Shown here: positions 1 through 64,000 of the stretch, piece by piece
How the letters are laid out: each line of letters starts with the position of its first letter
Position numbering within the stretch: the first letter of the stretch is position 1
IMG/VR virus record: IMGVR_UViG_3300027702_000001
Reading direction: 5' to 3' (one strand)
DNA length: 64,000 nucleotides
Source: a virus
Position numbers and translations under genes: made by a program
The notes under the pieces: model-generated
Seen by the model: the letters and a program-made list of their open reading frames with translations, nothing else
What the model was told of the DNA's origin: nothing
Database searches by the model: none

Positions 1-1856
1 ATGGTCTCCCTCTTCATCTTCATTTTTTGGTCATACGCCGAAACGTACGTCGCGAGTTCCGAGTAACTTTTATCAATGTAGGGTTCAATCTTCTCTTGGC
101 AGATCTTGTCAAGTATCCCCACAACTGCGTCTTTATCGCCACACTTACTACCAAAAAATTTATCAACAAGAGGTCCAAGGTTAAGATAGATTGAGTCAGT
201 GTCAGATGCAATGACATAATCCTCCTTTTCCGTGTTGAGTAAGTTATTTAGGTAATCATTCATACGATTCTCAATCCAACGGATTGAAACCTGACCAGAA
301 AGAGTGATTGCTTCAGCATTCGCTAGGTTAAAATACCTAAAGTATTGGTTACCAATAGCACCATATGCAGAGTTCAATTGAATCTTTCTCGCCATCTGTA
401 TGTTATTGAAGGCAGAAATATCATCCTGTAACTTTTTGTTACCTGTCTTCTCAAATTCTTTCTTCGCTTGAATCATCTTCTTCTTAAAGATCACACGTTC
501 ATCGTAGATCTTCTGCATCATCTTGGGTAGAAATCCTTGGATGTCTTTCCTGTACTGTGCTCTGTTGGCACACACACAGTAATCTCCACTGATTTGTACT
601 TCTCTGTTGAGCAGTCCATCAACACTGGCGGTGGGGTGTCTTGTATCGATGAGGGTCTCAGGCGAAATATTATACTGCATAATGAGATGAGGATACAGAG
701 AGTTAAGGTCAAACGAAACAACCCAATCGTAGAGTCCTGGTTTGGGTTCTTTGACGTATGCTCCTGCGTACTTGTCGTTCTTGGTGCTCTCTTGTCTTGG
801 GGGGACACAGATTTTACGCTCCTTCAGATAGTTGTAGATGAGTGTATCCCACATACGAACCTGAGAATAAACATCCTCGAAGTTTACCTTGGCATCGTAT
901 GCCATCACGACAGCAAGTTCCAGTAGTTTCATCTTGTGTTCAAGACGATCTACTAGTTCAACGTCAATGATGTTGTATTCAACGAACTTCTGCCAGTCAT
1001 CAGTATAGAATGCTTTGAAGTTCTCAAACTCACTGTGATCTAACTTACGTTGATCTAGTTCGACAAACGCAATGTGATCCAGACGATATGATTCCTGATT
1101 GGTATATGTAAACTTTCGGTATAGATCAAGGTAATCCAGAATGCTTACTCCAAGAATGTTGTAGGACAAATTCCTACGACCCTTGATGTAAACCTCACGC
1201 ATATTAACTTTGTTCCAAGGTGATAATGATTTTTGCCACTTCTCACCTAGCACACGTTCAATGCGACGACAGATATAGGGGATGTCGTACAGATTACAAT
1301 TCCAACCAGTCACCACATCAGGAGTGTTCTCTACCCACCAAGAATGGAAGTCAGTCAACATCTCCTGTTCAGTCCAGAAGCAACGATACTCAGTATCAAT
1401 CTTTGCTTCACGGGTTCCCCAAGTGATGAACTTACCACTAGAAAGATCTTTAATAGTAATAAGAAGCATCTCCTCTTGACACGCTTCGGTATCAGGGAAA
1501 CCATTCTCGCAAGCAACCTCGATGTCAATCGTATAGATCTTCATCTGCTCAAGGTTTGCCCTCATATCCTGAGGGTATTTCTCTGAGATCCATTGATATA
1601 CAAATCGTTCGTAACCGTGCACCTCAAAACCTTCAACACCTTTATACTTCTCGATGAACTCACGAGCACGTTTAGCACCGTCTTGTTTGACAGGTGCCAT
1701 CTTCTCGCCATCAAGAGTCCTCCACTTACCTTTCGGTGATGGAACATACAGCGTTGGTTTGATGATTTCCTTATACGAAATAGGGACACCATCCTCATAC
1801 CCTCGGCAGAGAATAGCGTCACCTAGCAGTGTTACGTTTGTATAGACTGAACTCAA
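1..1856 (-). CDS. gp43: DNA polymerase, family B (T4 gp43-like); 3' end runs off the window; probable TTG start
   Basis: Hand translation of the minus strand gives one open frame. It contains exonuclease motifs (IYTIDIE, VVTGWNCNLYDIPY), SFDLNSLYP, GKRKIQLNSAYG and YVIASDTDS. The TTG at 1856-1854 overlaps the upstream TGA. The ORF track misses this gene because there is no stop in the window. Confidence 0.97.
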   Translation of the reverse strand, partial: MSSVYTNVTLLGDAILCRGYEDGVPISYKEIIKPTLYVPSPKGKWRTLDGEKMAPVKQDGAKRAREFIEKYKGVEGFEVHGYERFVYQWISEKYPQDMRANLEQMKIYTIDIEVACENGFPDTEACQEEMLLITIKDLSSGKFITWGTREAKIDTEYRCFWTEQEMLTDFHSWWVENTPDVVTGWNCNLYDIPYICRRIERVLGEKWQKSLSPWNKVNMREVYIKGRRNLSYNILGVSILDYLDLYRKFTYTNQESYRLDHIAFVELDQRKLDHSEFENFKAFYTDDWQKFVEYNIIDVELVDRLEHKMKLLELAVVMAYDAKVNFEDVYSQVRMWDTLIYNYLKERKICVPPRQESTKNDKYAGAYVKEPKPGLYDWVVSFDLNSLYPHLIMQYNISPETLIDTRHPTASVDGLLNREVQISGDYCVCANRAQYRKDIQGFLPKMMQKIYDERVIFKKKMIQAKKEFEKTGNKKLQDDISAFNNIQMARKIQLNSAYGAIGNQYFRYFNLANAEAITLSGQVSIRWIENRMNDYLNNLLNTEKEDYVIASDTDSIYLNLGPLVDKFFGSKCGDKDAVVGILDKICQEKIEPYIDKSYSELATYVSAYDQKMKMKRET

Positions 1857-2089
1857 AGCGCCTTCTTGTAGTTGGTTACGGTCTCTTCAGACGGTTCAAC
1901 TATAGTCAAAACAACGTCGCTTGTCAAGAAGATGTCACGTTGATCTGTGTAGTAGGGATACTTTTCATACTTCCCATCAGTAATCATCATACAGTCAGAG
2001 ATAAGGTATGATGGTTCCTCATCTAGTTCTGTGACTGCACCCATTAGGTGCGTGTGATCCTTAAGAAGGATTAGTTTCAGTGGTTGCAT
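1853..2089 (-). CDS. Hypothetical protein, 78 aa
   Basis: ORF in operon context directly upstream of gp43, with overlapping stop/start junctions. Confidence 0.75.
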   Translation of the reverse strand: MQPLKLILLKDHTHLMGAVTELDEEPSYLISDCMMITDGKYEKYPYYTDQRDIFLTSDVVLTIVEPSEETVTNYKKAL

Positions 2090-2411
2090 TTCCTTTGATA
2101 CAGGTTTTCCATTTCGATTCCACCTCAGGGTGTGGATTGTAGATTGTAGCGACGTTGCTCAATACTACTAGTGTAGCATTATTTTTGGAAAGTGGAATCC
2201 AAGGGAATAGTTCCAAGTTCAAGTCGTTAATTTTTTGTGGTGTTTCTTGGGTACCCTCGAACAACATTTCTGCTGCAGCGTGTAGATTCACTTGATAAGG
2301 ATCCTTCATAAGGTATCCAATAGGGGAATAGGATTTCTCCTCAGGGTACGCTTCTTGAACATCAGCGATTACGTCCTCGCCATTGATCATTCTTACGATT
2401 TTTACGGTCAT
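2061..2411 (-). CDS. Hypothetical protein, 116 aa, small beta-rich fold
   Basis: N-terminal VKIVRMINGEDVIADV motif of the type common in small T4-like phage proteins; lies in the gp43 operon. Confidence 0.8.
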   Translation of the reverse strand: MTVKIVRMINGEDVIADVQEAYPEEKSYSPIGYLMKDPYQVNLHAAAEMLFEGTQETPQKINDLNLELFPWIPLSKNNATLVVLSNVATIYNPHPEVESKWKTCIKGNATTETNPS

Positions 2412-2601
2412 AATTTTCAGTTAGGGTATTGTAAACACCACGAACAATGTTTGCGAATGACTTATGTACATCCACATTATGTTCATCGTTAATCATTCTA
2501 GCATATCCTAGAACCTCGTCAACATATCTGGTTGGAACATCGAGTGTGATCGATTCATAATCGTCGCTCCCCCTCGGAGCGCAGTTCACATAGTGATTCA
2601 T
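2362..2601 (-). CDS. Hypothetical protein, 79 aa
   Basis: ATG at 2601 is preceded by a GGAG Shine-Dalgarno; co-oriented with its neighbours. Confidence 0.7.
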   Translation of the reverse strand: MNHYVNCAPRGSDDYESITLDVPTRYVDEVLGYARMINDEHNVDVHKSFANIVRGVYNTLTENYDRKNRKNDQWRGRNR

Positions 2602-2616
2602 AAAAAAACTCCATAG

Positions 2617-2639
2617 AAAAAGAGACCCGAAGGTCTCTT
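2617..2639 (-). terminator. cUUCGg hairpin: intrinsic terminator or leader stem-loop
   Basis: Minus strand reads AAGAGACC-TTCG-GGTCTCTT-TTT: a perfect 8-bp stem followed by a short U-tract. Confidence 0.7.
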
Positions 2640-2658
2640 CTGTTGTACATTATGTATG

Positions 2659-2835
2659 CTACCAGTCATCAGCATATGTTGAGCAGTCATTCTTATTACA
2701 GTATTGTTTCACCCAACCGTGAACATCAGTTTCGTAATGAAGATGTGCTTTTGTATGAACAAACTCAATGAACCCTAAGGACCCACCAATGATTAAAATC
2801 ATATGGACTATTGGGTTCGATAGCAATTTTTTCAT
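2659..2835 (-). CDS. Small membrane protein, 58 aa (absent from ORF track)
   Basis: Hand translation gives MKKLLSNPIVHMILIIGGSLGFIEFVHTKAHLHYETDVHGWVKQYCNKNDCSTYADDW*. It has one N-terminal hydrophobic segment and fills the gap after hsp20. Confidence 0.6.
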   Translation of the reverse strand: MKKLLSNPIVHMILIIGGSLGFIEFVHTKAHLHYETDVHGWVKQYCNKNDCSTYADDW

Positions 2836-2847
2836 TTGTCATAGCGA

Positions 2848-3288
2848 CTACTCAATATTATATACCTTTCTCTTGTGACTGTCAGGTACAATTTTATTAA
2901 GTTCTATGGTCAAAAGACCATCTTTGTAATCGACGCTGCCAAGTTTTACATCATCAGAGAGTGTGAATGTCCTTGCAAAGGTACGTTTCGCTACACCTTT
3001 GTGTAGGTATCCTCTGTGGTCATCGTTCTTCTCTTTGACTGTCCTGATTGATAGGACGTTAGTTTCTGTTGCGACCTCGAACTCATCCTTTCTGAATCCT
3101 GCTAGTGCTACTTCGATCTTCCATTTAGTTTCTGACTCTTTGATCAGGTTGTATGGAGGGTAGGATTTTGTCTCGTGATCTGCTAGTGCTCTTGACTCTA
3201 GTCTGTGAAAGATATTGTCGAGTCCGACTGAGTATGACCTAGATGCCTGTAAGATTTTATCTAGATCACTTGATGTGAATTGATTCAT
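2848..3288 (-). CDS. hsp20: Small heat-shock protein (alpha-crystallin/Hsp20 family)
   Basis: Motifs YPPYNLIK, IEVALAGF, YLHKGVAKRTFARTFTLSD and DGLLTIEL. The ATG at 3288 has an AAGGAG SD 8 nt upstream, so it is preferred over the track's 3339 GTG. Confidence 0.95.
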   Translation of the reverse strand: MNQFTSSDLDKILQASRSYSVGLDNIFHRLESRALADHETKSYPPYNLIKESETKWKIEVALAGFRKDEFEVATETNVLSIRTVKEKNDDHRGYLHKGVAKRTFARTFTLSDDVKLGSVDYKDGLLTIELNKIVPDSHKRKVYNIE

Positions 3289-3342
3289 TTGTACTGCTCC
3301 TTTAAAGCGAGAGTTTGGTGTTGTCCCCGAAGGCGACACAAT

Positions 3343-3350
3343 TATTTATA
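3343..3350 (-). promoter_or_regulatory. T4-type late promoter TATAAATA upstream of hsp20
   Basis: Exact T4 gp55 consensus on the minus strand, about 55 nt before the hsp20 ATG. Confidence 0.8.
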
Positions 3351-3410
3351 GTCATAGCAATGGATCACAGGTACGGTTAAAACGGTATCATATGTACAGT
3401 TTTCTCGACG

Positions 3411-3417
3411 CTAAATA
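3411..3417 (+). promoter_or_regulatory. Late-promoter-like CTAAATA upstream of the plus-strand cassette
   Basis: CTAAATA lies about 30 nt before the ATG at 3449. The same variant precedes gp18 (33824-33830) and the prohead-core gene (28625-28631). Confidence 0.6.
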
Positions 3418-3448
3418 GGCTAGATGAATTAATTACCTATTTAAAAAG

Positions 3449-3949
3449 ATGAAAAGAGCAGCGATGCTTTTCGTAATGACTTTGATGACGGCACCTGCAT
3501 ATGCCGATGTTACACATAAACTATCTTCTTCAGTGCAACTCACAGTTGATGCAGCGGCAACCAATGTTCAACGTGTTGGGTCAACTTATAGTATTAGTGG
3601 AAACAATGTGACCACACAATACACACCTCAAGGTGGAAGTGCTACATCATCTATTGGTAGTCTTACAGTCTCATCAGGCGTTGGAGCGATTCCAACGTTG
3701 TCAGCGACCCAAGCGACTGCAGGGGAAAGTTTCAGCTTTACTCAGTCATTCTATCAAGGGGACGCTTTAGGTGGTGCTGCACCGACTGTTGGTGAAGTAC
3801 ATAACTTCAGTAACCAGACATCGACTGCTGCTGGATCTGCTGGATCTCTTGCTGGTACTGTGGATTCCAGTTCAACCACTGCGGTAACTGCTGGTGGAGC
3901 GGGTACAAGTGCTGTGGGTCAATTTGTCAGCGAAATCACCATCCGATAA
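3449..3949 (+). CDS. Exported S/T/G/A-rich protein A, 166 aa
   Basis: Sec signal peptide MKRAAMLFVMTLMTAPAYA|D. The mature part is nearly uncharged and beta-strand-like. Confidence 0.85.
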   Translation: MKRAAMLFVMTLMTAPAYADVTHKLSSSVQLTVDAAATNVQRVGSTYSISGNNVTTQYTPQGGSATSSIGSLTVSSGVGAIPTLSATQATAGESFSFTQSFYQGDALGGAAPTVGEVHNFSNQTSTAAGSAGSLAGTVDSSSTTAVTAGGAGTSAVGQFVSEITIR

Positions 3950-4384
3950 ATGAAAAGAATAGTTGCTACATTGGCACTGTTATCTTTCGCTGGAACTCCA
4001 GTGATAGCAGTGCCTGTAGTGCCTAATTTCACTCAAGGATCGATGACGTCTCACACTGAGACTACTTCTAAGGTGACTGAGACAATAAATTCTATGGACT
4101 ATGCTACTGGTTGGGTTTACTCAGTAAGTGGTACAAATGTAAAACACGATGGTTCATCTATGACACCAGGTGTCAGTGAACAATCTCAAACTATTGATGG
4201 TGTGACTTCAAAATGGACAGGATTAAACGTAAATCAAAAACCAAACTGGACCCAAAATCAAGTGGGCAATGCATTCCAGTTCACAGAAACTTATTCTGGA
4301 CCAGGACTCCAGAATCAAACAATTATTCAGAGGGTAACAGAGGTAACAAGCGTCACAGACACAACCTCAATCTTCCAACAATAG
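3950..4384 (+). CDS. Exported T/S/Q-rich protein B, 144 aa
   Basis: Signal peptide MKRIVATLALLSFAGTPVIA|VPVVPNF. The ATG directly follows the stop of gene A. Confidence 0.85.
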   Translation: MKRIVATLALLSFAGTPVIAVPVVPNFTQGSMTSHTETTSKVTETINSMDYATGWVYSVSGTNVKHDGSSMTPGVSEQSQTIDGVTSKWTGLNVNQKPNWTQNQVGNAFQFTETYSGPGLQNQTIIQRVTEVTSVTDTTSIFQQ

Positions 4385-5274
4385 GAGCACTTACCTTTGC
4401 ACTACTTGCACCACAGATAGCACACGCATCTGATATTGGTGGTGTGTCTGCTACTGCATCTCCAATCGCGAATAGTTCAGGCTCAGTGACCAATCAGGCA
4501 ATTCAGGTTTTACAAGGTCCATATATTACTAATACTTATGGGGGTGGTATTCAATGTCAAGGTAGTACACTTAACATCACACCATTTGTCACTGGTAGTG
4601 CATCTGGACAGAAACCTTGGGAAGATGAATGGTGGGATAATGTATATGATATGCGTGATCAAGAAGGTGCTACTGATGTAAATGGTGCTGTTACAGGAGA
4701 TGGAGTGCCCGATAATCCAGGAAATATTTTATATAAAGTTCCTGTAAGAACAGGACAGAAGGATACATATAACCTATCTCTTGGTGTAAGTGCTACGTGG
4801 TCTATTCCACTTGATAAGAAAGCACAAAACGATTGTAAGAGAGCAGCAGAAACACAGAATGATATGCAGAGACAACTGATTGCTAACAAGCGATTAGATT
4901 TTGAGATCGCGAGATTAAAAAATTGTGGTGAATTGATTCAGAAGGGAATCACCTTCCACCCCAAGTCACCTTATTATGCAATATGTGCCGACGTTATGGT
5001 GAACAACGTGTCATATATCAAACCACACGTACATTCAGTTGAACAAAAATCTACCTCTTCTTCATCTTCCTCAGTTCGCGAAGTGCCCGTGTCCTCATCC
5101 GCTGATGATCTCGGCGGTCCCTTTGAGATTGGAGACGTGGAGTCTTTCCAAGAGCAATCGAAATCTTCGTTATCGTCTTCTTCACAACAGGTTTCACCAC
5201 TTTCAAAAGAAGATCAACAATCGGTTTTGCGAGCAGTGCAGAGGTGGCAGCGACAGCAGCAATCGAACCAGTAG
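4213..5274 (+). CDS. Exported protein C with an amphipathic beta-hairpin and long helix (candidate outer-membrane protein); start uncertain
   Basis: Signal-like segment KRHRHNLNLPTIGALTFALLAPQIAHA|S. Strictly alternating strand YNLSLGVSATWSIPL. Four Cys in the mature part. The only canonical start is the ATG at 4213, inside gene B. Confidence 0.8.
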   Translation: MDRIKRKSKTKLDPKSSGQCIPVHRNLFWTRTPESNNYSEGNRGNKRHRHNLNLPTIGALTFALLAPQIAHASDIGGVSATASPIANSSGSVTNQAIQVLQGPYITNTYGGGIQCQGSTLNITPFVTGSASGQKPWEDEWWDNVYDMRDQEGATDVNGAVTGDGVPDNPGNILYKVPVRTGQKDTYNLSLGVSATWSIPLDKKAQNDCKRAAETQNDMQRQLIANKRLDFEIARLKNCGELIQKGITFHPKSPYYAICADVMVNNVSYIKPHVHSVEQKSTSSSSSSVREVPVSSSADDLGGPFEIGDVESFQEQSKSSLSSSSQQVSPLSKEDQQSVLRAVQRWQRQQQSNQ

Positions 5275-5821
5275 TAACTATTAGTCCTGCATTAGGAATG
5301 TTCTCTGTTATCTGCTGAGTCACAGTCAAAGGTTCAGTAACCTCAATACATTCTTTACCGACAAGTTCGTACGCAACTATCTTCTTATTACCCTGTAGGA
5401 TCTTTCCTATGGGGTTTTTTAATTCTTGTGTCCTAGTAGGACATTCTGTACTAGGGATGTCTGGTACCTTTGTCTCTGGTACATTCAGTTCTGGTTGATC
5501 ATTCTCAAACTTAGGTGGCACTACAGGAGGTGCCTCAAACTTTAGATCATCCTTGTTATAGTCCATCGCACTATAGGATGGTACACCTGCATCACAATAT
5601 ATCCTTGCTCCACTATCATCGTCAGCAACTAAGTTACTATTCTTACCATCATCAGATGGATGTGCTTCTACACACCCAGGCATATCAACAATAGGTACTC
5701 CCACCTGTGTAGTTGCAGGTGCATAGATTGGGATTGCTTGAGGTACACTATTGATCCAGTCGTAATTCTGAATCTCAGGTATCTCCAGTTCCCTCACTCC
5801 GATCTCTGGAATCTCTGTCAT
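5051..5821 (-). CDS. Membrane protein, about 256 aa: Pro/acidic N-domain with 4 Cys, C-terminal hydrophobic segment and basic tail
   Basis: Long ORF with LIVTTGSIAAVAATSALLAKPIVDLLLKVV followed by an R/K-rich tail. ATG 5821 is preferred to GTG 5857. Confidence 0.8.
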   Translation of the reverse strand: MTEIPEIGVRELEIPEIQNYDWINSVPQAIPIYAPATTQVGVPIVDMPGCVEAHPSDDGKNSNLVADDDSGARIYCDAGVPSYSAMDYNKDDLKFEAPPVVPPKFENDQPELNVPETKVPDIPSTECPTRTQELKNPIGKILQGNKKIVAYELVGKECIEVTEPLTVTQQITENIPNAGLIVTTGSIAAVAATSALLAKPIVDLLLKVVKPVVKKTITKISIALGKTPRLQSQRDRRDHQRMRTRALRELRKMKKR

Positions 5822-6035
5822 AATCTGAACTAATGGAAATAGACCAACCGTCTTCACCGAAGACTCCTTCTTCGATTACTCTAGGTAAGTTACGTTCTTT
5901 ATCTCTTTTATCTAGTGCTTTGTGATACTCATCGATCTCTGAGTCGAGTTCGAGATTAAATTTTAGCAGTCTCAACCACATCAAAAGTTTCTCAAGGTAA
6001 TACTTAATTAACTTTTTGAGGAAGGGACCTATCAT
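5775..6035 (-). CDS. Hypothetical protein, up to 86 aa
   Basis: ORF with an ATGA overlap to the upstream gene; the true start may be a later Met. Confidence 0.65.
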   Translation of the reverse strand: MIGPFLKKLIKYYLEKLLMWLRLLKFNLELDSEIDEYHKALDKRDKERNLPRVIEEGVFGEDGWSISISSDYDRDSRDRSEGTGDT

Positions 6036-6586
6036 TCAGTCATCTCCTCTTCGCAGTCATTCAGACTGAGAGCAATCTCTCCACCAATGTCTGCACCTTT
6101 GTTACCACCAAATAGAGCAACACCACCTGCGAGGATTGGACCAACAAACGGTATGCCTGATAAGGCAGGAGCAGCAGCGGCACCCATACTAGCGCCTACT
6201 ATTGCACCGCTTTGTTCTCCACCACCTTCCGCCTTGATACATTCTAGTTTCTTGGCAGTTAACTTTCCCACTCCGTCAGCGGAATTACCTCCCAGATGAA
6301 GAGATCCATCCATAGTGTATTGATTTGACTTTCTGATATTAGTTTTACCACCAATACCAAAGAATCCATTCTTCTTGTCAACGTATGTATCTTTACTCAT
6401 CACCTTTGGATCATTACCTTTGTAACTAATCCGATAACCATCTTCTGATACATATGCATCATAAGAACTATAGGGTCCTACTGGAGGATTTAATGTTGGA
6501 AGTGTTTGTTTGTTTGCAATCAGACCGATCATTCCGATGTGTGCTACACCGAATAATACACCTGCACTAACAGCGAACCATTTCAT
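6032..6586 (-). CDS. Membrane protein, 184 aa, with an N-terminal TM/signal and a C-terminal glycine-zipper hairpin flanked by Cys
   Basis: N-terminus MKWFAVSAGVLFGVAHIGMIGLIA; GxxxG repeats in GAIVGASMGAAAAPALSGIPFVGPILAGGVALFGGNKGADIGG. Confidence 0.85.
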   Translation of the reverse strand: MKWFAVSAGVLFGVAHIGMIGLIANKQTLPTLNPPVGPYSSYDAYVSEDGYRISYKGNDPKVMSKDTYVDKKNGFFGIGGKTNIRKSNQYTMDGSLHLGGNSADGVGKLTAKKLECIKAEGGGEQSGAIVGASMGAAAAPALSGIPFVGPILAGGVALFGGNKGADIGGEIALSLNDCEEEMTE

Positions 6587-6825
6587 TACATTCCTGGGAT
6601 AGATGGTTTAATTGGGGGCATCGCAGGACCACTAACATCAGGAATCATATCGTCCATCATATCAGGAACGATTCCACCTACTGCTTCGACAACCAAATTG
6701 GTTAGTCTTTCTCTTGCCTGTTCTGCAACCTTGTCTCTGTTGGCGTAACCATAAACTAAAGCGCCAGTAACTACACCAGCGAACACAAAGTTAACTACAA
6801 CGAGTCCGTTAATAATTTTTTGCAT
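6586..6825 (-). CDS. Bitopic membrane protein, 79 aa
   Basis: TM segment IINGLVVVNFVFAGVVTGALVYGYA, then a short amphipathic helix and a Pro-rich tail; TAATG coupling to the next gene. Confidence 0.8.
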   Translation of the reverse strand: MQKIINGLVVVNFVFAGVVTGALVYGYANRDKVAEQARERLTNLVVEAVGGIVPDMMDDMIPDVSGPAMPPIKPSIPGM

Positions 6826-6827
6826 AA

Positions 6828-7274
6828 TTACATCTCATACTTTTTAGGATCAGTTTCGGTAGTTATTTTCAAAGGTGCTTGTTCGACACGAATGACTTGT
6901 GCTGGTGCAGTTTGTGATGCTGCAGCAATCAGTCTTTCCATATCTGCCTTTGTTATCCCATTGCCACCACCGTTAGCAGCACCATTACCATTGTTCTTTT
7001 TGGCGGTTTGGACCCCGAAAGTCGCTAAAACCCCAGTGAAGACGCTGGCTATGAAAGTTGGATCGAGATCCTGTTCGGGAAAGTTGAGTGCCTTAGGCAG
7101 GTCAACGTACGCTAAAGTGAGGATACCACCAGACCAAACAAGAATACCAAGTCTCACGAAAGTAGATAGAATCGCGAGTTGTTCTTCCTTATCTTCTGAT
7201 GCCTCCTTTAGGCGACCAAAAAAACCTTTTGGTTTCTCTGGTTGTTTTTTCTTTTCTTCTTCTGCCATAGTCAC
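6828..7274 (-). CDS. Two-TM membrane protein, 148 aa
   Basis: Hydrophobic segments LAILSTFVRLGILVWSGGILTLAYV and TFIASVFTGVLATFGV, with a charged N-terminus. Confidence 0.85.
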   Translation of the reverse strand: MTMAEEEKKKQPEKPKGFFGRLKEASEDKEEQLAILSTFVRLGILVWSGGILTLAYVDLPKALNFPEQDLDPTFIASVFTGVLATFGVQTAKKNNGNGAANGGGNGITKADMERLIAAASQTAPAQVIRVEQAPLKITTETDPKKYEM

Positions 7275-7296
7275 TATGAAGGACTACTATATATAT

Positions 7297-7719
7297 CTAC
7301 TCTGCGACCTGACGTTTCTTACCGATATTATATTTAGACTCTAAAATCCAGTCACCCTTGTCCTTGTAAGAGATAACCTTGATCTGATTCAATGGTGCAA
7401 GTTCACCAAGTTCTTCATCAACAACATCTACAAGTCCCCAGTCGGACAGTAGTTTAGTAATTCTGTTACGACGTTCTACATCGTTAGAAGTTAGGTTCGC
7501 GTGCTTTCCGTCCAACGCAAACAACTCTTTAAAGTGTACGATATAATACTTGCCCTTCTTATGAAGAATATGACAACTCTGAAATAATTTCTTTTCCTTT
7601 CTCGATGCTACACCGATTCTGGTAAGCGTCTCTCTAACTTTCAGAAAATCATCTGGTTGTTTAAGACTAACTTCGACCATAATATCGGGTGACCAAGAAA
7701 TCTCGATCTCACCTGCCAT
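7297..7719 (-). CDS. regA: Translational repressor RegA
   Basis: DDFLKVRETLTRIGVASRKEKKLFQSCHILHK..YYIVHFKELFALDGK; follows gp62 as in T4. Confidence 0.97.
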   Translation of the reverse strand: MAGEIEISWSPDIMVEVSLKQPDDFLKVRETLTRIGVASRKEKKLFQSCHILHKKGKYYIVHFKELFALDGKHANLTSNDVERRNRITKLLSDWGLVDVVDEELGELAPLNQIKVISYKDKGDWILESKYNIGKKRQVAE

Positions 7720-8119
7720 TGGTTTTACCTCCAGTATTCATTTTTAATTTAATCAATTCAATCTGATCGTTGGTCAGAATACGAAGTGCATCCCGTGCTT
7801 TTTCATCTGAATACTTAAAGTATTTTTTGATGAGGTCAAGATTATCAACCTTGTCCTTACGCTGCCAAGGAGAGAAACGACGTTTCTTTCTCAGACTATT
7901 TAGATAAAATGAATATTGAAGATCATTATCAAGTTGGTGAAACTCATTGAGAGCATTGGCATATAGCACAGTCTCTTTGAATCCACTAAAACATTTGTTG
8001 ACAATGTATGGAGGATACTTCCTCATCCAGTCTTCACCACGTTCACGAAGATCTTCTTTAGTGAAATTGATACTGTTTAAGTAATCAGTTAAAGGGTAAT
8101 CCTTGTGGTGCTTTGACAT
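7709..8119 (-). CDS. gp62: Clamp loader small subunit
   Basis: DYLNSIN..K, YPPYIVNKCFS, QYSFYLNSLRKKRRFSPW; lies before regA. Confidence 0.92.
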   Translation of the reverse strand: MSKHHKDYPLTDYLNSINFTKEDLRERGEDWMRKYPPYIVNKCFSGFKETVLYANALNEFHQLDNDLQYSFYLNSLRKKRRFSPWQRKDKVDNLDLIKKYFKYSDEKARDALRILTNDQIELIKLKMNTGGKTNGR

Positions 8120-8924
8120 AGTTGGTGATGAGAAGTTCTTTACGTTTTGATTGTGCAGCGTTGTAACCGCCTGTAGATCTCATTGTATATGTGAGATCCC
8201 ATTCTGTCTGTTTGTGATTTGGAAACAGACCACGAGTATTTTCATTTGAATTATAGGTGATCATCCATTTGCAGGTAGACTCATTACATACACTTGCAAA
8301 CCTTTGATGATCAAATCCTTTGTGCATAGAACCTTTAGTTCCATACAGGAAATCTTTGATGTCGTATGGAGGATCTAGGAAACAGAATACATCCTTATCA
8401 TCAGTCATCAATTCTGAATAGTCATCGTTAGTGATTTCCCAGTGCTCAATGATCTGACCATAGTGTGCAAGTTTCCTGATTCCTTTCTTACTGAAGTTTG
8501 ATACTGATGCCTGCTTAGAAAATGAACTGTTCTCTGTCAGTCCAGAGAATGAACACTTATTAAGAATGTAAAAGTAAACTGCCTGTTGAAACTCAGAGAC
8601 ATTTGCAATGTCTGCTTTACATTTCTGAAAGAGTTCTTTTGCTTTAACCTCATTGTCGTGATGATTCTTGATTGTCATCAGAGTATCACTCAATTCGTAT
8701 CCACGATCTTGAAGTTGTACCCAGAAGTTATACAAGTAAAAGTAAGTATCATTCACCCAGACAGGAGTGTCAGGATTCTCTTTTGAGAAATAGATTGCCA
8801 TAGAACCACCACCTAAGAATGGTTCACGAAACTCTTTCACATAATCAGGAAACTGTGGGTACAATTTTGCAGCAGCACGTGACTTCCCACCAGGATAGCG
8901 GAGGGGAGTTTTGTAGGATTTCAT
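8085..8924 (-). CDS. dam: DNA adenine methyltransferase (Dam/D12 class)
   Basis: TPLRYPGGKS, EFREPFLGGGS (SAM motif) and FLDPPY (catalytic motif). ATG 8924 is chosen because it sits just after the upstream stop. Confidence 0.92.
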   Translation of the reverse strand: MKSYKTPLRYPGGKSRAAAKLYPQFPDYVKEFREPFLGGGSMAIYFSKENPDTPVWVNDTYFYLYNFWVQLQDRGYELSDTLMTIKNHHDNEVKAKELFQKCKADIANVSEFQQAVYFYILNKCSFSGLTENSSFSKQASVSNFSKKGIRKLAHYGQIIEHWEITNDDYSELMTDDKDVFCFLDPPYDIKDFLYGTKGSMHKGFDHQRFASVCNESTCKWMITYNSNENTRGLFPNHKQTEWDLTYTMRSTGGYNAAQSKRKELLITNYVKAPQGLPFN

Positions 8925-8925
8925 C

Positions 8926-9099
8926 TCACTGTACTGAAAAGTCATACTCAATAGTAATTACCTTACACGATTCACCCATAGAATTCACTCTGGTTGATGT
9001 ATGCATTATACCACCGATTCTATCTGAAGCATACTTAATGTCAGCAATAATTTCTTTTTCCAAATCCTCGTAAGGATCGTAGTGCTTGTCAATTCTCAT
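8926..9099 (-). CDS. Hypothetical protein, 57 aa
   Basis: MRIDKHYDPYEDLEKEII...; fills the operon gap. Confidence 0.65.
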   Translation of the reverse strand: MRIDKHYDPYEDLEKEIIADIKYASDRIGGIMHTSTRVNSMGESCKVITIEYDFSVQ

Positions 9100-9739
9100 T
9101 AGGGTTTGGTTGCATAACAGGATCATCTTGAACCAACTTGATGTTGGTCATATTTTGTCCAAAGGGTCCGAAGTTAATAGGACCAGTTGGAAGTGCATTC
9201 CACGCAATATTTGCACGGAACATATCACCCACGTGAGGTGTTGAAAAATGAATTAACCAACTTGGCCAGACTACCAGTGTCCCAGGACGCCACTCAGGGG
9301 CGCTACAAGCGTTCTTATATGCTGAGGATACTACTTCCATCTGATTGTAAGAACGGACCCAACAGGGGTCTTGGAACTGCGTTGGGTGACCTTCAGTTAA
9401 ATTGAAGATACCTGACCAGTATGAAAGAGGGTGTCTGTGTGGTTGATGCATCCCTTCAGAGTGTGGCATCGATACGTTGCCCCACATCATAGAGATTTCA
9501 AACTTACCCCACATCTCAAACTCTTGATCAACCTTAATCTCTTCTAGACATTCTTCGATCCAAGTTGTAAGTGGTCGAAATGCAGGAAGGTTTTGAAGGT
9601 TACCTTTAGTAGACTGTACAGGGTGTGGGAAGTTAAACATACCACGTTCAATAGGATCAAGAGCATCCAAGATAGGATCTACAAGATCGGGTCTTTCAAA
9701 GGTAAAGATCTCGATAGGAAAGATCTCGTGTTTTTTCAT
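9089..9739 (-). CDS. Putative 2OG-Fe(II) oxygenase-like protein (TIGR02466-type)
   Basis: N-terminal IFP, HQPHRHPLSYWSG (HxH), LVVWPSWLIH and RANIAWN. Confidence 0.85.
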   Translation of the reverse strand: MKKHEIFPIEIFTFERPDLVDPILDALDPIERGMFNFPHPVQSTKGNLQNLPAFRPLTTWIEECLEEIKVDQEFEMWGKFEISMMWGNVSMPHSEGMHQPHRHPLSYWSGIFNLTEGHPTQFQDPCWVRSYNQMEVVSSAYKNACSAPEWRPGTLVVWPSWLIHFSTPHVGDMFRANIAWNALPTGPINFGPFGQNMTNIKLVQDDPVMQPNPNEN

Positions 9740-9819
9740 TTCTTGAATACTCCAAGTCTAGCGAACAGATAGACTGTAAGTGTAGTCCAGAAGACAATTT
9801 CTAATCCAATGTGATTCAT
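9736..9819 (-). CDS. 27-aa single-TM micropeptide (absent from ORF track)
   Basis: MNHIGLEIVFWTTLTVYLFARLGVFKK*, with ATGA overlaps at both ends. Confidence 0.7.
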   Translation of the reverse strand: MNHIGLEIVFWTTLTVYLFARLGVFKK

Positions 9820-10415
9820 TTTTTCCAAGTAAACATAGAATCATATGTTGCCATATGACTGTTGATGTCATTTATATCTCTAAACTCTGCCACACCAACA
9901 TTAACTGGTTCAGCATTGTAATCGTGTCCAATGATTAGACCACCCTTTTTAATTTTAGGATACCAATCATTTAGTTCACGTTTTACTTGTTCGTAATCCA
10001 ACCAAGCATCAAAGAAAATAAAATCGAATGTCTCATCGTCACAATCATCGTGAAGGGAATCTGTATTACCTTTCCAAAGTTCTGAACGATGCTGCTCACC
10101 AGACCACTTGATGTGATGCTTGGCGATCCATTCGTGCGACTCCATCTGTGCAGGAGAAGTAGAGTTCAAAGGACCATCACCTTCTGGATTCATCCAGTCA
10201 GTGTATGGTTCCCAGTTATCAATACCATACAACTTCTTTACGTTAGGACAGTTCTGCAAAATAGTCAGGTGACTTTCTGCACGAAAGACCCCAAGTTCTA
10301 GACCAATAAGTCCTTTACCGTGGAGTCCAATCAGCAAGATTGCTGATCTAATATCTGTCAGAGCATCTACAAAGTTATATGCTTTGGGGTATTTCAATTT
10401 CATTTGAACTGACAC
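9816..10415 (-). CDS. Class I SAM-dependent methyltransferase (Methyltransf_24-like)
   Basis: GLELGVFRAES, LYGIDNW, FDFIFFDA..DYEQVKREL..WYPKIKKGGLIIGHDY. Confidence 0.88.
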   Translation of the reverse strand: MSVQMKLKYPKAYNFVDALTDIRSAILLIGLHGKGLIGLELGVFRAESHLTILQNCPNVKKLYGIDNWEPYTDWMNPEGDGPLNSTSPAQMESHEWIAKHHIKWSGEQHRSELWKGNTDSLHDDCDDETFDFIFFDAWLDYEQVKRELNDWYPKIKKGGLIIGHDYNAEPVNVGVAEFRDINDINSHMATYDSMFTWKK

Positions 10416-11341
10416 CTCATCATAAGTTCAGTAAGGAAAGCAACCAAGTTAATCTCTTGGTCAGCAACGAACGCTGCCTTGTATTGATACTCACCAATCA
10501 GAAGCACTGCCTCAGGAATAGATTGTGGTGACAGATATGTATAGAGACTGTCGTAAACATTCCTGATGATCTGTGTAGGTTCATTGTCCAGATTCTGAAC
10601 AACCCACTTCTTCATCTTAGTAAACTCTTTGTCCTTGAGAAACTTTACTAGGTCGTCAAGTTTAGTATCAGATACAGCAGCAAGAACACCAGTGTCAATC
10701 TTACCAATGGAAGAATAACGTTGGAGTTCATTTAGTGTACGTCTGAAGTCAGGGAAATATTTCTGTACTAGCGCCGCCAGAACGCGAGGTTCAGCAGAGA
10801 CTTTCTGCTCTTCAAGGATGGACTGGACACGCTTGAAAAACTCTGCTGCGAGTTGTTGCTTTTGTTTGCCTGTGATCCCGAAGTCAACAACTGAGCAGCG
10901 AGAATGGAGGGGGGCAATGATTTTGTTTTTGTAGTTGCAGGTGAAGATGAATCTGCAGTTGCCACTAAACTCCTCAATACTTGCCCGTAGGAGGAGTTGA
11001 ACATCATTGGTTGTGTTATCTGCTTCGTCAATGATGATGACTTTGTGTTTAGAAGTTGAAGTAAGCGATACGGTCGAAGCGAAGTTCTTCGCATTGTTTC
11101 TGACTGTATCGAGAAAGCGTCCTTCGTCTGATCCGTTGATGACATAGTAGTCTGCCTCTAGTTGTTCACATAATGCTTTTGCTACTGTAGTCTTGCCAAT
11201 ACCAGGAGGTCCAGACAGTAGCAGGTTAGGGATCTCACCTTGCTCTACAAACTTGTTTAGTACACTCTTGATATTCTCGGGCAGGATACAATCGTCGATC
11301 TTACGAGGACGATATTGTTCACACCAAAGAAAATCACTCAT
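10400..11341 (-). CDS. gp44: Clamp loader large subunit (AAA+)
   Basis: LWCEQYRP, GPPGIGKT (Walker A), IIIDEAD (Walker B) and SRC. Confidence 0.97.
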   Translation of the reverse strand: MSDFLWCEQYRPRKIDDCILPENIKSVLNKFVEQGEIPNLLLSGPPGIGKTTVAKALCEQLEADYYVINGSDEGRFLDTVRNNAKNFASTVSLTSTSKHKVIIIDEADNTTNDVQLLLRASIEEFSGNCRFIFTCNYKNKIIAPLHSRCSVVDFGITGKQKQQLAAEFFKRVQSILEEQKVSAEPRVLAALVQKYFPDFRRTLNELQRYSSIGKIDTGVLAAVSDTKLDDLVKFLKDKEFTKMKKWVVQNLDNEPTQIIRNVYDSLYTYLSPQSIPEAVLLIGEYQYKAAFVADQEINLVAFLTELMMRCQFK

Positions 11342-11910
11342 AATGAAATAGTCTCTCCTGAGAGATGTAAGTTGAAAGAAAATATAATCTTATCTTCAGC
11401 AGCACGATGTGGTTGTGACTGGTGGATAAGATAGGATGGGAAGAAAATTATATCACCTTCCCTACATTCTGGTTCAATCGATTCGATTTGTCCAGTCCAC
11501 GGATCAATCAACGGTGAGAAGAATGATGTGGGTTTATGTGCTCTACCCAGTTGTGCATAGAATACTGAAGAGTATCCAACTGCACCGTGATTGTGTGCAG
11601 CGTGACAAGTGTTAGCGGGATACTTTTGGCACCACGCATTTGACACAAATGCTCCAGGGTTCATACTAGCAAACTCTTGGAGAGGTTCGTGCAAGATTGT
11701 CATCAACTCATCATAGTATTCTGGGTTGCGTCCTGCAGCATAATACTTGTGGAAATCGCTATACCCACCATTGAGATAATCATCTTGCATCAAATCCTGA
11801 CACTCTGGATCGTTCCAGTTAATCTTGTTCAAGAAATGCATCTTGATAACTTCCCAGTCTTTTACTGAGTGGATATAAACTGGAACTGAGAAGAGGTCAG
11901 TTTGCTTCAT
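11338..11910 (-). CDS. Putative 2OG-Fe(II) oxygenase-like protein (TIGR02466-type)
   Basis: DLFSVPV, SNAWCQKY, HAAHNHG.VGYSSVFY, EGDIIFFPSYLIH. Confidence 0.85.
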   Translation of the reverse strand: MKQTDLFSVPVYIHSVKDWEVIKMHFLNKINWNDPECQDLMQDDYLNGGYSDFHKYYAAGRNPEYYDELMTILHEPLQEFASMNPGAFVSNAWCQKYPANTCHAAHNHGAVGYSSVFYAQLGRAHKPTSFFSPLIDPWTGQIESIEPECREGDIIFFPSYLIHQSQPHRAAEDKIIFSFNLHLSGETISL

Positions 11911-12590
11911 TTGCCTTTGGGTTCTAGAGCGATGTAGTATTCAAGATCTGTACTGGTTGATTGGAAGTGACCGATCTTGTTCTTAGCAATACGGACTTTG
12001 TAATCACCAGGGAGAAGACGAAGGTTCTCTACTTTAAAACAATAGCAGAACTCATCCTCAGGAGAAGAGAGAACACCAACTGGAACACTGAATGTGTTAC
12101 TGGTTTCATTCTTCTTATCACAAACCATCAAGTTGATGTTACCACCACCATTGTACAGACATAGGTCAGGTACTTGGTAAACGGAAGCAGCACGGAGAAG
12201 GTCAGCAAGAGTATCAGTGCGAAGATTAAATTCTACATCTACCCCAGGGATGTCCAACTCTTTGGACGGTGGTTTCGTGATGATGTCTGGGTCACTGTAG
12301 TAGTATTGTGTCTTTGCTTGGTGGACTTCATCTTTGATCTCAAGTTTCTGAGGATCACTGAAGTCAAAAATTGGGTTCTCAAACAACGAGAGACCAGAGA
12401 GGAAAAGACCCAAGTCATAAATCGGGACTTGCTGAGGGAACTTTTCAGTAACTTCGACAGAAGCATAAATGTTGCGATTGACAGAGATCGTACGGATCCT
12501 ACTGCCAGGATCGATAACGATCGACTTATTGATAGTAGCAAAGTTTTTTAGAATCGATTGTGTTTTTTTAGAAATCTTGACTGTGCTCAT
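11907..12590 (-). CDS. gp45: Sliding clamp
   Basis: ILKNFATINKSI, PIYDLGLFLS, FKVENLRLLPGDY and YYIALE. Confidence 0.96.
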   Translation of the reverse strand: MSTVKISKKTQSILKNFATINKSIVIDPGSRIRTISVNRNIYASVEVTEKFPQQVPIYDLGLFLSGLSLFENPIFDFSDPQKLEIKDEVHQAKTQYYYSDPDIITKPPSKELDIPGVDVEFNLRTDTLADLLRAASVYQVPDLCLYNGGGNINLMVCDKKNETSNTFSVPVGVLSSPEDEFCYCFKVENLRLLPGDYKVRIAKNKIGHFQSTSTDLEYYIALEPKGK

Positions 12591-12874
12591 TGAGGATAGG
12601 ATTCAGTAATTTGGTTCTTGTTAGAGAAATGGAATAGAAGGACTGCGTAATGCATCACCTTTAAGAGATCCATTTTAGAGGATCCCTTCTTATCATAACG
12701 AGAGGCATACTTTAGAATGTTACTTCTACAGAATGCCTCAGCATCACCACACGCTTCAATTAGATCTAGAGTTTGAATCTGATCATTACCTGCTGAATAG
12801 TGACCTTGGTATGTTCCGATGATGTAGTCTTTCAATTGTTGAAGAGTTTCCTCTTCTTCATACTTACACGACAT
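12587..12874 (-). CDS. Conserved phage protein (DUF3310-like), 95 aa
   Basis: TY.GHYS, QTLDLI, FCRSNILKYASRYDKKG. Confidence 0.75.
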   Translation of the reverse strand: MSCKYEEEETLQQLKDYIIGTYQGHYSAGNDQIQTLDLIEACGDAEAFCRSNILKYASRYDKKGSSKMDLLKVMHYAVLLFHFSNKNQITESYPQ

Positions 12875-13028
12875 AACCGTATTGTTCTCGAAGGATTTTT
12901 TTGTAAGGTTTCCCTAGTGCCTTTAGTTCAGTAACAAGTTTGAGTTTGTTATGAAGGGCAGTGTCGCCACCCAGTTTAAGGGCAGCGACAATAGTGAGGA
13001 GTTCCTCGTCGTTAATAGGGAGATCCAT
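12864..13028 (-). CDS. Hypothetical protein, 54 aa (absent from ORF track)
   Basis: Hand translation MDLPINDEELLTIVAALKLGGDTALHNKLKLVTELKALGKPYKKILREQYGYVV* fills the gap between cobS and the DUF3310-like gene. Confidence 0.65.
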   Translation of the reverse strand: MDLPINDEELLTIVAALKLGGDTALHNKLKLVTELKALGKPYKKILREQYGYVV

Positions 13029-13054
13029 AGGATGCTTTTAGTTTATCAGAGTTA

Positions 13055-14146
13055 TCACCCTAAGTCAACATCGTTTCCATTTAGAGGAACAACTTTGTCA
13101 CCTTCGGGTGCGAAGTCCGCGTCAATCTTATCATACAGTTCGAAGAATGCTTGCTTAGTCTCATCATCAAACCTGTTGATGCTGTACTTGATTGCATCTT
13201 CTTTGGAACCGAAGATGTTGAATGCCTTGGCAATGTGAACCAACCGACGAGTAGAGATCAACTCATCGATACCGCCTTCAGCAAATGTTCTACGGATGAT
13301 AGATGCCCAGTCAGCAAGACGCTTACAGAAGTCATCATCAGAGCAGATTGCTTTGAGGATTTTGGTTTCAGTTACCACTGTTGGGTAATCTTGTTCAAGG
13401 GTAATAGCGAAACGCTCTAGGAATGCTTCATTGAGAACATTTGTTCCAACAAAGCGACCGTCATCGCTGCCTTTACCTTTAGTATTTGCAGTTGCAATAA
13501 CATTGAATCCTGGGGATGGTTGTACATAACGTCCAATCTTCTTAAGGAATACTCCTTTACCTTCCAGTACAGATTGAAGACATAGAATCTTGTTCGATGC
13601 AAGGTCAACCTCATCTAGAAGAAGGACAGTTCCTTTCTCCAGAGCATCGACGACTGGTCCGTTGTGCCAAACAGTATTACCATCAACAAGACGAAACCCA
13701 CCAATAAGATCATCTTCGTCTGTTTCAATAGTGATATTTACGCGAATCAACTCTCTATTTAGAGATGCACACGCTTGCTCTACACCTAGAGTCTTACCGT
13801 TTCCTGACAAACCTTGGATGTAAGTAGGATAGAATGCTTTACTCTTGATAACTTTCTTGATTGTGGAGTAGTTACCGAAAGGAATGAAGTTAGGATCTAC
13901 TGCAGGAACAAGAGATACTGATGGTGCAACTGCTGCTTCGAGTTGCTTACGTGCTTCAGTAACTGTGAGTTGCCACTTGTTGTAACCTGCTTTGTACTGC
14001 TTCATACGTTTCTTGACAGTAGCAAGAGAACATCCGAAGTGGTCAGATGCTGCGAGAAGATTAGGAACAGAAACTTCTGGTCCGAAGTTCTCTACAAGAT
14101 AGTTGAAGAAATCTTCTGTTGTGTGTGGAATAGGATCGAAAGGCAT
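13055..14146 (-). CDS. cobS: CobS-like / MoxR-type AAA+ ATPase
   Basis: GLSGNGKT (Walker A), LLLDEVD (Walker B), ATANTKG, NEAFLERF and ISTRRL. Confidence 0.9.
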   Translation of the reverse strand: MPFDPIPHTTEDFFNYLVENFGPEVSVPNLLAASDHFGCSLATVKKRMKQYKAGYNKWQLTVTEARKQLEAAVAPSVSLVPAVDPNFIPFGNYSTIKKVIKSKAFYPTYIQGLSGNGKTLGVEQACASLNRELIRVNITIETDEDDLIGGFRLVDGNTVWHNGPVVDALEKGTVLLLDEVDLASNKILCLQSVLEGKGVFLKKIGRYVQPSPGFNVIATANTKGKGSDDGRFVGTNVLNEAFLERFAITLEQDYPTVVTETKILKAICSDDDFCKRLADWASIIRRTFAEGGIDELISTRRLVHIAKAFNIFGSKEDAIKYSINRFDDETKQAFFELYDKIDADFAPEGDKVVPLNGNDVDLG

Positions 14147-14181
14147 TTGTTTAGTGTGTTTGATTTGTTTGCTATGAATTA

Positions 14182-14224
14182 AGTATAGGGCATCTGTGGC
14201 ACAGATGCTATGGACAGTGTGCCA
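14182..14224 (-). promoter_or_regulatory. Putative phage promoter: TGGCACAC box, inverted repeat, TATACT
   Basis: Minus strand reads TGGCACAC-29 nt-TATACT. The spacer holds the perfect inverted repeat GCATCTGT-3-ACAGATGC (14190-14208). There is no canonical -35. Confidence 0.6.
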
Positions 14225-14225
14225 C

Positions 14226-16391
14226 TTATGCGATTGTCTTACTTAGGGATGAGAGCATCTTCTTATTACTCCCCTTGCCTTTGTAAAGTTTCTTGAAGGC
14301 AGCACGGATCTCTTTGATTTCAGCACCGTCCTCAACATCGATGGACTCACTATCTTCTAGTGTGTTTGTAGGCATAACGTAAAGTACATCATACTCAGAC
14401 TCTGTGATCTCTACAAACTTGTCCTTACGGAACTTAGCGTGAGCAATGTCAACTCTCTTCAGAGCATTCATATAAGCAAGTTGACGAAGGTAACCTGCTG
14501 CATCACGTGCGTTAACAAGACGGAACCCGATAGTTGTTACCTCAGGGAATCTCTCCTTAAGATTCTGAAGGAAGATGTTTACTTGGTATGAAGGATTATC
14601 TTCTTTCTGATAGATCTTACCAAGTTTACGGTCACGAAGTTGGCACCTACGTCCGTATGTATTCTCGAACAACCTACCTGAGAAGAGACCGTTACGCTCA
14701 CAGAAGTAAGATGCAGGACCAGACTCACCGTCAGTCAAGACTGAGAGAGATACTTTCTGAGCACCAGTCTCTTTCTTGAACTGAGGGATGACAGAATGCA
14801 TTGCTGAGATTGCCTCAATAAGAGGTGTACCACTGAGACCTAGACCTGGAGCGTGGTTGAAACCGTAGTGACGACCATACCAGTGTCCTCTGTCGCTGCA
14901 GTTAGATGCAACGTTCCTCCAGAATGTCAAGCAAGAACGATCGAAGTCTTTCTTTTTCTTTGCTTCAGAAGAAAGCATTTCTACAAGACAGAATCCGTTA
15001 GAGAATGAGATGTCACCGTAGTTTGGAACAAAACGTTCATCCTGAGGAGACTCCTGATTGTAGAATGCATTCCAAGCGTAGGTAAATCCATAGCAACGGA
15101 ATGGGATGTTGATCTTTCTGCAGAAGTGTGCAAGTTGTAGGACTTGCTTGGCAGTATCAAACAGGCAGTTTGACATAGAACCTGACCAGTCAAGAAGGAA
15201 GATCATACCGTGGTTCTTACCATCAGGTACAACTGTTACTCTCTTGAAGATGTCATCGTTGTACTTGTACTGGTGCAATACAGTTGTGTTTAGAACACCA
15301 GTCTTAGATGTAAGTGAACGTGCATAGGAGTCTGCTGCTTTTCTGCACTCAAACTCTTTGATAAGATAGTTGATTTCTTTTTGAGACTTTTTGATGAACT
15401 CATTGTACTCAACTACAGACTTGTCAAGTTCTTCTTTCTCGTGATCAGTATCACAACCTGCCCAGTAAGACTCAGAGTGATTTACAAGTTTCTCCCAACC
15501 GACAACTAGTTTTGTAGTGTCAACAGTAGGGATCTGAATGTACTCAGAGTCATATGTATTCTCAACAAGATCCTTGACTGCATCTTGGAATTGTTGATCA
15601 GTGATTGACTCTAGAGGATCTGGAGCATCTGAACCTTCTTGTCCGTTTGCTTGCTGATCATCAGTTGGTTCTGGTTGACCTTGCTCAAAGGATGGATTGT
15701 CAATGTCTGCCTCAGGGTTTACGTCCTCTTGGAACTTTTCCTGATCAACAGGAGCATCGCTCTTCTCATCAGATGGAATCATCTCACCTTGTCCACCACC
15801 TGTAGGAGCACCCTTAGAAACTGGAACTTCCTGTGTCTGCTGCTCTTCAAGAGTCTCTTTCATATACTTGAAGATCTTAAGAGCAACGTCACACGCTTCT
15901 TGGAAAGTCTCTGCGTTACCAGTCTCATCTACAAATACTTGCTCTTCAGAAGAGAAAGGAATGTTTCTGAAGTTACCGATCTTGAAGTGAAGGTTGATAC
16001 GATCGATAAGGTTTAGTTTGTAAGCGTCAGATGCTTGGAAGAAATCTTGAGCATCTAGATCTCTGTATCCTCTGTAGAAAGTTTTTGGTAGACCTTGATA
16101 GCGTCTCTTCATCATCTTCTCGATACGTGCATCTTCTGTTACGTTGACGTATGACTGAGGACATTTGAACTGATCTGCATTCCAGTCAGCAGGAGTATAA
16201 AGTGCGTGTCCTACTTCGTGTGCTACAAGTAGATCATAGACCTGCTCAGTTGCTTTCTCCCACTGAGGAAGAGTTAGAACTCTACGCTTGACATCGAATG
16301 ATGCTGTCTCGCATTGCTTGTGCTCGATGATAAGGTCTTCAGTTGCGAGCAACTTAGCAAGTGTACCTTTGACTCCTGTGTTTACTGTCAT
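14226..16391 (-). CDS. Metallopeptidase-like + vWA domain protein (CobT-like partner), 721 aa
   Basis: AHEVGHA (HExxH) with downstream TEDARIE; acidic linker; MIDAS motifs DWSGSM, GTPL and LTDGE. Confidence 0.88.
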   Translation of the reverse strand: MTVNTGVKGTLAKLLATEDLIIEHKQCETASFDVKRRVLTLPQWEKATEQVYDLLVAHEVGHALYTPADWNADQFKCPQSYVNVTEDARIEKMMKRRYQGLPKTFYRGYRDLDAQDFFQASDAYKLNLIDRINLHFKIGNFRNIPFSSEEQVFVDETGNAETFQEACDVALKIFKYMKETLEEQQTQEVPVSKGAPTGGGQGEMIPSDEKSDAPVDQEKFQEDVNPEADIDNPSFEQGQPEPTDDQQANGQEGSDAPDPLESITDQQFQDAVKDLVENTYDSEYIQIPTVDTTKLVVGWEKLVNHSESYWAGCDTDHEKEELDKSVVEYNEFIKKSQKEINYLIKEFECRKAADSYARSLTSKTGVLNTTVLHQYKYNDDIFKRVTVVPDGKNHGMIFLLDWSGSMSNCLFDTAKQVLQLAHFCRKINIPFRCYGFTYAWNAFYNQESPQDERFVPNYGDISFSNGFCLVEMLSSEAKKKKDFDRSCLTFWRNVASNCSDRGHWYGRHYGFNHAPGLGLSGTPLIEAISAMHSVIPQFKKETGAQKVSLSVLTDGESGPASYFCERNGLFSGRLFENTYGRRCQLRDRKLGKIYQKEDNPSYQVNIFLQNLKERFPEVTTIGFRLVNARDAAGYLRQLAYMNALKRVDIAHAKFRKDKFVEITESEYDVLYVMPTNTLEDSESIDVEDGAEIKEIRAAFKKLYKGKGSNKKMLSSLSKTIA

Positions 16392-16414
16392 TTGTTTTCG
16401 TGTCTTATGTACAT

Positions 16415-16456
16415 ATTATAAAACCCCTCCAAGCGAATGGAAGGGTTAGTGTGCCA
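16415..16456 (-). promoter_or_regulatory. Putative phage promoter: TGGCACAC box, inverted repeat, TATAAT
   Basis: Minus strand reads TGGCACAC-28 nt-TATAAT. The spacer contains CCCTTCCA-6-TGGAGGGG. There is no canonical -35 at 17 bp. Confidence 0.65.
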
Positions 16457-16469
16457 GTTTGTCAACTGT

Positions 16470-17021
16470 CTACTTTGCGTTAAATGCTAAAGATACTCGT
16501 GGAAGATCTGATCGGTTCTCTGATGTTTTATGTTCCATCCAAGATGGGAATAATACTAATGTATTAGGTGTACAAGGAAAGAATCTACCTTCTTCTGTAC
16601 CCCACATTGCCATCTTAGAGTATGGATTTGGATTCATAAAAACGATACCACCCATTTGTGGTAGGGTCTCGTGATAATATACACCAGACACAACAGAGTT
16701 AGCGTGAGTATGAACTGCCTGACTGCTACCCTTCGGTAATTTATTTATCCAACTTTGAAAAATTTGTGCCTCAGGATAAACTCTTTCTAATGCAGTCGTA
16801 ATAAATCTATCAAACTCTGGCATCTTATATCGTTTGAATAATTGCAGACCGTACATACCATTGTGCGATCCTTCAACGATAGAACGTTTTGCACCTGGAG
16901 ATAAGTGCGATAGGATCTCAGGATCATTTGGTAGTGAATTTATTTCCTCTTTAATCAAATTGTTAGTATGACTAAACACATAGATCGTGCTAGGAAATAA
17001 TTCAACCCGATGAAGTTTCAA
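16470..17021 (-). CDS. Putative 2OG-Fe(II) oxygenase-like protein (TIGR02466-type); probable TTG start at 17021 (track start 17105)
   Basis: ELFPS, QSWINK, HTHANSVVSGVYY, LVLFPSWMEH and RVSLAFN. Confidence 0.88.
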   Translation of the reverse strand: MKLHRVELFPSTIYVFSHTNNLIKEEINSLPNDPEILSHLSPGAKRSIVEGSHNGMYGLQLFKRYKMPEFDRFITTALERVYPEAQIFQSWINKLPKGSSQAVHTHANSVVSGVYYHETLPQMGGIVFMNPNPYSKMAMWGTEEGRFFPCTPNTLVLFPSWMEHKTSENRSDLPRVSLAFNAK

Positions 17022-17026
17022 TGGGT

Positions 17027-17605
17027 CTAAGAAGTCCTGGGTAAATTGGGAAATCTTACTTCTCGGGTCTTCTGAGGTATTTTCAGAGTGAAACTGATGG
17101 ACCATCGTTCTTGGTTTTCATAATTTTGTCTTACTTCGTGGTCATTATAACCTGGCCAGAAGTATAAGTCACGCTCTCTTGGGATTTGACAGTGTGTGTA
17201 TGCCCAATAAGGTTGTATTCTATTTAACGTTTCGACAGAGTGTGCGGGATGATAGAAATATATGTCCCCAGTGTCACCTGGTGGGACCTTGACATAGTAA
17301 GTCCCTGCCATATCGCAATCTGCGTGGTTGTGACGCATTTGGAACCCACCTTTCGGATTGACGTTGACCCACATCTTGTCAATCTGGAGTTCTTCATCAA
17401 AAGGTTCGATATTCGAGAGTACCCAATCTGCAAACTTTGGATACACCAAATGATATTCAAAGTTAGAATGAACAGTTGAGTACCCAGTGCCATAAAAAAT
17501 ATTGGTATCTGTACAGATGTCGTCACGATGATCTAGAAGATCAAACTTCAATTCATCGTGCTTACTGTACCCATTGTTACTAGTAAAAAAGGGATGACTA
17601 AACAT
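17027..17605 (-). CDS. Putative 2OG-Fe(II) oxygenase-like protein (TIGR02466-type)
   Basis: KMWVNVNPKGG, HNHADCDMAGTYYV, LYFWPGYNDH and RWSISF. Confidence 0.88.
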   Translation of the reverse strand: MFSHPFFTSNNGYSKHDELKFDLLDHRDDICTDTNIFYGTGYSTVHSNFEYHLVYPKFADWVLSNIEPFDEELQIDKMWVNVNPKGGFQMRHNHADCDMAGTYYVKVPPGDTGDIYFYHPAHSVETLNRIQPYWAYTHCQIPRERDLYFWPGYNDHEVRQNYENQERWSISFTLKIPQKTREVRFPNLPRTS

Positions 17606-19323
17606 TATTCATAAAGGAATGATTTACTAAATCCGTTTACTTTTTCAAAACGAATTTGCTTTTCAAACTTATCTGCAAGTACCTCACCTTTATGTGAGAT
17701 TACAAAGAAGTTCGTGTCGCTACCTAGACTCTTAAGAATCTTTAAGAGTTCATCTGTTGCTTGGTTATCGAGCGATGAATCAAACACTTCGTCAAGAATG
17801 AGAAGGTTTGTCGCTACAGAGTTTTTGAGTTTCGCAACGTGTCTCCAAGTAAATAATAATGACAGATCAATCTTCTGCTTTTCGCCTTCAGAAAATGAGG
17901 CATAGGAGAACTTGTCGCGATGACGAGATTTTATCACCTCGCTAAACTCTTCGTCAAGAGTAAAATTAACGAAGGTATCCATCTCACCCAGATACTTATT
18001 AATTCTCTGGTTAATGATAGGGATATACTTAGCAATAATTTTAGACTTGATGCCACCATCCTTAAGGAGGTTGCCAACTAGTTTGTAATCCAAGGTTTCT
18101 TTAGAAACTTTAGAACAAGACTCTTCCTTCTCATCGTAAGTTTGTTGGAAGGCAACTAGTTGTTCTCTCTCCTTCTTGATGTCGGGTAATGTATTTAGAC
18201 GTTGAACGTGAGATAAGATCTCACTATTCTCTTTCATTAAATTCTTTTCTTCATTATACAAACGGCGGATCTCAAATTGATCTTCTGTAAGTTGATTTGT
18301 TTCTTTCTGAATACTAGTACAAAGTGACATAGTATCTGCAATCTGTGTGTCAAGTTCAGACACTGCAACACGCATCTCTTCGTACTTCTTCGAATAGATA
18401 GAAACCTTCATATTTCTAAACGATTCTTCAATATCCTGAGAGCAGGTAGGACAGGTCGAGTTCTTCTCAAAGAATTCTTTATCCTTGATTGACTTCTTAC
18501 CTTTGTCTTGTAGTTTAGATTTGATTTTATTTTGCTTCATCAGAATACCTTCGTGCCTCATCAACTCTTCTTGCATAGACTTGAGTCCGATGACACGAGT
18601 TTCAATGAGGGAGATCTCTTCTTTGATCACCAACATTCTATCTTCATTGTCTTTAAATTTATCCTGCTGCCTATTAATACGCTCATCATTTACTGCTGAT
18701 AACTTATCAACAGTTCTCTTCTGAGAATTAATTGCTTGTTCTGCAAGTTGTAACTGATGCTCACACTCTTTGAGTTGTTCTCTGTTATCTTTCATACGCT
18801 CCTTGAGGAGCATATTCATTTGCGAAAAGATCTGAATGTCCAGTAGATCTTCGATAACCTCTCTTCGATGAGGAGCAGATAACTGCATAAAAGGAACAAA
18901 AGTCGAACTTCCAAGTATAACAACTTGAGTGAAAGACTTGAAGTTAAGTTTAAGTATCGATTGTTCCAAGTATTTCTGGTAGTCTCGATTCGCAGCGTCT
19001 TGATCAACGAGTTCGCTATTCCTCCAAATTTCAAATACATTGGGTTTCATCCCTCGTACTACTTTGTACGAAACAGAACCAATACTAAAATCAATTTCAA
19101 CGAGGGTGTCTCTTTCGTTAATAGTATTTACCAACTGAGACTTGGACACCTTTCGGAAAGGTCTATTGAATAATCCAAAGCACAAAGCATCCAACATTGT
19201 GGACTTGCCTGCACCATTGTTACCTACAACAAGAGTTGAGGAAGTATCAATTAGATCCAGTTCGGTGAAGTTGTTGCCAGTTGATAAAAAATTTCGCCAT
19301 CTAAGTTTCTCAAAAATAATCAT
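17605..19323 (-). CDS. gp46: Recombination endonuclease ATPase subunit (Rad50/SbcC-like)
   Basis: GNNGAGKST, CPTC zinc hook, FSEGEK signature, LILDEVFD and ISH. Confidence 0.97.
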   Translation of the reverse strand: MIIFEKLRWRNFLSTGNNFTELDLIDTSSTLVVGNNGAGKSTMLDALCFGLFNRPFRKVSKSQLVNTINERDTLVEIDFSIGSVSYKVVRGMKPNVFEIWRNSELVDQDAANRDYQKYLEQSILKLNFKSFTQVVILGSSTFVPFMQLSAPHRREVIEDLLDIQIFSQMNMLLKERMKDNREQLKECEHQLQLAEQAINSQKRTVDKLSAVNDERINRQQDKFKDNEDRMLVIKEEISLIETRVIGLKSMQEELMRHEGILMKQNKIKSKLQDKGKKSIKDKEFFEKNSTCPTCSQDIEESFRNMKVSIYSKKYEEMRVAVSELDTQIADTMSLCTSIQKETNQLTEDQFEIRRLYNEEKNLMKENSEILSHVQRLNTLPDIKKEREQLVAFQQTYDEKEESCSKVSKETLDYKLVGNLLKDGGIKSKIIAKYIPIINQRINKYLGEMDTFVNFTLDEEFSEVIKSRHRDKFSYASFSEGEKQKIDLSLLFTWRHVAKLKNSVATNLLILDEVFDSSLDNQATDELLKILKSLGSDTNFFVISHKGEVLADKFEKQIRFEKVNGFSKSFLYE

Positions 19324-19604
19324 TGAAAATCTGGAGGTACCACCACTTGATCAGGTTTTACTACAACATAGTCGTAGCGATGCGCTAGGCAATTATGTAC
19401 TACGAGATCGAAATCAACCTCAAGGACATCTAGTTTACGTTTGTAATCGTTTGCCTCTAGCATTAAATTATAGCGCACAGCATCATCCTTGTCAATGAAA
19501 ATCTGCACTGCCTTGGTAAGTGGTTCCTTAGCATCTGGATTGTCAGGATCTGCTTTGTTTACAGCATACACCCCTCCGTTAGAATTATCAACAAGGATAT
19601 ACAT
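19320..19604 (-). CDS. Hypothetical protein, 94 aa
   Basis: ORF coupled to both gp47 and gp46. Confidence 0.75.
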   Translation of the reverse strand: MYILVDNSNGGVYAVNKADPDNPDAKEPLTKAVQIFIDKDDAVRYNLMLEANDYKRKLDVLEVDFDLVVHNCLAHRYDYVVVKPDQVVVPPDFQ

Positions 19605-20650
19605 TATAGGTTTAGACTCTCCACGTATAAGGACTTCAGAATGTTAACGACATTTTTCTTGTCAACAGATTCCTCCAAGTCCATAACGTAAGTCTCAAGG
19701 ATACTCATTGTATCTTCCATCTTCACGTCTTCTTTAATCTCGGGTGCATCTAGTGTAAGATCCTCAATGATTTTTAGATCTGCTACATCTGCCTGTTGAA
19801 TTGCTTTAATCATACGATCAAACCATTTCTGATTAGATCTGTTCTGAACGATTAGTTTGACGAATGCTCCTTTAAGTTCAGTGAGGTCAGGAATATCATC
19901 GTAATCGTTTCTAGAATCATCATAATATAATTTGCAGAATATGTCGTATGGATTTTTTACAAATGTTAAATTTAGTGTATCAGTATTTAGTACGTGGAAT
20001 CCACGATCCTGACCGTAATCATTCCAGTAAAGATGGTACGGATTACCGAGGTATTGAATATTGTTTTGTCTAGACTTCATATGATAATGACCAGTACACA
20101 CTAGTGGGAACTTACCATACCTCTCAGGGTTTTCTCCGTGCTCCATTATGTGACCTGGAACTGCCTCGAACCCAGATAGTTCTAGGTGTCCAAGTAGAAT
20201 GTCAGCAGTGGACTTGTCAATAATATCATCAACATCATCTTTATTGTCAGGACAAATCCAAGGCAAGAAAAGAATTTTCTTCTCACCAAATTTGAATTCT
20301 GTTGGTGACTCAATAACAGTAATATTATCATACTCACCTAGTAGATGATTAGGTGCATTCACACGTAGAGTATTCTTATAATAGATGTCGTGATTACCGA
20401 TAAGCATAATCATCGCGACACCCAACTCTTGAAGTGGATCAAACCACATTTCCTTTGCAGCATCTAGAGATGCAAAGTTGATTGACTTACGCTTATCAAA
20501 GGTATCACCCAAACAGAATACTGTTTTGATTTTATGCTTCTTAATATAAGGGATCACAGTATTCGTATAGAACTCTCTGTACTTCTCAATGAAGACAGGG
20601 TGGTCATTACGAACACCGAAGTGTTGATCAGTTATCAGAAGAACTTTCAT
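19604..20650 (-). CDS. gp47: Recombination endonuclease nuclease subunit (Mre11/SbcD-like)
   Basis: TDQHFG, LGDTFD, IGNHD and GHYH metallophosphoesterase motifs. Confidence 0.97.
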   Translation of the reverse strand: MKVLLITDQHFGVRNDHPVFIEKYREFYTNTVIPYIKKHKIKTVFCLGDTFDKRKSINFASLDAAKEMWFDPLQELGVAMIMLIGNHDIYYKNTLRVNAPNHLLGEYDNITVIESPTEFKFGEKKILFLPWICPDNKDDVDDIIDKSTADILLGHLELSGFEAVPGHIMEHGENPERYGKFPLVCTGHYHMKSRQNNIQYLGNPYHLYWNDYGQDRGFHVLNTDTLNLTFVKNPYDIFCKLYYDDSRNDYDDIPDLTELKGAFVKLIVQNRSNQKWFDRMIKAIQQADVADLKIIEDLTLDAPEIKEDVKMEDTMSILETYVMDLEESVDKKNVVNILKSLYVESLNL

Positions 20651-20882
20651 CTTTGGTTGGTTTAATAAATTCCTTTTTTTCGTAGTCGTAGTAAGGGTGT
20701 GGTTCTGAAGGTACCCAAGGTTTTTTAGATTCGTTTCCGATAACGATGAATCGATCAGCAGCGAACGTTCCTGCTAGACTAATCCTGATGTCTTCACCGT
20801 CAGTCCAATTCATTGTACCATCCTTTTTGGTATGGTTCATCAACTCTTGGATCCTGTCGATCATTTCTTGTGTCAGTTTCAT
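20628..20882 (-). CDS. Hypothetical protein, 84 aa
   Basis: ORF overlapping both neighbours in the operon. Confidence 0.7.
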   Translation of the reverse strand: MKLTQEMIDRIQELMNHTKKDGTMNWTDGEDIRISLAGTFAADRFIVIGNESKKPWVPSEPHPYYDYEKKEFIKPTKDESSSDN

Positions 20883-21550
20883 TTAAGTTTTGGGATGTCG
20901 AAGAGCATTTCGTTTATGTATTTCTCTGCAAACTCTCTGTCAAACCATTGACTTAGAACTGCGAGAGTCTTCTTGTTTTGTTTCTGGGATTTACAGTACC
21001 AGATCTGGTCATCTAATCTTAACATATTATTGACCCAGTTGTCATCCCTCTTGGATTTCCTAACGTGATCACAATAGATCATAAGGATGTTGTTGACCAA
21101 GTTAATGAAGTCCTGTTGCTCACTAGCGAGATGTAGTCTTTGAAACTTACACCAAGGAGAGAAGATCTCACCCCATAGTGGTAATGGTCTTTTGTGTGTG
21201 AAATTATATGAGTTACACAACGGTTCTATACTAGCGTAGATGTTACCGCATTCATTTACAGGTGATACATCTACAATCGCAGCAGTTACTGTCTGAGGTG
21301 TTGCAATAATATCAGCACCAAAGATAGGTATCGGGTACTCAAAGTCTGGAAAGAATACACAGTGGAGTACATCTAGTTTATCTGTCTTTGCTACTTCGAG
21401 GTGTAACTTACGAAGACCTTCGCATTTGTAGATCTCATTTTTTATGATAAGATTACCATTGACTATTTCTTCTTGATCACATTCAACTCTTTCAGCATCC
21501 AACCCTTCAATCGCCAAGCGAATGACAGTTGCAAGTTGTTCGATTAACAT
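20879..21550 (-). CDS. pcyA: Phycocyanobilin:ferredoxin oxidoreductase
   Basis: RKLHLE..LDVLHCVFFP..PIFGADI carries the PcyA catalytic E/H/D pattern; also WGEIFSP and QKQNKKT..VL..WF. Confidence 0.88.
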   Translation of the reverse strand: MLIEQLATVIRLAIEGLDAERVECDQEEIVNGNLIIKNEIYKCEGLRKLHLEVAKTDKLDVLHCVFFPDFEYPIPIFGADIIATPQTVTAAIVDVSPVNECGNIYASIEPLCNSYNFTHKRPLPLWGEIFSPWCKFQRLHLASEQQDFINLVNNILMIYCDHVRKSKRDDNWVNNMLRLDDQIWYCKSQKQNKKTLAVLSQWFDREFAEKYINEMLFDIPKLK

Positions 21551-22032
21551 TAATAACGATTGTTCATTTCAATACGGGACTTGATACTATTAAGTTGTGC
21601 AGTATCTCCGTCTCCGTCAGAATGGAATACTTGATCGAATCCACTCTTCTCAATAATTTTATCTTTAATATCCATCTGTCTTTTCTCTTTAGCAATCCTT
21701 CTTAGGAATGCATAGTAAACGATTTGAGTAAAATATGCAAAAGGATTCCTGCTTTTAGCAGGATCAAAGTTGTCAATATACTGAACACAATTCTCGATAC
21801 CATCTGAGATCATATCCTCCTTGTACATATAGTTGATAAAGTTTGGTCTATAAGAAAGGTGCGTAGCAATCTTTAGAAAGCACTCTCCAATATACTCATC
21901 AATTCTAGGTTTGGGTTTGTCACGGACTTTAGCAATTTCCACTAGGTCTCTGTATTTAACGATAGCAGCAAGAAACTTCTGGTTATCTACATAGTGCTGG
22001 TTTTTGGTTCGCCGTGCTGCCATTAACGCCAT
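21550..22032 (-). CDS. gp55: Late-transcription sigma factor
   Basis: HYVDNQKF, YIGECFLKIA.HLS.RPNF.NY, DMISDGIENC and NPFAYFTQI.YYAFLRRI.KEK. Confidence 0.97.
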   Translation of the reverse strand: MALMAARRTKNQHYVDNQKFLAAIVKYRDLVEIAKVRDKPKPRIDEYIGECFLKIATHLSYRPNFINYMYKEDMISDGIENCVQYIDNFDPAKSRNPFAYFTQIVYYAFLRRIAKEKRQMDIKDKIIEKSGFDQVFHSDGDGDTAQLNSIKSRIEMNNRY

Positions 22033-22055
22033 TGTGTTGGTTAATTCATAATGTA

Positions 22056-22084
22056 ATTGTAGCAGAGAACAGGGATGTGGTCAA
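22056..22084 (-). promoter_or_regulatory. Host sigma70-type promoter for gp55-pcyA
   Basis: TTGACC-17 bp-TACAAT on the minus strand. Confidence 0.8.
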
Positions 22085-22099
22085 TGGATATTGATGCCC

Positions 22100-22128
22100 T
22101 TGACATCCCTCTCTAAAACAATTATGAT
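22100..22128 (+). promoter_or_regulatory. Host sigma70-type promoter, divergent, pointing antisense
   Basis: TTGACA-17 bp-TATGAT on the plus strand, with no credible plus-strand gene downstream. Confidence 0.7.
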
Positions 22129-22157
22129 CAACACTGTCAGGGTTGCAAAGGATATAC

Positions 22158-22595
22158 TTAGCTATTACCGTTAAACAGTTGTTCTAATTTCTTTCTCATT
22201 TTTTCTACTTCTCCGATAAGACCCATTTCCTGAGTCAGTTCAATACTCGAATCAGGGAGATCATCGGGATGTTTTTTGAACTCTTGTTTACAAAAGAATT
22301 TGTACATCAGAACCGCGTCCGACGACATCGGCGCGATCGTAATGATTCTCTCTTCAGGAATGATAAAGAAGTCTTCATCCGAGAAGACCATCCATCTCTT
22401 GAGTCCTACTGCTACTGCTCTCTTATCTTCAATCATCTTCTCAGTGCTATGCACTTTGCCAGGGTCTTGAATGAATGCACAATAGAAACCTTTGTGCTCT
22501 TCTACTACAACAACTCTGCCAAGCAGTTCCTCTCCAGATGTAAGTTTAATACATCCGTAGAATTCTTCGTCGGGTTTGATGTAATTTAGAGACAT
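22158..22595 (-). CDS. Conserved hypothetical protein, 145 aa
   Basis: YGCIKLTSGEELLGRV motif; lies between uvsW and gp55. Confidence 0.8.
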   Translation of the reverse strand: MSLNYIKPDEEFYGCIKLTSGEELLGRVVVVEEHKGFYCAFIQDPGKVHSTEKMIEDKRAVAVGLKRWMVFSDEDFFIIPEERIITIAPMSSDAVLMYKFFCKQEFKKHPDDLPDSSIELTQEMGLIGEVEKMRKKLEQLFNGNS

Positions 22596-22596
22596 A

Positions 22597-24057
22597 CTAG
22601 TTTCCTAATTTGATTTTAGTGATTGAGTAGTCAAACTTTTCATCCTTGTATTGACGGATACGTTCAACTAAATGGTTCAAAGTTGCATTATTAAAACGAC
22701 CATTGCTAATGTCATCTGCAAAATCATATAGTGTTGCCTGACTCTTTGAATCGTGCTTCCGTAGTGCCCTACCAATAGACTGAAGATTGCGAATCTTAGA
22801 CTTGGAGGGTGAGGCAAATATCACATTATGTAAGTTTTTTATATTGATACCAGTTGAGAACGTCCCATAGGATGCAAGAATAATTGCATTGTCCGTGTCC
22901 TCACAGATCTGGCGTGCCTCTTCTCGTTCCTCAGTGGGAACTTTACCGTGGATAAAAAATATATGTTTATCCCCTGCTTTACTATTTATCATTTCGTAAA
23001 GAGGTTCTCCGTGCTTCTCGACGTAGTTGAATAGAATCAGAGTGTTACCAACCAAATCTCTAGCAAGACCAGTAATAATATTATTCCTTTTCTCGTGGGA
23101 TATGATATAATTTATTTCATCAAAGTAAGAGTCGAAACCAATATAATCGTGTTTACACAGCAGTACATTAATTTTAAGTTCCGTCAGATGTCCTTTCTTT
23201 TGCAGGTCTTTTGTGCGTATAGCATTATTAACCTTGCCAAACATACCTTCCAATTGAAGTTGATGGCACTGCATACCATCCAACGTACCAGTCAGACCGT
23301 ATCTGTACTTGGCATTGTGGCACTTATTAAGAATACCTGTCAGCGACTTCGCTTTGTAGAGGTGCGCTTCATCGCCGATAACAACATCAAACCTATTAAA
23401 GTAATCCTTAGACTCTTTGTAGATAGATTGCCACGTAGAAATGACGACAGGACTCTTGTTATAACGGTCTCTTCCCCCGTAGATTTTGTGTATTGTGTTG
23501 CGAGCGTAGAATCCATATTGTTCAATGTCCTTATAAAGTTGTTCAACCAAAGAGGTTGTTGGTACAATAATCAAGATCTCTCTATTATATTGTAGGTGCC
23601 ATCTGAGAAGGCAGTAGATTATAAATGATTTCCCAGATCCAGTGGGAGAGAGTAATAATCTACGGTTGTGCCGAAGTGCTGAATAAATGCTTTGGAGTTG
23701 GTAATCTCTCGCCTTGAAAGGAGTACCCAGAGATCGAACAAAACCATTAACTGCCTCGGGTGTGATAAGTGTGTTCTCTTCACCAGGGGTACCTGAGTAT
23801 TTGTTGTCAACTATTGTATAATCATATTCCTTTTTCTGTAACCATTCTTCAAGATAATGAAACAAACCCACAGGTAGTTCACCTGTCCCAGGAGAATACA
23901 GTCTGATCAATCCATCCCAATACTTGTAGCGTTTCTGTTGCTTCAGAAATTTTGCTTCTGGTACTGCAAATGTAAAGTAATCACTTAACTCTCTATGCTG
24001 AGATAACTCAGCACCGATCCTAAGGAACGTTTCATTCTTCTTTTCAATGGTAACCAT
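22597..24057 (-). CDS. uvsW: SF2 DNA helicase UvsW
   Basis: RDYQ, SPTGSGKS, GDEAH, GLTGT, STGIN and QSIGRALR. Confidence 0.97.
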   Translation of the reverse strand: MVTIEKKNETFLRIGAELSQHRELSDYFTFAVPEAKFLKQQKRYKYWDGLIRLYSPGTGELPVGLFHYLEEWLQKKEYDYTIVDNKYSGTPGEENTLITPEAVNGFVRSLGTPFKARDYQLQSIYSALRHNRRLLLSPTGSGKSFIIYCLLRWHLQYNREILIIVPTTSLVEQLYKDIEQYGFYARNTIHKIYGGRDRYNKSPVVISTWQSIYKESKDYFNRFDVVIGDEAHLYKAKSLTGILNKCHNAKYRYGLTGTLDGMQCHQLQLEGMFGKVNNAIRTKDLQKKGHLTELKINVLLCKHDYIGFDSYFDEINYIISHEKRNNIITGLARDLVGNTLILFNYVEKHGEPLYEMINSKAGDKHIFFIHGKVPTEEREEARQICEDTDNAIILASYGTFSTGINIKNLHNVIFASPSKSKIRNLQSIGRALRKHDSKSQATLYDFADDISNGRFNNATLNHLVERIRQYKDEKFDYSITKIKLGN

Positions 24058-24479
24058 TAGACAGGGAACTCAAACCGCTTTGCGTCAATCGCGTTCTTCA
24101 CTTGGAATCCACGATTGTTGATCATCTTTAAGATGTTCTCAATATAATTTATACAAGTTTCGAAATAAGTTACCCTTAAGGATTGCTTCTGAATATCTTC
24201 ATCAGAATCTAGGAAGGTGTTTAGATCTCCCTTGAGTACCTTTAGATCAAAGACTTGATTGTTCTCGTCCGTTTTCTTTCCGCTATACCACAACCACTTT
24301 TCACGGTAACACCTCTTGAGTTTGCACTTCTCATCCTCAAGAATTAGTTTGTATTTGTTGTAGTAGATATGGTACTTCTGATGTAAACTTGCTATCTGCA
24401 AGGACTCGCTGCCCAAATCTGCCTCATTAAAAATAGAGTCCTTAGACCAGGACTCCTGCAACTCTTCAAGTAATGCCAT
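24057..24479 (-). CDS. uvsY: Recombination mediator UvsY
   Basis: W.KDS, LHQKY, KW.WYSGK, FDLKVLK.D and RGFQVKNAID; upstream of uvsW. Confidence 0.9.
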   Translation of the reverse strand: MALLEELQESWSKDSIFNEADLGSESLQIASLHQKYHIYYNKYKLILEDEKCKLKRCYREKWLWYSGKKTDENNQVFDLKVLKGDLNTFLDSDEDIQKQSLRVTYFETCINYIENILKMINNRGFQVKNAIDAKRFEFPV

Positions 24480-24482
24480 AAA

Positions 24483-25043
24483 TTAAGATAAATTTTTCTT
24501 TCTACCACCCTCGATTGCTTGGATCTCGTATGATAGGTAATCGAATGATACGATTGATTGGAAATATTCTTGGTCACTAAGCGTACCGTCAAACTCTAGT
24601 GTACTAAGTTCCACTGGTTTCAAGTTCGTAAAGACGACATTGTATAGAGGTTGGAAGTTAGAGTTGAGGATAGTCAGTGTACCGTCAGCAAAGATGAGAT
24701 CATCACCTAAACCTTTGATGTTGTTCTCAGGAGTTGCGTCGATCATCTGCTGACGTTCTTCGAACTTCTCTGGAACTGCAAGACCACGCATCCAGTTATG
24801 AAGGATCAAATAGTTCTCCATATTTTCATCTACAAGAAACTGTAGATTGAAACGACCGTAGTCAAGAGTACCTTCAAGGTAGGTGCTTCTGTATGGTGTG
24901 GGTTGCTCAACCAAACTCATAGAGATGTTTGGTACGTTTGCCATTTGTGCGAAGTATGCAACCTTAGGATACTTTGCCAATGTAAAGCGAAACCCACCTG
25001 GACTGAGGAAATTCCTATTGCTTATTTGCGTTTGAAAAGACAT
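24483..25043 (-). CDS. gp3: Tail tube terminator/completion protein
   Basis: NRNFLSPGGFRF, L.YG.FNLQFLVDENMENYL..HNWM; standard position. Confidence 0.88.
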   Translation of the reverse strand: MSFQTQISNRNFLSPGGFRFTLAKYPKVAYFAQMANVPNISMSLVEQPTPYRSTYLEGTLDYGRFNLQFLVDENMENYLILHNWMRGLAVPEKFEERQQMIDATPENNIKGLGDDLIFADGTLTILNSNFQPLYNVVFTNLKPVELSTLEFDGTLSDQEYFQSIVSFDYLSYEIQAIEGGRKKNLS

Positions 25044-25071
25044 TATCTAAATGATTGGGTTCCGCCAATTC

Positions 25072-25078
25072 TATTTAT
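25072..25078 (-). promoter_or_regulatory. Late promoter ATAAATA upstream of gp3
   Basis: Core late motif about 30 nt before the gp3 ATG. Confidence 0.65.
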
Positions 25079-25242
25079 CCACGATATTCTTGCAGCATAT
25101 GGAGAACACGGTTAAGCATAAAATGTGCACCGTCCTCCCAGTCTTTAGTTGCTCCTTTATACTGCTTGTCAAAAATTTCAGTTTTTAGTTTTAGAACTCT
25201 GAGGTTGATTTCTTCTTTTGTCACGTAGTTCCTACCAGACAT
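25075..25242 (-). CDS. Hypothetical protein, 55 aa
   Basis: MSGRNYVTKEEINLRVLKLK... starts just after the gp23 terminator. The track's 166-aa form is an artefactual extension into gp23. Confidence 0.7.
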   Translation of the reverse strand: MSGRNYVTKEEINLRVLKLKTEIFDKQYKGATKDWEDGAHFMLNRVLHMLQEYRG

Positions 25243-25270
25243 TTTACTCACTAATACTAATATATTTAAC

Positions 25271-25297
25271 AAAAAAAAGGACCCCGAAGGGTCCTTT
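25271..25297 (-). terminator. Intrinsic terminator after gp23
   Basis: AAAGGACCC-TTCG-GGGTCCTTT followed by further Ts on the minus strand. Confidence 0.92.
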
Positions 25298-25321
25298 GAG
25301 TAAACAAATATAAGCGATCGC

Positions 25322-26689
25322 TTACATAAGGTTGTCAACCAAACTACGTCTGTAGTAACGGTTAGCGTTAGCAGTAAGAGCACCGCTACCTTGAGTTGTA
25401 CCTTCAGCAAATGGGTTTGCAACAAGACCGTATCTTGTCTTAAATCCGATTTTTGGTTGGAAGGTGTCCTGACCAACCGCACGAACCATCTGAAGAGGAA
25501 CGTATGGGCAGTAGAACAGTCCAGCATCATATGCAGAACTACCTTTGTATCCAGCAACGTAGAAGTGTCTGTCACTTACGTTTGCAGAATATGGGTCAAC
25601 GTAAACCTTGATTCTTCCGTTAAGAGTACCAGCAAGAGTGCTGCTATTGTCATCAGGAAGTAGTCCACTGTTGCCAGAAAGAGCAGGAGTATAATCAAGA
25701 ACGCCTGCCATTGACAATGCAGATGCAACGTCAGCAGAACAGATCAAGATGTTACCCTTCCCGCGTCTAGTCTCGTGACCGATCGCGTTCATATCTCTTT
25801 CGATGTTGAAAAGAAGACCTTTGAACTTCTCTACAGACCATCTACCGTTGGAGTCAACGTCAAGATCGAAGATACCAGCAGTTGCAGTGTTAGACTGAGA
25901 ACCAGGTCTTGCAACCTTGTACACAGTACGAACAACTTCACGGTTGATTTCAGCAAGAACCTCAGTAGACAAGATGTTTGCCAACTCAGATTCAGCGTCC
26001 AATCCGTGAACTGCCTTAAGATCTTGAGCAAGTTCCAAACTGTACTCTGCCTTGAGTGCTCTGGACTTCGCAGTCACAGTAACTTTCTCAATGCTGAAGT
26101 TCATTTCAGCGAAGGCATTAGAACCAGTACCTAGAGTCTCTGACTCATCGGTTCTCATTCCTGTACCGTTGGTGTATGTACCAGAGTCGTTAAGAAGACC
26201 TGGGTTTGATCCTGCCTGAGCAGAACCTGCAGAACCGAATCCACTAGTTCCAGCGGCGTCAGTACCAGTGAACTGTGAATCTGATTCGTTGAAGAATGCT
26301 TCAGTACCAGATGCTCTGTTAGTACCGTATCTAGATCTCATTGCGAAGATCAGACCAGTAGGACCAGTCATAGGTTGAACACCTGCAATGTCATAAGCAA
26401 TAAGCTTAGGCATTGAACGTCTGATCAAGGAGATCAGAACAGGGTCGAAACCTGCAACAGGACCAGTAGCAGTAGCATCAGCAGAGAAACCTGCTGCTGA
26501 ACTTGAAGATCCAGTAGCGTTAGTAGGTGCTGCCTCAGTAAGGATGCCTCTTTCTTCTTTTAAAAATGATTCTTGGTTTTCGAGCAGAATTGCGGTGACC
26601 GCTTTCTTGTAGTTGTCCTTGATGGAATCAAGACCCTCACAATTAAGAACGGGTGACCACTTCTCCTGCAGATGTTCGGATTTGAACAT
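25322..26689 (-). CDS. gp23: Major capsid protein
   Basis: LQEKWSPVL, AGFDPVLISLIRR, GVQPMTGPTGLIFAMR, AKSRALKAEYS.ELAQDLKAVHGLDAE and QPKIGFKTRYG; LTE|A gp21 cleavage site. Confidence 0.99.
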   Translation of the reverse strand: MFKSEHLQEKWSPVLNCEGLDSIKDNYKKAVTAILLENQESFLKEERGILTEAAPTNATGSSSSAAGFSADATATGPVAGFDPVLISLIRRSMPKLIAYDIAGVQPMTGPTGLIFAMRSRYGTNRASGTEAFFNESDSQFTGTDAAGTSGFGSAGSAQAGSNPGLLNDSGTYTNGTGMRTDESETLGTGSNAFAEMNFSIEKVTVTAKSRALKAEYSLELAQDLKAVHGLDAESELANILSTEVLAEINREVVRTVYKVARPGSQSNTATAGIFDLDVDSNGRWSVEKFKGLLFNIERDMNAIGHETRRGKGNILICSADVASALSMAGVLDYTPALSGNSGLLPDDNSSTLAGTLNGRIKVYVDPYSANVSDRHFYVAGYKGSSAYDAGLFYCPYVPLQMVRAVGQDTFQPKIGFKTRYGLVANPFAEGTTQGSGALTANANRYYRRSLVDNLM

Positions 26690-26741
26690 TGCGTTTTACC
26701 TCTTTGGGTTTAATAGGGAAAAAATAGTTTAATGACTAAAA

Positions 26742-27731
26742 TCACTTAGTCCAGCGTCTGATGGCGTCAACGTACTTGGACATTGAATCAGACATATCTG
26801 TATCCACAACTGGTTGAACATCTTCGGCAATCGTTTCAGATGCAGTTTGTGGTTTGCTGCTAAAATAAGACTCCTTGAGAGTTTCAATTTTGCTGCGGAA
26901 TGACTCTTCATTTTCAAACTCAACACCTTCAGAGAGACTTCCAAGTTTCTCCTTCTCGGTTTGGGCGAGACCTTCTGCGATCTCAGTCACGATTCCATTC
27001 TTAACATAACCTGCCACTTGGTGTGTAAGGTCAACGTTCTTATCAATTTGTTCGTTGAGTTTTGCTTCCATCTGATCAAGTTCAGTCACCATATCAGTAA
27101 TGATGTCTGCCTTCTCCTCGGGAACCTCAATGTGGTTCTCGACGAAAACTTTTTTAAGACCTGCAACCACGCTCTCAGCAATCTCTGCTTTGAGACCAGT
27201 TTCAACTGCGAGTTGGTTGGCGTCGATCCACTGCTGAGTAGCATAAGTTAGATACTCATCTACTTGCTCAGCAAGTGTAGTCTTAACTGCTTCGACTTCC
27301 TCAGAAAGTGTACCTGCGTATTCCTTATGAACACGGTCAAGTTCCTCGTTGAGGCGTGATACAACAGCGGCTTCGAAGATCGTCGCTGCTTTTGCTTTGA
27401 ACTCTTCAGAAAGATCTTCGCCTTCTGTAAGAGCGGCAACGTCAGCAGAAAGGTCGATCTCAATAAGATCTTCGCCTGGAGCGTTTTCTGCTTCCACCGA
27501 TTCTGCCTTCTGAGGTGATGCTGCAGAAGGTTTTGTCTTAGGTGATGCTGCCTGTGTTTGTGATGGAGTCTTCAGTTTGTTAGACTCATCATCAGGTTTT
27601 GAGTTCTGAGGTGTAGGACCTCCGAGATTCTCAACGCCACCCAAAGAAGAACCATCAGCAACAGCACCGTCGAATTTTGCTTCGGTGACTTGCTTTTCTT
27701 CGGATGCCATTACTTCATTCTCTTGTGACAT
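26742..27731 (-). CDS. gp22: Prohead core scaffold protein
   Basis: LSEEFKAKAATIFEAAV, VDEYL.Y, FVENHIEVPEEK and LKESYF. Confidence 0.95.
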   Translation of the reverse strand: MSQENEVMASEEKQVTEAKFDGAVADGSSLGGVENLGGPTPQNSKPDDESNKLKTPSQTQAASPKTKPSAASPQKAESVEAENAPGEDLIEIDLSADVAALTEGEDLSEEFKAKAATIFEAAVVSRLNEELDRVHKEYAGTLSEEVEAVKTTLAEQVDEYLTYATQQWIDANQLAVETGLKAEIAESVVAGLKKVFVENHIEVPEEKADIITDMVTELDQMEAKLNEQIDKNVDLTHQVAGYVKNGIVTEIAEGLAQTEKEKLGSLSEGVEFENEESFRSKIETLKESYFSSKPQTASETIAEDVQPVVDTDMSDSMSKYVDAIRRWTK

Positions 27732-27770
27732 TAGAGTTGTCTCCTTAGTAGTCTTTGCTATTCGTAAAAA

Positions 27771-27778
27771 TATTTATA
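27771..27778 (-). promoter_or_regulatory. Late promoter TATAAATA for gp22-gp23
   Basis: Exact consensus at the end of gp21. Confidence 0.85.
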
Positions 27779-27779
27779 A

Positions 27780-28430
27780 TCACAGGGTATTCAAAAAATT
27801 TGAAAACGCGGAAATCTTCCGCTCTTCAAGTACCCTTTGATTAGCAGCGTTGTCGATTTGCTTCTTCATAGTGGCAATTTCAGACTCTTGCATAAGTCCG
27901 TTATTCCAGACCCATTCTTTGCCTTCCATAATTCCATTAACAAAAGCATCTGGTGCTGAGGGATCAGCAACAATATCTGCTGCGGTTGCCAACATAAAAT
28001 CATCAGCAACGACTTTCGATCCATCTCTTGTTTCTTGGAGTGATCCAATACCACGAGATGAAACGCCTAGTTTTACACCTTCATCTAGAAGTGAACGTGT
28101 AATGTTACCCATAGGAGTATCTAGGATTCTTGCTCTGCCTCTAAAGTTATTACCTTCTTGAACCAGAGATGTGATCAGATGTGAAACTCGATCAAGGTTC
28201 ACAGTAGGACCATCGGGATGACCCAACTCTCCTAGTGCGCGACCGCTTTTAACGTATGACTCGTTGTATTTAGCAACTTCGCGTACCAGAGTATTAATAG
28301 GGTACATTCTTCCGTTGCGATTTTTGATCTCGCCTTGTAGGAATGTTCCTTCTATGTATAGGTTTTTCTTACCGTTCTTCTCCTCACTAAGGATCTGAAC
28401 GTCTTCAATCTGTTCCGTGATCAGTTTCAT
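27780..28430 (-). CDS. gp21: Prohead protease
   Basis: NRNGRMYP, ALGELGHP, LGVSSRG.GS and DIVADPSAPDAFV. Confidence 0.98.
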   Translation of the reverse strand: MKLITEQIEDVQILSEEKNGKKNLYIEGTFLQGEIKNRNGRMYPINTLVREVAKYNESYVKSGRALGELGHPDGPTVNLDRVSHLITSLVQEGNNFRGRARILDTPMGNITRSLLDEGVKLGVSSRGIGSLQETRDGSKVVADDFMLATAADIVADPSAPDAFVNGIMEGKEWVWNNGLMQESEIATMKKQIDNAANQRVLEERKISAFSNFLNTL

Positions 28431-28602
28431 CTGTGGGTTCCTCTTGAGTTTCGGGTTTCATCCAGTCACCTGCAATTTCTTTCTTCTTTGCTTCTAGAGC
28501 ATCAGCAGTCATTGCTTTCATTGCGTCATCAACTTCTGAACTGAGATCTTTGTTCCCAGAAAAAAGTTTGTTGACAATTTCTTTCGCTTGGATGGATGGC
28601 AT
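28405..28602 (-). CDS. Small prohead core protein (gp67/68 position), 65 aa
   Basis: MPSIQAKEIVNKLF... lies between gp20 and gp21, preceded by CTAAATA (28625-28631). Confidence 0.75.
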   Translation of the reverse strand: MPSIQAKEIVNKLFSGNKDLSSEVDDAMKAMTADALEAKKKEIAGDWMKPETQEEPTDETDHGTD

Positions 28603-28627
28603 AATAAATGTCCTCGTATAATAATAT

Positions 28628-30250
28628 TTAGAATTCTCCGCGTTTATAGTCTGCTGGAGCGACTGATTCGACACCGCTTGGACCTTCTTCTTCCTGAACT
28701 TCACCTTCCATTCCCATTCCACCTGCCATCGGTTCACCTGTCATAGGATCAATCGAAGCGGGGTCAGGGATCTTACCTTCTTCAATTTCCTTCTCAATCT
28801 GTTCGTCGATCTCAGTGATCTCCGCTTCAGTATGCTTAAGAATTTGACGACGGATATAGTCAGCAGAGAAGTATCTACCAACGAAAGGATCCATTGTTTG
28901 AACAAGATTCAAACGCTCTGTTAGAATCTCTTTCTCTTTTAGTTCAGAGAAATAGTTGTCAGCAATATAATCATATTGAATATGCTCTGACATATCTTCC
29001 CACTCTTCAATGCTGATAACGCCTTTCAGAATGAGTTGAGTTTTAAGTAGATCGTGAAGCAGTTCAGAGAACTTCTTACGCAAACGAGTTACGAACTTTT
29101 GGAACTTAATCTCGTCACGTGTGATCTCTGCTGCGCGACCTAGGTTGAAGGTTGACTCTGATTCCAGTCTTGATTCTGGAACGTTGAGTGCACGGTAGAG
29201 TTTCTTCTGGAAGTATTTGACATCCTCAAGTTCTCCAAGATTTTGTCCACCTGGGAGCGTAGTGATTTCAGTACCTCGTCCCCCTTCTCTTCTGGGTAAC
29301 CAGAAATCTTCGAGCATCGACATAAATTTTCTGTCATCTCTTATTTCTCCTGTGTCTGCATTGTAAACCAACTTGTTTCTATAACGAGACATAACCTCGC
29401 GGAGATATTGTTCTGCCTTTTGCTTAGGAAGATTACCAACATCAATATAGAAAATACGACGCTCAGGTGCTCTTGACAGTCTGTAAATAACAAGACTATC
29501 CTCGATCATCCTCAGTTGGTTGAGCGCCTTGATTGACTTATGCAAATGTGACATAATCACATTCTTGTTCATATCTTTCAAACCACTGTGGGCGAAAGCA
29601 ATTGCATCAGGAGCAACCTTGATACCAGAGGTTTCCATTGCTCGGAGACCTTTGGGATTGTAAACGTAATACTCTGCAGACTTACCAGCAATCTGCGCTT
29701 CCATTGTTCTTGGATCGACAAACTGTTTATCCTTAGGACGCTCCAGTTCAACAACCTTTCTGATTTTTCTAGGATCAATATATCTTAGTTCTGTGATACC
29801 ACCTCTAGGGTTCTTGGTATCAATCATCTTGTGGTAGTAGATCTTCCCGTCAATATACCAGCGACGGAAAATATCATATGCTTTCTTGTCAAAGTCAAGC
29901 AAACGGAGGATGTTAAAGAACTCCTCTCTAATTCTTTTCTTGATAGTACCACTGACTTTGAGATTAGATAACTCTACGTCTACAGGACTGTCATCTAACT
30001 CACCAGCGATTGCTTCGTTTACTACATCGTCAATAGCGCGATCACATTCAGGATGAATTGACATTGCGCGATAACGACGGATTAGATCGTTTTCGTCTTT
30101 GTATGTTCCATCAAGATCAATGGCGGTACCGAAATAACCACCACCTGCAACTGGTGTCGCTGCATCATCTGACTCTTTACGCACGAAAGAAGGACCCTTC
30201 GCAGAGTCCTTCTTGGCACGTTCAAGAGAATAACCAAAAAGTTGGGACAT
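28628..30250 (-). CDS. gp20: Portal protein
   Basis: YR.MS.HPECD.AI, RRWYIDG, IYRLSRAPERRIFYIDVGNLP and EDFWLPRREGGRGTEI.TLPGG. Confidence 0.99.
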   Translation of the reverse strand: MSQLFGYSLERAKKDSAKGPSFVRKESDDAATPVAGGGYFGTAIDLDGTYKDENDLIRRYRAMSIHPECDRAIDDVVNEAIAGELDDSPVDVELSNLKVSGTIKKRIREEFFNILRLLDFDKKAYDIFRRWYIDGKIYYHKMIDTKNPRGGITELRYIDPRKIRKVVELERPKDKQFVDPRTMEAQIAGKSAEYYVYNPKGLRAMETSGIKVAPDAIAFAHSGLKDMNKNVIMSHLHKSIKALNQLRMIEDSLVIYRLSRAPERRIFYIDVGNLPKQKAEQYLREVMSRYRNKLVYNADTGEIRDDRKFMSMLEDFWLPRREGGRGTEITTLPGGQNLGELEDVKYFQKKLYRALNVPESRLESESTFNLGRAAEITRDEIKFQKFVTRLRKKFSELLHDLLKTQLILKGVISIEEWEDMSEHIQYDYIADNYFSELKEKEILTERLNLVQTMDPFVGRYFSADYIRRQILKHTEAEITEIDEQIEKEIEEGKIPDPASIDPMTGEPMAGGMGMEGEVQEEEGPSGVESVAPADYKRGEF

Positions 30251-30276
30251 CTAATTATTAGAATTTTCTTCCCAAC

Positions 30277-30284
30277 TATTTATA
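30277..30284 (-). promoter_or_regulatory. Late promoter TATAAATA for gp20
   Basis: Exact consensus 27 nt upstream of the ATG. Confidence 0.85.
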
Positions 30285-30304
30285 AGGTTTCAAATTAACT
30301 TTAT

Positions 30305-30976
30305 TTAATTTGAGTTTCCAGTGTTGACGTCAGTGTCATAAGTCCAGTATTGAACTTGGAATTCGACGGTGTACTCTTCTGGTGTATCTGTGGTTCCCCA
30401 GTCAAGATCGATCGCAGAAATGTTAGATGGCCAGATACCTTCGAACTTGTATGTACGAATGATCTTACCTTTTCTATCCATCTGTCTAACTTTTGCCATC
30501 GCTTGATAATCAGCAATGGTGTTAGAGTTCTGGAAGTTCTGCTGTAGTGCTTGAATGTTGGTGGACCAAGATTCGAAGAACGCTCTCATCTTGAATGACT
30601 GATCGTTTAGAACAGTAACGGTCCAAGGTTCGAATGTTCTGTCGCCAGCAACCTTGAGGATTCTTCCTCTGTAAGGAACTTCCACAACACCAACTGTTGA
30701 TGCAGGGATGTTTGCTGCCTTCACAAGGAAGGTACCGAATGCGGATGCTTCGGAAGCGTTTAGTTGTGACTCACCAGATGAGTTTTCAGTTGCTTCTGCA
30801 TTAGAACCTGAAACTCCACCTGACTGAGGTGATACCCCATCCTGAAGGATTGGGGGTGCATAGATCTCGCACTGAAATAGATTGGGGCGTGCGAAATCTT
30901 TGACTTGATCTCGGAAGGAGAAGATCGGAGCTCGTACCGAACTCTGCTCCACCTGTCCTGGTTGTTGTTCTGCCAT
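30305..30976 (-). CDS. gp19: Tail tube protein
   Basis: ARPNLF, FLVKAA.IPAS.VG, GDRTFEPWTVTV.ND and EEYTVEFQVQYW. Confidence 0.97.
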   Translation of the reverse strand: MAEQQPGQVEQSSVRAPIFSFRDQVKDFARPNLFQCEIYAPPILQDGVSPQSGGVSGSNAEATENSSGESQLNASEASAFGTFLVKAANIPASTVGVVEVPYRGRILKVAGDRTFEPWTVTVLNDQSFKMRAFFESWSTNIQALQQNFQNSNTIADYQAMAKVRQMDRKGKIIRTYKFEGIWPSNISAIDLDWGTTDTPEEYTVEFQVQYWTYDTDVNTGNSN

Positions 30977-31004
30977 TGTTTTAACTCCTAGTTAGACTCT
31001 TGAA

Positions 31005-33785
31005 TCAGGATGTTACTTCAGCGAAACTAGAACCAGTTCTAGTTGCAGTGAAGGTAAGGGTGATGAAGTTGATAGAGCGGGTAGGTTTCACGAAGATCTC
31101 CGCGAAAAATTCTCCTCTGTCAATTGCTTCAGGTGGGTTGTTGCTGCTGTCGCAGACAACCAAGAAATCGATGATGCCTCTACGAGACTGAACCGATCTG
31201 AGGAAAGGTTCCACAATGTTCTTGAATGAAGCGCGAGTAAACTCGTCATTCAATTCAAAGAGTTGTGTCTTTGCTGCAACTGAGATTGCATCTTCAAGTA
31301 CCAAGAACAAGCGACGAACGTTAATTCTGTCGAATGCAGATTGATATGAAAGTGCAGTCTTATCTCCGAAGAGGACGATGCCTTGTCCAGGGAATGCAAC
31401 CACAGGGTTTACACGTGCAGCGTATAGTCTGTCTCTATGATCCTTGAGAGGTGAGTAAGCAAGTTTGATTGCGTTTCTCAATTGTCCTCTGTTGAATCCA
31501 GCAGGTGAGAACCACGCTTCTGAATTAAGAGTTGCGCTAAGTGTTAGACCTGCAAGGTCAGCGTTACAAGGAAGGTAACGATACTTATCGTTGTACTTAT
31601 CGTAGATGTACTTATAGTTGTTATCGAAGACAGCGTATGATGTGCTAGAGAGTTTATTGAAGTAATCAATAGTTCTGTTAACAATCACGTTGGTATCGCT
31701 AAGACCAATCACGTCGTTGCGTGAAGGTGAAACGAATGCCAAGCAATCCTTACGGGTTGCAGCGATGTCGATGATCTTCTGTGCTTTAGCAACTGTGTCG
31801 CTAGTGTCTGCCATTGAAGGTCCCATCAAGATGTAATCTACATCGATGGTTTCTTTGTCAGCAACTAGATCGTATGAACCAAGAATCTCAGATCTTGAAA
31901 GTGTGTAACCGTCAGTACCACCCTGAAGTGAGTATCTGAGAGTTGAACCCTTTGCAGTACCGATGATCTCACGACCAAGGGATGTTTCTGTAGTCTTGAT
32001 TGCAACTGCTTGCTTGATCAAGTCGAAGTGTCTTGAAACACCAGATCCACCAAAGTCACCGTTAGCACCAGAGTCAACATCATAGATGCTGCCAGTCTCG
32101 TGTGATCCCCAGTAGATGTAGGATGAGATGTTCTTAATAACGTCTCTGTAGTAGATGGTCTCGCCCTGAACACCTTTTGCGTCGTTAGACTTAGATGCGA
32201 AGAGGAACTTCTCTAGAACCGCACCAGGTGTACCAGTGAGTTTGCCATCTCCATCAAGGACAAGGATGTGAATTTGGTCCTTAGAACCACCACGATCCTC
32301 AACCCAAGGTGAAGTACCAGGTCTAGGAGCAACGTTTGCCCACTTCTGTGAACCACCAAAATATCTTTCGTCGTATTCTGATCTTACAGAAGCAACGTTC
32401 ACGTTAGGTGAACCTGCAACGTTGTCATCAGAAATAGTATAGTTTGCTTCGAATGCTTCGCTAGATGAATTAGTAATAGTAAGAAGTTGTCTTTCGACTG
32501 CTTCAACCTTACCTTTGTCACCAGTTCTTGCACCGCCAGACTCAGCACTCCAAAGAGCGATTACGTCACCAACTTCAAGAACATCAGATGAGAGTGAGTA
32601 GTTAACATCAATCTCGATCTTTCTTGTAAGAGGATCGTAAGCAACAATCTGACCTTGAACAGGAATACTTACAGGTGAAGAAGCATCAGTTTCTCCTCTC
32701 CAGTATTGTCCTGATTCGAAGTCGCCTGCGATGGATGCGGAATCCATTGTAACTACGACTCTGTAACCGTAAATCTTAGCACCTGCGTTAGCAGCAGAGT
32801 AAGTTACGCTAGTTGTAGTTTGGAATTCCCACTCAGCAGTAGTAGGTTGTGCAAGAGAAAGGATCTGGTCAGGACCAGCGTCAGTCATTACGACTCTTAC
32901 AGAGTTACCGTAAAGACCAGGGTGTCTAGCAGCGAACTTCCAGTTGTTAGAAGCGCCTTCAACATTACCTTCATACTCTTCAAGATTTCTAACCAAAGGA
33001 GCAGACACACCAGTTGAGGTCTGTTCGTTGATTGTAGTCTTACCTGCTGTAACAACAAGTCTCTTAACTGTTTGTCCGTCTGTCTGTGCAGCAGCAGTTG
33101 TTTCCAACTTACCACGCTCAACAGTTAGATCGTTACCCGCGATCGCTGTAACCTTGACAATCTCGTCAGAGACCAAAAGGTGATCGTTGATAGAAACAGC
33201 AAGTGATGCTGATGAAGTAATAGTCAGTGTAGTACCACCAGCAGCAAGGGTTCCACCTTGGTTCATTGTGGTGCTGTTACCTGACTCTTCGATCAAGGTG
33301 ATGCTTGAACCAGCAGCGTGTGAAGTTGCTGCAGTTGCAAGTTGACCACGCTGTACAGTAAGGTCGTTACCTGAAACGTTAGTTACTCTAAGAACTTCAG
33401 CGTCGATCAACAGAAGATCGCCTGTCGCGAAGTCTGTCGCTGCTGTTACTGTAAGAGTAGTGTCTGCACCAGAGAAGGTAGTGACAACAGTTTGTGCTGT
33501 GTCAATAGCGTTCTTAAGTGAAGAACTGTTTGCACGAATAACCTTAAGTGTACCACCGTACAGTAAGAATTGTGCTGCTGAATACCAGTATTCGTAGTTG
33601 TAGTCGTTAGGACGACCGAAGACTGCTAGGAGTTCCTTCTCGCTAGTTACGTCTACAATCTTATTAACGGGACCCTTTTCAAAGGAACCGACTATCACTG
33701 CCACATTATCTAGAGTTGCGTTAGCAACCGTAGTCAGATCCTTTTCAAGTACCACGACCCCTGGCGAAAGTTGGGTAGATGCCAT
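31005..33785 (-). CDS. gp18: Contractile tail sheath protein with inserted domains, 926 aa
   Basis: LSPGVVV.E.D, WFSPAG.NRG, FGDKT and FDRINVRRLF. Confidence 0.97.
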   Translation of the reverse strand: MASTQLSPGVVVLEKDLTTVANATLDNVAVIVGSFEKGPVNKIVDVTSEKELLAVFGRPNDYNYEYWYSAAQFLLYGGTLKVIRANSSSLKNAIDTAQTVVTTFSGADTTLTVTAATDFATGDLLLIDAEVLRVTNVSGNDLTVQRGQLATAATSHAAGSSITLIEESGNSTTMNQGGTLAAGGTTLTITSSASLAVSINDHLLVSDEIVKVTAIAGNDLTVERGKLETTAAAQTDGQTVKRLVVTAGKTTINEQTSTGVSAPLVRNLEEYEGNVEGASNNWKFAARHPGLYGNSVRVVMTDAGPDQILSLAQPTTAEWEFQTTTSVTYSAANAGAKIYGYRVVVTMDSASIAGDFESGQYWRGETDASSPVSIPVQGQIVAYDPLTRKIEIDVNYSLSSDVLEVGDVIALWSAESGGARTGDKGKVEAVERQLLTITNSSSEAFEANYTISDDNVAGSPNVNVASVRSEYDERYFGGSQKWANVAPRPGTSPWVEDRGGSKDQIHILVLDGDGKLTGTPGAVLEKFLFASKSNDAKGVQGETIYYRDVIKNISSYIYWGSHETGSIYDVDSGANGDFGGSGVSRHFDLIKQAVAIKTTETSLGREIIGTAKGSTLRYSLQGGTDGYTLSRSEILGSYDLVADKETIDVDYILMGPSMADTSDTVAKAQKIIDIAATRKDCLAFVSPSRNDVIGLSDTNVIVNRTIDYFNKLSSTSYAVFDNNYKYIYDKYNDKYRYLPCNADLAGLTLSATLNSEAWFSPAGFNRGQLRNAIKLAYSPLKDHRDRLYAARVNPVVAFPGQGIVLFGDKTALSYQSAFDRINVRRLFLVLEDAISVAAKTQLFELNDEFTRASFKNIVEPFLRSVQSRRGIIDFLVVCDSSNNPPEAIDRGEFFAEIFVKPTRSINFITLTFTATRTGSSFAEVTS
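33057..33482 (-). repeat. Tandem duplicated approx. 65-aa domain inside gp18
   Basis: TTLTVT..DLLLIDAEVLRVTNVSGNDLTVQRGQL compared with TTLTIT..DHLLVSDEIVKVTAIAGNDLTVERGKL. Confidence 0.85.
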
Positions 33786-33823
33786 TGGTTAGCTCCTGAA
33801 AAAATCTCAATCTATGCTGATAT

Positions 33824-33830
33824 TATTTAG
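33824..33830 (-). promoter_or_regulatory. Late promoter CTAAATA for gp18
   Basis: Variant late motif about 40 nt before the gp18 ATG. Confidence 0.65.
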
Positions 33831-33869
33831 TAAAAGGTACTGTTCAAGCGGGGAAACGGAACGTGAACA

Positions 33870-34103
33870 TTACCAATCAGGATACTCAGACTCCTTTCGT
33901 AGTTTAGGTTTTTGCTTTCTTGTCTTACTTACTCTTTTCTTTGTACAATATTTGCATTCATACGAATATGCAGAGGGGTTTTGTCCTCTGTCTTTTCTAG
34001 TCTTATAAAAATTATCTGTGAGCGAGAGAGTTCTCAGGCATTTTCTACATTGCCTATCAACAAAGAGGAACTGCTCTAGACCCAGTTCTTCTTCTATACT
34101 CAT
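33870..34103 (-). CDS. Small Cys4 zinc-ribbon protein, 77 aa
   Basis: CRKC...FYKTRK...YECKYC. Confidence 0.75.
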   Translation of the reverse strand: MSIEEELGLEQFLFVDRQCRKCLRTLSLTDNFYKTRKDRGQNPSAYSYECKYCTKKRVSKTRKQKPKLRKESEYPDW

Positions 34104-34186
34104 TTCGGTTCTTCACTCTTCCTTGCTGCGTAACCTAATACGAATCCGAAAGAAAATAACACTAAGGTTATTAGTGCTGTTGCCAA
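34100..34186 (-). CDS. 28-aa single-TM micropeptide, TTG start (absent from ORF track)
   Basis: (M)ATALITLVLFSFGFVLGYAARKSEEPK*, with an ATGA overlap to the next gene. Confidence 0.5.
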   Translation of the reverse strand: MATALITLVLFSFGFVLGYAARKSEEPK

Positions 34187-34209
34187 GTTAAGTAAGATGC
34201 CTTCTACAC

Positions 34210-35856
34210 TCATTTGTAATCCCACATATAGGAGCGATCGCCATATTCATCGGTATGCCAGACCTGTCCTTCTGGATCTACGAATGCCTCATCACTGAGA
34301 CCATCATCCATAAATCCGAACGGTGCCATATCCGCTTCAATTGCTTCGCGTTGTTCTTGATACATTCTAGCACGAATGTCGTTATCGTGGAGTTCCTTAA
34401 AATAATCCTGTACTGCTAACCAAGAGAACATCACAAGACACATAGCAAGGTCATCGTTGCAACCTTCCTCTGCTGCCCAAGACTGTCCTTTTTGAATGAA
34501 GGTAGTTAGTTCAGAGATAATATCATAATCACATAGTTGCAACTTATCGTCTTCTAGTAATTGTTTCAGGTTAGAACAACCAACCTTCTTAACAGCAGTT
34601 GACATCTTGACACCTAGTTGTACTTTACCACCAGAGAATCCTTGACCAACAACTTGTCCTGCTCTACCACGCATTGCTGCCATTAGTAGATTGTCATACT
34701 CAAGATCATACTGTATAATATCTGCAACCTGACCACCAATGTCATTTACTTCTACAAGAATGTAAGCGTGGTTATATGCTCTTGCAACCTGACAAATAAT
34801 ATCAGGGAATAACATAGGTTTAACTTCATTATTTCTATACTTAGCAACTAATTTATATGGAACGGTAGTTGTATCGAACAGTGTGAATGCACTGTAGTCT
34901 CCATTAATACCTCTTGCTACGTCCACTGTCATCGTATAATTATGTTCCGCTTCTGGTTTAGAGAATACATCAAGACCATTCTGTCTTTCTATTGGTTCTT
35001 CATATGTCATCACTCTCAACTTACTGGGAGAGATCAGAGTATCTACAGAGCCCAGGAACTCACATTCGAACTCAACACGGAATTGTTGTTCACTTGTGTT
35101 ACGGATAGTCTGTGCTTTCCATTCAGCATCTCTTCCTGGAACCTCAGACCAATGTACTTCTGTTGGGATATATTCATTCGTACCACGCTCTGCATCGTGC
35201 CAGAGTTTGTAGTACATATTCATCCCGTGAGGGGTAGAGATGATAATAACTTTAGTGGATTTACCAGAAGAAATAGTAGGATAAACAGAACTAAAAAACT
35301 GATCCGCAATGTTATTCGGAACGAACGCGAATTCGTCCAGAAATATGACGTTAAAAGACATACCCCTGACGGCACTAGCACTAGTAGATGCAGCAAGGAG
35401 TTTACTTCCGTTCTCCAATTCCACTGACCCTTTGTTCCAGCCAATAATACCTTGCTGCATCCATTTAGGAAGATTCTCGTAACTGAGTTGTAAACGTCCA
35501 AGCATTTCTCGTGCAGTTGCTGCTTTGTTTGCGAGGATTGCGACATTGACGTTATCGTTAAAGATTACATACCATAATAGATATGCGGTAACAACAGTTG
35601 ACTTACCACTCTGTCTTGGTAACTTAGCAATATTAAATCTATTCTCGTGGAACCTGTTGACCATCTGTTCTTGAAAGTCATACAAGTCGAATGGGATGAC
35701 ACCCTCATCCAGCGACACAATTTTAATGTATCTCTTAATAAAGTAAATAGGATCACCAGCACACTTAATAAACTCCTTCACCTGTTTGGGTGTGAAGTTA
35801 GTAGGTACGTTTGCCTTTTTTAAATTGGGGTTGCCTAGATATGCATCAAGACCCAT
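34210..35856 (-). CDS. gp17: Terminase large subunit
   Basis: YLGNPNLK, PRQSGKST, IFLDEFAF, IISTPHG and DVARG; no intein-sized insertion. Confidence 0.98.
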   Translation of the reverse strand: MGLDAYLGNPNLKKANVPTNFTPKQVKEFIKCAGDPIYFIKRYIKIVSLDEGVIPFDLYDFQEQMVNRFHENRFNIAKLPRQSGKSTVVTAYLLWYVIFNDNVNVAILANKAATAREMLGRLQLSYENLPKWMQQGIIGWNKGSVELENGSKLLAASTSASAVRGMSFNVIFLDEFAFVPNNIADQFFSSVYPTISSGKSTKVIIISTPHGMNMYYKLWHDAERGTNEYIPTEVHWSEVPGRDAEWKAQTIRNTSEQQFRVEFECEFLGSVDTLISPSKLRVMTYEEPIERQNGLDVFSKPEAEHNYTMTVDVARGINGDYSAFTLFDTTTVPYKLVAKYRNNEVKPMLFPDIICQVARAYNHAYILVEVNDIGGQVADIIQYDLEYDNLLMAAMRGRAGQVVGQGFSGGKVQLGVKMSTAVKKVGCSNLKQLLEDDKLQLCDYDIISELTTFIQKGQSWAAEEGCNDDLAMCLVMFSWLAVQDYFKELHDNDIRARMYQEQREAIEADMAPFGFMDDGLSDEAFVDPEGQVWHTDEYGDRSYMWDYK

Positions 35857-36121
35857 CTTCTTCCTTCCGTTTCAAACTATCTATACGCTTCTTTAGTTCT
35901 TGATACCCTTGGTACTCCTCTTCAGATACCTCGATCTCTCTGAACCTTACAGACATTAGTTCTTCCCCACCCTTTAGTTCATCTATCTCGGGGTGTCCTG
36001 TCTTCGGTTTCTTTTTGTAACCGCCAAACTCTTTAATTACTAGCAATGCTTGTAGTCCTAAAGAGACAGCGATTCCCAGTAACACTAACCAAAATGCTAC
36101 TGGGACTGGGTATGGTTCCAT
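35846..36121 (-). CDS. Membrane protein, 91 aa
   Basis: N-terminal TM segment followed by HPEIDELKGGEELMSVRF. Confidence 0.75.
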   Translation of the reverse strand: MEPYPVPVAFWLVLLGIAVSLGLQALLVIKEFGGYKKKPKTGHPEIDELKGGEELMSVRFREIEVSEEEYQGYQELKKRIDSLKRKEEDGS

Positions 36122-36325
36122 TTAGTTTTCGATATACTTTTCTAGTACCTCTAGTTGATCGTGATAATGTGAGATTTGATCTAGTTCGCTTTCAATCGCT
36201 GCCATAATATCTGGATGCTCTCCGATACCAACAGGATTGGTAAGATAAACTTCAATGTTCATCTTATGCTTTTCAATATTGCCTAGGGCGTGCAGTTTAA
36301 CTGCTTCAATCAGTTTCTGTTTCAT
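36122..36325 (-). CDS. Hypothetical protein, 67 aa
   Basis: NPVGIGEHPDI motif; operon context. Confidence 0.78.
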   Translation of the reverse strand: MKQKLIEAVKLHALGNIEKHKMNIEVYLTNPVGIGEHPDIMAAIESELDQISHYHDQLEVLEKYIEN

Positions 36326-36782
36326 TTAGTAAGGTACCATAAGATCTACGGATTTCTCTGAGGTATTCGAAATCCTTTTGTTTTGTTCCTCCGTCATATG
36401 ACCAAGCATATCCTTCGGTAATCATTTGCTCATTAAGGGACACATCTGCATCCCCGACGTAAATCCAACCGAGTAAGCGACCATACTTACCGACACCACC
36501 AACAAGTTCAGTCCTAATAAACAACTGATCATCACCACTAATGGTTGATTCGAGTTTATCTTTGAGCCAATTTGTTGCATCGATACCAAGTGCTTTCTCC
36601 TCTAGATCGCGGGTTCTTTTCTCAGGAGTATCGACTCCTGCGATTCTTACCCTTTCTTTTTTATATAGATCGAAACCAAGATCGATTGTTACATCGATAG
36701 TGTCTCCATCAAGAACTCTGTTGATCTCCGTCACTCGGAAGTTGTAACAACTCTTCCTGCTTGGGGGTAACATCTCTGCCAT
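36306..36782 (-). CDS. Staphylococcal-nuclease-like (thermonuclease) protein
   Basis: VLDGDTIDV, RVRIAGVDTPE and GKYGRLLGWIY. Confidence 0.92.
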   Translation of the reverse strand: MAEMLPPSRKSCYNFRVTEINRVLDGDTIDVTIDLGFDLYKKERVRIAGVDTPEKRTRDLEEKALGIDATNWLKDKLESTISGDDQLFIRTELVGGVGKYGRLLGWIYVGDADVSLNEQMITEGYAWSYDGGTKQKDFEYLREIRRSYGTLLNETETD

Positions 36783-36918
36783 CGTTCAACTCCACAAATG
36801 ATCCTTTTAGTATGTAGTAGATATACCAAGAGATCATTATGAGAAGTATTACTAACATAATAATAACTCCCCATACAGGATCACCATAGTTTTCGTGAGT
36901 CCTAAGAACTAGATTCAT
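36709..36918 (-). CDS. Small membrane protein, up to 69 aa
   Basis: TM segment VWGVIIMLVILLIMISWYIYYIL. Confidence 0.6.
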   Translation of the reverse strand: MNLVLRTHENYGDPVWGVIIMLVILLIMISWYIYYILKGSFVELNDGRDVTPKQEELLQLPSDGDQQSS

Positions 36919-37177
36919 CTGTTAAATCAGGCAAACGTTCTTCAACCCAGTGATCCTCGTTCTCAATACCTGCAGCAGCAACATAACGTAAGATGTGCTG
37001 ATCGATCTGTTGATAGATTGGATGTAGATCCAGATCCATACTAATATCGTGTGCAATTTCTGAAACTTGTTTCTCTGATAAACAGTGATCAGGATGCAGA
37101 AGGTCACAGCAAGGTATTCTTCTTTCAATTAATTCATTGAGGTTCAGTCGAACCTTATAATCTTTATGAATCGCCAT
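36902..37177 (-). CDS. Hypothetical protein, 91 aa
   Basis: MAIHKDYKVRLNLNEL...; the track's start at 37267 overlaps the upstream ORF. Confidence 0.7.
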   Translation of the reverse strand: MAIHKDYKVRLNLNELIERRIPCCDLLHPDHCLSEKQVSEIAHDISMDLDLHPIYQQIDQHILRYVAAAGIENEDHWVEERLPDLTDESSS

Positions 37178-37379
37178 TGGTTCCCCAGACCCTCCTCGGT
37201 ATCGCTGTAGATTGTCGCCTTTCCATTTCTTCAATAAGGTGACCATATTCTCTAAACATTCTGTCACCTGCTATGTAACAGGTTTGACGCTTCCATAAAG
37301 CATCGATAATCAACTTGTAATCCTCTTTAACGAGAATGTTATACTCAGTTGACTTTGAGTTGCATTTACATTCAGACAT
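37164..37379 (-). CDS. Hypothetical protein, 71 aa
   Basis: ORF in a co-oriented run of small genes. Confidence 0.65.
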   Translation of the reverse strand: MSECKCNSKSTEYNILVKEDYKLIIDALWKRQTCYIAGDRMFREYGHLIEEMERRQSTAIPRRVWGTNGDS

Positions 37380-37402
37380 TTTGGTTTTAACAAAGTTTAG
37401 GG

Positions 37403-37747
37403 TTAACCCATTATGTTCACATCTATTCCTAAGAATGGTGCGATCTTTCCAATAACTCTCAGAAAACCATCAACAAAGGCACCAAGGAATGCGAACCCAA
37501 GTAGCATACTAATAAGTGAGGCATTACGATTATGCCTACGAATCTTATCTTCGATCATTTCATCTACTTCATCACGTGTTGGATGATTAGGTAAAATTTC
37601 TTTAAAGCGATTTGCCATTGGTTCATCTCCAAGTTCGGGAAGATGGAAATCGAAGTCAATAATATCTTCGGATGCCCAAAAATCTTCCCAGTCTTTTGGT
37701 GAGTTGGTTACATCTTTTATCTCTGGTTTTTCTGGTGATTGAGTCAT
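37403..37747 (-). CDS. Membrane protein, up to 114 aa
   Basis: C-terminal HNRNASLISMLLGFAFLGAFVDGFLRVIG hydrophobic segment. Confidence 0.7.
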   Translation of the reverse strand: MTQSPEKPEIKDVTNSPKDWEDFWASEDIIDFDFHLPELGDEPMANRFKEILPNHPTRDEVDEMIEDKIRRHNRNASLISMLLGFAFLGAFVDGFLRVIGKIAPFLGIDVNIMG

Positions 37748-37748
37748 T

Positions 37749-38072
37749 TTAGTTTACGTGAATTGTTCCAGTCATTCCTGCTCCTTGATGAGGACCACAA
37801 AAGAATTCGTAGTCTCCAGCATCAGCAAAAGTGATGTCTTGAGATTCACCAGGGGAGAACATAAGAGACTCTCTGGATAAATCTGCTCGACCTTCTACAA
37901 TGATATTATGTGGAGGCAACATATTATTCACAAAGTGAACAGTATCACCTGCCGATATGGTAATATCGTTAGGTTCGAAAACTAGGTTTCCATTGCTTCC
38001 CATAGTTACATCAACAGCATACACAGGGAATGCAAAGAACAGCGTAGCAATGAATGCTAAAATGAACTTCAT
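37749..38072 (-). CDS. petE: Plastocyanin
   Basis: Signal peptide MKFILAFIATLFFAFPVYA; LVFEP; PPHN; FFCGPHQGAGM supplies the type-1 Cu ligands H/C/H/M. Alternative start at 38087. Confidence 0.96.
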   Translation of the reverse strand: MKFILAFIATLFFAFPVYAVDVTMGSNGNLVFEPNDITISAGDTVHFVNNMLPPHNIIVEGRADLSRESLMFSPGESQDITFADAGDYEFFCGPHQGAGMTGTIHVN

Positions 38073-38129
38073 ACTTAAGTTTATCAACTAGAAGTATTTA
38101 ACTGTGTACAAAAATGAGTTTATGGTTAG

Positions 38130-38387
38130 TCAGGAATCCCTGTCTTTACCAAACACACTAATTGCACCGTCAACAAAACCACGTCGATAATCCCAAGTAT
38201 CACCACCTATTTGCCCTCTCTTAGGGTTGATGCACTTGTTGTAATCTGGATCGGTATCACTAATATTATTGCATACTAATCCTGCTAAGTCTAGTTCGTT
38301 TCCTTTAGCGCCAGTACCAGTCCAACGGTGTTCACCGTTCAACCAAGTAGCACCGCATTTGTCACAAACCTTTTGCTCAAACTGCAT
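38130..38387 (-). CDS. Hypothetical Cys-containing protein, 85 aa
   Basis: CDKCGA.WLNG.H.W...DLAGLVCN....CINP. Confidence 0.75.
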   Translation of the reverse strand: MQFEQKVCDKCGATWLNGEHRWTGTGAKGNELDLAGLVCNNISDTDPDYNKCINPKRGQIGGDTWDYRRGFVDGAISVFGKDRDS

Positions 38388-38407
38388 TGGTGGTCTCCCA
38401 CAGGTTA

Positions 38408-38512
38408 CTAGAAGAATTTAGGATAGAAAATTATATATGTCAAGAAACTCTTTGCAAAAAGATCCGTTACCGCAAGGTGGAACTTTGCTCTACCAAGATC
38501 TTTTTTATCCAT
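38408..38512 (-). CDS. Possible 34-aa ORF (absent from ORF track)
   Basis: MDKKDLGRAKFHLAVTDLFAKSFLTYIIFYPKFF*, with a TGATG overlap to the upstream gene; it also overlaps the predicted promoter. Confidence 0.35.
   Translation of the reverse strand: MDKKDLGRAKFHLAVTDLFAKSFLTYIIFYPKFF
38415..38443 (-). promoter_or_regulatory. Host sigma70-like promoter upstream of the 85-aa ORF and petE
   Basis: TTGACA-17 bp-TAAATT on the minus strand. Confidence 0.5.
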
Positions 38513-39048
38513 CAGCATTTCCACTTGCGTAATGCTAACGCTTTTCTAGTGGGTTCACCTTTCTCATCTTTCATTGGTCCTTTGACTCCTCCCATTCTAG
38601 CGCAGAAAGATCTTTTCCTAGGACCCCCTTCAGGTTGAGGTGCTTTAAGATCAGACCCAGGATTTTCTCTCTCATAAGATTTTCTGCCCTTTTCGTTGAG
38701 TCCACCTTCTTTATTCTTTCCTTCCTTTCTTTGCCAAGCACTTTCATTTACGTCCTTGTCCTGTAGGAAGTTGACAGGAGATTTTTCTGGTTTCTTTTTC
38801 TTCTTACTATCCTTACCACCAAGTGCTGCCTTAGCAACTTTACCTGCTGAGTATGGATTATCTTTTTCTCTATTTTTCTTCGTATCCCTACGAATCTCTC
38901 TCATCTTTAATGCGTGAGAGATCTTTCTTCTGGCAGAAGGTCTGCCAATAGGAGGATTAGTTTTATCAATTGCTCGCGCTACAGAGAGTCCCACACCTTC
39001 TTCGATGGGGTCATCTTTAGTGTCTTGGAATTCTCTGAATGATTTCAT
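38512..39048 (-). CDS. Basic protein, probable head-internal protein (DUF6321-like C-terminus), 178 aa
   Basis: N-terminus MKSFREF; K/R-rich; C-terminal AWQRKEGKNKEGGLNEKGRKSY...SFCARM...ALRKWKC. Confidence 0.8.
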   Translation of the reverse strand: MKSFREFQDTKDDPIEEGVGLSVARAIDKTNPPIGRPSARRKISHALKMREIRRDTKKNREKDNPYSAGKVAKAALGGKDSKKKKKPEKSPVNFLQDKDVNESAWQRKEGKNKEGGLNEKGRKSYERENPGSDLKAPQPEGGPRKRSFCARMGGVKGPMKDEKGEPTRKALALRKWKC

Positions 39049-39188
39049 TTTTCCTTGTTGTTTTTAGGGTTAGATGCACAATTCATTTCGTGCTTTTCGA
39101 TCCAGGTTTTAGGACGCCAATGTCCTTGGGGTGAAGTGAGTCCACAATACTGGCATACCCACTGTCCGTTGTCGTTTTGATCAGCCAT
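39045..39188 (-). CDS. 47-aa protein with CxxC...H...C motif
   Basis: MADQNDNGQWVCQYCG...KHEMNC. Confidence 0.6.
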   Translation of the reverse strand: MADQNDNGQWVCQYCGLTSPQGHWRPKTWIEKHEMNCASNPKNNKEK

Positions 39189-39876
39189 AATGAAACTTTC
39201 TATCCTTAGATTTAGATGGGAGTTTGCCTGAACGCACCTTAGTGGATGATGTTTCACCATATCCTGCAGGGTGCTTTCCTGCTTTTGTTTTACCAACGCT
39301 GTCAGACTTTGCCTTGCTTCCCTTCTCTGTGTAGTGAAGTTTAGCAGACTTGTCCTTGTCTTTAGTAATCACAGATTCTTGTCCGTGCTTACGACCCAGA
39401 CGACGCATCACTTTGCCGAAACGACGTTTCGACATCTTATCAGGTTTGGTAGTGTGGTATGAAACCTCACGACCTGTCTCACCTGAATCATATTTATATT
39501 CTCCAACACCTTTCTTGTGACCAATACCGTGCTTCTTAAGACCTTTTTCAAGTTCTTTTCTTTTACCACGGTTCTTCTTTTCATCAGAACCACGGTCAGC
39601 ACTGATATGTCCAGTCACTTTGGTCTTGGATTTATCCATTGCACGGGCGAGACCACCCTCGGAGATAAACTCTCCGAATCCCATTATAGCATACGATTGT
39701 GTTTGTAGGTGCATATCGGTAGAACCCTTTTGCTGAACGGACTTTCTCTGGAGTTGCAACTTCCTAAGGTTGATCATAAGTTGCCTGCGGTCTAGAAGTT
39801 GTTTGGTCTTCTTGATCGCCTGATTCTTTGGATCTTTAACTTCTTTGTTGGGTTGCCCTTCCATCTTAACCACCAA
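39181..39876 (-). CDS. Highly basic protein, probable head-internal protein, up to 231 aa
   Basis: Very K/R-rich; internal MGFGEFISEG at 39684. Confidence 0.75.
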   Translation of the reverse strand: MVVKMEGQPNKEVKDPKNQAIKKTKQLLDRRQLMINLRKLQLQRKSVQQKGSTDMHLQTQSYAIMGFGEFISEGGLARAMDKSKTKVTGHISADRGSDEKKNRGKRKELEKGLKKHGIGHKKGVGEYKYDSGETGREVSYHTTKPDKMSKRRFGKVMRRLGRKHGQESVITKDKDKSAKLHYTEKGSKAKSDSVGKTKAGKHPAGYGETSSTKVRSGKLPSKSKDRKFHYG

Positions 39877-40417
39877 TCACTTGGACTTGTTCGACAACAA
39901 CGTCAGCACTACCAGCGGTAAGTTTCACAGTTCTCTTGATCATAGGAACAGTGTTTGCAACGACGTCAGCATCACTCAATGCATATGCAGAACCTGCACC
40001 AGATGCATCAATATCAGTTGTGATAGTCAGGTCAGTCACAGCAGTTACCTTCTTACCACCTGAAGCGGCAGATTCAAAGTCTGTTCCAAAACCATCTGTA
40101 TCACCACCGTCAACTGTTTCGATAAAGTCACCAACTGAGAATGTATGTCTTCCTCCTGCTCCTGTACCGTTGCCCGCTCCACCAACGCTGAAAACTGCTG
40201 TGGCAGCATTAGTAGCGGCGTGGACGCTAATGTTTTTTGATTTCCCACAGGAAAGTAATACTGCTTCACCTGCTGCAAGTGTGATTGCAGGACCAGCATC
40301 GAATTTAATGGTTGAAGCGGAAGCAGCGTATGCCCGTACAACGCCAGTTTTAACGACAATATAAGCGGTACCTGATCCACTCACTGTCGTAGTATCTAAT
40401 ACATTTAATACAGACAT
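39866..40417 (-). CDS. Probable virion structural protein, 183 aa
   Basis: A/G/T/V-rich beta-type sequence preceded by ATAAATA (40442-40448). Confidence 0.75.
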   Translation of the reverse strand: MSVLNVLDTTTVSGSGTAYIVVKTGVVRAYAASASTIKFDAGPAITLAAGEAVLLSCGKSKNISVHAATNAATAVFSVGGAGNGTGAGGRHTFSVGDFIETVDGGDTDGFGTDFESAASGGKKVTAVTDLTITTDIDASGAGSAYALSDADVVANTVPMIKRTVKLTAGSADVVVEQVQVIGG

Positions 40418-40440
40418 CGACTTTTTAATACTTGTTTTTA

Positions 40441-40890
40441 CTATTTATCAGATTTTTGTTGCTTCAGGAACTTTGCGAGTTCCGCTGTTGAACCAACAAA
40501 CATTGTGTTGTTAGTAACGTTCTGTGCTGCTTTGTTCTTCGGTCCTTCTTCAATCTCCATCATTTTCTTATGAAGGTCCGCTAACTTATCTGCAGTATCA
40601 GCAACGTTCTTAATCAAATTACCAGCAACTTCATATGCTCTAGGTGAGTCAGACTCTTGTGCCAACTCCAGAATACCATCAACTGCCTCCTGACCTTTCT
40701 CGATCAGTGAGTAAAAGTTTCCACGAGAATACTCATAGTCCTTGATCTGTTGATCAGTGACATTTGGTACGATTGAATTATTCTTTTGTGGTTGACCTTG
40801 TTCTACCAAGGATGTTTCCACATCAAGAGCATCTTCAATACCGTCGTATTTACTCGTCTGCCCCTGTGACTGGGTTTCTTGATTTGCCAT
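40441..40890 (-). CDS. gp16: Terminase small subunit
   Basis: DYEYSRGNFYSLIEKGQEA, SPRAYEVAG.LIK and NNTMFVGSTAEL; start 40890 (track start 40932). Confidence 0.92.
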   Translation of the reverse strand: MANQETQSQGQTSKYDGIEDALDVETSLVEQGQPQKNNSIVPNVTDQQIKDYEYSRGNFYSLIEKGQEAVDGILELAQESDSPRAYEVAGNLIKNVADTADKLADLHKKMMEIEEGPKNKAAQNVTNNTMFVGSTAELAKFLKQQKSDK

Positions 40891-41647
40891 CTGAGAATTC
40901 ACTATAGAGTTCATTAAATCCGAAGTTATCATCTGGATCTGCAGTAAGAGGATCAGGTTGAACTGTGTACCTTACCTCGCGTGCTGCAGTTACCTTGGAA
41001 TCCAGTGCAGTATCCACGATCGATTTCTTGATAAGTTTATTGGTAATGTCATTGACAGGACCATAAACATATGTTTTAGCAGAAAAAGAAAGTGTATAGA
41101 TTAGAGTTCTACGTGTGGTGTAATCACCTTCGTAGTCATCTTCATAAACCACTGAGTTCAATGTGACTGGAAAGTCTTTAACTTCGCCGATCGCTTCCTG
41201 AAGATTCAGGGTTATGTTGAACATCGGTTGAAAGAATGGTAAGATCTGTTCAAGAATCTGGAGACCATCATCTTGGTTCTTTGCCATAATCGATAGTTCA
41301 AAGTCCACATTGTATGGGACTGGCATAAACGATTTTCTAGTCTTACTATCACTACCCGTATAACGAATCACCTGTGTGGGTGATACTTTTCTGGTAGCAT
41401 CATAAGAGAAACCAGAGATCTCAAAAGAGATTCTAGGTAGTGTGATCTGTACAGCATCTTTAGTTGTAAGATCTCCTACTTGCTTAAGACGTGCAAGGAA
41501 CTTATCTTTAGGACCATATGCCAAGGGTACTTTCATAACCTCAGTTCTACTACCTTCCGTACGCTTAATTTCAATATTATTGAAAAGTGTACCGAAAGCA
41601 ATAACAGTCTTTCTAAAGATTTCGTTGTAAGAATAGGTTCCTAACAT
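40850..41647 (-). CDS. gp15: Tail sheath stabiliser/completion protein
   Basis: YNEIFRKTVIAFGTLFNNI, VPLAYGPK.KF and PVPYN..FEL. Confidence 0.95.
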   Translation of the reverse strand: MLGTYSYNEIFRKTVIAFGTLFNNIEIKRTEGSRTEVMKVPLAYGPKDKFLARLKQVGDLTTKDAVQITLPRISFEISGFSYDATRKVSPTQVIRYTGSDSKTRKSFMPVPYNVDFELSIMAKNQDDGLQILEQILPFFQPMFNITLNLQEAIGEVKDFPVTLNSVVYEDDYEGDYTTRRTLIYTLSFSAKTYVYGPVNDITNKLIKKSIVDTALDSKVTAAREVRYTVQPDPLTADPDDNFGFNELYSEFSDGKSRNPVTGADE

Positions 41648-42513
41648 TACTCAGCGCCTCCAATTTCACCAAAGGGATTACCTTGACTAAAGTCAATGAT
41701 AGCGTCCCCAAGGGTCTCAAAGTCAGCATTGGCATCAAACTCTGAGTTCGTATTATTTAGTGTATTGTAACTTGCAGTAGTCCAAGCAGCACCTGAAGTT
41801 TGACCAGTTACCGTCTCAGGAGTGGTGAATATACCAGACCTGTTGTACACTTGTAACTGTCTTGTAGTAGAATCAAACGACTTAACTTCAGCAGTTACAT
41901 TAGATGTACCACCTGCGATTGTTTCACCAGGTGTAAATGTACCAGTACCACCAGCAGCAAAGTTGATAGTGATAGTCTGTGCAAGGTTTCTCTCGATAAC
42001 ATCGATTGCTTCGACACCAGTATCGAGGTCCTCTCCACTGTATTCGAAGAGTTCACACTTGAGACCCCATACGTGGATCTTATTTAATTGATAGAATGGT
42101 TGTTCGTGCTCAACATATTGAATAGAAAATAACTTATTAGCAAGAGGGAAGTAAATCAAATCTCCTTCGTTTGGTCTACCTTCTACAACCAGTGTTGTAT
42201 TATCATCTACTAGATCTTGAAATCTTTTACGTGCAATAATAAAGTTAACTTGATCAGCAATCCTTACACCAAATTTACTGAACAGATCTCCATCTCCACC
42301 AAACCCCTGTACGTTTTCTAGGTATCCTTCGATTTGATATGCAGAGTCAAATGAATTCAATGAATCTTCTCCAAGGACGTTATCCTCAGAAACCAATGTC
42401 TTAGGGATGTAGTAAAGTTCTACACCAAACATTTTAATTTGTTCTACGACAAGATCTTCAACGAGTTGTTGCTCGCCGCTTGTCCCTTGTGTGAAGTAAG
42501 AATTAGTAGGCAT
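41647..42513 (-). CDS. gp14: Neck protein
   Basis: EQIKMFG..LYYIP, GFGGDGDLFSKFG, RPNEGDLIYFP and PFYQL. Confidence 0.95.
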   Translation of the reverse strand: MPTNSYFTQGTSGEQQLVEDLVVEQIKMFGVELYYIPKTLVSEDNVLGEDSLNSFDSAYQIEGYLENVQGFGGDGDLFSKFGVRIADQVNFIIARKRFQDLVDDNTTLVVEGRPNEGDLIYFPLANKLFSIQYVEHEQPFYQLNKIHVWGLKCELFEYSGEDLDTGVEAIDVIERNLAQTITINFAAGGTGTFTPGETIAGGTSNVTAEVKSFDSTTRQLQVYNRSGIFTTPETVTGQTSGAAWTTASYNTLNNTNSEFDANADFETLGDAIIDFSQGNPFGEIGGAE

Positions 42514-43331
42514 TACCCGATCATATCTAGAGGTGGCATTTCATATGTGCTACGGAGTTTTTCATCTAGTTGTTCTAGTTCAGTAATCGCATCACTGTAA
42601 ATCTTTTCTCCGTTCAAGGTGACACCACCAGGAAGTTGCACGTTCTGGAACTTCGTGAGGTTCTGTCCCCAATACTTTTTAATCATTGCTGTAGTATAAT
42701 CTTTCACCCAAAGTGTTCCATAAATCTTGCTCCAGTTCAAAGGATCAAGAGCACGAACACAGTCAATAACAACATACGAACCTTCCTGAGCGTCAGTCTC
42801 AGCATCAAAATCAATGAAGAGACGACCTTGTGTGGCATTAAACCTAGTGGGTTTCATACCTTCCAACAAGAAGTTGATTGTCTCAAGGTGTGTCTGAATC
42901 ATATAGTAGTGATAGAACTGTGTTGATGTAAAATCAAACAGGTCATTCAATCTCATTTGATAACGAATATCAAACATATTACGAGTGCCTTTATCAGTAA
43001 AGGTAAAAATACCATTCACTGCCAAGACGTGCTCTGGCAAAATCAAGTAATTGTTCTGTGTCTTAAACACAGTTCCTGTGTTACCTGCCTGTAAAGTATC
43101 AGTACCAGTCTCAGATGCATCACCTTTGAATCTTGTCATATCTTCAGCAGTGAACTGATGCTTTAGAAATACTTTCTCCGATCCTCCATAATGAAATTCT
43201 TGAAACGTTTCGATTGTATAATCGATAGCGTCATCAATTTGATCGTCAGAAACGTTCACTTCCAAGACTGGTTTACCAAGTCTACGAAGTGCGTATTCTT
43301 TTAATTCTGCTTTGGAGGTAGGATTTGCCAT
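42513..43331 (-). CDS. gp13: Neck protein
   Basis: LKEYALRRLG.PV..VNV and WVKDY.TA..KKYWGQNL.KF..VQLPGGVTLNG. Confidence 0.95.
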   Translation of the reverse strand: MANPTSKAELKEYALRRLGKPVLEVNVSDDQIDDAIDYTIETFQEFHYGGSEKVFLKHQFTAEDMTRFKGDASETGTDTLQAGNTGTVFKTQNNYLILPEHVLAVNGIFTFTDKGTRNMFDIRYQMRLNDLFDFTSTQFYHYYMIQTHLETINFLLEGMKPTRFNATQGRLFIDFDAETDAQEGSYVVIDCVRALDPLNWSKIYGTLWVKDYTTAMIKKYWGQNLTKFQNVQLPGGVTLNGEKIYSDAITELEQLDEKLRSTYEMPPLDMIG

Positions 43332-43657
43332 TACTTTCGATTTTGTAGTTGTTGAACAACAGATTCTTTGCCCATAGGAGCAATGTCTCTAAGACCATTA
43401 GCATCAAACCAAGGAGCAGTCTCCCAGTTGAAACCTTCACCAAATGTATTATCAGGTGCTACAACATACCAGTGACATTTAGAGTCAGGTACATCAACAG
43501 CACATACTGCCCAGTCATCTGACCACTGAGGTACTTGTACATACATCACTGGTAAGTGATTAGCAAATACAGGTGCCACACTCACAAAGAGTGAAACTAA
43601 GCAAGAGAATGCAAATAGAAGTGGCACGTATTTAAGTGGGAATGGTGTCTTATTCAT
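43331..43657 (-). CDS. Exported hypothetical protein, 108 aa
   Basis: Signal-like N-terminus ending VFA|NH; W-rich mature part with two Cys. Confidence 0.75.
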   Translation of the reverse strand: MNKTPFPLKYVPLLFAFSCLVSLFVSVAPVFANHLPVMYVQVPQWSDDWAVCAVDVPDSKCHWYVVAPDNTFGEGFNWETAPWFDANGLRDIAPMGKESVVQQLQNRK

Positions 43658-43659
43658 TT

Positions 43660-46600
43660 TTATAAGGCAGCGATTGCCGCTTGGAATGCAGCATAAGTAG
43701 CGGAGTTTGCAGCAGCAGTTTTGAGTGCCGCTAGTGTAATTGTCTCTGCCTGCAATGCAGAATCAGCAGTTGCACCTTGTGCAGCAGTAGCATATGCGGT
43801 TGCAGCAGTTGCAGCAGCAGTGCCTAGTGTTGGTTTGCCACTTAGGTCTGCGTATGCACCAGAGAATAATGTAGGTTGGTTACTAAGGTCATTATAAGAT
43901 CCGCTGGTTGCAACTGTGGCAAGGTCTCCTGGTTGTGTAGCAGAAGCAGCGAGTGTACCCTGTGCAGCAGTAGCATAGGCAGTTGATGCAGTGGTAGCAG
44001 CAGATCCAAGTCCAAGAGTTGTTCTTGCAGCAGCAGCGTCAGCATCATCAATCAGAGTTCCACCGAAGGTGCTGACAGCAGATGCGTCAAGTTTTCCAGT
44101 GATACCAGCAACAACACGAGCATCAGCACGTGCGTTAGTGAAGTAGAGGTTTGTATCCTCTGCCAAGTCAGCAGTAGACTTACTGCTAAGATCAAGAGCA
44201 GCACCAGTTGCATTAGCAACTCTTGCATCTGCCCTCGCATCTGTGTAGTAAAGGTTAGTTCCTTCAGCAAGATCAGCAGTATCGTGGTTAGATAGAGATG
44301 CAATCGTTGTTGGGATTGTGTATGAGATAACACCAGTGCTACTGTTGTATCCTAGATCTCCAGTGACTGAGATGTGTCCACGAGTTCTGGCAGCAGTAGT
44401 AAAGAGATTGGTTGATCCCTCAGTAATGTTGTCAGTATTGATGTCTGATTGAGTTGCACTCAGAGTCAATAGGTTACCTGCGTCATCGTATGATGCAGTA
44501 ATACCTGTACCACCAGAGATAAGAGCAGCAACGCGATCATCAACTCTCTCATCAGTGAAGTAAAGGTTAGTTGAACCCTCAGCAAGAGCGTTAGTATTAT
44601 GGTTCGCGATAGAACCAACCTGTGACTGGAAGAAGGTCAATGTTCCAGTAACGTTCAAGTTACCCTGAACCTCAAAGTTCGTTGTAGAAACGAAGTTAGT
44701 AACACTCAGAGTGTTAGAGAATGGGTTGTATGTAAGGTTGGCAGAGTCAACAAACATTCCTGTATGCCCTGTGTTAGAGGCAGAGAATGTTGGATAGAAT
44801 GTAGTATTATTATTTGTATTGTTAACGTCAATATTATTTGCGTTCGTTGCAGTTCCTGTAACATCACCAGTCACGTTACCAGTAATCTGTCCAGTAACAT
44901 CCAAGGTGTTGCCCATTGTGACAGCATCGGTAAATGCACCAGTACCAGAAGTAACCAAGTTACCCGCCATAGTGACGTGTCCAGTTGTGGATTCAAGAGT
45001 AATCTTGTCCTGACTGTTACCGTTCTGTAGTTTCAGAGTCTTACTAGCACCTCTGATAACCACATCATCTTTGAACAGTGAAGTGCTGTTCTGAGTAAGA
45101 GCATCATTAAGTGTGGTTGTACCATCAACATTCAGTGTGCTATCAAAGTCAACACCCTGAGTCACATTCAATGTGTCATCAATAACAGTTGAACCAAGAA
45201 CATCAAGTGAACCGTCGATGTCAGTGTTACCGTTGGAAGAGTTAACGTTGAACTTGTTAGAACCAATCGCGAGGTTACCACCGATCGTTACAGTAGACTG
45301 AAGATCAGCAATACCAGATGCAGTGATAGTTGAAACATTAGTAGCAGCAGTAACACCAAGTGTACCTGCGATTAATGTATTACCTGTAGGTCCGTCAACA
45401 GTAAAGTTACCGTTACCAACATCAAGATCATCGCCGATATATGCTTTCTTAGATACCGCCAAACCACCAGCAGTGAATACTGAGGCGACATTGTTGGATG
45501 CACTAACAGCATCTGCAGTGTCATTGAATCTTACATTCTCAGCGTAAGTTTGAATACTTGCGTAACTTACAGTTCCATCAATTACTGAGTTACCATAGAC
45601 ACGAACATCACCTGCAACAACCAAGTTGTTTCCGACTGATGCACCACCTGTAATTCTAAGAGCACCGTCTCCTGTATAAGATCCAGTTGTGGTTGCTGCT
45701 GAAGAATTTGTAACTGATGTAACGCCTGTTACACCTAGAGTGTTTGTAATGTTTGTAGCATTCGTTACATCCAGTGTTCCACCGATTGTGGTATTGGATG
45801 TCACGTCAAGGGTGCTAGAAAGCGTTGTAGCGTTCGTAACTCCCAAAGTACCACCGATAGTGGTATTGCTGCTTACACCCAGTGTAGAGGACAGTGTAGT
45901 GGCACCTGTGGCACCGAATGTACCTGCTACTTGTGTATCACCTGTTCCTGCGTCTACCGTAAACTTATTACTATTAACTGCGAGATCGTCAGTAACATCA
46001 AATGTTCCTGTTACTGAAAGGTTACCGCCGAAAGATCCATCGTCTGTGACAACGAGATCATCGCCGACATAAAGATCCATACCGATGCCAGCACCACCAC
46101 CAACGATAAGAGCACCAGACCCTGAGTTAGTTGCGTTGGTTGTATCGAATAGTTTGACTGATCCTGCATCGATGCCTGATCTGGTTCCTGCGAATGCTTC
46201 ACTTGAGTTTGTTGCATCGTGATAAAGAGCGAATCTTTCAGCAGAGTTATCCCAACCGAAGAATCCAAGTTTAGCAGATCCATCGTAATATCTGAACTCA
46301 ACACCACGATCCTTAGTATCTGATGACTGAGGAGCAGTGTCTCCACCCAGTGTAATAACTGGATCATCAAGTTGTGTTGTGGTTGAGTTAACAGTTGTTG
46401 TAGTTCCGTTAACAGTCAAGTTACCTTCGATCAAGGTATTTGAATTAACTGTCAAGTCACCATCAACAGTTACGTTGTCAGTAAACTGAGAGACTGCATT
46501 AACTGTCAAGGCATCAGTGTTTGCATCACCGATAGTGGTCTGAGGACCAGTGATTGTAACGTGACGGTTGAATGTGCTATCACCGTGAACAGTGAAAGTA

Positions 46601-49578
46601 CCGACAGTGCTTGAACCCTGTCCAGTTCTACCAATCTCAGTGTTACCTGATTCACCAAGTACACTAAACTCAACAGTATCATTAGAGTTAAGTTTACCGA
46701 TGTATAGATCATCACCAATGTGAAGGTCAGTAGCAATACCTGCACCACCATAGACTCTCAAGTTAGAGTTGTTATGTGTAGCGTAGGAAGGAGTATATGC
46801 AGCAGTTGTACCAGTTCTAAACTTATATCGTACTCTCAAATAGTTCTGTGTACTGAATGTTTCAGTCGCAGTACCTTGGTCTTTCTGGTTAATAGCACCG
46901 TTGATATAGATGTCATTATTGAATAGAGTATCTCCTTCAACATAACCACCACCATCAAATCTAAATGCACCGTAGTCACCACCACTGATAACAAAGTTAT
47001 TGTTACCGTCAGTAGAGATTGTAGGTGTATCGGCATCCTCAAGATATACAAACTGAGCAACGTTTAGAGTTCCTTCAATATCAGTGTTACCATTTGTGCT
47101 AGTAACTTGGAACTTATTGACTGAACCATTTGTAATGGTCAGTGTCTTACCAGTTGTATCAAGAAGAATGTTGTTGTGGAAGGTTGAATTGCCATCAACA
47201 TCCAGTTCAGCATTCAATGTTGTGTTCTGATCAACATCAAGAGTGCTGTTGAATGTTACGCCTGAATCAACATCAAGGGTACCATCTGTGTGTACATTAC
47301 CGTTATCTGTATCAATATCGAATACAGATGTACCACCAGCGGTTTTAATCTCAAACTTTTTATTGTCCGCCTGAACGATTAGGTTATCAGTAACTTTGGT
47401 CTCTAGTTGTACATCAAGAGTACCTTCGATAACTGTGTTACCTGTGTCAGTATCAACTGTAAACTTATCTACACCTGCTGCAGTCTGAATCTTGAAGTCT
47501 TCGTTATCAGACTTGATGATAACAGTGTCATTAATTTCAGTCTGACCTGCGATGGTTACTTCACCACCGATGTGTGCATTCTCAGAAAGACCCAAACCAC
47601 CAGTTACAACAAGCGTACCTGTGGTAGTTGATGTAGATCCAGTGTTTGTTGTTAAAGAAAGAGCACCTGCTTTTAAATAAGCATCAGTTCCAGTAAAGGT
47701 TTCACTACTGTTTGTTGCATTATAAAGGAATGCATAACCACCAGTACCAGAATCAAGACGTGTTAGATCCTCATCCCATCCAAAGAAACCAACTCTTGCC
47801 TGTGAATCATAGTATTTAAACTCAATACCACGATCTAGTCCATCATCAGACCCAGGTGCAGTGTCTCCACCAAGGGTAAAGATAGGGTCATCAATAGTAA
47901 CAGTCGTGCTGTTAACAGTTGTTGTTGTTCCATCGACTTGGAAATCTCCGTGAACTCTGACAGTACCTGTGATCGCTCTGTCATCACCAGGGTCAAGGTG
48001 AAGAGTTGAGTCAGTCGTAGCAATGTAGTTGTCTTGAATTCTGACATCTTCGATCCAAATTTTACCTGCAGCATCAGATGCACTGATCTGTACTGTATCT
48101 TCTGCTGTAACGATTACATTAGAAGTTCCTGATCCTGCGTTAGTAGCAAGGATACTTAAGTTTCTATTATTTGTACTATTCTGTGTAGTCTGAAATGTTA
48201 GGTTACCATCGCCAGTTTTATCCAGTGTCTGAGCAACTGTTCCATCAAGAGTAATATCAGGATCAGAAAAATAGGAACGGACGTTAACATCAAGTTCACC
48301 AGCGCCACCATCGCCTGTATTATTAGCGCCAACAAGTAAGTTGCCGCTTGTATCATTAACTTTAACATAGTTAAGATAATTAAATCCTCTATAACCTGAT
48401 GTAGCAGTTAGTTCGTTATCAAGTTCAAATGTTTCAACAGTATTTCCGTCTGCAAATCCAACTACATTATTCTGAAGTTGTGTATTATCTACCGATGCGG
48501 CGGCAATGGTGACGTGCCCGTTGCTGTCAACGTCGAAATCTTCCTGTGCAAATGATGCCAGTCCCTTCTGCTCCGTCGTCTCAGCCGAGAGGTAGCGCCA
48601 ACTTCCAGTATCGCCAGTGGTATGAGTAGGAGCACCAAGACCACTACCAATGTCTGCAATTGCTTGGTAAACTTTTGAGGCATTCTTGATGATGTCATAT
48701 CTGCTATATGCGGTACCTGCATCATAGTCTGGCATCTTTGTGCCTTCAGTTGCAGTAGCAATAGGCACAGTTAAGGCAGCGCCTAAGCGACCATACCTGT
48801 CTACACTAAATTTAGTTGCATTAACAGTTTCACTAGACCCATTTCCAGTGACGGATGTCAGGGATTCCGTATTATAATCACCAACAACCACTGCAGTATC
48901 TGCAAGATCGATGAATGGGTTTTGAGATGTTCCGTCAGGAACTGTGAATATAATTCTTCCACCACCACCAGTTAACTGTCTGGTGAGAATATTTCCTTGA
49001 GATGCACGAACAAGAATACCAACGTTCGTAAGTTGAGCAAGTGAGGTTAGGTCATCATCCAATGCCTGAGCATCAGAAATACCATAGTCAGCAAGTGTAG
49101 ATGCAAGTTCAGCACCAACCACACGACCTTGTGAGTTAACTCTAACCCTTGTGTAGAGTGCTTCAGCAGCAGGGTTAGCAGGATCGTAGTGAGGCAAACT
49201 CGTCATAAGTGACAAGTCGGTGTTCAATGTAAGGTTAGAAGAACCGTCGAATGAACCAGAACCTGTTACCTGACCTGATAATTGTATTTGACGTGCGTTT
49301 GATAATCTAGTGGCAGTTGAGGCATTACCGATAAGAGTCGCAGTGACAGCACCTGCTTGGAAGTTACCGTCAGCGTCTCTCTTTACAAGAGTATTTGCAG
49401 CGTTTGATTCTGTTTCTAGTGGTCGCTCATACTTCAGCGAGTTCCACGGGGTAACACCGTCACCAATCTTGATACGTGAAGTATCAATTTCGATTCCAAG
49501 TTCACCCTGTGCCAGGATTGGATTGATGTTTGCCCACTGCTGAGCACCATCACGTCTTAATTGTAGTCTATTTGCCAT
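43660..49578 (-). CDS. Large fibre-like virion protein, 1972 aa (Mtd-N-type N-terminal domain, beta-helix repeats)
   Basis: MANRLQLRR....W...NPILAQGELGIEIDT..KIGDG..W..L.Y; many approx. 12-residue TLDV/GTLGV repeats; C-terminal EGxTNLY repeats. Confidence 0.9.
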   Translation of the reverse strand: MANRLQLRRDGAQQWANINPILAQGELGIEIDTSRIKIGDGVTPWNSLKYERPLETESNAANTLVKRDADGNFQAGAVTATLIGNASTATRLSNARQIQLSGQVTGSGSFDGSSNLTLNTDLSLMTSLPHYDPANPAAEALYTRVRVNSQGRVVGAELASTLADYGISDAQALDDDLTSLAQLTNVGILVRASQGNILTRQLTGGGGRIIFTVPDGTSQNPFIDLADTAVVVGDYNTESLTSVTGNGSSETVNATKFSVDRYGRLGAALTVPIATATEGTKMPDYDAGTAYSRYDIIKNASKVYQAIADIGSGLGAPTHTTGDTGSWRYLSAETTEQKGLASFAQEDFDVDSNGHVTIAAASVDNTQLQNNVVGFADGNTVETFELDNELTATSGYRGFNYLNYVKVNDTSGNLLVGANNTGDGGAGELDVNVRSYFSDPDITLDGTVAQTLDKTGDGNLTFQTTQNSTNNRNLSILATNAGSGTSNVIVTAEDTVQISASDAAGKIWIEDVRIQDNYIATTDSTLHLDPGDDRAITGTVRVHGDFQVDGTTTTVNSTTVTIDDPIFTLGGDTAPGSDDGLDRGIEFKYYDSQARVGFFGWDEDLTRLDSGTGGYAFLYNATNSSETFTGTDAYLKAGALSLTTNTGSTSTTTGTLVVTGGLGLSENAHIGGEVTIAGQTEINDTVIIKSDNEDFKIQTAAGVDKFTVDTDTGNTVIEGTLDVQLETKVTDNLIVQADNKKFEIKTAGGTSVFDIDTDNGNVHTDGTLDVDSGVTFNSTLDVDQNTTLNAELDVDGNSTFHNNILLDTTGKTLTITNGSVNKFQVTSTNGNTDIEGTLNVAQFVYLEDADTPTISTDGNNNFVISGGDYGAFRFDGGGYVEGDTLFNNDIYINGAINQKDQGTATETFSTQNYLRVRYKFRTGTTAAYTPSYATHNNSNLRVYGGAGIATDLHIGDDLYIGKLNSNDTVEFSVLGESGNTEIGRTGQGSSTVGTFTVHGDSTFNRHVTITGPQTTIGDANTDALTVNAVSQFTDNVTVDGDLTVNSNTLIEGNLTVNGTTTTVNSTTTQLDDPVITLGGDTAPQSSDTKDRGVEFRYYDGSAKLGFFGWDNSAERFALYHDATNSSEAFAGTRSGIDAGSVKLFDTTNATNSGSGALIVGGGAGIGMDLYVGDDLVVTDDGSFGGNLSVTGTFDVTDDLAVNSNKFTVDAGTGDTQVAGTFGATGATTLSSTLGVSSNTTIGGTLGVTNATTLSSTLDVTSNTTIGGTLDVTNATNITNTLGVTGVTSVTNSSAATTTGSYTGDGALRITGGASVGNNLVVAGDVRVYGNSVIDGTVSYASIQTYAENVRFNDTADAVSASNNVASVFTAGGLAVSKKAYIGDDLDVGNGNFTVDGPTGNTLIAGTLGVTAATNVSTITASGIADLQSTVTIGGNLAIGSNKFNVNSSNGNTDIDGSLDVLGSTVIDDTLNVTQGVDFDSTLNVDGTTTLNDALTQNSTSLFKDDVVIRGASKTLKLQNGNSQDKITLESTTGHVTMAGNLVTSGTGAFTDAVTMGNTLDVTGQITGNVTGDVTGTATNANNIDVNNTNNNTTFYPTFSASNTGHTGMFVDSANLTYNPFSNTLSVTNFVSTTNFEVQGNLNVTGTLTFFQSQVGSIANHNTNALAEGSTNLYFTDERVDDRVAALISGGTGITASYDDAGNLLTLSATQSDINTDNITEGSTNLFTTAARTRGHISVTGDLGYNSSTGVISYTIPTTIASLSNHDTADLAEGTNLYYTDARADARVANATGAALDLSSKSTADLAEDTNLYFTNARADARVVAGITGKLDASAVSTFGGTLIDDADAAAARTTLGLGSAATTASTAYATAAQGTLAASATQPGDLATVATSGSYNDLSNQPTLFSGAYADLSGKPTLGTAAATAATAYATAAQGATADSALQAETITLAALKTAAANSATYAAFQAAIAAL
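46190..47960 (-). repeat. Internally duplicated approx. 85-aa module in the fibre (copies near 47700-47960 and 46190-46430)
   Basis: GTTTTVNSTT..DDP..TLGGDTAP..D..DRG.EF.YYD....GFFGWD occurs twice. Confidence 0.85.
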
Positions 49579-49626
49579 TGGTTAACACACGTGGTATCCG
49601 TTAACGGAGATAATCTGCCTCTCAGA

Positions 49627-49634
49627 TATTTATA
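49627..49634 (-). promoter_or_regulatory. Late promoter TATAAATA for the fibre-gp13 operon
   Basis: Exact consensus just downstream of the terminator. Confidence 0.85.
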
Positions 49635-49642
49635 CAGCAAAT

Positions 49643-49663
49643 AAAAAGGACCCTTTCGGGTCC
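49643..49663 (-). terminator. Intrinsic terminator
   Basis: GGACCC-GAAA-GGGTCC-TTTTT on the minus strand. Confidence 0.85.
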
Positions 49664-49668
49664 AAAGG

Positions 49669-49896
49669 TTATGCAGCGTCTACGTTATCCACTTCTGGAG
49701 CAGGTTCCGCTTCATTCTCTGTACCGAGGCAGTATTCTAGAGTCTCAATAGCACCTTGTAATTTAAGTGCTTGCTGTTCATTGCTGCGAATCATCTTCGC
49801 CATTCTTTGATTATCTTCAATAAGACGCTTATAGCGGTCTTTGAAATCGCCAAGAAGTTTATCTTGGTCAATTACTTCAGGTTGGTCTGCAGGCAT
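49669..49896 (-). CDS. Small coiled-coil protein, 75 aa
   Basis: Heptad-like helix ending KLQGAIETLEY. Confidence 0.75.
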   Translation of the reverse strand: MPADQPEVIDQDKLLGDFKDRYKRLIEDNQRMAKMIRSNEQQALKLQGAIETLEYCLGTENEAEPAPEVDNVDAA

Positions 49897-50117
49897 TACT
49901 TTTGCTCCAATAATGTTTTCAGTAAGGATTTGATTTCCGACATATCTGATTTTAACACATCTACGTCAGATTTCAAGTTATCGAGGGTTTCAGCACTCGC
50001 TTTACGCTTTTTAGCAGCGTTCCCAGGAGGTGTGGGTTTCATATTTAGGACAGCGTTAGTATTGGAATCCCGAACTAAATCGGGATGTCCTTTAACGGGA
50101 ATGTAATCAGAGGTCAC
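49896..50117 (-). CDS. Small protein, 73 aa
   Basis: IPVKGHPDLVRDSNTNAVLN followed by a C-terminal coiled coil; follows the DUF4815-like gene. Confidence 0.8.
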   Translation of the reverse strand: MTSDYIPVKGHPDLVRDSNTNAVLNMKPTPPGNAAKKRKASAETLDNLKSDVDVLKSDMSEIKSLLKTLLEQK

Positions 50118-53100
50118 TTAATGCCATAACACGAAGGTTTTTGAGTTCGGGGACGTATGCTTGGTTCCTAGAGGTCATAATAATTTTGATCTGTGCAGAA
50201 CTAAACTCGGTTCCTTCGAACGTATATTCGAGGTCACGATATAGAATACCTTCTGTCTTAGCAACAGTTTTGTCTTCTTTACCGTTTCCGTTAAAATATG
50301 TATAACCGATCTCATCAAACGTTAATGATGTACCAACAGGCATTGTCCTGTACATCACGTGGATCTCGGTATCTGGATGTCTCCACGCTTCAAATGAAAC
50401 CCTCAAGGAGTTGGCAGGTTGAAGCAGGTTCATAACCTTAGAGATGTACACTGCTGAGTTTAGATCACCTGTTCTATCTTCAGCATTAGAATTAGCAGCA
50501 GGAATCTGATTAATTCTGTTAGATGTTGTAATGAGTGAACAACGATCACGGTCAACGATTGGTGACAAGTTCTTATTAGATGTACTCATCAACAACTGGA
50601 AGTTGAGTGACTTAGAACCAGATAGTTTGGCATCTTCATTAACTTGTGAACAAACCATCTTGGGGAATCCAAGGTAGTTGTCTTCGTTAGCAATACAGTC
50701 GATGAACACACCATCATTAATGAATGATGCTTCGTTTGTATTTGCTCCATCCAAGAGAGAAGTTGCAGATACAACGTTGATTCTAGGATCAACATCAGTC
50801 TCAGGATAAACAGTCATCTGAATCTGAGGATAGAACTGTTCAAACTGGATGTTCTGTGTTGATGTAACTCTTGATCCACCATTTCTAATACCATTGCTAG
50901 ACACAGATGTAACTGCAATCTTGTAAGTATCAAGTGTGGGTGAACCAATCTGGGTATGAAGTTTGTTAATTTCTACCAGTGGAATACCATCAAGGTTATA
51001 ACATTCAATAATCGTGCTGGCATTATGAACCAGAGCAGCAGTTCCTGCTTGACCACGAGAACCTGAAGGTAGAGTTAGGATCTTACCATCACTAGAGATG
51101 CCATTGTACTGGACGATCTCAAAATGTTTCTGTCCAACTTCAGGATCACGAAGAATGATATATCCAGGGTTACTAGTAGAAACTGCAGAACCATTAATAA
51201 GTGTGTGGAATGCAGATGCATCAGCAACGTGTAACTGGAATGTACCAGACACACCATCAGAGGCAGTGATACCGTTTGTATGATATGCAGAGTCAATAAT
51301 TGTAGGAGCAACTTCTGAGATACATCCTTCAATCTTGACGTTGTTAGCAACGTCGTGCATACAGTGGTTAGCGTGATGAACAGTAACCTCAGTTGCTTTG
51401 TTGAAGTATGAGATAGGAGCAGAAGCATAATCATTAATGTCATCACCACTTGATGCCACACCACCAGAACCAATCGTACCAGAACCAGTTGTCTGAGAGT
51501 TGATTGTCTGAGTGATAGGATCAGCAGGAGCAAATGTACCTGTGACAGACTTAACTGTTAGGAGTCCTGAACCTGCGTTCCAAGCGGTAACCATACCAGA
51601 TGCACCAGTACCATTAGAAATTGCTTCATTAACTGTAAATGTACCTGTGACACCAGTCAGAGTGAGGTTAGCAATAGATCTAGATGAAACCAATCTGTAG
51701 ATGTAGTTTGCACCAGATGCAACACCTTCCCTGAATTCACCCTGAACATCATCAACAATAATGTAAGAGTTAGATGAACCTGAGATACCTTGAACAACTT
51801 CTCTAACGATCGCAGAAGGAACTGGGTTAGTATCAGTCTGAGTAATCTCAGCACCGATAGTAAAGTTAGCAACGTGATCAGAAAGAATAATCTTAAGTTG
51901 TGGTTTCAGTGTTTCGATAGGATTGTGACGCAATCTGCTAATACCACCGTTACCAATAGCAAGTTGAGAGTTATTGAATACAGCAGTACCAGTTGAGTTC
52001 TCAGCGAACTCTGCCTTATGAAGGATAAACTTAAGATCCTCATACTGGTCAGCAGTCCAAGTAGAAGCGTTCTGTGATTTAAAGAGAACACCTGCATATG
52101 GTTGCTCAGAGATCGTTCTATCGTTCGTAATATCATCCTCACCCATTCTGGAGATCCAGAGTTTATATTCGTTGGAGTCAGAAAGAACAACCAAACAATA
52201 TTCTCTATTCTCTGTCACATAGATTGGTGATGAGAATGTAAATCTAGTAGAGACTGTTCCGTTTTCAGATAGATTAATCTGTGAAGGAAGAAGTGTAACG
52301 TCAGAGAATGCAAGAACTTTAGTGGTTGGATAACCATTTGCCATCTCTCTAACCTGTACAGATACTGGGATTCTCTCATCCTTAGTATTAAAGTACAAGT
52401 CACAACCAGTAATAAATGCACCACCTTTAGACTCAACCAAGAAGGACTGAGCAAGAGGGTCATACCAACCTGTGTCTCTTGTTGATGTACTTGAACTGTT
52501 AACGGTTCTACCTTGAGTAACAGTGTCTCTAACAACATCGGCGTTTCTAACAGCAAGAATAGTTGTCTGCTTAGTCTCGATGACACCAGATGCAACGTAG
52601 TTAGCAGATGCAGCAGAGTCAACCTGACCAGGAACTCTAGAGTCAGTTGATGAAGTTGTAAGACGGATAACACGTGTACCTGTAGCAAATCTTGGGTTGG
52701 TATCAACACCAGGATTAGGAATCCACATAATACCTTCAAGGTCACCGTTGGTGTTAGCAACAAGACGCTTAGTCTTAACAACAGCACGAGCACCAGATGT
52801 TTGACCAACAAGGATCTCACCCTCTAGAGGGTTACCGTAGTAAGCACCTGCAACTGTCTCCGACATAATTTTAGTGTCGATATTAAGGAGAGGTGTAGTT
52901 GATGCATAGGAACTAGGAAGTTCACTAGAATCAAATGGGTTTAGATCATCATCAAAACCAGTGTTAGGATCCATCAACTTGAGATGACAATCAGATGACT
53001 GACCAACTACTGTCTCTCCAACAACGAAAGGTGTGTTGTTTGTTCTTGTATCATCAATAGGATTCTTAATAACTTCAAGCAATCGAGGCGTTGTGTAGAA

Positions 53101-56100
53101 ATTAACATTAACGTTATCGATGAAAGCATAGAATCTGGTGTTTGGTTTCAGACGCTGGATCTTAAATGCAATATTTCTTGATCTAATGAAAGGAATAACT
53201 GTACGCTCAATAACTCTATCACCAAGAGATTGACGGTCAATTCTAGGAACAACGTTAGTTCTAAGACCAGTTCTAGATTGGTTACTAGTAGTATTTGTGG
53301 TGTTAGTATTAATTCTTCTGATAAACGGCCAAGAACCTCTTCTCATAAACTGAGATGAAGAAGAACTGCTGCTGGAAGACCAGTTAGTTCTCCAAGAGTT
53401 CCACTGTGTAGGAACAAAACCTGTGTTGGTGTCACCACCAAGTGCTTGAACCTGTGCAGTGAAGTCACCTTCAATGTTCACAACTCTATCTGGTTCTCTC
53501 TCTTCTGCTACCCAGTCGTCAGATGATGGGAATAGATCCAATCTACCGATGTAAGCAAACACGTTGAATGGGTTTACATTCTCAACTCGTGATGCATAAG
53601 GTTGAACAATAAACTGAATTTCGTTATATGGGAGAGTCAGTGTACCAACACTATGGTTAGTAACAGCATTAGATGCAACTTCGTTATACTCAAGAGCAAC
53701 GTTTGTTGTATAGTGAGACGCTCTCAAGATACCTTCAGAGAAGTCAAGAGCACAAGCAAAGTCTTCGTGTCTAGTTTGAGCAGAATCGAATGATGTAAAG
53801 TTATCAACTAAGAATCCATTCTTGAATTTATCAAAACCATCAGCATCCTTAACAGAGAATGATGCAGTTTCCATCTCAAGAAGGTTTAGAGATGTGTAAT
53901 ACTCAAGGTTATCAACTCTCTTTTCAATCCTACCGATGTCACGCATTGTGAAACGTCGGTTATTTTCTCTAGAAATTCTTACATCTGCAGGACTATAACC
54001 ATATGGTTTATGGAAGAATGTTGCCATTAGCATTGCATTATCCATATCACCTGGGAGTTCTTGGTTTTCACCAGAAATACCCTTGGCAATCTTAAACTCT
54101 TGCTGGTCAGTTAGGAATAATTTGTCAACTCTACCTAGGTAGTAGTCGTAGTCACAACGGAAATCTGACTCAGGTTTTGGAATATCAATAACCGTAGCGT
54201 TATTTGCAACACCACCAGAAGAGAATCCTCTATCTTTAAAGTCGAGTGATGCACAGTTTACAAAGTATGGTGAACCTACAGTACCAGATCCTGAAAGAAC
54301 GGGAGTAACGGCGGGTCTGAAGTCAAGAACATCTCTAAGTTCCTTTGTTTCACCGTCAAGACTTACAGAAGGAATCTTTCCATAGTCAATACCAACATAA
54401 GATTGAGCAGCAAAATAGTCACCCGTTGCTTCGTGAGTGAATCTATCAAACACAATCATCAACTTTCTAAGAGGTTTTGTTGATGATGCATACCTAACAA
54501 GTTTAGAAATATCGTAGAAGTGACCTTTCTGATTAGCATCAAGGAAGAAATCTGTAGTAATATTTCTAGAACCATTATCGATAGATCCTTCTGCATCATT
54601 TGAAAGACCAGAGATAACTTCATCGTTAGCATCGAAACCACGAATAGTTTCACCTAACTGGAAGAATGTATCGTTTTCATATACAAAGTGGCAGACGTAT
54701 GAAACAGCGTTAAAGTTTACAACACGCCCTTTTGCTTTAGATGTCTGACCTTCAATAATAGTACCTTCTTTGAAGATGGTTGCATCTTGCATTTGAAGGT
54801 TAGGAATTATAGCAGCATTATCGTCTGATGATTCATAGATGGCGTGAACGTTATAAACGTCAGTAGCTCCAAGTGAAATCTCTTCGTCTTCAATACGAGT
54901 TCCAAACAATGAACCATATGTAAGACCATACTTAACAGCATCAGATGAGTTAGTGGTTCTCTCAACCTTCATAACTTCCATCTGAGTAGCATTCTTCAAC
55001 TTCTTCTCTGCTTGGTTTTTAGAGATAGAAGCGATCAAACGACAAGATGTAACACCAGTCAAACCAGAAACAGTCAATGATGTTCTTGGAGTACCAGTTG
55101 TGTTAAATGCAAGATTTGATTCGATGTCAATCAGTGTACCTGGGGTAGGTGCAAGAGATACCAACTGATAGTGATCCTTATCATATGCAAGGAACTGTTC
55201 GTCAGCAGGTAGAGAAATCGTAAAGTCGTTAGCACCAGTAACTGTGATGTCGTCAAAAGAACGTGCAACAATAGCAGATTCATCACTAATATTATTGATC
55301 GATTCTTTTGGCATCTCGATCATAAGATCAGCAGTCTCTCTATCATAAATCTGAGGACGCAATCTAACTAAGAATCCATAATCTCCTGCTGGAATATTGT
55401 TACCAGAGTAGGTAGCACCTGTAGCAGTTGTAATCTTATTATCAATATTACCTGAAACAGTGCTAATTCTATCAGCGAACAGAGAGTTTACTCCGTTCTG
55501 AGTAAAGATGTCATTCGGTCTGATGTCTAATGTGAAGTTAGATTGTGTACCAGTCAATGTACCAGTAGCACCACCAGAACTTACATTAAAGTTTGTACCA
55601 AGAATAACAACCTGAGCATCATTAATAAGATCTCCAGCAAATCTAATATTATTTGTATCTGGATCTCTACCGATCATTGAACGTGCATCGGTAACTTGGA
55701 ATGAGAAATGATCGTTTAGAGTACCGATTTCAATACCATCACGCTCAAGAATCTCCCCATTTCGGAATGAACCATAAACTTGATAAACGTTGAATACCGA
55801 TGCACCTGATACATCGCCTTCAACGAATGCTTTTGCCTTAGAAGTTCTACCTCTAATAACGTGACCCTGAGTAAGTGTGACTGCAGCATCTGTCTTGAAG
55901 ATTGTTAGGGGTTGTAGGTCAAATACATATGCTTTAAAAACTGTTGCTGTTGAAGTTACATTAGTACCACTATGATATTCATATGCAGCGATACGACCAA
56001 GTGCAACAATCTGACCATTACTGGAAAGGCTATTACCTTGTGCTTGATCTCTAAACTCAATAACTTGATAGTTGGCAGTAATATTATTACCGTTGATGAT

Positions 56101-57318
56101 AGGGGACCCCTGTACATTATTCATCAACATATACTGACCCAACTCAAACGGGATGATTGAGTTCTGTAATGCAAGAGTTTCTCTTGGTTTCAACAAGTCA
56201 ATGAAACTAGGAACCAGAGTTTCTGATTCGTAACCCTTAACATATGCTTTACCAGGTCCAATCTCTACAGCATAGTGTGCAGTAGATGCATTGTTACCTT
56301 GAGGTGAAATCTCTCCAGGAAGATATACACCACCATTAGAACCATCATTATAATGTTCTCTAATTCTTACATCAAAATCACGAACAGTATAATCACCAGA
56401 TTCGTCAAATGTTCTTCTAGCAAGTTCTTTTGCTAGTTCGTTATATGCAGATCTTTCTACAAAACTTTCAATCTGAGATTTATTGATTCTTAGAAGTTCG
56501 ATGAAGTTTTTATCAGTATCATCATCGATAACTTTTTTAACTAGACTGGTTCTGATCCTAAATCTGTGAGCACCAGGAGCAGAATAGTTAGATGTACCAG
56601 TAGCATTATCGTTTAGATTTGGATCATCTTCAGGAGTAACGATAGATTCAAAAATTTCTAGACCAATCCTATACGAAGGATTGTTTGTATATTGATCAAG
56701 AATGATAGTTTGTTCAAGAACATCTACAAAGTGTCCTCTAATAAAGTAAACACCATTAGCAATACTAGCAGTAGAACCTACAGCAGTAGAGTTAGTAGGA
56801 AGCAACTGTGCAAATGGAGTTCCAATTTCAATTAGAGATGAACCGTAAGTAATCTCAGAAGCACAAACCAACTGTTCGTTATCAACAAACTCTCTTGTAT
56901 CTGAATCTGAACCACCAGATGTTAGATACTTAACGTATAATGTGATATAACCACGCTCAGATGTAGTAGAAGAAATACTGAATATAACTTTTGCTTTGAT
57001 ACCAGTGGTAAGACCTTCAACGATTCTACCAGTAATTTGTTGTCTATATTGTTCAACGTCTGCACCCAAGAATGATCCTTGGAGAATAACTGCTTTAGCA
57101 TCAAGGTCGTAACCAATCTGACCAGGGATGACCATACTGCCATCCTTAAACATATGCGTACCAAACGACTCAACCTGATTTTGCATCAGAGATTGAAGCG
57201 TCGTCAGTTCACGAGCTTGGATAGGGTACCCAGGGCGGAACAGCACTCGGTAAAAATTATTCGCCTTATCGAAATCATCGAAATAAGGAGCGATATTCAG
57301 ATTGGTATTCTGAGGCAT
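50107..57318 (-). CDS. Giant baseplate/tail structural protein (DUF4815/VrlC-like), 2403 aa
   Basis: MPQNTNLNIAPYFDDFD...FYRVLFRPG..IQARELT.LQS; DKFKNGFLVDNF; DPLAQSF. Confidence 0.9.
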   Translation of the reverse strand: MPQNTNLNIAPYFDDFDKANNFYRVLFRPGYPIQARELTTLQSLMQNQVESFGTHMFKDGSMVIPGQIGYDLDAKAVILQGSFLGADVEQYRQQITGRIVEGLTTGIKAKVIFSISSTTSERGYITLYVKYLTSGGSDSDTREFVDNEQLVCASEITYGSSLIEIGTPFAQLLPTNSTAVGSTASIANGVYFIRGHFVDVLEQTIILDQYTNNPSYRIGLEIFESIVTPEDDPNLNDNATGTSNYSAPGAHRFRIRTSLVKKVIDDDTDKNFIELLRINKSQIESFVERSAYNELAKELARRTFDESGDYTVRDFDVRIREHYNDGSNGGVYLPGEISPQGNNASTAHYAVEIGPGKAYVKGYESETLVPSFIDLLKPRETLALQNSIIPFELGQYMLMNNVQGSPIINGNNITANYQVIEFRDQAQGNSLSSNGQIVALGRIAAYEYHSGTNVTSTATVFKAYVFDLQPLTIFKTDAAVTLTQGHVIRGRTSKAKAFVEGDVSGASVFNVYQVYGSFRNGEILERDGIEIGTLNDHFSFQVTDARSMIGRDPDTNNIRFAGDLINDAQVVILGTNFNVSSGGATGTLTGTQSNFTLDIRPNDIFTQNGVNSLFADRISTVSGNIDNKITTATGATYSGNNIPAGDYGFLVRLRPQIYDRETADLMIEMPKESINNISDESAIVARSFDDITVTGANDFTISLPADEQFLAYDKDHYQLVSLAPTPGTLIDIESNLAFNTTGTPRTSLTVSGLTGVTSCRLIASISKNQAEKKLKNATQMEVMKVERTTNSSDAVKYGLTYGSLFGTRIEDEEISLGATDVYNVHAIYESSDDNAAIIPNLQMQDATIFKEGTIIEGQTSKAKGRVVNFNAVSYVCHFVYENDTFFQLGETIRGFDANDEVISGLSNDAEGSIDNGSRNITTDFFLDANQKGHFYDISKLVRYASSTKPLRKLMIVFDRFTHEATGDYFAAQSYVGIDYGKIPSVSLDGETKELRDVLDFRPAVTPVLSGSGTVGSPYFVNCASLDFKDRGFSSGGVANNATVIDIPKPESDFRCDYDYYLGRVDKLFLTDQQEFKIAKGISGENQELPGDMDNAMLMATFFHKPYGYSPADVRISRENNRRFTMRDIGRIEKRVDNLEYYTSLNLLEMETASFSVKDADGFDKFKNGFLVDNFTSFDSAQTRHEDFACALDFSEGILRASHYTTNVALEYNEVASNAVTNHSVGTLTLPYNEIQFIVQPYASRVENVNPFNVFAYIGRLDLFPSSDDWVAEEREPDRVVNIEGDFTAQVQALGGDTNTGFVPTQWNSWRTNWSSSSSSSSSQFMRRGSWPFIRRINTNTTNTTSNQSRTGLRTNVVPRIDRQSLGDRVIERTVIPFIRSRNIAFKIQRLKPNTRFYAFIDNVNVNFYTTPRLLEVIKNPIDDTRTNNTPFVVGETVVGQSSDCHLKLMDPNTGFDDDLNPFDSSELPSSYASTTPLLNIDTKIMSETVAGAYYGNPLEGEILVGQTSGARAVVKTKRLVANTNGDLEGIMWIPNPGVDTNPRFATGTRVIRLTTSSTDSRVPGQVDSAASANYVASGVIETKQTTILAVRNADVVRDTVTQGRTVNSSSTSTRDTGWYDPLAQSFLVESKGGAFITGCDLYFNTKDERIPVSVQVREMANGYPTTKVLAFSDVTLLPSQINLSENGTVSTRFTFSSPIYVTENREYCLVVLSDSNEYKLWISRMGEDDITNDRTISEQPYAGVLFKSQNASTWTADQYEDLKFILHKAEFAENSTGTAVFNNSQLAIGNGGISRLRHNPIETLKPQLKIILSDHVANFTIGAEITQTDTNPVPSAIVREVVQGISGSSNSYIIVDDVQGEFREGVASGANYIYRLVSSRSIANLTLTGVTGTFTVNEAISNGTGASGMVTAWNAGSGLLTVKSVTGTFAPADPITQTINSQTTGSGTIGSGGVASSGDDINDYASAPISYFNKATEVTVHHANHCMHDVANNVKIEGCISEVAPTIIDSAYHTNGITASDGVSGTFQLHVADASAFHTLINGSAVSTSNPGYIILRDPEVGQKHFEIVQYNGISSDGKILTLPSGSRGQAGTAALVHNASTIIECYNLDGIPLVEINKLHTQIGSPTLDTYKIAVTSVSSNGIRNGGSRVTSTQNIQFEQFYPQIQMTVYPETDVDPRINVVSATSLLDGANTNEASFINDGVFIDCIANEDNYLGFPKMVCSQVNEDAKLSGSKSLNFQLLMSTSNKNLSPIVDRDRCSLITTSNRINQIPAANSNAEDRTGDLNSAVYISKVMNLLQPANSLRVSFEAWRHPDTEIHVMYRTMPVGTSLTFDEIGYTYFNGNGKEDKTVAKTEGILYRDLEYTFEGTEFSSAQIKIIMTSRNQAYVPELKNLRVMALSDL

Positions 57319-57322
57319 TGGT

Positions 57323-58858
57323 TTAGAACTCTACTACGATCTTAATGTCTTCAATTTGGTCGCCAGCACGGGAGATTGCTCTCCTATTGTCTATGTAGAT
57401 GACTTTTCCAGAGTCCTTTTTCACCTCAGATTTGGCGTAACCAGAAGTGAAAGACATACCTAGGTCATACTCAGTGTTATTAATAACACGAGTTGCTTCA
57501 CCAGGTACGATAGGGAAGTTAATATCAGGGTCGGCAGAAGTACCAGAACCTGAACCAACAACAGTGTTACCACCATCAAAGACTGTTTTATTACCAGAGA
57601 TTTCAGGGAAGATACCGTCAACTCTGTTTTGGTAATACTTAAGAACTTTTGTTGTTGAGTTCCAAGACACAACTCGACCTCTAGCAGTCACTTGTTGACC
57701 ACCAACAGTACGAGTTTGAGTAATAATTTCGTCAGTATTAAATGAACCTGTGAAGTCGGGCGAGAAAATCACAGCGTTAGTAGCAGACAAAGTAATAGCG
57801 TCTGCCAATTCTTCAGTACCATACTTCAGAGGATTCAGAACCAAACCGATACGTCTGTAATCGTTATCAGTTGGGAAATCTCCAGAACCTTCATCGTATG
57901 TGAACTTAGTGTTGATCATTGTACGGAACCCACCCAATTCAATTTGGGGACCTGAACCGTGTCCACCTTTCGGAGGAATGATAACGTCGATAGCACCACC
58001 AGATCCAGTACCAGCACCGATACCGTTAATCTCATCAATGATGACTTTACCAAAGGAATAGTTGGCACCACCAGAAGTTACAGTAGCAGAGACGATACGA
58101 CCACCGTCAACCACAACAGATATTCTTCCACCAGTTCCATCGCCTTTGATTGGGATGTTCTCGTATGTACCGTTGTTATATCCAGAACCTGCAGATTGGA
58201 TAACAACAGTGTCAATCTCACCACCAACAGCGTCAGACACAACAGCAGTATCAATCAACACAGGCATATAATCACCTGAGAAGAATTTCAGTACCTGACC
58301 AACAGGGATCGTGTACATATACTTCCAACGATAACCGTCAGCAGTTGTGATAATAGATGTAGATGTACCTGTCGGTTCAACCGTTGATGGTTTACCGTTA
58401 GGATCACTTGGTGATGTTCCATTGTAAATGCACTTATACGTTTGATAAGATGAGTTAACAACGTAGAAGTCAGCATCATATAGTTTGGTAGCACCAGAAG
58501 ATGCAGTCTTACTGGATGAATAATCGTGACGATACATATCGTACACATAACCCAAACCACCAGTGGTTTGCTCGGGTGGGATCCAGTCAATACGACGAAT
58601 AACCTGAACAGCGTCGTTCGCAAGAACACGCTTCATCGAGATCATATCATCGAATGAATCAGAAAACTCCTGGAAAGAATCAACGGGGGTCGGAGGATTA
58701 TTCTCGTTATCCCATTCCTGAGGACGCCCAATGTACACATACAGACGGTCTCTGTTTGCACCAGCAGCTATGTCACTCTGGTTCTTGTCAGGACCTTCCA
58801 GTGATTTGATGAATTTTTCCGCAGTAAAAATTCTAAATTGGTCAGTGAGTAGTGCCAT
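57323..58858 (-). CDS. gp8: Baseplate wedge subunit
   Basis: ITDQFRI-like N-terminus (LTDQFRI), YVYIGRP..W, YKCIYNG, DGYRWKYMY and DYRRIGL..NP. Confidence 0.92.
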   Translation of the reverse strand: MALLTDQFRIFTAEKFIKSLEGPDKNQSDIAAGANRDRLYVYIGRPQEWDNENNPPTPVDSFQEFSDSFDDMISMKRVLANDAVQVIRRIDWIPPEQTTGGLGYVYDMYRHDYSSSKTASSGATKLYDADFYVVNSSYQTYKCIYNGTSPSDPNGKPSTVEPTGTSTSIITTADGYRWKYMYTIPVGQVLKFFSGDYMPVLIDTAVVSDAVGGEIDTVVIQSAGSGYNNGTYENIPIKGDGTGGRISVVVDGGRIVSATVTSGGANYSFGKVIIDEINGIGAGTGSGGAIDVIIPPKGGHGSGPQIELGGFRTMINTKFTYDEGSGDFPTDNDYRRIGLVLNPLKYGTEELADAITLSATNAVIFSPDFTGSFNTDEIITQTRTVGGQQVTARGRVVSWNSTTKVLKYYQNRVDGIFPEISGNKTVFDGGNTVVGSGSGTSADPDINFPIVPGEATRVINNTEYDLGMSFTSGYAKSEVKKDSGKVIYIDNRRAISRAGDQIEDIKIVVEF

Positions 58859-58880
58859 TGGACAGTTTCTACCTTCTCTT

Positions 58881-58888
58881 TATTTATA
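58881..58888 (-). promoter_or_regulatory. Late promoter TATAAATA for gp8
   Basis: Exact consensus 23 nt before the ATG. Confidence 0.85.
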
Positions 58889-58892
58889 GGGG

Positions 58893-60767
58893 TTAGTCTG
58901 GTTCGTTTCTAATATATGAAAGATATTCAATTTTCAAGGGTGTACCAACTACTCCTGTCGAACCGCCAGTGAGAGTTTCGTTAGCATTCCAAAGATAGTT
59001 TCCAGCGTTTGCAACGACTGTTTTAACTACCAAAGTTTTGGATGCATTATCCCAAGATTTCACAGTCGCAGTAATACCTGTGATGGATCCTGTAACAGTT
59101 TCATCAACTGTAAAGTTACCAGTAACAGGGTCAGTGCTACGCATAATAAATTGCACCTCAGCAGGGTGCAGATCACCATCTCCCAGTTCTCCAGCAACGG
59201 AAACTGTGGGAGATAATGGAGGACTGGAACCATCCGCCATTTGGTCTCCAATCGCAAACAGAGTAGTATTGGTACCACCAACGGTCTCCTCAATACCATA
59301 AAGTGATGATGCAATACCACCATCAAGACTTATCTCTCCTTGGAAGTCAGTGTTTGTATTGATCAAATCGGGAATACCATCCCCAAGACCACCAACTTCA
59401 TCATCATCTTCGAATGCTTTATCTTGAATGTAACTAATAGGAACAGTCAAGGTAATGATTCTGGCATCTGCAAGGTCAATCAGAGTGTGAGGTTCCACAC
59501 CAGTAGCAGATGCTGAAGCAACACCACCACTAAAGTCAATCACCTGTGATTTAACTTGAGAAGATCCACCATCAATGAAAGCAAGTTCATCCACCTCGAA
59601 GACGAGGTAGAGTGCTCTCTCAGATGGGATCCAATCATATACTCTCGCAATCTTATTACTGGAACTTTCGGTTGTTCTAGTAACCCTATCTCCTACGTTA
59701 AAGGTATATCCTGAGACACCATTTGAATCATTTGCTAATGAATCAATTAGAACCTTTTGATCGTATCGGAAGTTAAGAGCACGGTCGCAACCAGTGAATG
59801 AGGTAAGTGTTTTACCTGTATATCTAATAACCTCTCTACCGATAAGAATCTTACCTGAACCAGGATAAGGAGCAGTCGTTTGTACATAGATTGTTTGATC
59901 GTTCTCGTCTACATCTGCAAGTAGACCAGATATGTTATATAGATTTGAATTATAAGATTGACGGTTACGTGCCTGTTTTGTAAGGTCGGTGTTCCTCGTG
60001 AATAACACTTGAGGAGCAGATGAATAACCGCCTCCAGGATTAACAACATCAATGGTTGTAATAGAACCTAGATTGATATTTGCTTTCGCAGTACCACCAG
60101 ATCCACCACCTCCATTAAGCAAGATCGTAGGTGCAGTTTCATAGAACTCACCAACGTTAGAAACATCGATAGATTTGATAACACCAAATTCATCGACTTC
60201 TGCAACACCAGTTGCACCTTGACCCCCGCCACCAGAGACAACTAAGTTGATGTCTCCCAACTCATAGTTTGCACCAGGAACTTCTAGTGACAAACCAGTA
60301 ACAAGACCAACAACAGGACGGAGTTCAGCACCTGATCCACCACCACCTTTTACTTCGGCAGTTGTGGGAGATGAGAAATACTCGTCACCGTTAGACAAAA
60401 CTTGTATGTATTGAATAGATCCAGCAGGAGCAATGATAGTACCATCAGGTGCAACTTCATCTTGCTCATACAAGATTGCTTTTGCTACTGCACCGTGACC
60501 TACACCAGTTGTATCTAAGTCAATTCTAAATGGATCGTACCCCTCACCAGGATCCAAAACTCTTACTGAAGCAATCTGACCATTTGAAACTACTGGTTGT
60601 AAGACTGCCGCTCTGATTGGGGTACCACAATTACCGATTGTAAGTTGAGGAGGATCGGAAGAATTATAACCAGTTCCACCATCCACCACATAAACCTCTC
60701 TAACCCCAAATATGGAGTTAAAGATAGGTTCAATAATAGCGCCGCTTCCTGGTACTGTTCTTGGCAT
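58893..60767 (-). CDS. Baseplate-associated structural protein with gp7-type Gly-rich repeats, 624 aa
   Basis: Repeated V..GG.GY...P.V...GGGG.GA units. Confidence 0.8.
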   Translation of the reverse strand: MPRTVPGSGAIIEPIFNSIFGVREVYVVDGGTGYNSSDPPQLTIGNCGTPIRAAVLQPVVSNGQIASVRVLDPGEGYDPFRIDLDTTGVGHGAVAKAILYEQDEVAPDGTIIAPAGSIQYIQVLSNGDEYFSSPTTAEVKGGGGSGAELRPVVGLVTGLSLEVPGANYELGDINLVVSGGGGQGATGVAEVDEFGVIKSIDVSNVGEFYETAPTILLNGGGGSGGTAKANINLGSITTIDVVNPGGGYSSAPQVLFTRNTDLTKQARNRQSYNSNLYNISGLLADVDENDQTIYVQTTAPYPGSGKILIGREVIRYTGKTLTSFTGCDRALNFRYDQKVLIDSLANDSNGVSGYTFNVGDRVTRTTESSSNKIARVYDWIPSERALYLVFEVDELAFIDGGSSQVKSQVIDFSGGVASASATGVEPHTLIDLADARIITLTVPISYIQDKAFEDDDEVGGLGDGIPDLINTNTDFQGEISLDGGIASSLYGIEETVGGTNTTLFAIGDQMADGSSPPLSPTVSVAGELGDGDLHPAEVQFIMRSTDPVTGNFTVDETVTGSITGITATVKSWDNASKTLVVKTVVANAGNYLWNANETLTGGSTGVVGTPLKIEYLSYIRNEPD

Positions 60768-60771
60768 TTAC

Positions 60772-62448
60772 TTAACGAATGTCGAATTGTCCTAGCATTC
60801 CACTATGGATTGTGCACTGGTAATACAGAGTAGCAGGTGCATCCATAGGAACTGTGAATGACTGAATGCCTGTATTTGAACCAGTAATACCTGTGGTATA
60901 TGCAGATCCACCTGATGCAGTTCTAATTGCTAGTGGATGTGCTCCCCCTGCTTGGTTGTGGAGATCATATGTAAATCCACGATAGAGAATAATAGTAGGA
61001 CTACTGCCTGCACCTGATGCAGGGAATCCTGGTCCAGATACTGTGTAACTGGAAGATCCAGCAGCAGTAAATCTGAATAGGATAGTAGGAGAGGGTTTAT
61101 GAATTGTGGCGTTATTATATCCCTTAATAATTGATGCACCTGCAGGAGCATTATTGATCTGAGATTGGAATCCTCCACCAATTTCATTGAAGGTAGTACC
61201 ATCGTTTGCAACTTCCAACTCACCATTGGTACCAACTCTCATTCTCTTGGTTCCAATTTTGATCTCAGAATCAGTAGGAAGTTCTAAGTTGTTAGAAGCA
61301 TCAAACTTTAGTTTCTTAGTTCCACCAGATCCGAAACGAATTTCTGCAGTATCTGGAACTTCAAGGTTACCACTTCCATCAAATTTGATTGATTTAGCAG
61401 CATCACCACCAAAGCGGATGTCAGTACCAGTAGGAAGATCCAAATTACCACTACTGTCCATAGCAATGACTTTCGTAGAGCCACTATCACCAAAACGAAT
61501 AGAACTGTTTGAAGGAAGTTCAAGGATTCCATCATCATCAAATTTAAGTTCTTTACCTGCAGCGAACTTCAGTGATTGTCCACCCAACTCAATGTTGCCT
61601 CCTTCATCCTCAGAAACCATACGGTTGTAGGATGTAATCTTGACAGCACTAGCGACAGACAACTCTTGTGACTGATCCGCACCTGCAGCAGTTGTAGTTA
61701 TATATCCACGTGCTCCACCATTCTCAGCAACGAAGGAAGCAAACTGAACAGTTGCCTTAGCACCAGTTGCATCCTCAATGTTGAGTTTAGTGCCAACTTT
61801 CATAGCATTGAAACGCAATCTAAACTTCTCTTCTTGAGTAGAATCTTCAGAAGCAAGTTTTGATGCAACGGTTCTAGTAGCACCAGTGTCAATACTATTA
61901 ACAGTATGCTCTTGTCTCTTTCTACGATTTAATTCTTGTGTTACTGTGTCAGTAGAAATACCAGTATCTCCCATCCAAATGGTAGATGTATCAAGGTACA
62001 GGTCTCTGAATTTCAGTGAGGGTGAACCTAGATCATAGGTTGCATCCGAGTTTGGTAGAAAATGAGTGTCGATAACAACGTTACCCGATCCGTTGTTAGA
62101 AAGATTAGTGATCGAAGAACCACCGCCTCCACCACCTTGTAGATCATCACCTGCTTGCCAACGAGCATTTGCCTCGTTCCACTTCAGAACTTGACCGTTA
62201 CTGACACCGCTAACATCAATATCGGTAAGATTAGAAACAGAAAGTTGACCTTCAGTGAATACTGAACCATTCCATTTTAGAACCTGATTAGTTGACGGAC
62301 TTCCGACACTAATTTGCAGGTTAGTATTGTCTCCAAGATAGGTGTATAACTCATTAATAACATTGTTGAGTTTAATAGCACCATCTCTTAGGGTATCACC
62401 AGTGCCATCGTTTGCCGATACACCAATGTTAAGATTTTGCTTAGCCAT
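60772..62448 (-). CDS. Baseplate/tail protein: gp9/gp10-type N-terminus, approx. 24-aa repeats, C-terminal cupredoxin-like domain; 558 aa
   Basis: MAKQNLNIG..ANDGTGDTLRDG..KLN; repeats of LELP...IRFG; HPL...LYYQCTIHSGM. Confidence 0.85.
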   Translation of the reverse strand: MAKQNLNIGVSANDGTGDTLRDGAIKLNNVINELYTYLGDNTNLQISVGSPSTNQVLKWNGSVFTEGQLSVSNLTDIDVSGVSNGQVLKWNEANARWQAGDDLQGGGGGGSSITNLSNNGSGNVVIDTHFLPNSDATYDLGSPSLKFRDLYLDTSTIWMGDTGISTDTVTQELNRRKRQEHTVNSIDTGATRTVASKLASEDSTQEEKFRLRFNAMKVGTKLNIEDATGAKATVQFASFVAENGGARGYITTTAAGADQSQELSVASAVKITSYNRMVSEDEGGNIELGGQSLKFAAGKELKFDDDGILELPSNSSIRFGDSGSTKVIAMDSSGNLDLPTGTDIRFGGDAAKSIKFDGSGNLEVPDTAEIRFGSGGTKKLKFDASNNLELPTDSEIKIGTKRMRVGTNGELEVANDGTTFNEIGGGFQSQINNAPAGASIIKGYNNATIHKPSPTILFRFTAAGSSSYTVSGPGFPASGAGSSPTIILYRGFTYDLHNQAGGAHPLAIRTASGGSAYTTGITGSNTGIQSFTVPMDAPATLYYQCTIHSGMLGQFDIR

Positions 62449-62472
62449 AGCGGTGGGGTTTTTCTACAGTTT

Positions 62473-62479
62473 TATTTAT
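62473..62479 (-). promoter_or_regulatory. Late promoter ATAAATA
   Basis: Core late motif about 25 nt before the 62448 ATG. Confidence 0.65.
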
Positions 62480-64000
62480 GTGAGGTCGAACTCAAAATTA
62501 GTCAAGTCAAATCTAACGTTCGATGTAGTGAAGTCGGGATTATTATTATCCCTATCAAAAGGAACGGCGGTCATATCGTATCGTCCTACATTACTATCCC
62601 ATTTTAAAACACCTGATGTATCTGTACCACTAGTACCACCAGTGACCGTTAAGATACTCAGATTAGATGATAGGGGTGAGTTTACTGCCTGCTGAGATTC
62701 ACCAACAGGACCTATTAGCACCACTCTATATCTATAACCAGTCATATAAGATAGTGCTACTAAAGTGTAAGTATTTGAATTAGCACCAGTAATATTAGAC
62801 CAAGCAAACCCACCATCAGTAGAGACCTGCCACTGATAGTTTATAGTTCCTGCTTGAGGTTGGACTTCTGCTAGAACAGTGAATGTTTGTGATCCACCGT
62901 TAGCAATAGTTGCATTGGTCGGTTGACTATTAATAACAAGATTGGGTGGTTCAGTATCATCACCACCACCTGAATCTCCTCCTCCACTAGATGACTCTTG
63001 TTGGATACCTTGGTTTGCAGGAACATTAACCTGCTGTTTTGATACTAAACCAAAGATGAATGGAAATTTAGGTTCATAACTCATATCTGCGATCACAGTA
63101 CCGATCGCATTGTTCGCCATACCTGAGTGATTCAGGCAATAGTAATATAGATTTGCAGGTGCATCTTGAGGTACTGTAATTACAGTTTTAGCACCCGCCT
63201 GACCAGGAGTTCCAAAATATGTTACTCCTGAAGTGTATTCTGTACCTAGGTTCCAAGGTCCGTTCAAGGTTGCCGAGATACGAATATTGTGTGAAGCGTT
63301 TGAGGGATCTGACTGATCAAATGTATAGGTAGAACCTTTAGTAAAGGTTATGTCAGGATATAAAACGCCATCAAGTCTGTATTTGTTGCCATCATCTTCT
63401 GCAGAAACAGTGACAACATAAGTCTTATCATCCGAAAGATCGTCGTGAATCGACATAAAGTACGCAAAGGTACCATTCGGAAACTCGGGAGTATGACAAT
63501 AACGCCCGTTATATGCATCAAGATGTCTTCCATTTATATCAGCATTGTATTCATAGTCTTGAATAAATGCACCTTTAGGGTATGTTGAATCGTATGCAGG
63601 TCTATTGACAGCAATCTGATCACGCATCTTATACCCTGTGACCATAATTTTAACCGCTGATGTATTATCAGTCGGGTTATCATATCCATATGGTCCGTAA
63701 ATAGGATACCCATCAAAGCAAAAACCGATGATCTTAGAGTGACCATCAGGGTGACGCATATTGTCACTTTGAAATTGAGTAGAACCGTAGTAATCATTAT
63801 AATTTGACATTACCTGATTTGCTTTCCAGCAATTCAAGAGATGTGAATCACGATAATGATACTGTCCTGTGGTTTCAGGATAACCTCCACAGTTGTCTTC
63901 GCCAAAGTCAATAGCAGTGTTTGTTGCTGATCCAACCCAGTTAAAACCCTGTGGTGGACTGCCATCTGGACCACCTGAAGCATTATAGATAGCAACGCCA
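62476..64000 (-). CDS. YHYH-family + cupredoxin-like + Ig-like structural protein; 5' end outside the window
   Basis: The frame stays open to 64000 (GVAIYN...CGGYP..GQYHYR). It contains GFCFDGYPIYGPYG, LD.YNGR...TPEFP.G..AYF, YYYCLNHSGM and an Ig-like INSQP...YQWQVS segment. Confidence 0.85.
   Translation of the reverse strand, partial: GVAIYNASGGPDGSPPQGFNWVGSATNTAIDFGEDNCGGYPETTGQYHYRDSHLLNCWKANQVMSNYNDYYGSTQFQSDNMRHPDGHSKIIGFCFDGYPIYGPYGYDNPTDNTSAVKIMVTGYKMRDQIAVNRPAYDSTYPKGAFIQDYEYNADINGRHLDAYNGRYCHTPEFPNGTFAYFMSIHDDLSDDKTYVVTVSAEDDGNKYRLDGVLYPDITFTKGSTYTFDQSDPSNASHNIRISATLNGPWNLGTEYTSGVTYFGTPGQAGAKTVITVPQDAPANLYYYCLNHSGMANNAIGTVIADMSYEPKFPFIFGLVSKQQVNVPANQGIQQESSSGGGDSGGGDDTEPPNLVINSQPTNATIANGGSQTFTVLAEVQPQAGTINYQWQVSTDGGFAWSNITGANSNTYTLVALSYMTGYRYRVVLIGPVGESQQAVNSPLSSNLSILTVTGGTSGTDTSGVLKWDSNVGRYDMTAVPFDRDNNNPDFTTSNVRFDLTNFEFDLT

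Follow-up and report, generated by a model that had tools for sequence, protein, structure and literature searches.

A block of eight genes at 3449-7274 of the window (the whole 64,000-nt stretch of DNA analyzed, from a T4-like cyanomyovirus) is a mobile module that has stayed coherent in four unrelated groups of marine picocyanobacterial viruses. From the signal peptides, transmembrane (TM) segments, charge bias, and conserved cysteines in the N-terminal domain of D, we judge its products to be probably envelope targeted. The reading we tentatively prefer, with a probability of about 40%, is that the module is a non-canonical lysis or outer-membrane-breaching apparatus of "spanin-less" phages. 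New here are the mobility of the module, the position of the cassette in T7-like phages, the selected overlap between B and C, a late-transcribed island in P-HM2, and the absence of the module from 200 host-family genomes and from the virion-proteome rows covered.

Gene content and organization of the block

The block (Table 1) corresponds to Syn9 gp167-gp161 with the addition of a small gene specific to this lineage. It lies between hsp20 (2848-3339) and regA (7297-7719), as the original prediction had placed it, and both flanks are the same in Syn9, S-CAM8, and P-TIM40. Three plus-strand genes with predicted signal peptides (A, B, and C) face five convergent minus-strand genes, four of them with predicted TM segments. 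ORF analysis confirmed all eight proposed genes as real; seven belong to large PHROG families (564, 650, 848/1755, 570, 605, 568, and 2714), and E86 was upheld by its pN/pS ratios. The Pfam assignments are DUF6322 for B and DUF6450 for H, and none of the eight products matched a family of known function in Pfam and PHROG searches. That A to C are the sole credible plus-strand genes in the window also held, as none of the 16 further plus-strand ORFs of at least 100 aa matched a PHROG, and the tight junctions described (stop then ATG, as TAA-ATG; ATGA; TAATG) read as claimed.

Table 1. Features of the block and its upstream elements (positions in the window)
Feature	Position	Strand	Details
Late-promoter-like CTAAATA	3411-3417	+	32 nt upstream of A
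A (Syn9 gp167 family)	3449-3949	+	166 aa; phrog_564 at 3e-59
B (gp166 family, Pfam DUF6322)	3950-4384	+	144 aa; DUF6322 at 2.5e-43, phrog_650 at 7e-63
B/C dual-coding overlap	4213-4384	+	172 nt; C's sole in-frame ATG inside B, -1 frame
C (gp165 family)	4213-5274	+	353 aa; phrog_848 at 1e-126
C/D convergent antisense overlap of 3' ends	5051-5274		224 nt
D (gp164 family)	5051-5821	-	256 aa; phrog_570 at 7e-93
E86	5775-6035	-	86 aa, lineage specific; weak phrog_6464 match at 2e-6
F (gp163 family)	6032-6586	-	184 aa; phrog_605 at 8e-65
G (gp162 family)	6586-6825	-	79 aa; phrog_568 at 7.5e-17
H (gp161 family, Pfam DUF6450)	6828-7268/7274	-	146-148 aa; DUF6450 at 2.4e-36, phrog_2714 at 6e-68
Possible late-promoter-like elements upstream of H	7284-7337	-	CTAAATA 7337-7331 in regA end; AT-rich TAGATATATATAG 7299-7287

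Signal peptides and membrane segments were predicted from hydropathy scans, which bore out the Sec-type signals claimed for A, B, and C, those of A and B being N terminal with AxA-type cleavage sites and that of C lying behind a basic extension. The scans likewise placed hydrophobic segments in four of the five minus-strand products (D, F, G, and H) and none in E86.

A, whose predicted signal peptide ends in AYA followed by D, is Ser/Thr/Gly/Ala-rich and has no Cys. It is a distant paralogue of B (hhalign probability 92.7%, E value 4e-7), and both proteins are Ser/Thr/Gly-rich and predicted to be beta-rich. Matches to A were obtained by tblastn in 409 cyanophage records; some GenBank records label the family "OMP1 protein". 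B has a predicted signal peptide ending in VIA followed by VP, an invariant mature N terminus (PxFxxGSM), and an invariant C terminus (SxF.Q-COOH); it forms more than 8000 clusters at 90% identity in metagenomes.

C begins with a basic leader of ∼54 aa (54 to 57 aa), followed by a predicted signal peptide ending in AHA before S, so that the mature protein would start at ∼4429. It has a near-invariant N-terminal stretch of 30 aa, beta-hairpins, a 42-aa helix, and four conserved Cys, and its tail past about residue 305 is lineage specific. Residues 186 to 200 form a strictly alternating hydrophobic/polar strand conserved throughout the family, which was found in 436 cyanophage records (590 representatives at 50% identity). 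The AF2 model of mature C (pLDDT of 76.8) consists of beta-hairpins and the 42-aa helix (pLDDT above 90), with the first 22 residues disordered. Searching the PDB with this model yielded nothing better than an E value of 0.4 with Foldseek, VIA gave Z scores of at most 5.1, for the helix alone, and the search of BFVD returned only its own family. The weak Foldseek rows (E value of at least 0.4) comprised beta-pore-forming toxins and the FlgH L-ring.

The D ORF extends to a GTG at 5857, but the ATG at 5821 is where its homologues start, as does the PHROG alignment (from residue 15 of the longer reading frame). D carries a conserved N-terminal EIPxI motif and lacks a signal peptide. Its N-terminal domain is acidic and Pro-rich (net charge -17, 21 Pro, and four conserved Cys), and a C-terminal TM segment is followed by a basic tail of net charge +16, features that suggest an N-out/C-in topology. 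E86 combines an amphipathic N-terminal helix with an acidic C-terminal half and is restricted to the four closest loci (L005, L006, L009, and L010); its pN/pS, calculated from few substitutions, was 0.06 to 0.10 in its own frame, as opposed to values above 3 in both remaining frames. Its identification with a podovirus protein of 52 aa was rejected, the sequences being unrelated. F has an N-terminal hydrophobic segment and a "glycine-zipper"-like hydrophobic C-terminal region rich in Gly/Ala, while G has an N-terminal TM segment and a Pro-rich tail; in databases the G family is annotated as "plasmid stability protein". H, which starts at the ATG at 7268 or the GTG at 7274, has an invariant DPTFIASVF motif, charged ends, and two predicted TM segments, that is, a predicted topology that is holin-like.

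Conservation of the overlaps and mobility of the module

The C frame was open, with an ATG 165 to 171 nt before the stop of B, in all the loci spanning the site (L061 ends before it). Under synonymous recoding of B, an open C frame would be expected in ∼3% of cases and the ATG in ∼37%; all 39 non-redundant loci have both. B and C also overlap by 67 to 364 nt in T7-like loci and by 139 nt in MED4-117, and judging from these sequences selection acts on it in each of the lineages. Within the stretch overlapped by C, B showed a pN/pS of 0.06 to 0.07; the N-terminal extension of C is not conserved as protein (pN/pS of 2.5 to 8.5). For the C/D overlap, the pN/pS was lower in the D frame (0.09 to 0.34) than in the tail of C (0.9 to 3.0), and D is thus the constrained reading. 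This overlap is shorter in Syn9 (80 nt) and S-CAM8 (95 nt), and D always converges on C.

The genes had been proposed to act as one unit, and co-occurrence and synteny agree with this. A-B-C faced D in 72 to 84 of the 84 myovirus loci, the block has been shifted as a whole to other genomic neighborhoods in S-SCSM1 and P-HM2, and module families recur in three further lineages, represented by S-TIM5, by MED4-117 and the MPP-C podoviruses, and by T7-like cyanopodoviruses, including P-SSP7. Linkage of F, G, and H is less tight in myoviruses (59 to 63 of 84 loci, often displaced); F was present in 59, often displaced by insertions, and G in 60. The same arrangement of hsp20, A, B, C, and D occurs in S-TIM5, and MED4-117 contains H, A, B, C, D, and G, with the G homologue adjoining D. 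F was not detected in T7-like phages, MED4-117, or P-HM2.

In 80 T7-like cyanopodovirus loci the order was D-H-B-C-S-terS, with D, H, S, and terS each present in 68 to 75; B is conserved from myoviruses to these phages. Here a shorter homologue or analogue of D (phrog_9426) precedes H, which follows it directly. P-SSP7 genes 042 to 046 are annotated "1 TM" (PSSP7_042), "2 TM" (PSSP7_043), and "SignalP". H was found in 440 records, including T7-like P-SSP2, P-SSP3, P-GSP1, and S-TIP37. A was found in myoviruses, S-TIM5, and MED4-117, and no distinct A-like ORF was apparent in the cassettes of T7-like phages. Matches to module genes were restricted to cyanophage records. Among "Synechococcus phage" records, 377 contained regA versus 310 with C, about one-sixth of those with regA being devoid of a C match at an E value of 1e-5.

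Late expression

The late-promoter-like CTAAATA said to precede the plus-strand genes is present and belongs to a conserved position: of 66 related loci, 61 have TAAATA in the 150 nt upstream of A and 43 have CTAAATA, most often between -28 and -38. Other loci carry GATAAATA or CATAAATA at this site, and these match the published cyanomyovirus late consensus NATAAATA (PMC2984593). The total for the window, 12 copies of CTAAATA versus 9.8 expected, is not above chance; all 12 share the strand of the long ORFs around them, which outside A to C are all on the minus strand. Upstream of H, the CTAAATA is weak because it coincides with conserved regA coding sequence, and the elements there are a possible late promoter at most; in relatives with different genes upstream of H, CTAAATA or GATAAATA occurs ∼29 nt before it.

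The late expression that had been predicted was observed for the P-HM2 homologues. There the module (PHM2_191-197) is a late-transcribed island among middle genes, in classes Late D/E except for C (Mid C) and with Mid B flanks. PHM2_197 (A) was Late E in both light and dark, PHM2_194 (D) was Late D, and PHM2_192 (G) and PHM2_191 (H) were Late E/D.

Possible role in lysis and alternative explanations

Twenty of the 91 "spanin-less" phages infect Prochlorococcus or Synechococcus, including Syn9 and P-SSP7, and to our knowledge holin and spanin functions have never been identified in these phages. Cyanomyoviruses also lack the r genes of T4 (PMC2984593). In T7, holin gene 17.5 lies between tail fiber gene 17 and terminase gene 18, and spanin genes 18.5/18.7 come just after. 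In annotated T7-like isolates the cassette directly follows the tail fiber genes and precedes the small terminase gene, and D-H-B-C thus occupies the place where T7 has its holin, which is circumstantial evidence for lysis. Among the alternatives named by the original prediction, position and context favor a lysis apparatus. Its coherence across lineages, late timing, the B/C overlap, the topology cues in D, H, and C, and the restriction to phages also count in favor of this reading.

Under the lysis reading, the module would break down the envelope of the host as infection ends, standing in for holin and spanin functions. Late transcription would yield H, as a small two-TM inner-membrane protein, and D, which would be anchored in the inner membrane by its C-terminal TM segment with the basic tail in the cytoplasm and the acidic, proline-rich, disulfide-bearing N-terminal domain spanning the periplasm. 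B and C would be made from their overlapping reading frames and exported by Sec, as would A, the paralogue of B, in myoviruses. C may associate through its 42-residue helix, and its conserved amphipathic beta-hairpin and invariant N-terminal peptide may contact one or more of the outer membrane, D, and B. After damage to the inner membrane and wall, a D-B-C assembly could breach the outer membrane, with F, G, and E86 as lineage-variable accessory or regulatory membrane proteins. The export of the 178-aa N-terminal domain of D without a signal peptide would be unusual. The B/C overlap parallels that of i-/o-spanin gene pairs; however, B, with a cleavable signal and no coiled coil, and C, with no lipobox, depart from the features that define spanins. 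No component matched a holin, endolysin, or spanin family or any other of known function. No muralytic domain was found in the module, so the endolysin would be encoded elsewhere or be unrecognizable. The looser linkage of F, G, and H in myoviruses, the regA-bearing records with no C match, and the uninformative fold search for C also weigh against the lysis reading.

The same kind of parts, periplasmic proteins together with a small membrane protein that has two TM segments, would also suit late remodeling or masking of the envelope without lysis, through superinfection exclusion, receptor block, or stabilization of lysis timing. Progeny would then not be lost on debris, or the envelope would be stabilized as in lysis inhibition; H would be the counterpart of T4 Imm, with the exported proteins in the role of T4 Sp or T5 Llp. 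The module is phage specific, limited to one host group, and free of any recognized lytic domain. T4 exclusion and lysis-inhibition genes are absent from cyanomyoviruses, which makes a replacement plausible (PMC2984593). Nevertheless, we regard this explanation as unlikely: expression is late rather than early, a poor fit for superinfection exclusion in particular; the virions concerned (T4-like, TIM5-like, T7-like, and MPP-C) presumably use different receptors, so that a universal step fits better; and in T7-like phages the module lies among late genes, at the place of the T7 lysis genes.

The envelope-remodeling machine originally envisaged stands as far as a coherent, late, probably envelope-targeted and apparently non-virion module is concerned; its analogy with curli/Fap, in which A and B would be secreted subunits of a surface structure, C their outer-membrane pore, and the minus-strand products inner-membrane and periplasmic partners, found no support. 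The genes are co-inherited, A and B are exported paralogues of suitable composition, and the amphipathic strand and long helix of C would be compatible with an oligomeric barrel. But we found no Pfam matches to such systems, no curlin repeats, no sequence or fold match to CsgG, FapF, or TolC, and no significant match of C to solved structures, CsgG and TolC included. The absence of A from T7-like phages means that the A/B pair is not required, and nothing points to a gain from a surface fiber made shortly before lysis. We consider such a system improbable.

Even less credit is given to a part in virion morphogenesis or as minor virion or entry components, such as periplasm-acting cargo or assembly factors linked to hsp20 or tail fibers. 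Expression is late, alongside structural genes; tail fiber genes are neighbors of the module in MED4-117 and the T7-like phages, as hsp20 is in S-TIM5 and many myoviruses. But the hsp20 linkage is not universal, and the predicted Sec signals and membrane anchors would route the products away from the cytoplasm, the site of virion assembly. In line with the non-virion nature originally proposed, none of the module clusters (T4-GC 234-237, 43, 414, and 218) occurs among the virion proteins listed for S-SM1, S-PM2, and Syn9 in the table rows covered. Nor was the module found in host-family genomes: DUF6322 was present in 0 of 200, besides one further genome (1 of 201) that carries a 189-kb phage contig, on which the match lies.

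Least probable of all is that unrelated small membrane and exported genes without a common function are held together only by common descent and the use of one late promoter. Presence and order do vary for F, G, H, and E86, but D, H, B, and C occur together in four lineages that have few other related genes, the module moves as one piece, and the B/C overlap is conserved.

Gene content, overlapping frames and promoter motif

All eight open reading frames of the module (A to D, E86, and F to H) were found where the original prediction had placed them, with the tight junctions that it had described. Seven of the eight products belonged to large PHROG families of unknown function. B scored 147.1 bits against Pfam DUF6322 and H scored 123.8 bits against DUF6450, both above the gathering thresholds (30.6 and 25, respectively); A reached only 14.3 bits against DUF6322, but hhalign nonetheless related it to B as a distant paralogue (92.7%). 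Beyond these two domains no family was named, and scans with Pfam, NCBIfam and PADLOC gave no informative match for any of the eight proteins. Relatives of E86 were confined to the four closest loci; its pN/pS was 0.06 to 0.10 in its own frame versus >3 in both other frames, and this purifying selection indicates a real, lineage-specific gene. The start of D is most likely the ATG at 5821, since its homologues and profile open with M-(T)-EIPEI. A, B and C had been proposed as the only credible plus-strand genes, which agrees with the lack of a PHROG match for all 16 further plus-strand ORFs of at least 100 aa in the window. The signal peptides claimed for these three products could be read straight from the sequence, each with an AxA-type end. 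Five products (B, D, F, G and H) had hydrophobic segments in a hydropathy scan with a threshold of 19 residues, and E86 had none; the signal cores of A and C are shorter and thus fell below the threshold.

Clamp-loader genes and many long minus-strand ORFs also surround the module. The nearest isolate was P-TIM40 (80% identity in A), and one IMG/VR contig showed 95 to 100% identity across the whole block. The layout of hsp20, three plus-strand genes, four minus-strand genes and regA is common to Syn9, S-CAM8 and P-TIM40, so the block corresponds to Syn9 gp167 to gp161.

Positions of module genes, flanking genes and related features, with P-HM2 homologues and their transcription clusters (light/dark). 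Positions are those of the window unless a comparison locus is named
Feature	Position	Strand	P-HM2 gene	P-HM2 cluster
T4-type DNA polymerase fragment (flanking ORF)	3-1856	-		
hsp20 (flanking gene)	2848-3339	-		
A	3449-3949	+	PHM2_197	Late E/E
B	3950-4384	+	PHM2_196	Late D/Mid C
C	4213-5274	+	PHM2_195	Mid C/C
C leader (54 aa)	4213-4384	+		
D	5051-5821	-	PHM2_194	Late D/D
C/D antisense overlap	5051-5274			
P-HM2 gene between D and G	L182 (P-HM2) 5492-5767		PHM2_193	Late D/D
E86	5775-6035	-		
F	6032-6586	-		
G (phrog_568)	6586-6825	-	PHM2_192	Late E/D
H	6828-7274	-	PHM2_191	Late E/D
regA (flanking gene)	7297-7719	-		
CTAAATA sites	245, 3411, 7331, 7897, 13756, 18192, 19984, 28267, 28625, 33824, 41754, 50042			
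Gap between giant ORFs	49579-50106			
hsp20 of S-TIM5	L181:3481-3915			
DUF6322-like B gene of NATL1A-7	L096:4654-5025			
~105-aa conserved protein	L096:3701-4009, L097:6865-7200, L099:3095-3409			

C has a single in-frame start, an ATG lying 172 nt inside B (-1 frame), and the signal peptide of C starts where B ends. In every myovirus locus reaching this region, the C frame was open and an ATG lay 165 to 171 nt ahead of the B stop (one locus ends before the ATG of C and was left out of this statement). When the codons of B were swapped for synonymous ones at phage codon usage, the C frame was open in ∼3% of the trials and the ATG was retained in ∼37%, whereas both were observed in 39 of 39 non-redundant loci. 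The leader of C showed a pN/pS of 2.5 to 8.5, compared with 0.06 to 0.07 for B over the same bases. Thus, the open frame and the ATG are kept though the leader peptide varies, which argues that selection preserves a start site upstream and an open frame rather than the peptide sequence, a clean case of dual coding in which an alternative frame is held open without conservation of its protein sequence. A -1 frameshift joining B to C is unlikely, since conservation of the C ATG in all of the non-redundant loci favors separate initiation. The overlap was also present in MED4-117; in T7-like phages it was often just 67 or 112 nt, and C then had a signal peptide of ordinary length. At its other end, the lineage-specific, Ser-rich tail of C overlaps the 3' end of D antisense by 224 nt, where constraint, measured as pN/pS, was apparent in the D frame only. 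The last 20 residues of C formed a fairly confident helix (pLDDT ∼81 to 84) in the full-length AF2 model despite the unconstrained tail.

The late-promoter-like CTAAATA noted ahead of A in the original prediction (3411 to 3417) was present, and 61 of 66 related loci have a TAAATA-type motif ∼30 nt before that gene. Some of these motifs read GATAAATA or CATAAATA, the same as the published cyanomyovirus late consensus, NATAAATA (PMC2984593). There was no window-wide enrichment (12 copies versus 9.8 expected). All 12 copies lay on the strand of the local long ORFs, and those at 33824, 41754 and 50042 lay in intergenic gaps ahead of long ORFs; this strand bias and gap placement are consistent with a late-promoter core. 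The last of these sites (50042 to 50048, minus strand) falls in a gap of ∼530 nt without any minus-strand ORF of at least 100 aa, between giant ORFs of 1,972 and 2,403 aa, which also contains a plus-strand ORF of 111 aa without a PHROG match.

Distribution among cyanophages

Of the 84 myovirus loci compared (80 IMG/VR and 4 isolate loci), 80 to 84 carried homologues of B, C and D and 72 carried a homologue of A. Where present, A, B and C always followed one another in that order on one strand, with D running towards them on the other. F, G and H were present in 59 to 63 of the loci, mostly nearby, often split off by insertions or reordered. Flanking by hsp20 and regA was restricted to some lineages: in S-SCSM1 the module lies ∼60 kb away from both genes, and in P-HM2 it adjoins hli genes. 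S-TIM5, which belongs to a separate myovirus lineage, showed hsp20, A, B, C and D in an unchanged layout. Judged from these sequence comparisons, the block is a mobile module rather than a local island. Many T4-like cyanophages, as well as the unrelated S-TIM5, have hsp20 immediately upstream of A and in opposite orientation, an arrangement absent from S-SCSM1 and P-HM2; a functional tie between hsp20 and the module is possible.

The module was also found outside the myoviruses. MED4-117 (38.8 kb) carries H, A, B and C facing D and G, and C was present in P-SCSP1g and P-SCSP1h, MPP-C podoviruses of a size like that of MED4-117. In T7-like cyanopodoviruses a short D, H, B, C and S, a protein of 52 aa, follow one another directly upstream of terS, the small terminase gene. 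This order was observed in 80 of 80 IMG/VR T7-like loci, D, H, S and terS each being found in 68 to 75 of them, and in the annotated isolates NATL1A-7, P-SSP3, S-TIP37 and P-SSP7 the tail fibre genes immediately precede the cassette. The podovirus H, B and C proteins fell into the same PHROGs as those of the window, and genes 042 to 044 of P-SSP7 had originally been annotated as "1 TM," "2 TM" and "SignalP." A, the paralogue of B, is not part of the T7-like cassette and is thus dispensable in these phages. By hhalign, S showed no relation to E86 or to G. In NATL1A-7, a clear DUF6322-like B gene with a signal peptide is unannotated in the RefSeq record, and the start of the annotated "gp165" is ∼110 codons too early, reading through the frame overlap of B. 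T7-like phages encode a conserved protein of ∼105 aa in the space separating the tail fibre genes from the module. This protein also adjoins the module in MED4-117 and was not observed in the myovirus block.

All database matches of the module proteins were cyanophages or marine viral contigs. A host origin of the genes was rejected, as the matches in "bacterial" assemblies were all on short MAG or SAG contigs or on contigs of ∼190 kb, roughly a whole cyanomyovirus genome, and were read as phage DNA. Similarly, DUF6322 exceeded its threshold in 1 of 201 host-family genomes, which has such a ∼190-kb contig. A large protein search with the B profile yielded >8,000 clusters at 90% identity and added no further diversity or names. 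The module is among the most widespread function-unassigned phage gene sets in ocean metagenomes.

Timing and predicted protein features

Transcription timing follows the clusters that the published transcriptome study of P-HM2 (PMC5082946, S2 Table) assigned under light and dark conditions. The flanking genes PHM2_188, PHM2_189 and PHM2_198 belong to Mid B and PHM2_190 to Mid B/C; the late module genes between these Mid B flanks thus form a discrete late island in P-HM2. PHM2_193 encodes 91 aa, belongs to the cyanophage-core cluster T4-GC 43 and sits where the window has E86 and F; it matched none of the eight proteins of the window. The clusters of the P-HM2 module (T4-GC 234 to 237, 43, 414 and 218) were absent from the rows of parts 8 and 9 of Table S8 of Sullivan 2010, which cover virion proteins of S-SM1, S-PM2 and Syn9 and in which clusters may be split between genomes.

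As read from their sequences, A and B are exported proteins without Cys, rich in Ser, Thr, Gly and Ala, and the mature N terminus and last residues of B were invariant from myoviruses to podoviruses. A first AF2 model of full-length C, based on 57 close relatives, had a pLDDT of 52.8 and was not taken to the fold search. Once an exhaustive profile search (590 hits) had supplied diverse representatives for the alignment, mature C was modelled with a pLDDT of 76.8. The first 22 residues were disordered yet near-invariant, followed by several beta-hairpins and a helix of 42 residues with a pLDDT of >90. Residues 186 to 200 formed a strictly alternating hydrophobic/polar strand, conserved family-wide, and four Cys were conserved. 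The fold search was run for C alone, which the original prediction had cast as an outer-membrane pore, and assigned it to no known family: the best Foldseek match in the PDB had an E value of 0.4, and the weak matches at or above this value included aerolysin-type pores, the FlgH L-ring and phage collar proteins. Only the helix was aligned by VIA-align (Z of at most 5.1), matches in BFVD were confined to the protein's own family, and profiles built from the C and B alignments found nothing informative in the PDB. A metallopeptidase role for C, suggested by an HxH motif, was rejected, the motif being absent from the T7-like homologues.

D has no signal peptide and keeps a conserved EIPxI tip. 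Its N-terminal domain is acidic and proline-rich (net charge of -17, 21 Pro, four conserved Cys) and is followed by a C-terminal TM segment and a tail with a net charge of +16, a pattern that under the positive-inside rule predicts a periplasm-spanning anchor with its N terminus out and its C terminus in. H has two TM segments with an acidic loop, a Lys after TM2 and an invariant DPTFIASVF motif. F combines a hydrophobic N-terminal segment with a glycine-zipper-like C-terminal region, and G, by hydropathy, is a small bitopic protein of 79 aa.

Existing annotations of module genes read hypothetical, "OMP1" (A) or "plasmid stability protein," the last being carried by the G family in many GenBank records and used in the discussion of one paper (PMC9602691). 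No support was found for either of the two functional labels, which are probably misleading. In the open literature within reach of our searches, the module genes were neither named nor discussed.

Lysis and other possible functions

The dedicated late, envelope-directed machine of the original prediction agreed with the co-inheritance, timing and targeting features of the genes, which very probably form one functional envelope module. Its curli-like version was not supported: neither curlin or Fap repeats nor similarity to CsgG or FapF was found. Several facts favor lysis or outer-membrane breach, which had been offered as an alternative, and we give this reading a probability of roughly 0.4.

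No photosynthetic cells in the sea outnumber Prochlorococcus and Synechococcus, whose lysis by viruses moves a large share of ocean carbon. To our knowledge, none of their main phages has an identified holin, endolysin or spanin. The module, for its part, is the one late, envelope-directed gene set common to four otherwise unrelated cyanophage lineages (T4-like, TIM5-like, T7-like and MPP-C), which speaks for lysis. So does its position in T7-like genomes, since the tail-fibre to terminase interval is the place of the lysis genes in T7, where holin gene 17.5 lies in this interval and the spanin genes 18.5 and 18.7 just beyond. In a systematic survey, 20 phages of Prochlorococcus and Synechococcus, including Syn9 and P-SSP7, came out as spanin-less, and an alternative of this kind was predicted (PMC6139136), which D with C and B would fit.

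The overlapped B/C pair also echoes spanin architecture. As in the two-component spanins (lambda Rz/Rz1, T7 gp18.5/18.7 and P2 LysB/LysC), the genes are late, the second gene of a pair in different frames starts within the 3' part of the first, an inner-membrane-anchored, periplasm-spanning protein (here D, as predicted) is joined by exported partners, and cysteines of predicted periplasmic location are conserved; in T7-like phages the tail-fibre to terminase interval is shared as well. In contrast to spanins, the module proteins showed no spanin-like sequence or fold. i-Spanins have an N-terminal TM domain and a periplasmic coiled coil, whereas B has AxA-type cleavage sites after its hydrophobic segment and a Thr/Ser-rich body without a helix-type pattern or coiled coil, and D, which lies outside the overlapping pair, carries its TM segment at the C terminus. 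Likewise, o-spanins are small lipoproteins with a lipobox Cys at +1, whereas C lacks a lipobox, has a signal that ends with AHA before S (AxA before E in relatives) and has ∼230 aa when mature. Myoviruses have, in addition, A, F and G.

H resembled class II holins (S21 of phage 21 and, by position, T7 gp17.5) in topology only: it is small and late in P-HM2, with two hydrophobic segments, charged termini, an acidic loop and a Lys after TM2, and its gene in T7-like cyanophages occupies the interval from tail fibre to small terminase that houses gene 17.5 in T7. At 100 to 150 aa, however, H is longer than most class II holins, and it matched no described holin family, only DUF6450 and the function-unassigned phrog_2714, phrog_721 and phrog_21865. 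Against lysis, therefore, stand the absence of spanin-defining features and of holin family membership in any module member, and of a muralytic domain in the module.

A more specific proposal, which we regard as doubtful, is that at least four unrelated picocyanophage lineages share a Sec-dependent trans-envelope lysis apparatus without a known homologue. In it, H would be a holin-like two-TM protein and D a "reverse-orientation" periplasm-spanning anchor, with its N terminus out and its C terminus in; B and C would be exported partners from overlapping frames, C oligomerising into the outer membrane. The four together would take over from the classical holin-spanin pair, and horizontal transfer would account for their spread among picocyanophages.

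Late envelope remodelling or superinfection exclusion without lysis seems rather unlikely. The T4 exclusion proteins Imm (membrane) and Sp (periplasmic) offer a parallel, in that small membrane proteins and signal-peptide proteins are encoded near the replication genes of a T4-type phage, imm adjoining gene 43. However, T4 expresses imm and sp early; the module is transcribed late in P-HM2 and lies also among the late genes of T7-like phages, and no sequence similarity to them was found in Pfam or PHROG searches.

The long beta-hairpins, subsequent long helix and alternating strand of the C model recall TolC/OEP, CsgG and beta-pore-forming toxins, but the fold matches were weak and there was no OEP match in Pfam; no TolC-family chain was among the listed Foldseek and VIA-align matches of C, although an absent fold match does not exclude a family. 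The remaining readings, the curli-like one included, are less likely than remodelling or exclusion. Like the module, curli (CsgA/B with CsgG) and Fap combine a pair of exported, beta-rich paralogues with a neighbouring gene for one more exported protein, but A, B and C had no corresponding match in Pfam or among PDB sequences, the module has no lipoprotein, and T7-like phages dispense with A.

For the lysis reading, the T7-like genomes, in which these late, envelope-targeted genes occupy the place of the T7 lysis genes, provide a way in: one report indicates that T7-like cyanophages are now engineerable (PMC8776855), which makes a role of the module in lysis directly testable.

Follow-up and report, generated by a model that had tools for sequence, protein, structure and literature searches.

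Gene C, located in a 64,000-nucleotide stretch of viral DNA (IMG/VR record IMGVR_UViG_3300027702_000001; hereafter the window), encodes a protein of the Gp165 family, and our best reading of its function, to which we assign a probability of about 0.45 (i.e. somewhat below even odds), is that this protein is an exported, disulfide-bonded and envelope-acting subunit of a cyanophage gene cassette, which would be made late in infection and would most probably serve in lysis or egress. The translation of C agrees with that of the protein for which an initial annotation, made from the DNA alone, had proposed a TolC-like outer-membrane channel. Its match to the profile of phrog_848 (E 1e-126) covers residues 5-304 of the 353, and this full-length profile match places it in the Gp165 family. 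C was found in 436 phage records, which are from cyanophages without exception, public metagenomes contain its relatives in >7,600 sequence clusters, and in Atlas and BFVD, where the clusters nearest to it are named Gp165, only Gp165 relatives were found. C is, then, a very common protein of marine cyanophages, found in cyanophages only and predicted to be exported. Neither C, A and B nor the products of m1-m5 could be given a named function by way of NCBIfam, Pfam and PHROGs, our literature searches (gp165, DUF6322, cyanophage lysis/holin/spanin) found no study of the Gp165 family, and for C neither a sequence relative among solved structures nor a convincing fold match was detectable. The coordinates of the features described in this work are presented in Table 1.

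The genes of unassigned function that are most widespread in marine cyanophages include the Gp165 gene and those of its partners, and the set occurs in three unrelated phage lineages. Being conserved, linked to a holin-like gene and, as predicted, exported and disulfide-bonded, C is a concrete candidate for a protein that breaches the envelope of Prochlorococcus and Synechococcus, and this breaching step governs how carbon and nutrients are released from the sea's most abundant phototrophs. What is new in the present work is the start of C inside gene B, the basic leader of C with its predicted AxA signal peptide, and the co-inheritance of the cassette in three lineages.

Table 1. Coordinates and characteristics of gene C, its encoded elements and the neighbouring genes in the window
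Feature	Position	Strand	Basis or remark
CTAAATA, T4-late-promoter-like, 32 nt upstream of A	3411..3417	+	Motif scan
Gene A, predicted exported, S/T/G-rich, phrog_564, distant paralogue of B	3449..3949	+	
Gene B, predicted exported DUF6322 protein (PF19847, phrog_650)	3950..4384	+	E 2.5e-43
Gene C, Gp165 family (phrog_848/phrog_1755)	4213..5274	+	353 aa precursor
C start codon and basic leader, within B in the -1 frame of B	4213..4384	+	172-nt overlap
C h-region and AxA (AHA) cleavage site, residues 55-72	4375..4428	+	Predicted, sequence rule
Most conserved Gp165 motif, GGVSATA-P-ANSSGSVTNQAIQVLQG	4438..4518	+	Family consensus
Cys115, invariant	4555..4557	+	Family alignment
Strand beta3, residues 119-132, invariant Pro124	4567..4608	+	AlphaFold2 and alignment
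Variable acidic tip, residues 133-184, D-G-x-P-D-N-P-G motif	4609..4764	+	AlphaFold2 and alignment
Strand beta6, residues 185-200, ends S-I-P-L	4765..4812	+	AlphaFold2 and alignment
42-residue helix, residues 202-243, with Cys208 and Cys238	4816..4941	+	AlphaFold2
C-terminal segment, Cys258, Asp260, P-H-x-H (272-274)	4942..5052	+	Alignment, pLDDT 78-95
Ser-rich variable C tail, antisense to 3' end of convergent m1	5053..5274	+	
m1, Pro-rich, C-terminal TM segment and basic tail, phrog_570	5051..5857	-	
m4, 79 aa, one N-terminal TM segment, phrog_568	6586..6825	-	
m5, two-TM holin-sized protein, charged ends, DUF6450, phrog_2714	6828..7274	-	

The start of gene C within gene B and its predicted export signal

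The conservation patterns in homologous loci demonstrate, at the level of sequence, that the ATG from which C should be translated lies within gene B and in the -1 frame of B. This ATG is made up of the third base of one codon of B and the first two bases of the Trp codon that follows it (viz. xxA and TGG). The codon before the Trp can be TCA, ACA, AAA, CAA or AGA, so that the amino acid specified by it varies, and its third base is A in all of the 68 distinct loci, in each of which the ATG is kept. In the same 68 loci the -1 frame of B is open without exception, compared with about 10% under synonymous resampling, and in a control stretch upstream of the overlap it is open in none of them (0/68); the open frame starts only shortly (5-35 codons) before the ATG of C. 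The same -1 arrangement of B and C is also seen in the cyanophages NATL1A-7 and MED4-117. A -1 ribosomal frameshift from B into C was also considered, and no slippery site of the form X XXY YYZ was seen near the end of B. Further, as the ATG is kept despite synonymous as well as non-synonymous changes in the codon before it, initiation at the internal ATG is a simpler explanation than such a frameshift. A non-canonical start of C in the vicinity of its signal peptide is superfluous in view of the conserved ATG and the open -1 frame. Where genes carry this conserved out-of-frame overlap, their current annotations are often wrong or missing.

At the N-terminal end of the C precursor, a leader of basic character, about 50 residues in length, precedes a short hydrophobic stretch and an AxA signal-peptide site. 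In the homologues, too, the n-region is of unusual length (median 50 aa; its net charge is +7), and it is followed by an uncharged run with a median length of 14 aa and then by A/S-x-A/S directly before the conserved mature N-terminus, with sites of the AxA/AxS type ahead of it in about 120 of the homologues. The attributes of a Sec signal peptide, viz. a basic n-region, a short h-region and small residues at -3 and -1, are all present in the C sequence, and we infer from them that C is exported via a cleavable signal peptide. The region of the most conserved family motif is predicted to be disordered in the monomer (pLDDT <50 for mature residues 1-22); its podovirus form is NPVAAATGNVTNQAVQ.

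Architecture of mature C and its comparison with known systems

In the initial annotation, C was described as a disulfide-stapled half of a TolC unit, in which two strands separated by a loop are followed by a long helix. All four Cys residues of this description (Cys115, Cys208, Cys238 and Cys258) were found in place, the first and last being encoded by TGT at 4555-4557 and 4984-4986, and the set is complete in 66 of the 79 aligned homologues, the remainder of which are mostly fragments. The strict hydrophobic/polar alternation that had been pointed out in the strand at residues 185-200 (TYNLSLGVSATWSIPL) holds family-wide, as the fraction of hydrophobic residues amounts to 0.73-0.97 at each of the positions 186, 188, 190, 192 and 196 and to 0.00 at the intervening Ser, Asn, Gly and Thr positions, with position 194 occupied by Ala or a hydrophobic residue and with Gly191 (100%) and Pro199 (95%) highly conserved. 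In beta3, the alternation is limited to residues 120-126 around Pro124, and residue 125 is aromatic in every homologue. The long helix after the second strand is likewise recovered by AlphaFold2 (residues 202-243, pLDDT 92-97). The part between the strands, described earlier as an acidic loop of about 55 residues, is indeed an acidic insert but not a plain loop, as it contains short strands at residues 139-145 and 172-179. The D-G-x-P-D-N-P-G motif in this tip is conserved in the family, the insert can be as short as 19 or as long as 114 residues, and in the podovirus protein it carries DIDDDG. In the segment after the helix, conservation is high for Cys258 (98%), Asp260 (95%) and His272 and His274 (95%). 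The Ser-rich tail, which lies outside the residues matched by the PHROG profile, differs in length between homologues.

In two AlphaFold2 runs (pLDDT 74.6 and 82.0; pTM 0.44 and 0.49), strands at residues 119-132 and 185-197 and the helix at 202-243 were obtained both times. However, due to the low pTM of both models, the arrangement of the helix with respect to the sheet is uncertain. The pattern of Cys residues, strands, insert and helix persists in homologues with only 28-32% identity, which is far beyond what is expected by chance. In the periplasm, the four Cys residues would be oxidised to form two disulfides.

With regard to TolC, the resemblance of the strand-to-helix motif stands, whereas for kinship with TolC and other outer-membrane factors (OMF), and for a TolC-like geometry, no significant match was obtained. 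As in OMF proteins, an amphipathic strand of C ends in small-x-Pro-hydrophobic and is followed by a long polar, Ala-/Gln-rich helix, so that 'G-x-S-x-x-x-S-I-P-L + helix' resembles at the motif level the OMF strand-to-helix junction. However, a TolC/OMF protomer is built from two helix-strand-strand-helix repeats (viz. four strands and four long helices), whereas in C the N-terminal side of the hairpin, where OMF proteins have a helix, is occupied by a strand and a Cys, and it has four conserved Cys residues, a structured acidic tip and no tandem repeats. The internal duplication of OMF proteins is also absent from the AlphaFold2 models of C, which contain one long helix, none before the strands, and no repeat. 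As there is only one helix per hairpin, a TolC-type alpha-barrel of helical hairpins is impossible for C. The curated cut-off of 22 bits for Pfam OEP (PF02321), of which OMF proteins normally carry two copies, was passed by 0 of 79 members of the family; C itself gave no match to this model at E<=1, and a divergent member, P0266, attained 20.5 bits (below the cut-off) in a single stretch at the strand-Pro-helix junction. The family profile of C had 0 matches at E<=10 among all PDB sequences, its hhalign comparison with E. coli TolC as the target gave a probability of 0.26%, and in a phmmer search of all 276 collected proteins with TolC as query the best E was 0.21. A TolC search of genome contigs retrieved only enterobacterial TolC, and these sequences, being 82-100% identical, are too uniform to provide a better OMF profile. 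Foldseek comparisons of the C models with 1ek9, 2xmn, 2wmz and 2vdd gave E 1.5-3.0 (TolC, 1.5-2.5), TM 0.08-0.16 and rmsd 7.7-15.5 A; in VIA re-alignment of the monomer models (pTM 0.44-0.49) no TolC/OMF chain was listed at Z>=2, and in a wide VIA fold search helix 202-243 matched single long helices only (Z<=5.1). As judged from its sequence, C is not a member of the OMF family, and its likeness to TolC is limited to a local motif.

The sole recurring structural match that spans the sheet and the helix of C together is to LptE, an LPS-assembly lipoprotein and LptD plug, which binds LPS inside LptD. The LptE-like matches, which include chains from at least 6 species, are at noise level (Z 2.0-3.5, 45-62 residues, rmsd 3.4-5.6 A), and C differs from LptE in having no lipobox, one long helix in place of two short ones and no sequence similarity. 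They provide a hint that in the monomer model (pTM 0.49) the helix may lie on the sheet. This would be in the direction of the result which, according to the initial annotation, would speak against its channel (viz. strands buried in a soluble fold), but at this pTM it is not decisive. To the stems of beta-barrel pores C is similar in its long strands, in which hydrophobic residues alternate with Ser, Thr and Asn and from which a barrel could be built by a homo-oligomer only; a weak Foldseek list for C contains TolC and the pores of Ib, CDTb, PA and lysenin at non-significant values (E 1-3). However, unlike aerolysin/lysenin, anthrax PA, Ib and CDTb, C has no cap or receptor domain, and the base of its hairpin is probably fixed by a disulfide, whereas pore stems refold on insertion. 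Examined as a membrane-spanning hairpin, beta6 provides 7 alternating hydrophobic positions (186-198) and beta3 only those within 120-126, with a bulge at Pro124/Phe125.

The gene cassette and its inheritance

Comparison of the gene neighbourhoods demonstrates that B and C are co-inherited with the predicted holin-like m5 and small putative membrane proteins in T4-like, T7-like and MED4-117-like cyanophages. In the T7-like podovirus NATL1A-7, the gene directly upstream of B-C is 55% identical (E 6e-28) to m5, and together these genes are located between the tail-fibre and small-terminase genes. B homologues are found directly upstream of C in this podovirus (where B is unannotated) as well as in MED4-117, and in the latter the homologues of m5 (E 7e-13), A, B, C, m1 (E 3e-18) and m4 (E 9e-14) are clustered. 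The m1 homologue of NATL1A-7 is weak (E 0.009), and this podovirus is without a recognisable A. The N-terminus of A reads as a signal peptide ending in AYA, with D after it. Kinship of C with A or B was also considered, and hhalign aligned their signal peptides only. In the cassette genes no muralytic domain was found and none of them carries an o-spanin lipoprotein signal; the records examined carry no annotation of a spanin or of an endolysin linked to the cassette.

The organization of these genes is reminiscent of spanins (lambda Rz/Rz1, T7 gp18.5/18.7), as the genes overlap in different frames and their products are, as predicted for C, envelope-targeted, and C also has conserved Cys residues and, in the models, a long helix that would be periplasmic. 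Its surroundings are spanin-like as well, since it is near a holin-like gene, which in the T7-like relative is in the tail-fibre/terminase interval. However, C differs from an embedded, +1-frame lipoprotein gene in that it begins inside the upstream gene B in the -1 frame, and an o-spanin lipobox is not seen, as the hydrophobic N-terminal segments of A, B and C neither contain a Cys nor are closely followed by one. An i-spanin has an uncleaved N-terminal TM anchor and a periplasmic domain that is mostly helical; C has its 42-residue helix, but its hydrophobic segment is short, ends in AxA and reads as a cleavable signal peptide rather than an anchor, and beta structure accounts for half of its mature core. 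No spanin homology of C was found, the PHROG search giving PHROGs of unknown function only.

Alternative explanations and the proposed role of C

If mature C were to form a 6-12-mer, beta3 and beta6 could build an outer-membrane barrel with the helices as a stalk and an exposed, possibly Ca-binding tip, and C would then be a phage-encoded pore or disruptor. The strict alternation in beta6, with aromatics 10 residues apart (Y186 and W196) and an uncharged Ser/Thr/Asn/Gly ladder on its other face, as in the lumen of a beta-pore stem, is consistent with this, as are the exposed-loop-like tip with its DxDxDG-like motifs and great variation in length, the sub-threshold OEP match of P0266 and the pores in the weak Foldseek list. 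The low pTM and the matching of the helix to isolated helices only also suggest that C is one part of a larger assembly. However, neither OMF proteins nor pore formers were matched significantly in sequence, profile or fold searches, the hydrophobic part of beta3 (about 7 residues) is short for spanning the outer membrane, its invariant aromatic is on the 'lumen' face, C has no C-terminal aromatic beta-signal, and the LptE-like alignments, in taking in both sheet and helix, fit a helix packed on the sheet. We regard the pore as rather unlikely, and the same low likelihood applies to its extension to lysis, in which C would form the pore or breach in the outer membrane for a cyanophage-specific lysis/egress system, many copies assembling by their helices and inserting their disulfide-clamped amphipathic hairpins into the cyanobacterial outer membrane, downstream of the DUF6450 holin-like protein and in place of spanins; if correct, it would constitute a new class of phage outer-membrane disruptors, convergent with the design of TolC and pore toxins. 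It is unlikely, too, that C acts with A and B to mask or modify a receptor, LPS or a porin, blocking superinfection or adsorption to debris with no role in lysis. All three proteins are predicted to be exported and are cyanophage-restricted, the conserved N-terminal motif and the Ser/Thr/Asn face are what a binding surface could look like, the tip varies in length as a host-facing part would, and the resemblance to LptE points to LPS, although it is at noise level. However, genes for exclusion tend to vary and to be confined to particular lineages, whereas this gene set is near-core and conserved over three phage lineages, and its linkage to a holin-like gene at the position of T7 lysis genes also speaks against masking.

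It is quite improbable that a polymer of A and B, in the periplasm or at the surface, is anchored or nucleated by C through stacking of uncharged polar sheet faces, in the manner of curli and CsgB. A and B are beta-rich, predicted to be exported, have very few charges and are co-inherited with C, the sheet of C presents a conserved Ser/Thr/Asn/Gly ladder, and the overlap of B and C would permit their coupled expression. However, A and B showed neither repeats nor motifs of the amyloid type, they are unrelated to C, NATL1A-7 has no recognisable A, and there is no candidate for a channel or usher besides C. Still more improbable is an exported enzyme with a new fold, e.g. a metal-dependent cell-wall hydrolase using Asp260 and His272-x-His274, which would be the missing endolysin of the cassette. 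The strong conservation of these three residues is in its favour, the cassette has no recognised endolysin, and signal-peptide endolysins exist in other phages. However, C matched no hydrolase family or fold, the helix is followed by a segment of only about 40 residues, and the HxxxD...HxH spacing of LAS/M23 enzymes is not seen, as the first His, His249, is only 61% conserved and lies 11 residues from Asp260.

In the role proposed here, i.e. that of an envelope-acting subunit of the cassette, C would be exported by Sec and cut by signal peptidase, after which it would form its two disulfides in the periplasm and may self-associate, or bind B or A, via the long helix and that face of its sheet which carries uncharged Ser, Thr and Asn. 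The envelope cassette would then have in C its arm in the periplasm or outer membrane, acting late in infection, in a step beyond the holin. The lysis role, which is possible, is read from where the genes lie, how large their proteins are and the membrane topology predicted for them. The late timing would follow from a single 7-nt motif, CTAAATA, upstream of A, which is not enriched in the window (12 copies in total compared with 9.8 expected by chance), and as this count is not above chance the motif is only a hint of a late promoter. It is the lone copy on the + strand, the other 11 being on the - strand, where the genes lie.

Conserved sequence and predicted structure of protein C

The window region is part of a T4-like cyanomyovirus, and both DNA and protein searches with 3400-5300 matched exclusively phages of Synechococcus and Prochlorococcus. 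Gene C codes for a 353-aa precursor of the Gp165 family, to which all residue numbers refer; A and B are the exported-protein genes upstream of it.

Genes and motif of the region, with the predicted structural elements of protein C
Feature	Position	Strand	Assignment or source
Hsp20	2848-3339	-	neighbouring gene
CTAAATA motif	32 nt upstream of gene A	+	sole + strand copy in the window
Gene A	3449-3949	+	phrog_564
Gene B	3950-4384	+	DUF6322 (E 2.5e-43)
Gene C	4213-5274	+	phrog_848 (E 1e-126), no Pfam family
m5	6828-7274	-	DUF6450, two TM segments, charged ends
RegA translational repressor	7297-7719	-	neighbouring gene
Short strands of C	residues 106-109, 113-116		both AlphaFold2 runs
Long strands of C	residues 119-132, 185-197		both AlphaFold2 runs
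Shorter strands inside the "loop" of C	residues 139-145, 172-179		both AlphaFold2 runs
42-residue helix of C	residues 202-243		both AlphaFold2 runs, pLDDT 92-97

The CTAAATA motif occurs 12 times in the window, a total not above chance (9.8 expected); the gene-bearing - strand has 11 of them, a bias that matches the gene orientation.

In the homologues, the C precursor begins with a basic leader that has a median length of 50 residues and a net charge of about +7. Next come a short run of uncharged residues (median 14) and, directly before the conserved mature N-terminus, an AxA-type site. This region looks like a Sec signal peptide whose n-region is unusually long, and on the basis of this signal peptide and the four conserved cysteines, mature C should be periplasmic or located beyond the periplasm.

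The sequence features in C are real and strongly conserved. Cys codons are found in the window sequence at positions 115, 208, 238 and 258, as the initial annotation had placed them, and 66 of 79 sequences retain the full set of four cysteines. When strand conservation was scored on an alignment of 63 sequences (identity down to 32%), the hydrophobic/polar alternation described earlier proved perfect in the long strand beta6 (185-200), where positions 186/188/190/192/196 are 73-97% hydrophobic and those in between are exclusively S, N, G or T, but in the other long strand, beta3 (119-132), it holds only over 120-126, with a bulge at the invariant Pro124 and aromatic 125. Gly191 and Pro199 are close to invariant in the same alignment. 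AlphaFold2 runs on mature C (pLDDT 74.6, pTM 0.44) and on core residues 97-280 (pLDDT 82.0, pTM 0.49) agree on the secondary-structure elements. The acidic insert between the strands is present as claimed, but it is not a plain loop, as two shorter strands are predicted in it. It forms the tip of the strand pair, is 19-114 residues long across the family, and carries a conserved D-G-x-P-D-N-P-G motif (DIDDDG in a podovirus relative), which makes calcium binding by this tip plausible.

The sheet face opposite the hydrophobic one is a conserved, wholly uncharged S/T/N/G ladder, and no segment of the family is more conserved than GGVSATA-P-ANSSGSVTNQAIQVLQG, the stretch at the mature N-terminus, for which AlphaFold2 predicts disorder in the monomer. 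These two features argue that the monomer model is incomplete; each has the look of a surface that would gain order on contact with a binding partner or with a second C molecule.

After the long helix, Cys258, Asp260 and Pro-His272-x-His274 are 95-98% conserved (window 4942-5052). These residues could form a metal site; this segment matched no hydrolase family or fold. The Ser-rich tail (residues 280-353) lies beyond the family profile and differs in length among the homologues, and hence may be a lineage-specific read-on. It is antisense to the final 74 codons of the convergent gene m1 (5051-5857, -), the two 3' ends overlapping by 224 nt (window 5051-5274). A terminator-like hairpin (5390-5415, +; 11 pairs, then a T-run), 116 nt past the C stop codon, also falls within the coding region of m1. 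One metagenomic homologue, P0258, is C-like, basic leader included, as far as the start of beta6, beyond which it carries Por_Secre_tail (44.7 bits), the C-terminal sorting domain of type IX secretion; an assembly chimera is the probable explanation, or possibly a real recombination event.

Comparison with TolC and other folds

The initial annotation read C as a disulfide-stapled half-TolC unit which might oligomerise into an outer-membrane channel. A motif-level resemblance is real in P0266, a divergent homologue (33% identical) that scores 20.5 bits (cut-off 22) on OEP, the Pfam model of the TolC/OMF (outer membrane factor) family; however, it is local (residues 79-127, viz. beta6, the I-P turn and the first helix turns), sub-threshold, and absent in the other 78 of the 79 members. 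Kinship with TolC was not borne out. The window's C protein had no match in Pfam, the family profile found no PDB chain at E<=10, hhalign against E. coli TolC gave a probability of 0.26%, and a phmmer search of all the collected proteins with TolC as query gave nothing under E 0.2. Unlike the OMF repeat, C shows no duplication, and its single helix follows the strands, with no helix ahead of them. Due to these null tests and this dissimilar architecture, C should not be interpreted as an OMF member. Foldseek retrieved TolC chains at E 1.5-3.0 (TM<=0.16, rmsd about 8 A or more) and equally weak matches to the Ib, CDTb, PA and lysenin pores, phage collar proteins, CRP and DnaK; in a second look with VIA, TolC chains were aligned, none of them listed at Z>=2. 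Wide VIA searches with C found single long helices only (Z<=5.1), and a BFVD search found only Gp165 relatives. An outer-membrane pore is a minority possibility, and an unlikely one, which would be of high interest if true.

The only recurring match covering both the sheet and the helix of C was LptE, from at least six species, at Z values (2.0-3.5, VIA) which are at noise level. These matches nevertheless suggest that in the monomer model the helix, with its first part, may lie across the hydrophobic sheet face; residues L204, C208, A211/A212, I216 and L222/L223 form a stripe suited to such packing. This points towards strands buried in a globular fold, the result which was to count against a channel, but a model of pTM 0.49 does not settle it.

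The conserved gene set and the possible role of C

The partner genes of C are conserved as a set in the window, in the T7-like podovirus NATL1A-7 and in MED4-117, a third cyanophage lineage. The NATL1A-7 genes run from tail fibre through a small ORF, an m1-like gene, a two-TM protein, B, C and small ORFs to the small terminase subunit, and the two-TM protein (3352-3657) is 55% identical to m5 (E 6e-28). In phage T7 this position after the tail-fibre gene is that of the holin gene; the T7 spanin genes lie just past the holin, after the small-terminase gene. In MED4-117, as in the window, m5-like, A, B and C genes converge on m1-like and m4-like genes. The DUF6450 protein is 79-148 aa long in the three lineages and always adjoins the B-C pair or its partners; m5 looks like a class II holin, because it shares with these holins its small size, two TM segments and charged ends. 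Family searches placed the cassette proteins in no named family, and no muralytic enzyme or lipoprotein was recognisable among them.

In the reading we prefer, C would be an exported, disulfide-bonded protein, matching no known fold, whose target late in infection is the host envelope; B (and A) and a group of small membrane proteins would be its partners there, and its task would most probably be lysis or egress. The probability of this reading is put at about 0.45, because the functional step is drawn entirely from gene position, protein size and topology. Other live options are that C masks a receptor, serves A/B as a polymer anchor, or acts as an exported enzyme of a new kind. Literature searches found no paper dealing with the Gp165 family.

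Start site of gene C within gene B

The only in-frame start of C is the ATG at 4213, which lies 172 nt inside B in its -1 frame. This ATG is formed by the third base of one B codon and the TG of the conserved Trp codon of B. Among 68 distinct loci (IMG/VR plus the window), the codon before Trp is TCA, ACA, AAA, CAA or AGA; its third base is A in 68/68 although the encoded amino acid varies, and third-base A is found in just 44-50% of the other TCN and ACN codons of B. The -1 frame from this ATG to the B stop is open in all 68 loci, whereas it stays open in about 10% of trials when synonymous codons of B are resampled, and a control stretch of equal length, taken from B immediately before the ATG, contains stops in every locus (0/68 open, mean 4.4 stops). 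The closest upstream stop in the C frame is only 5-35 codons ahead of the ATG. The same -1 layout is seen in NATL1A-7 and MED4-117. From the conserved ATG, the open frame, the control stretch and this shared layout, C is judged to initiate at the ATG internal to B. A -1 frameshift from B into C is unneeded, and no slippery site is visible.

In many database entries C is omitted or given another start. The NATL1A-7 homologue of B (DUF6322-type, with a signal peptide; 3654-4025) is unannotated and sits wholly within the annotated "gp165" ORF in a different frame, so that residues 1-113 of annotated gp165 are an out-of-frame read-through of B. In the complete genome record of S-PRM1, a gap separates the B homologue from the convergent gene, and an unannotated C homologue, 61% identical, is found by tblastn at about 4001-4846.
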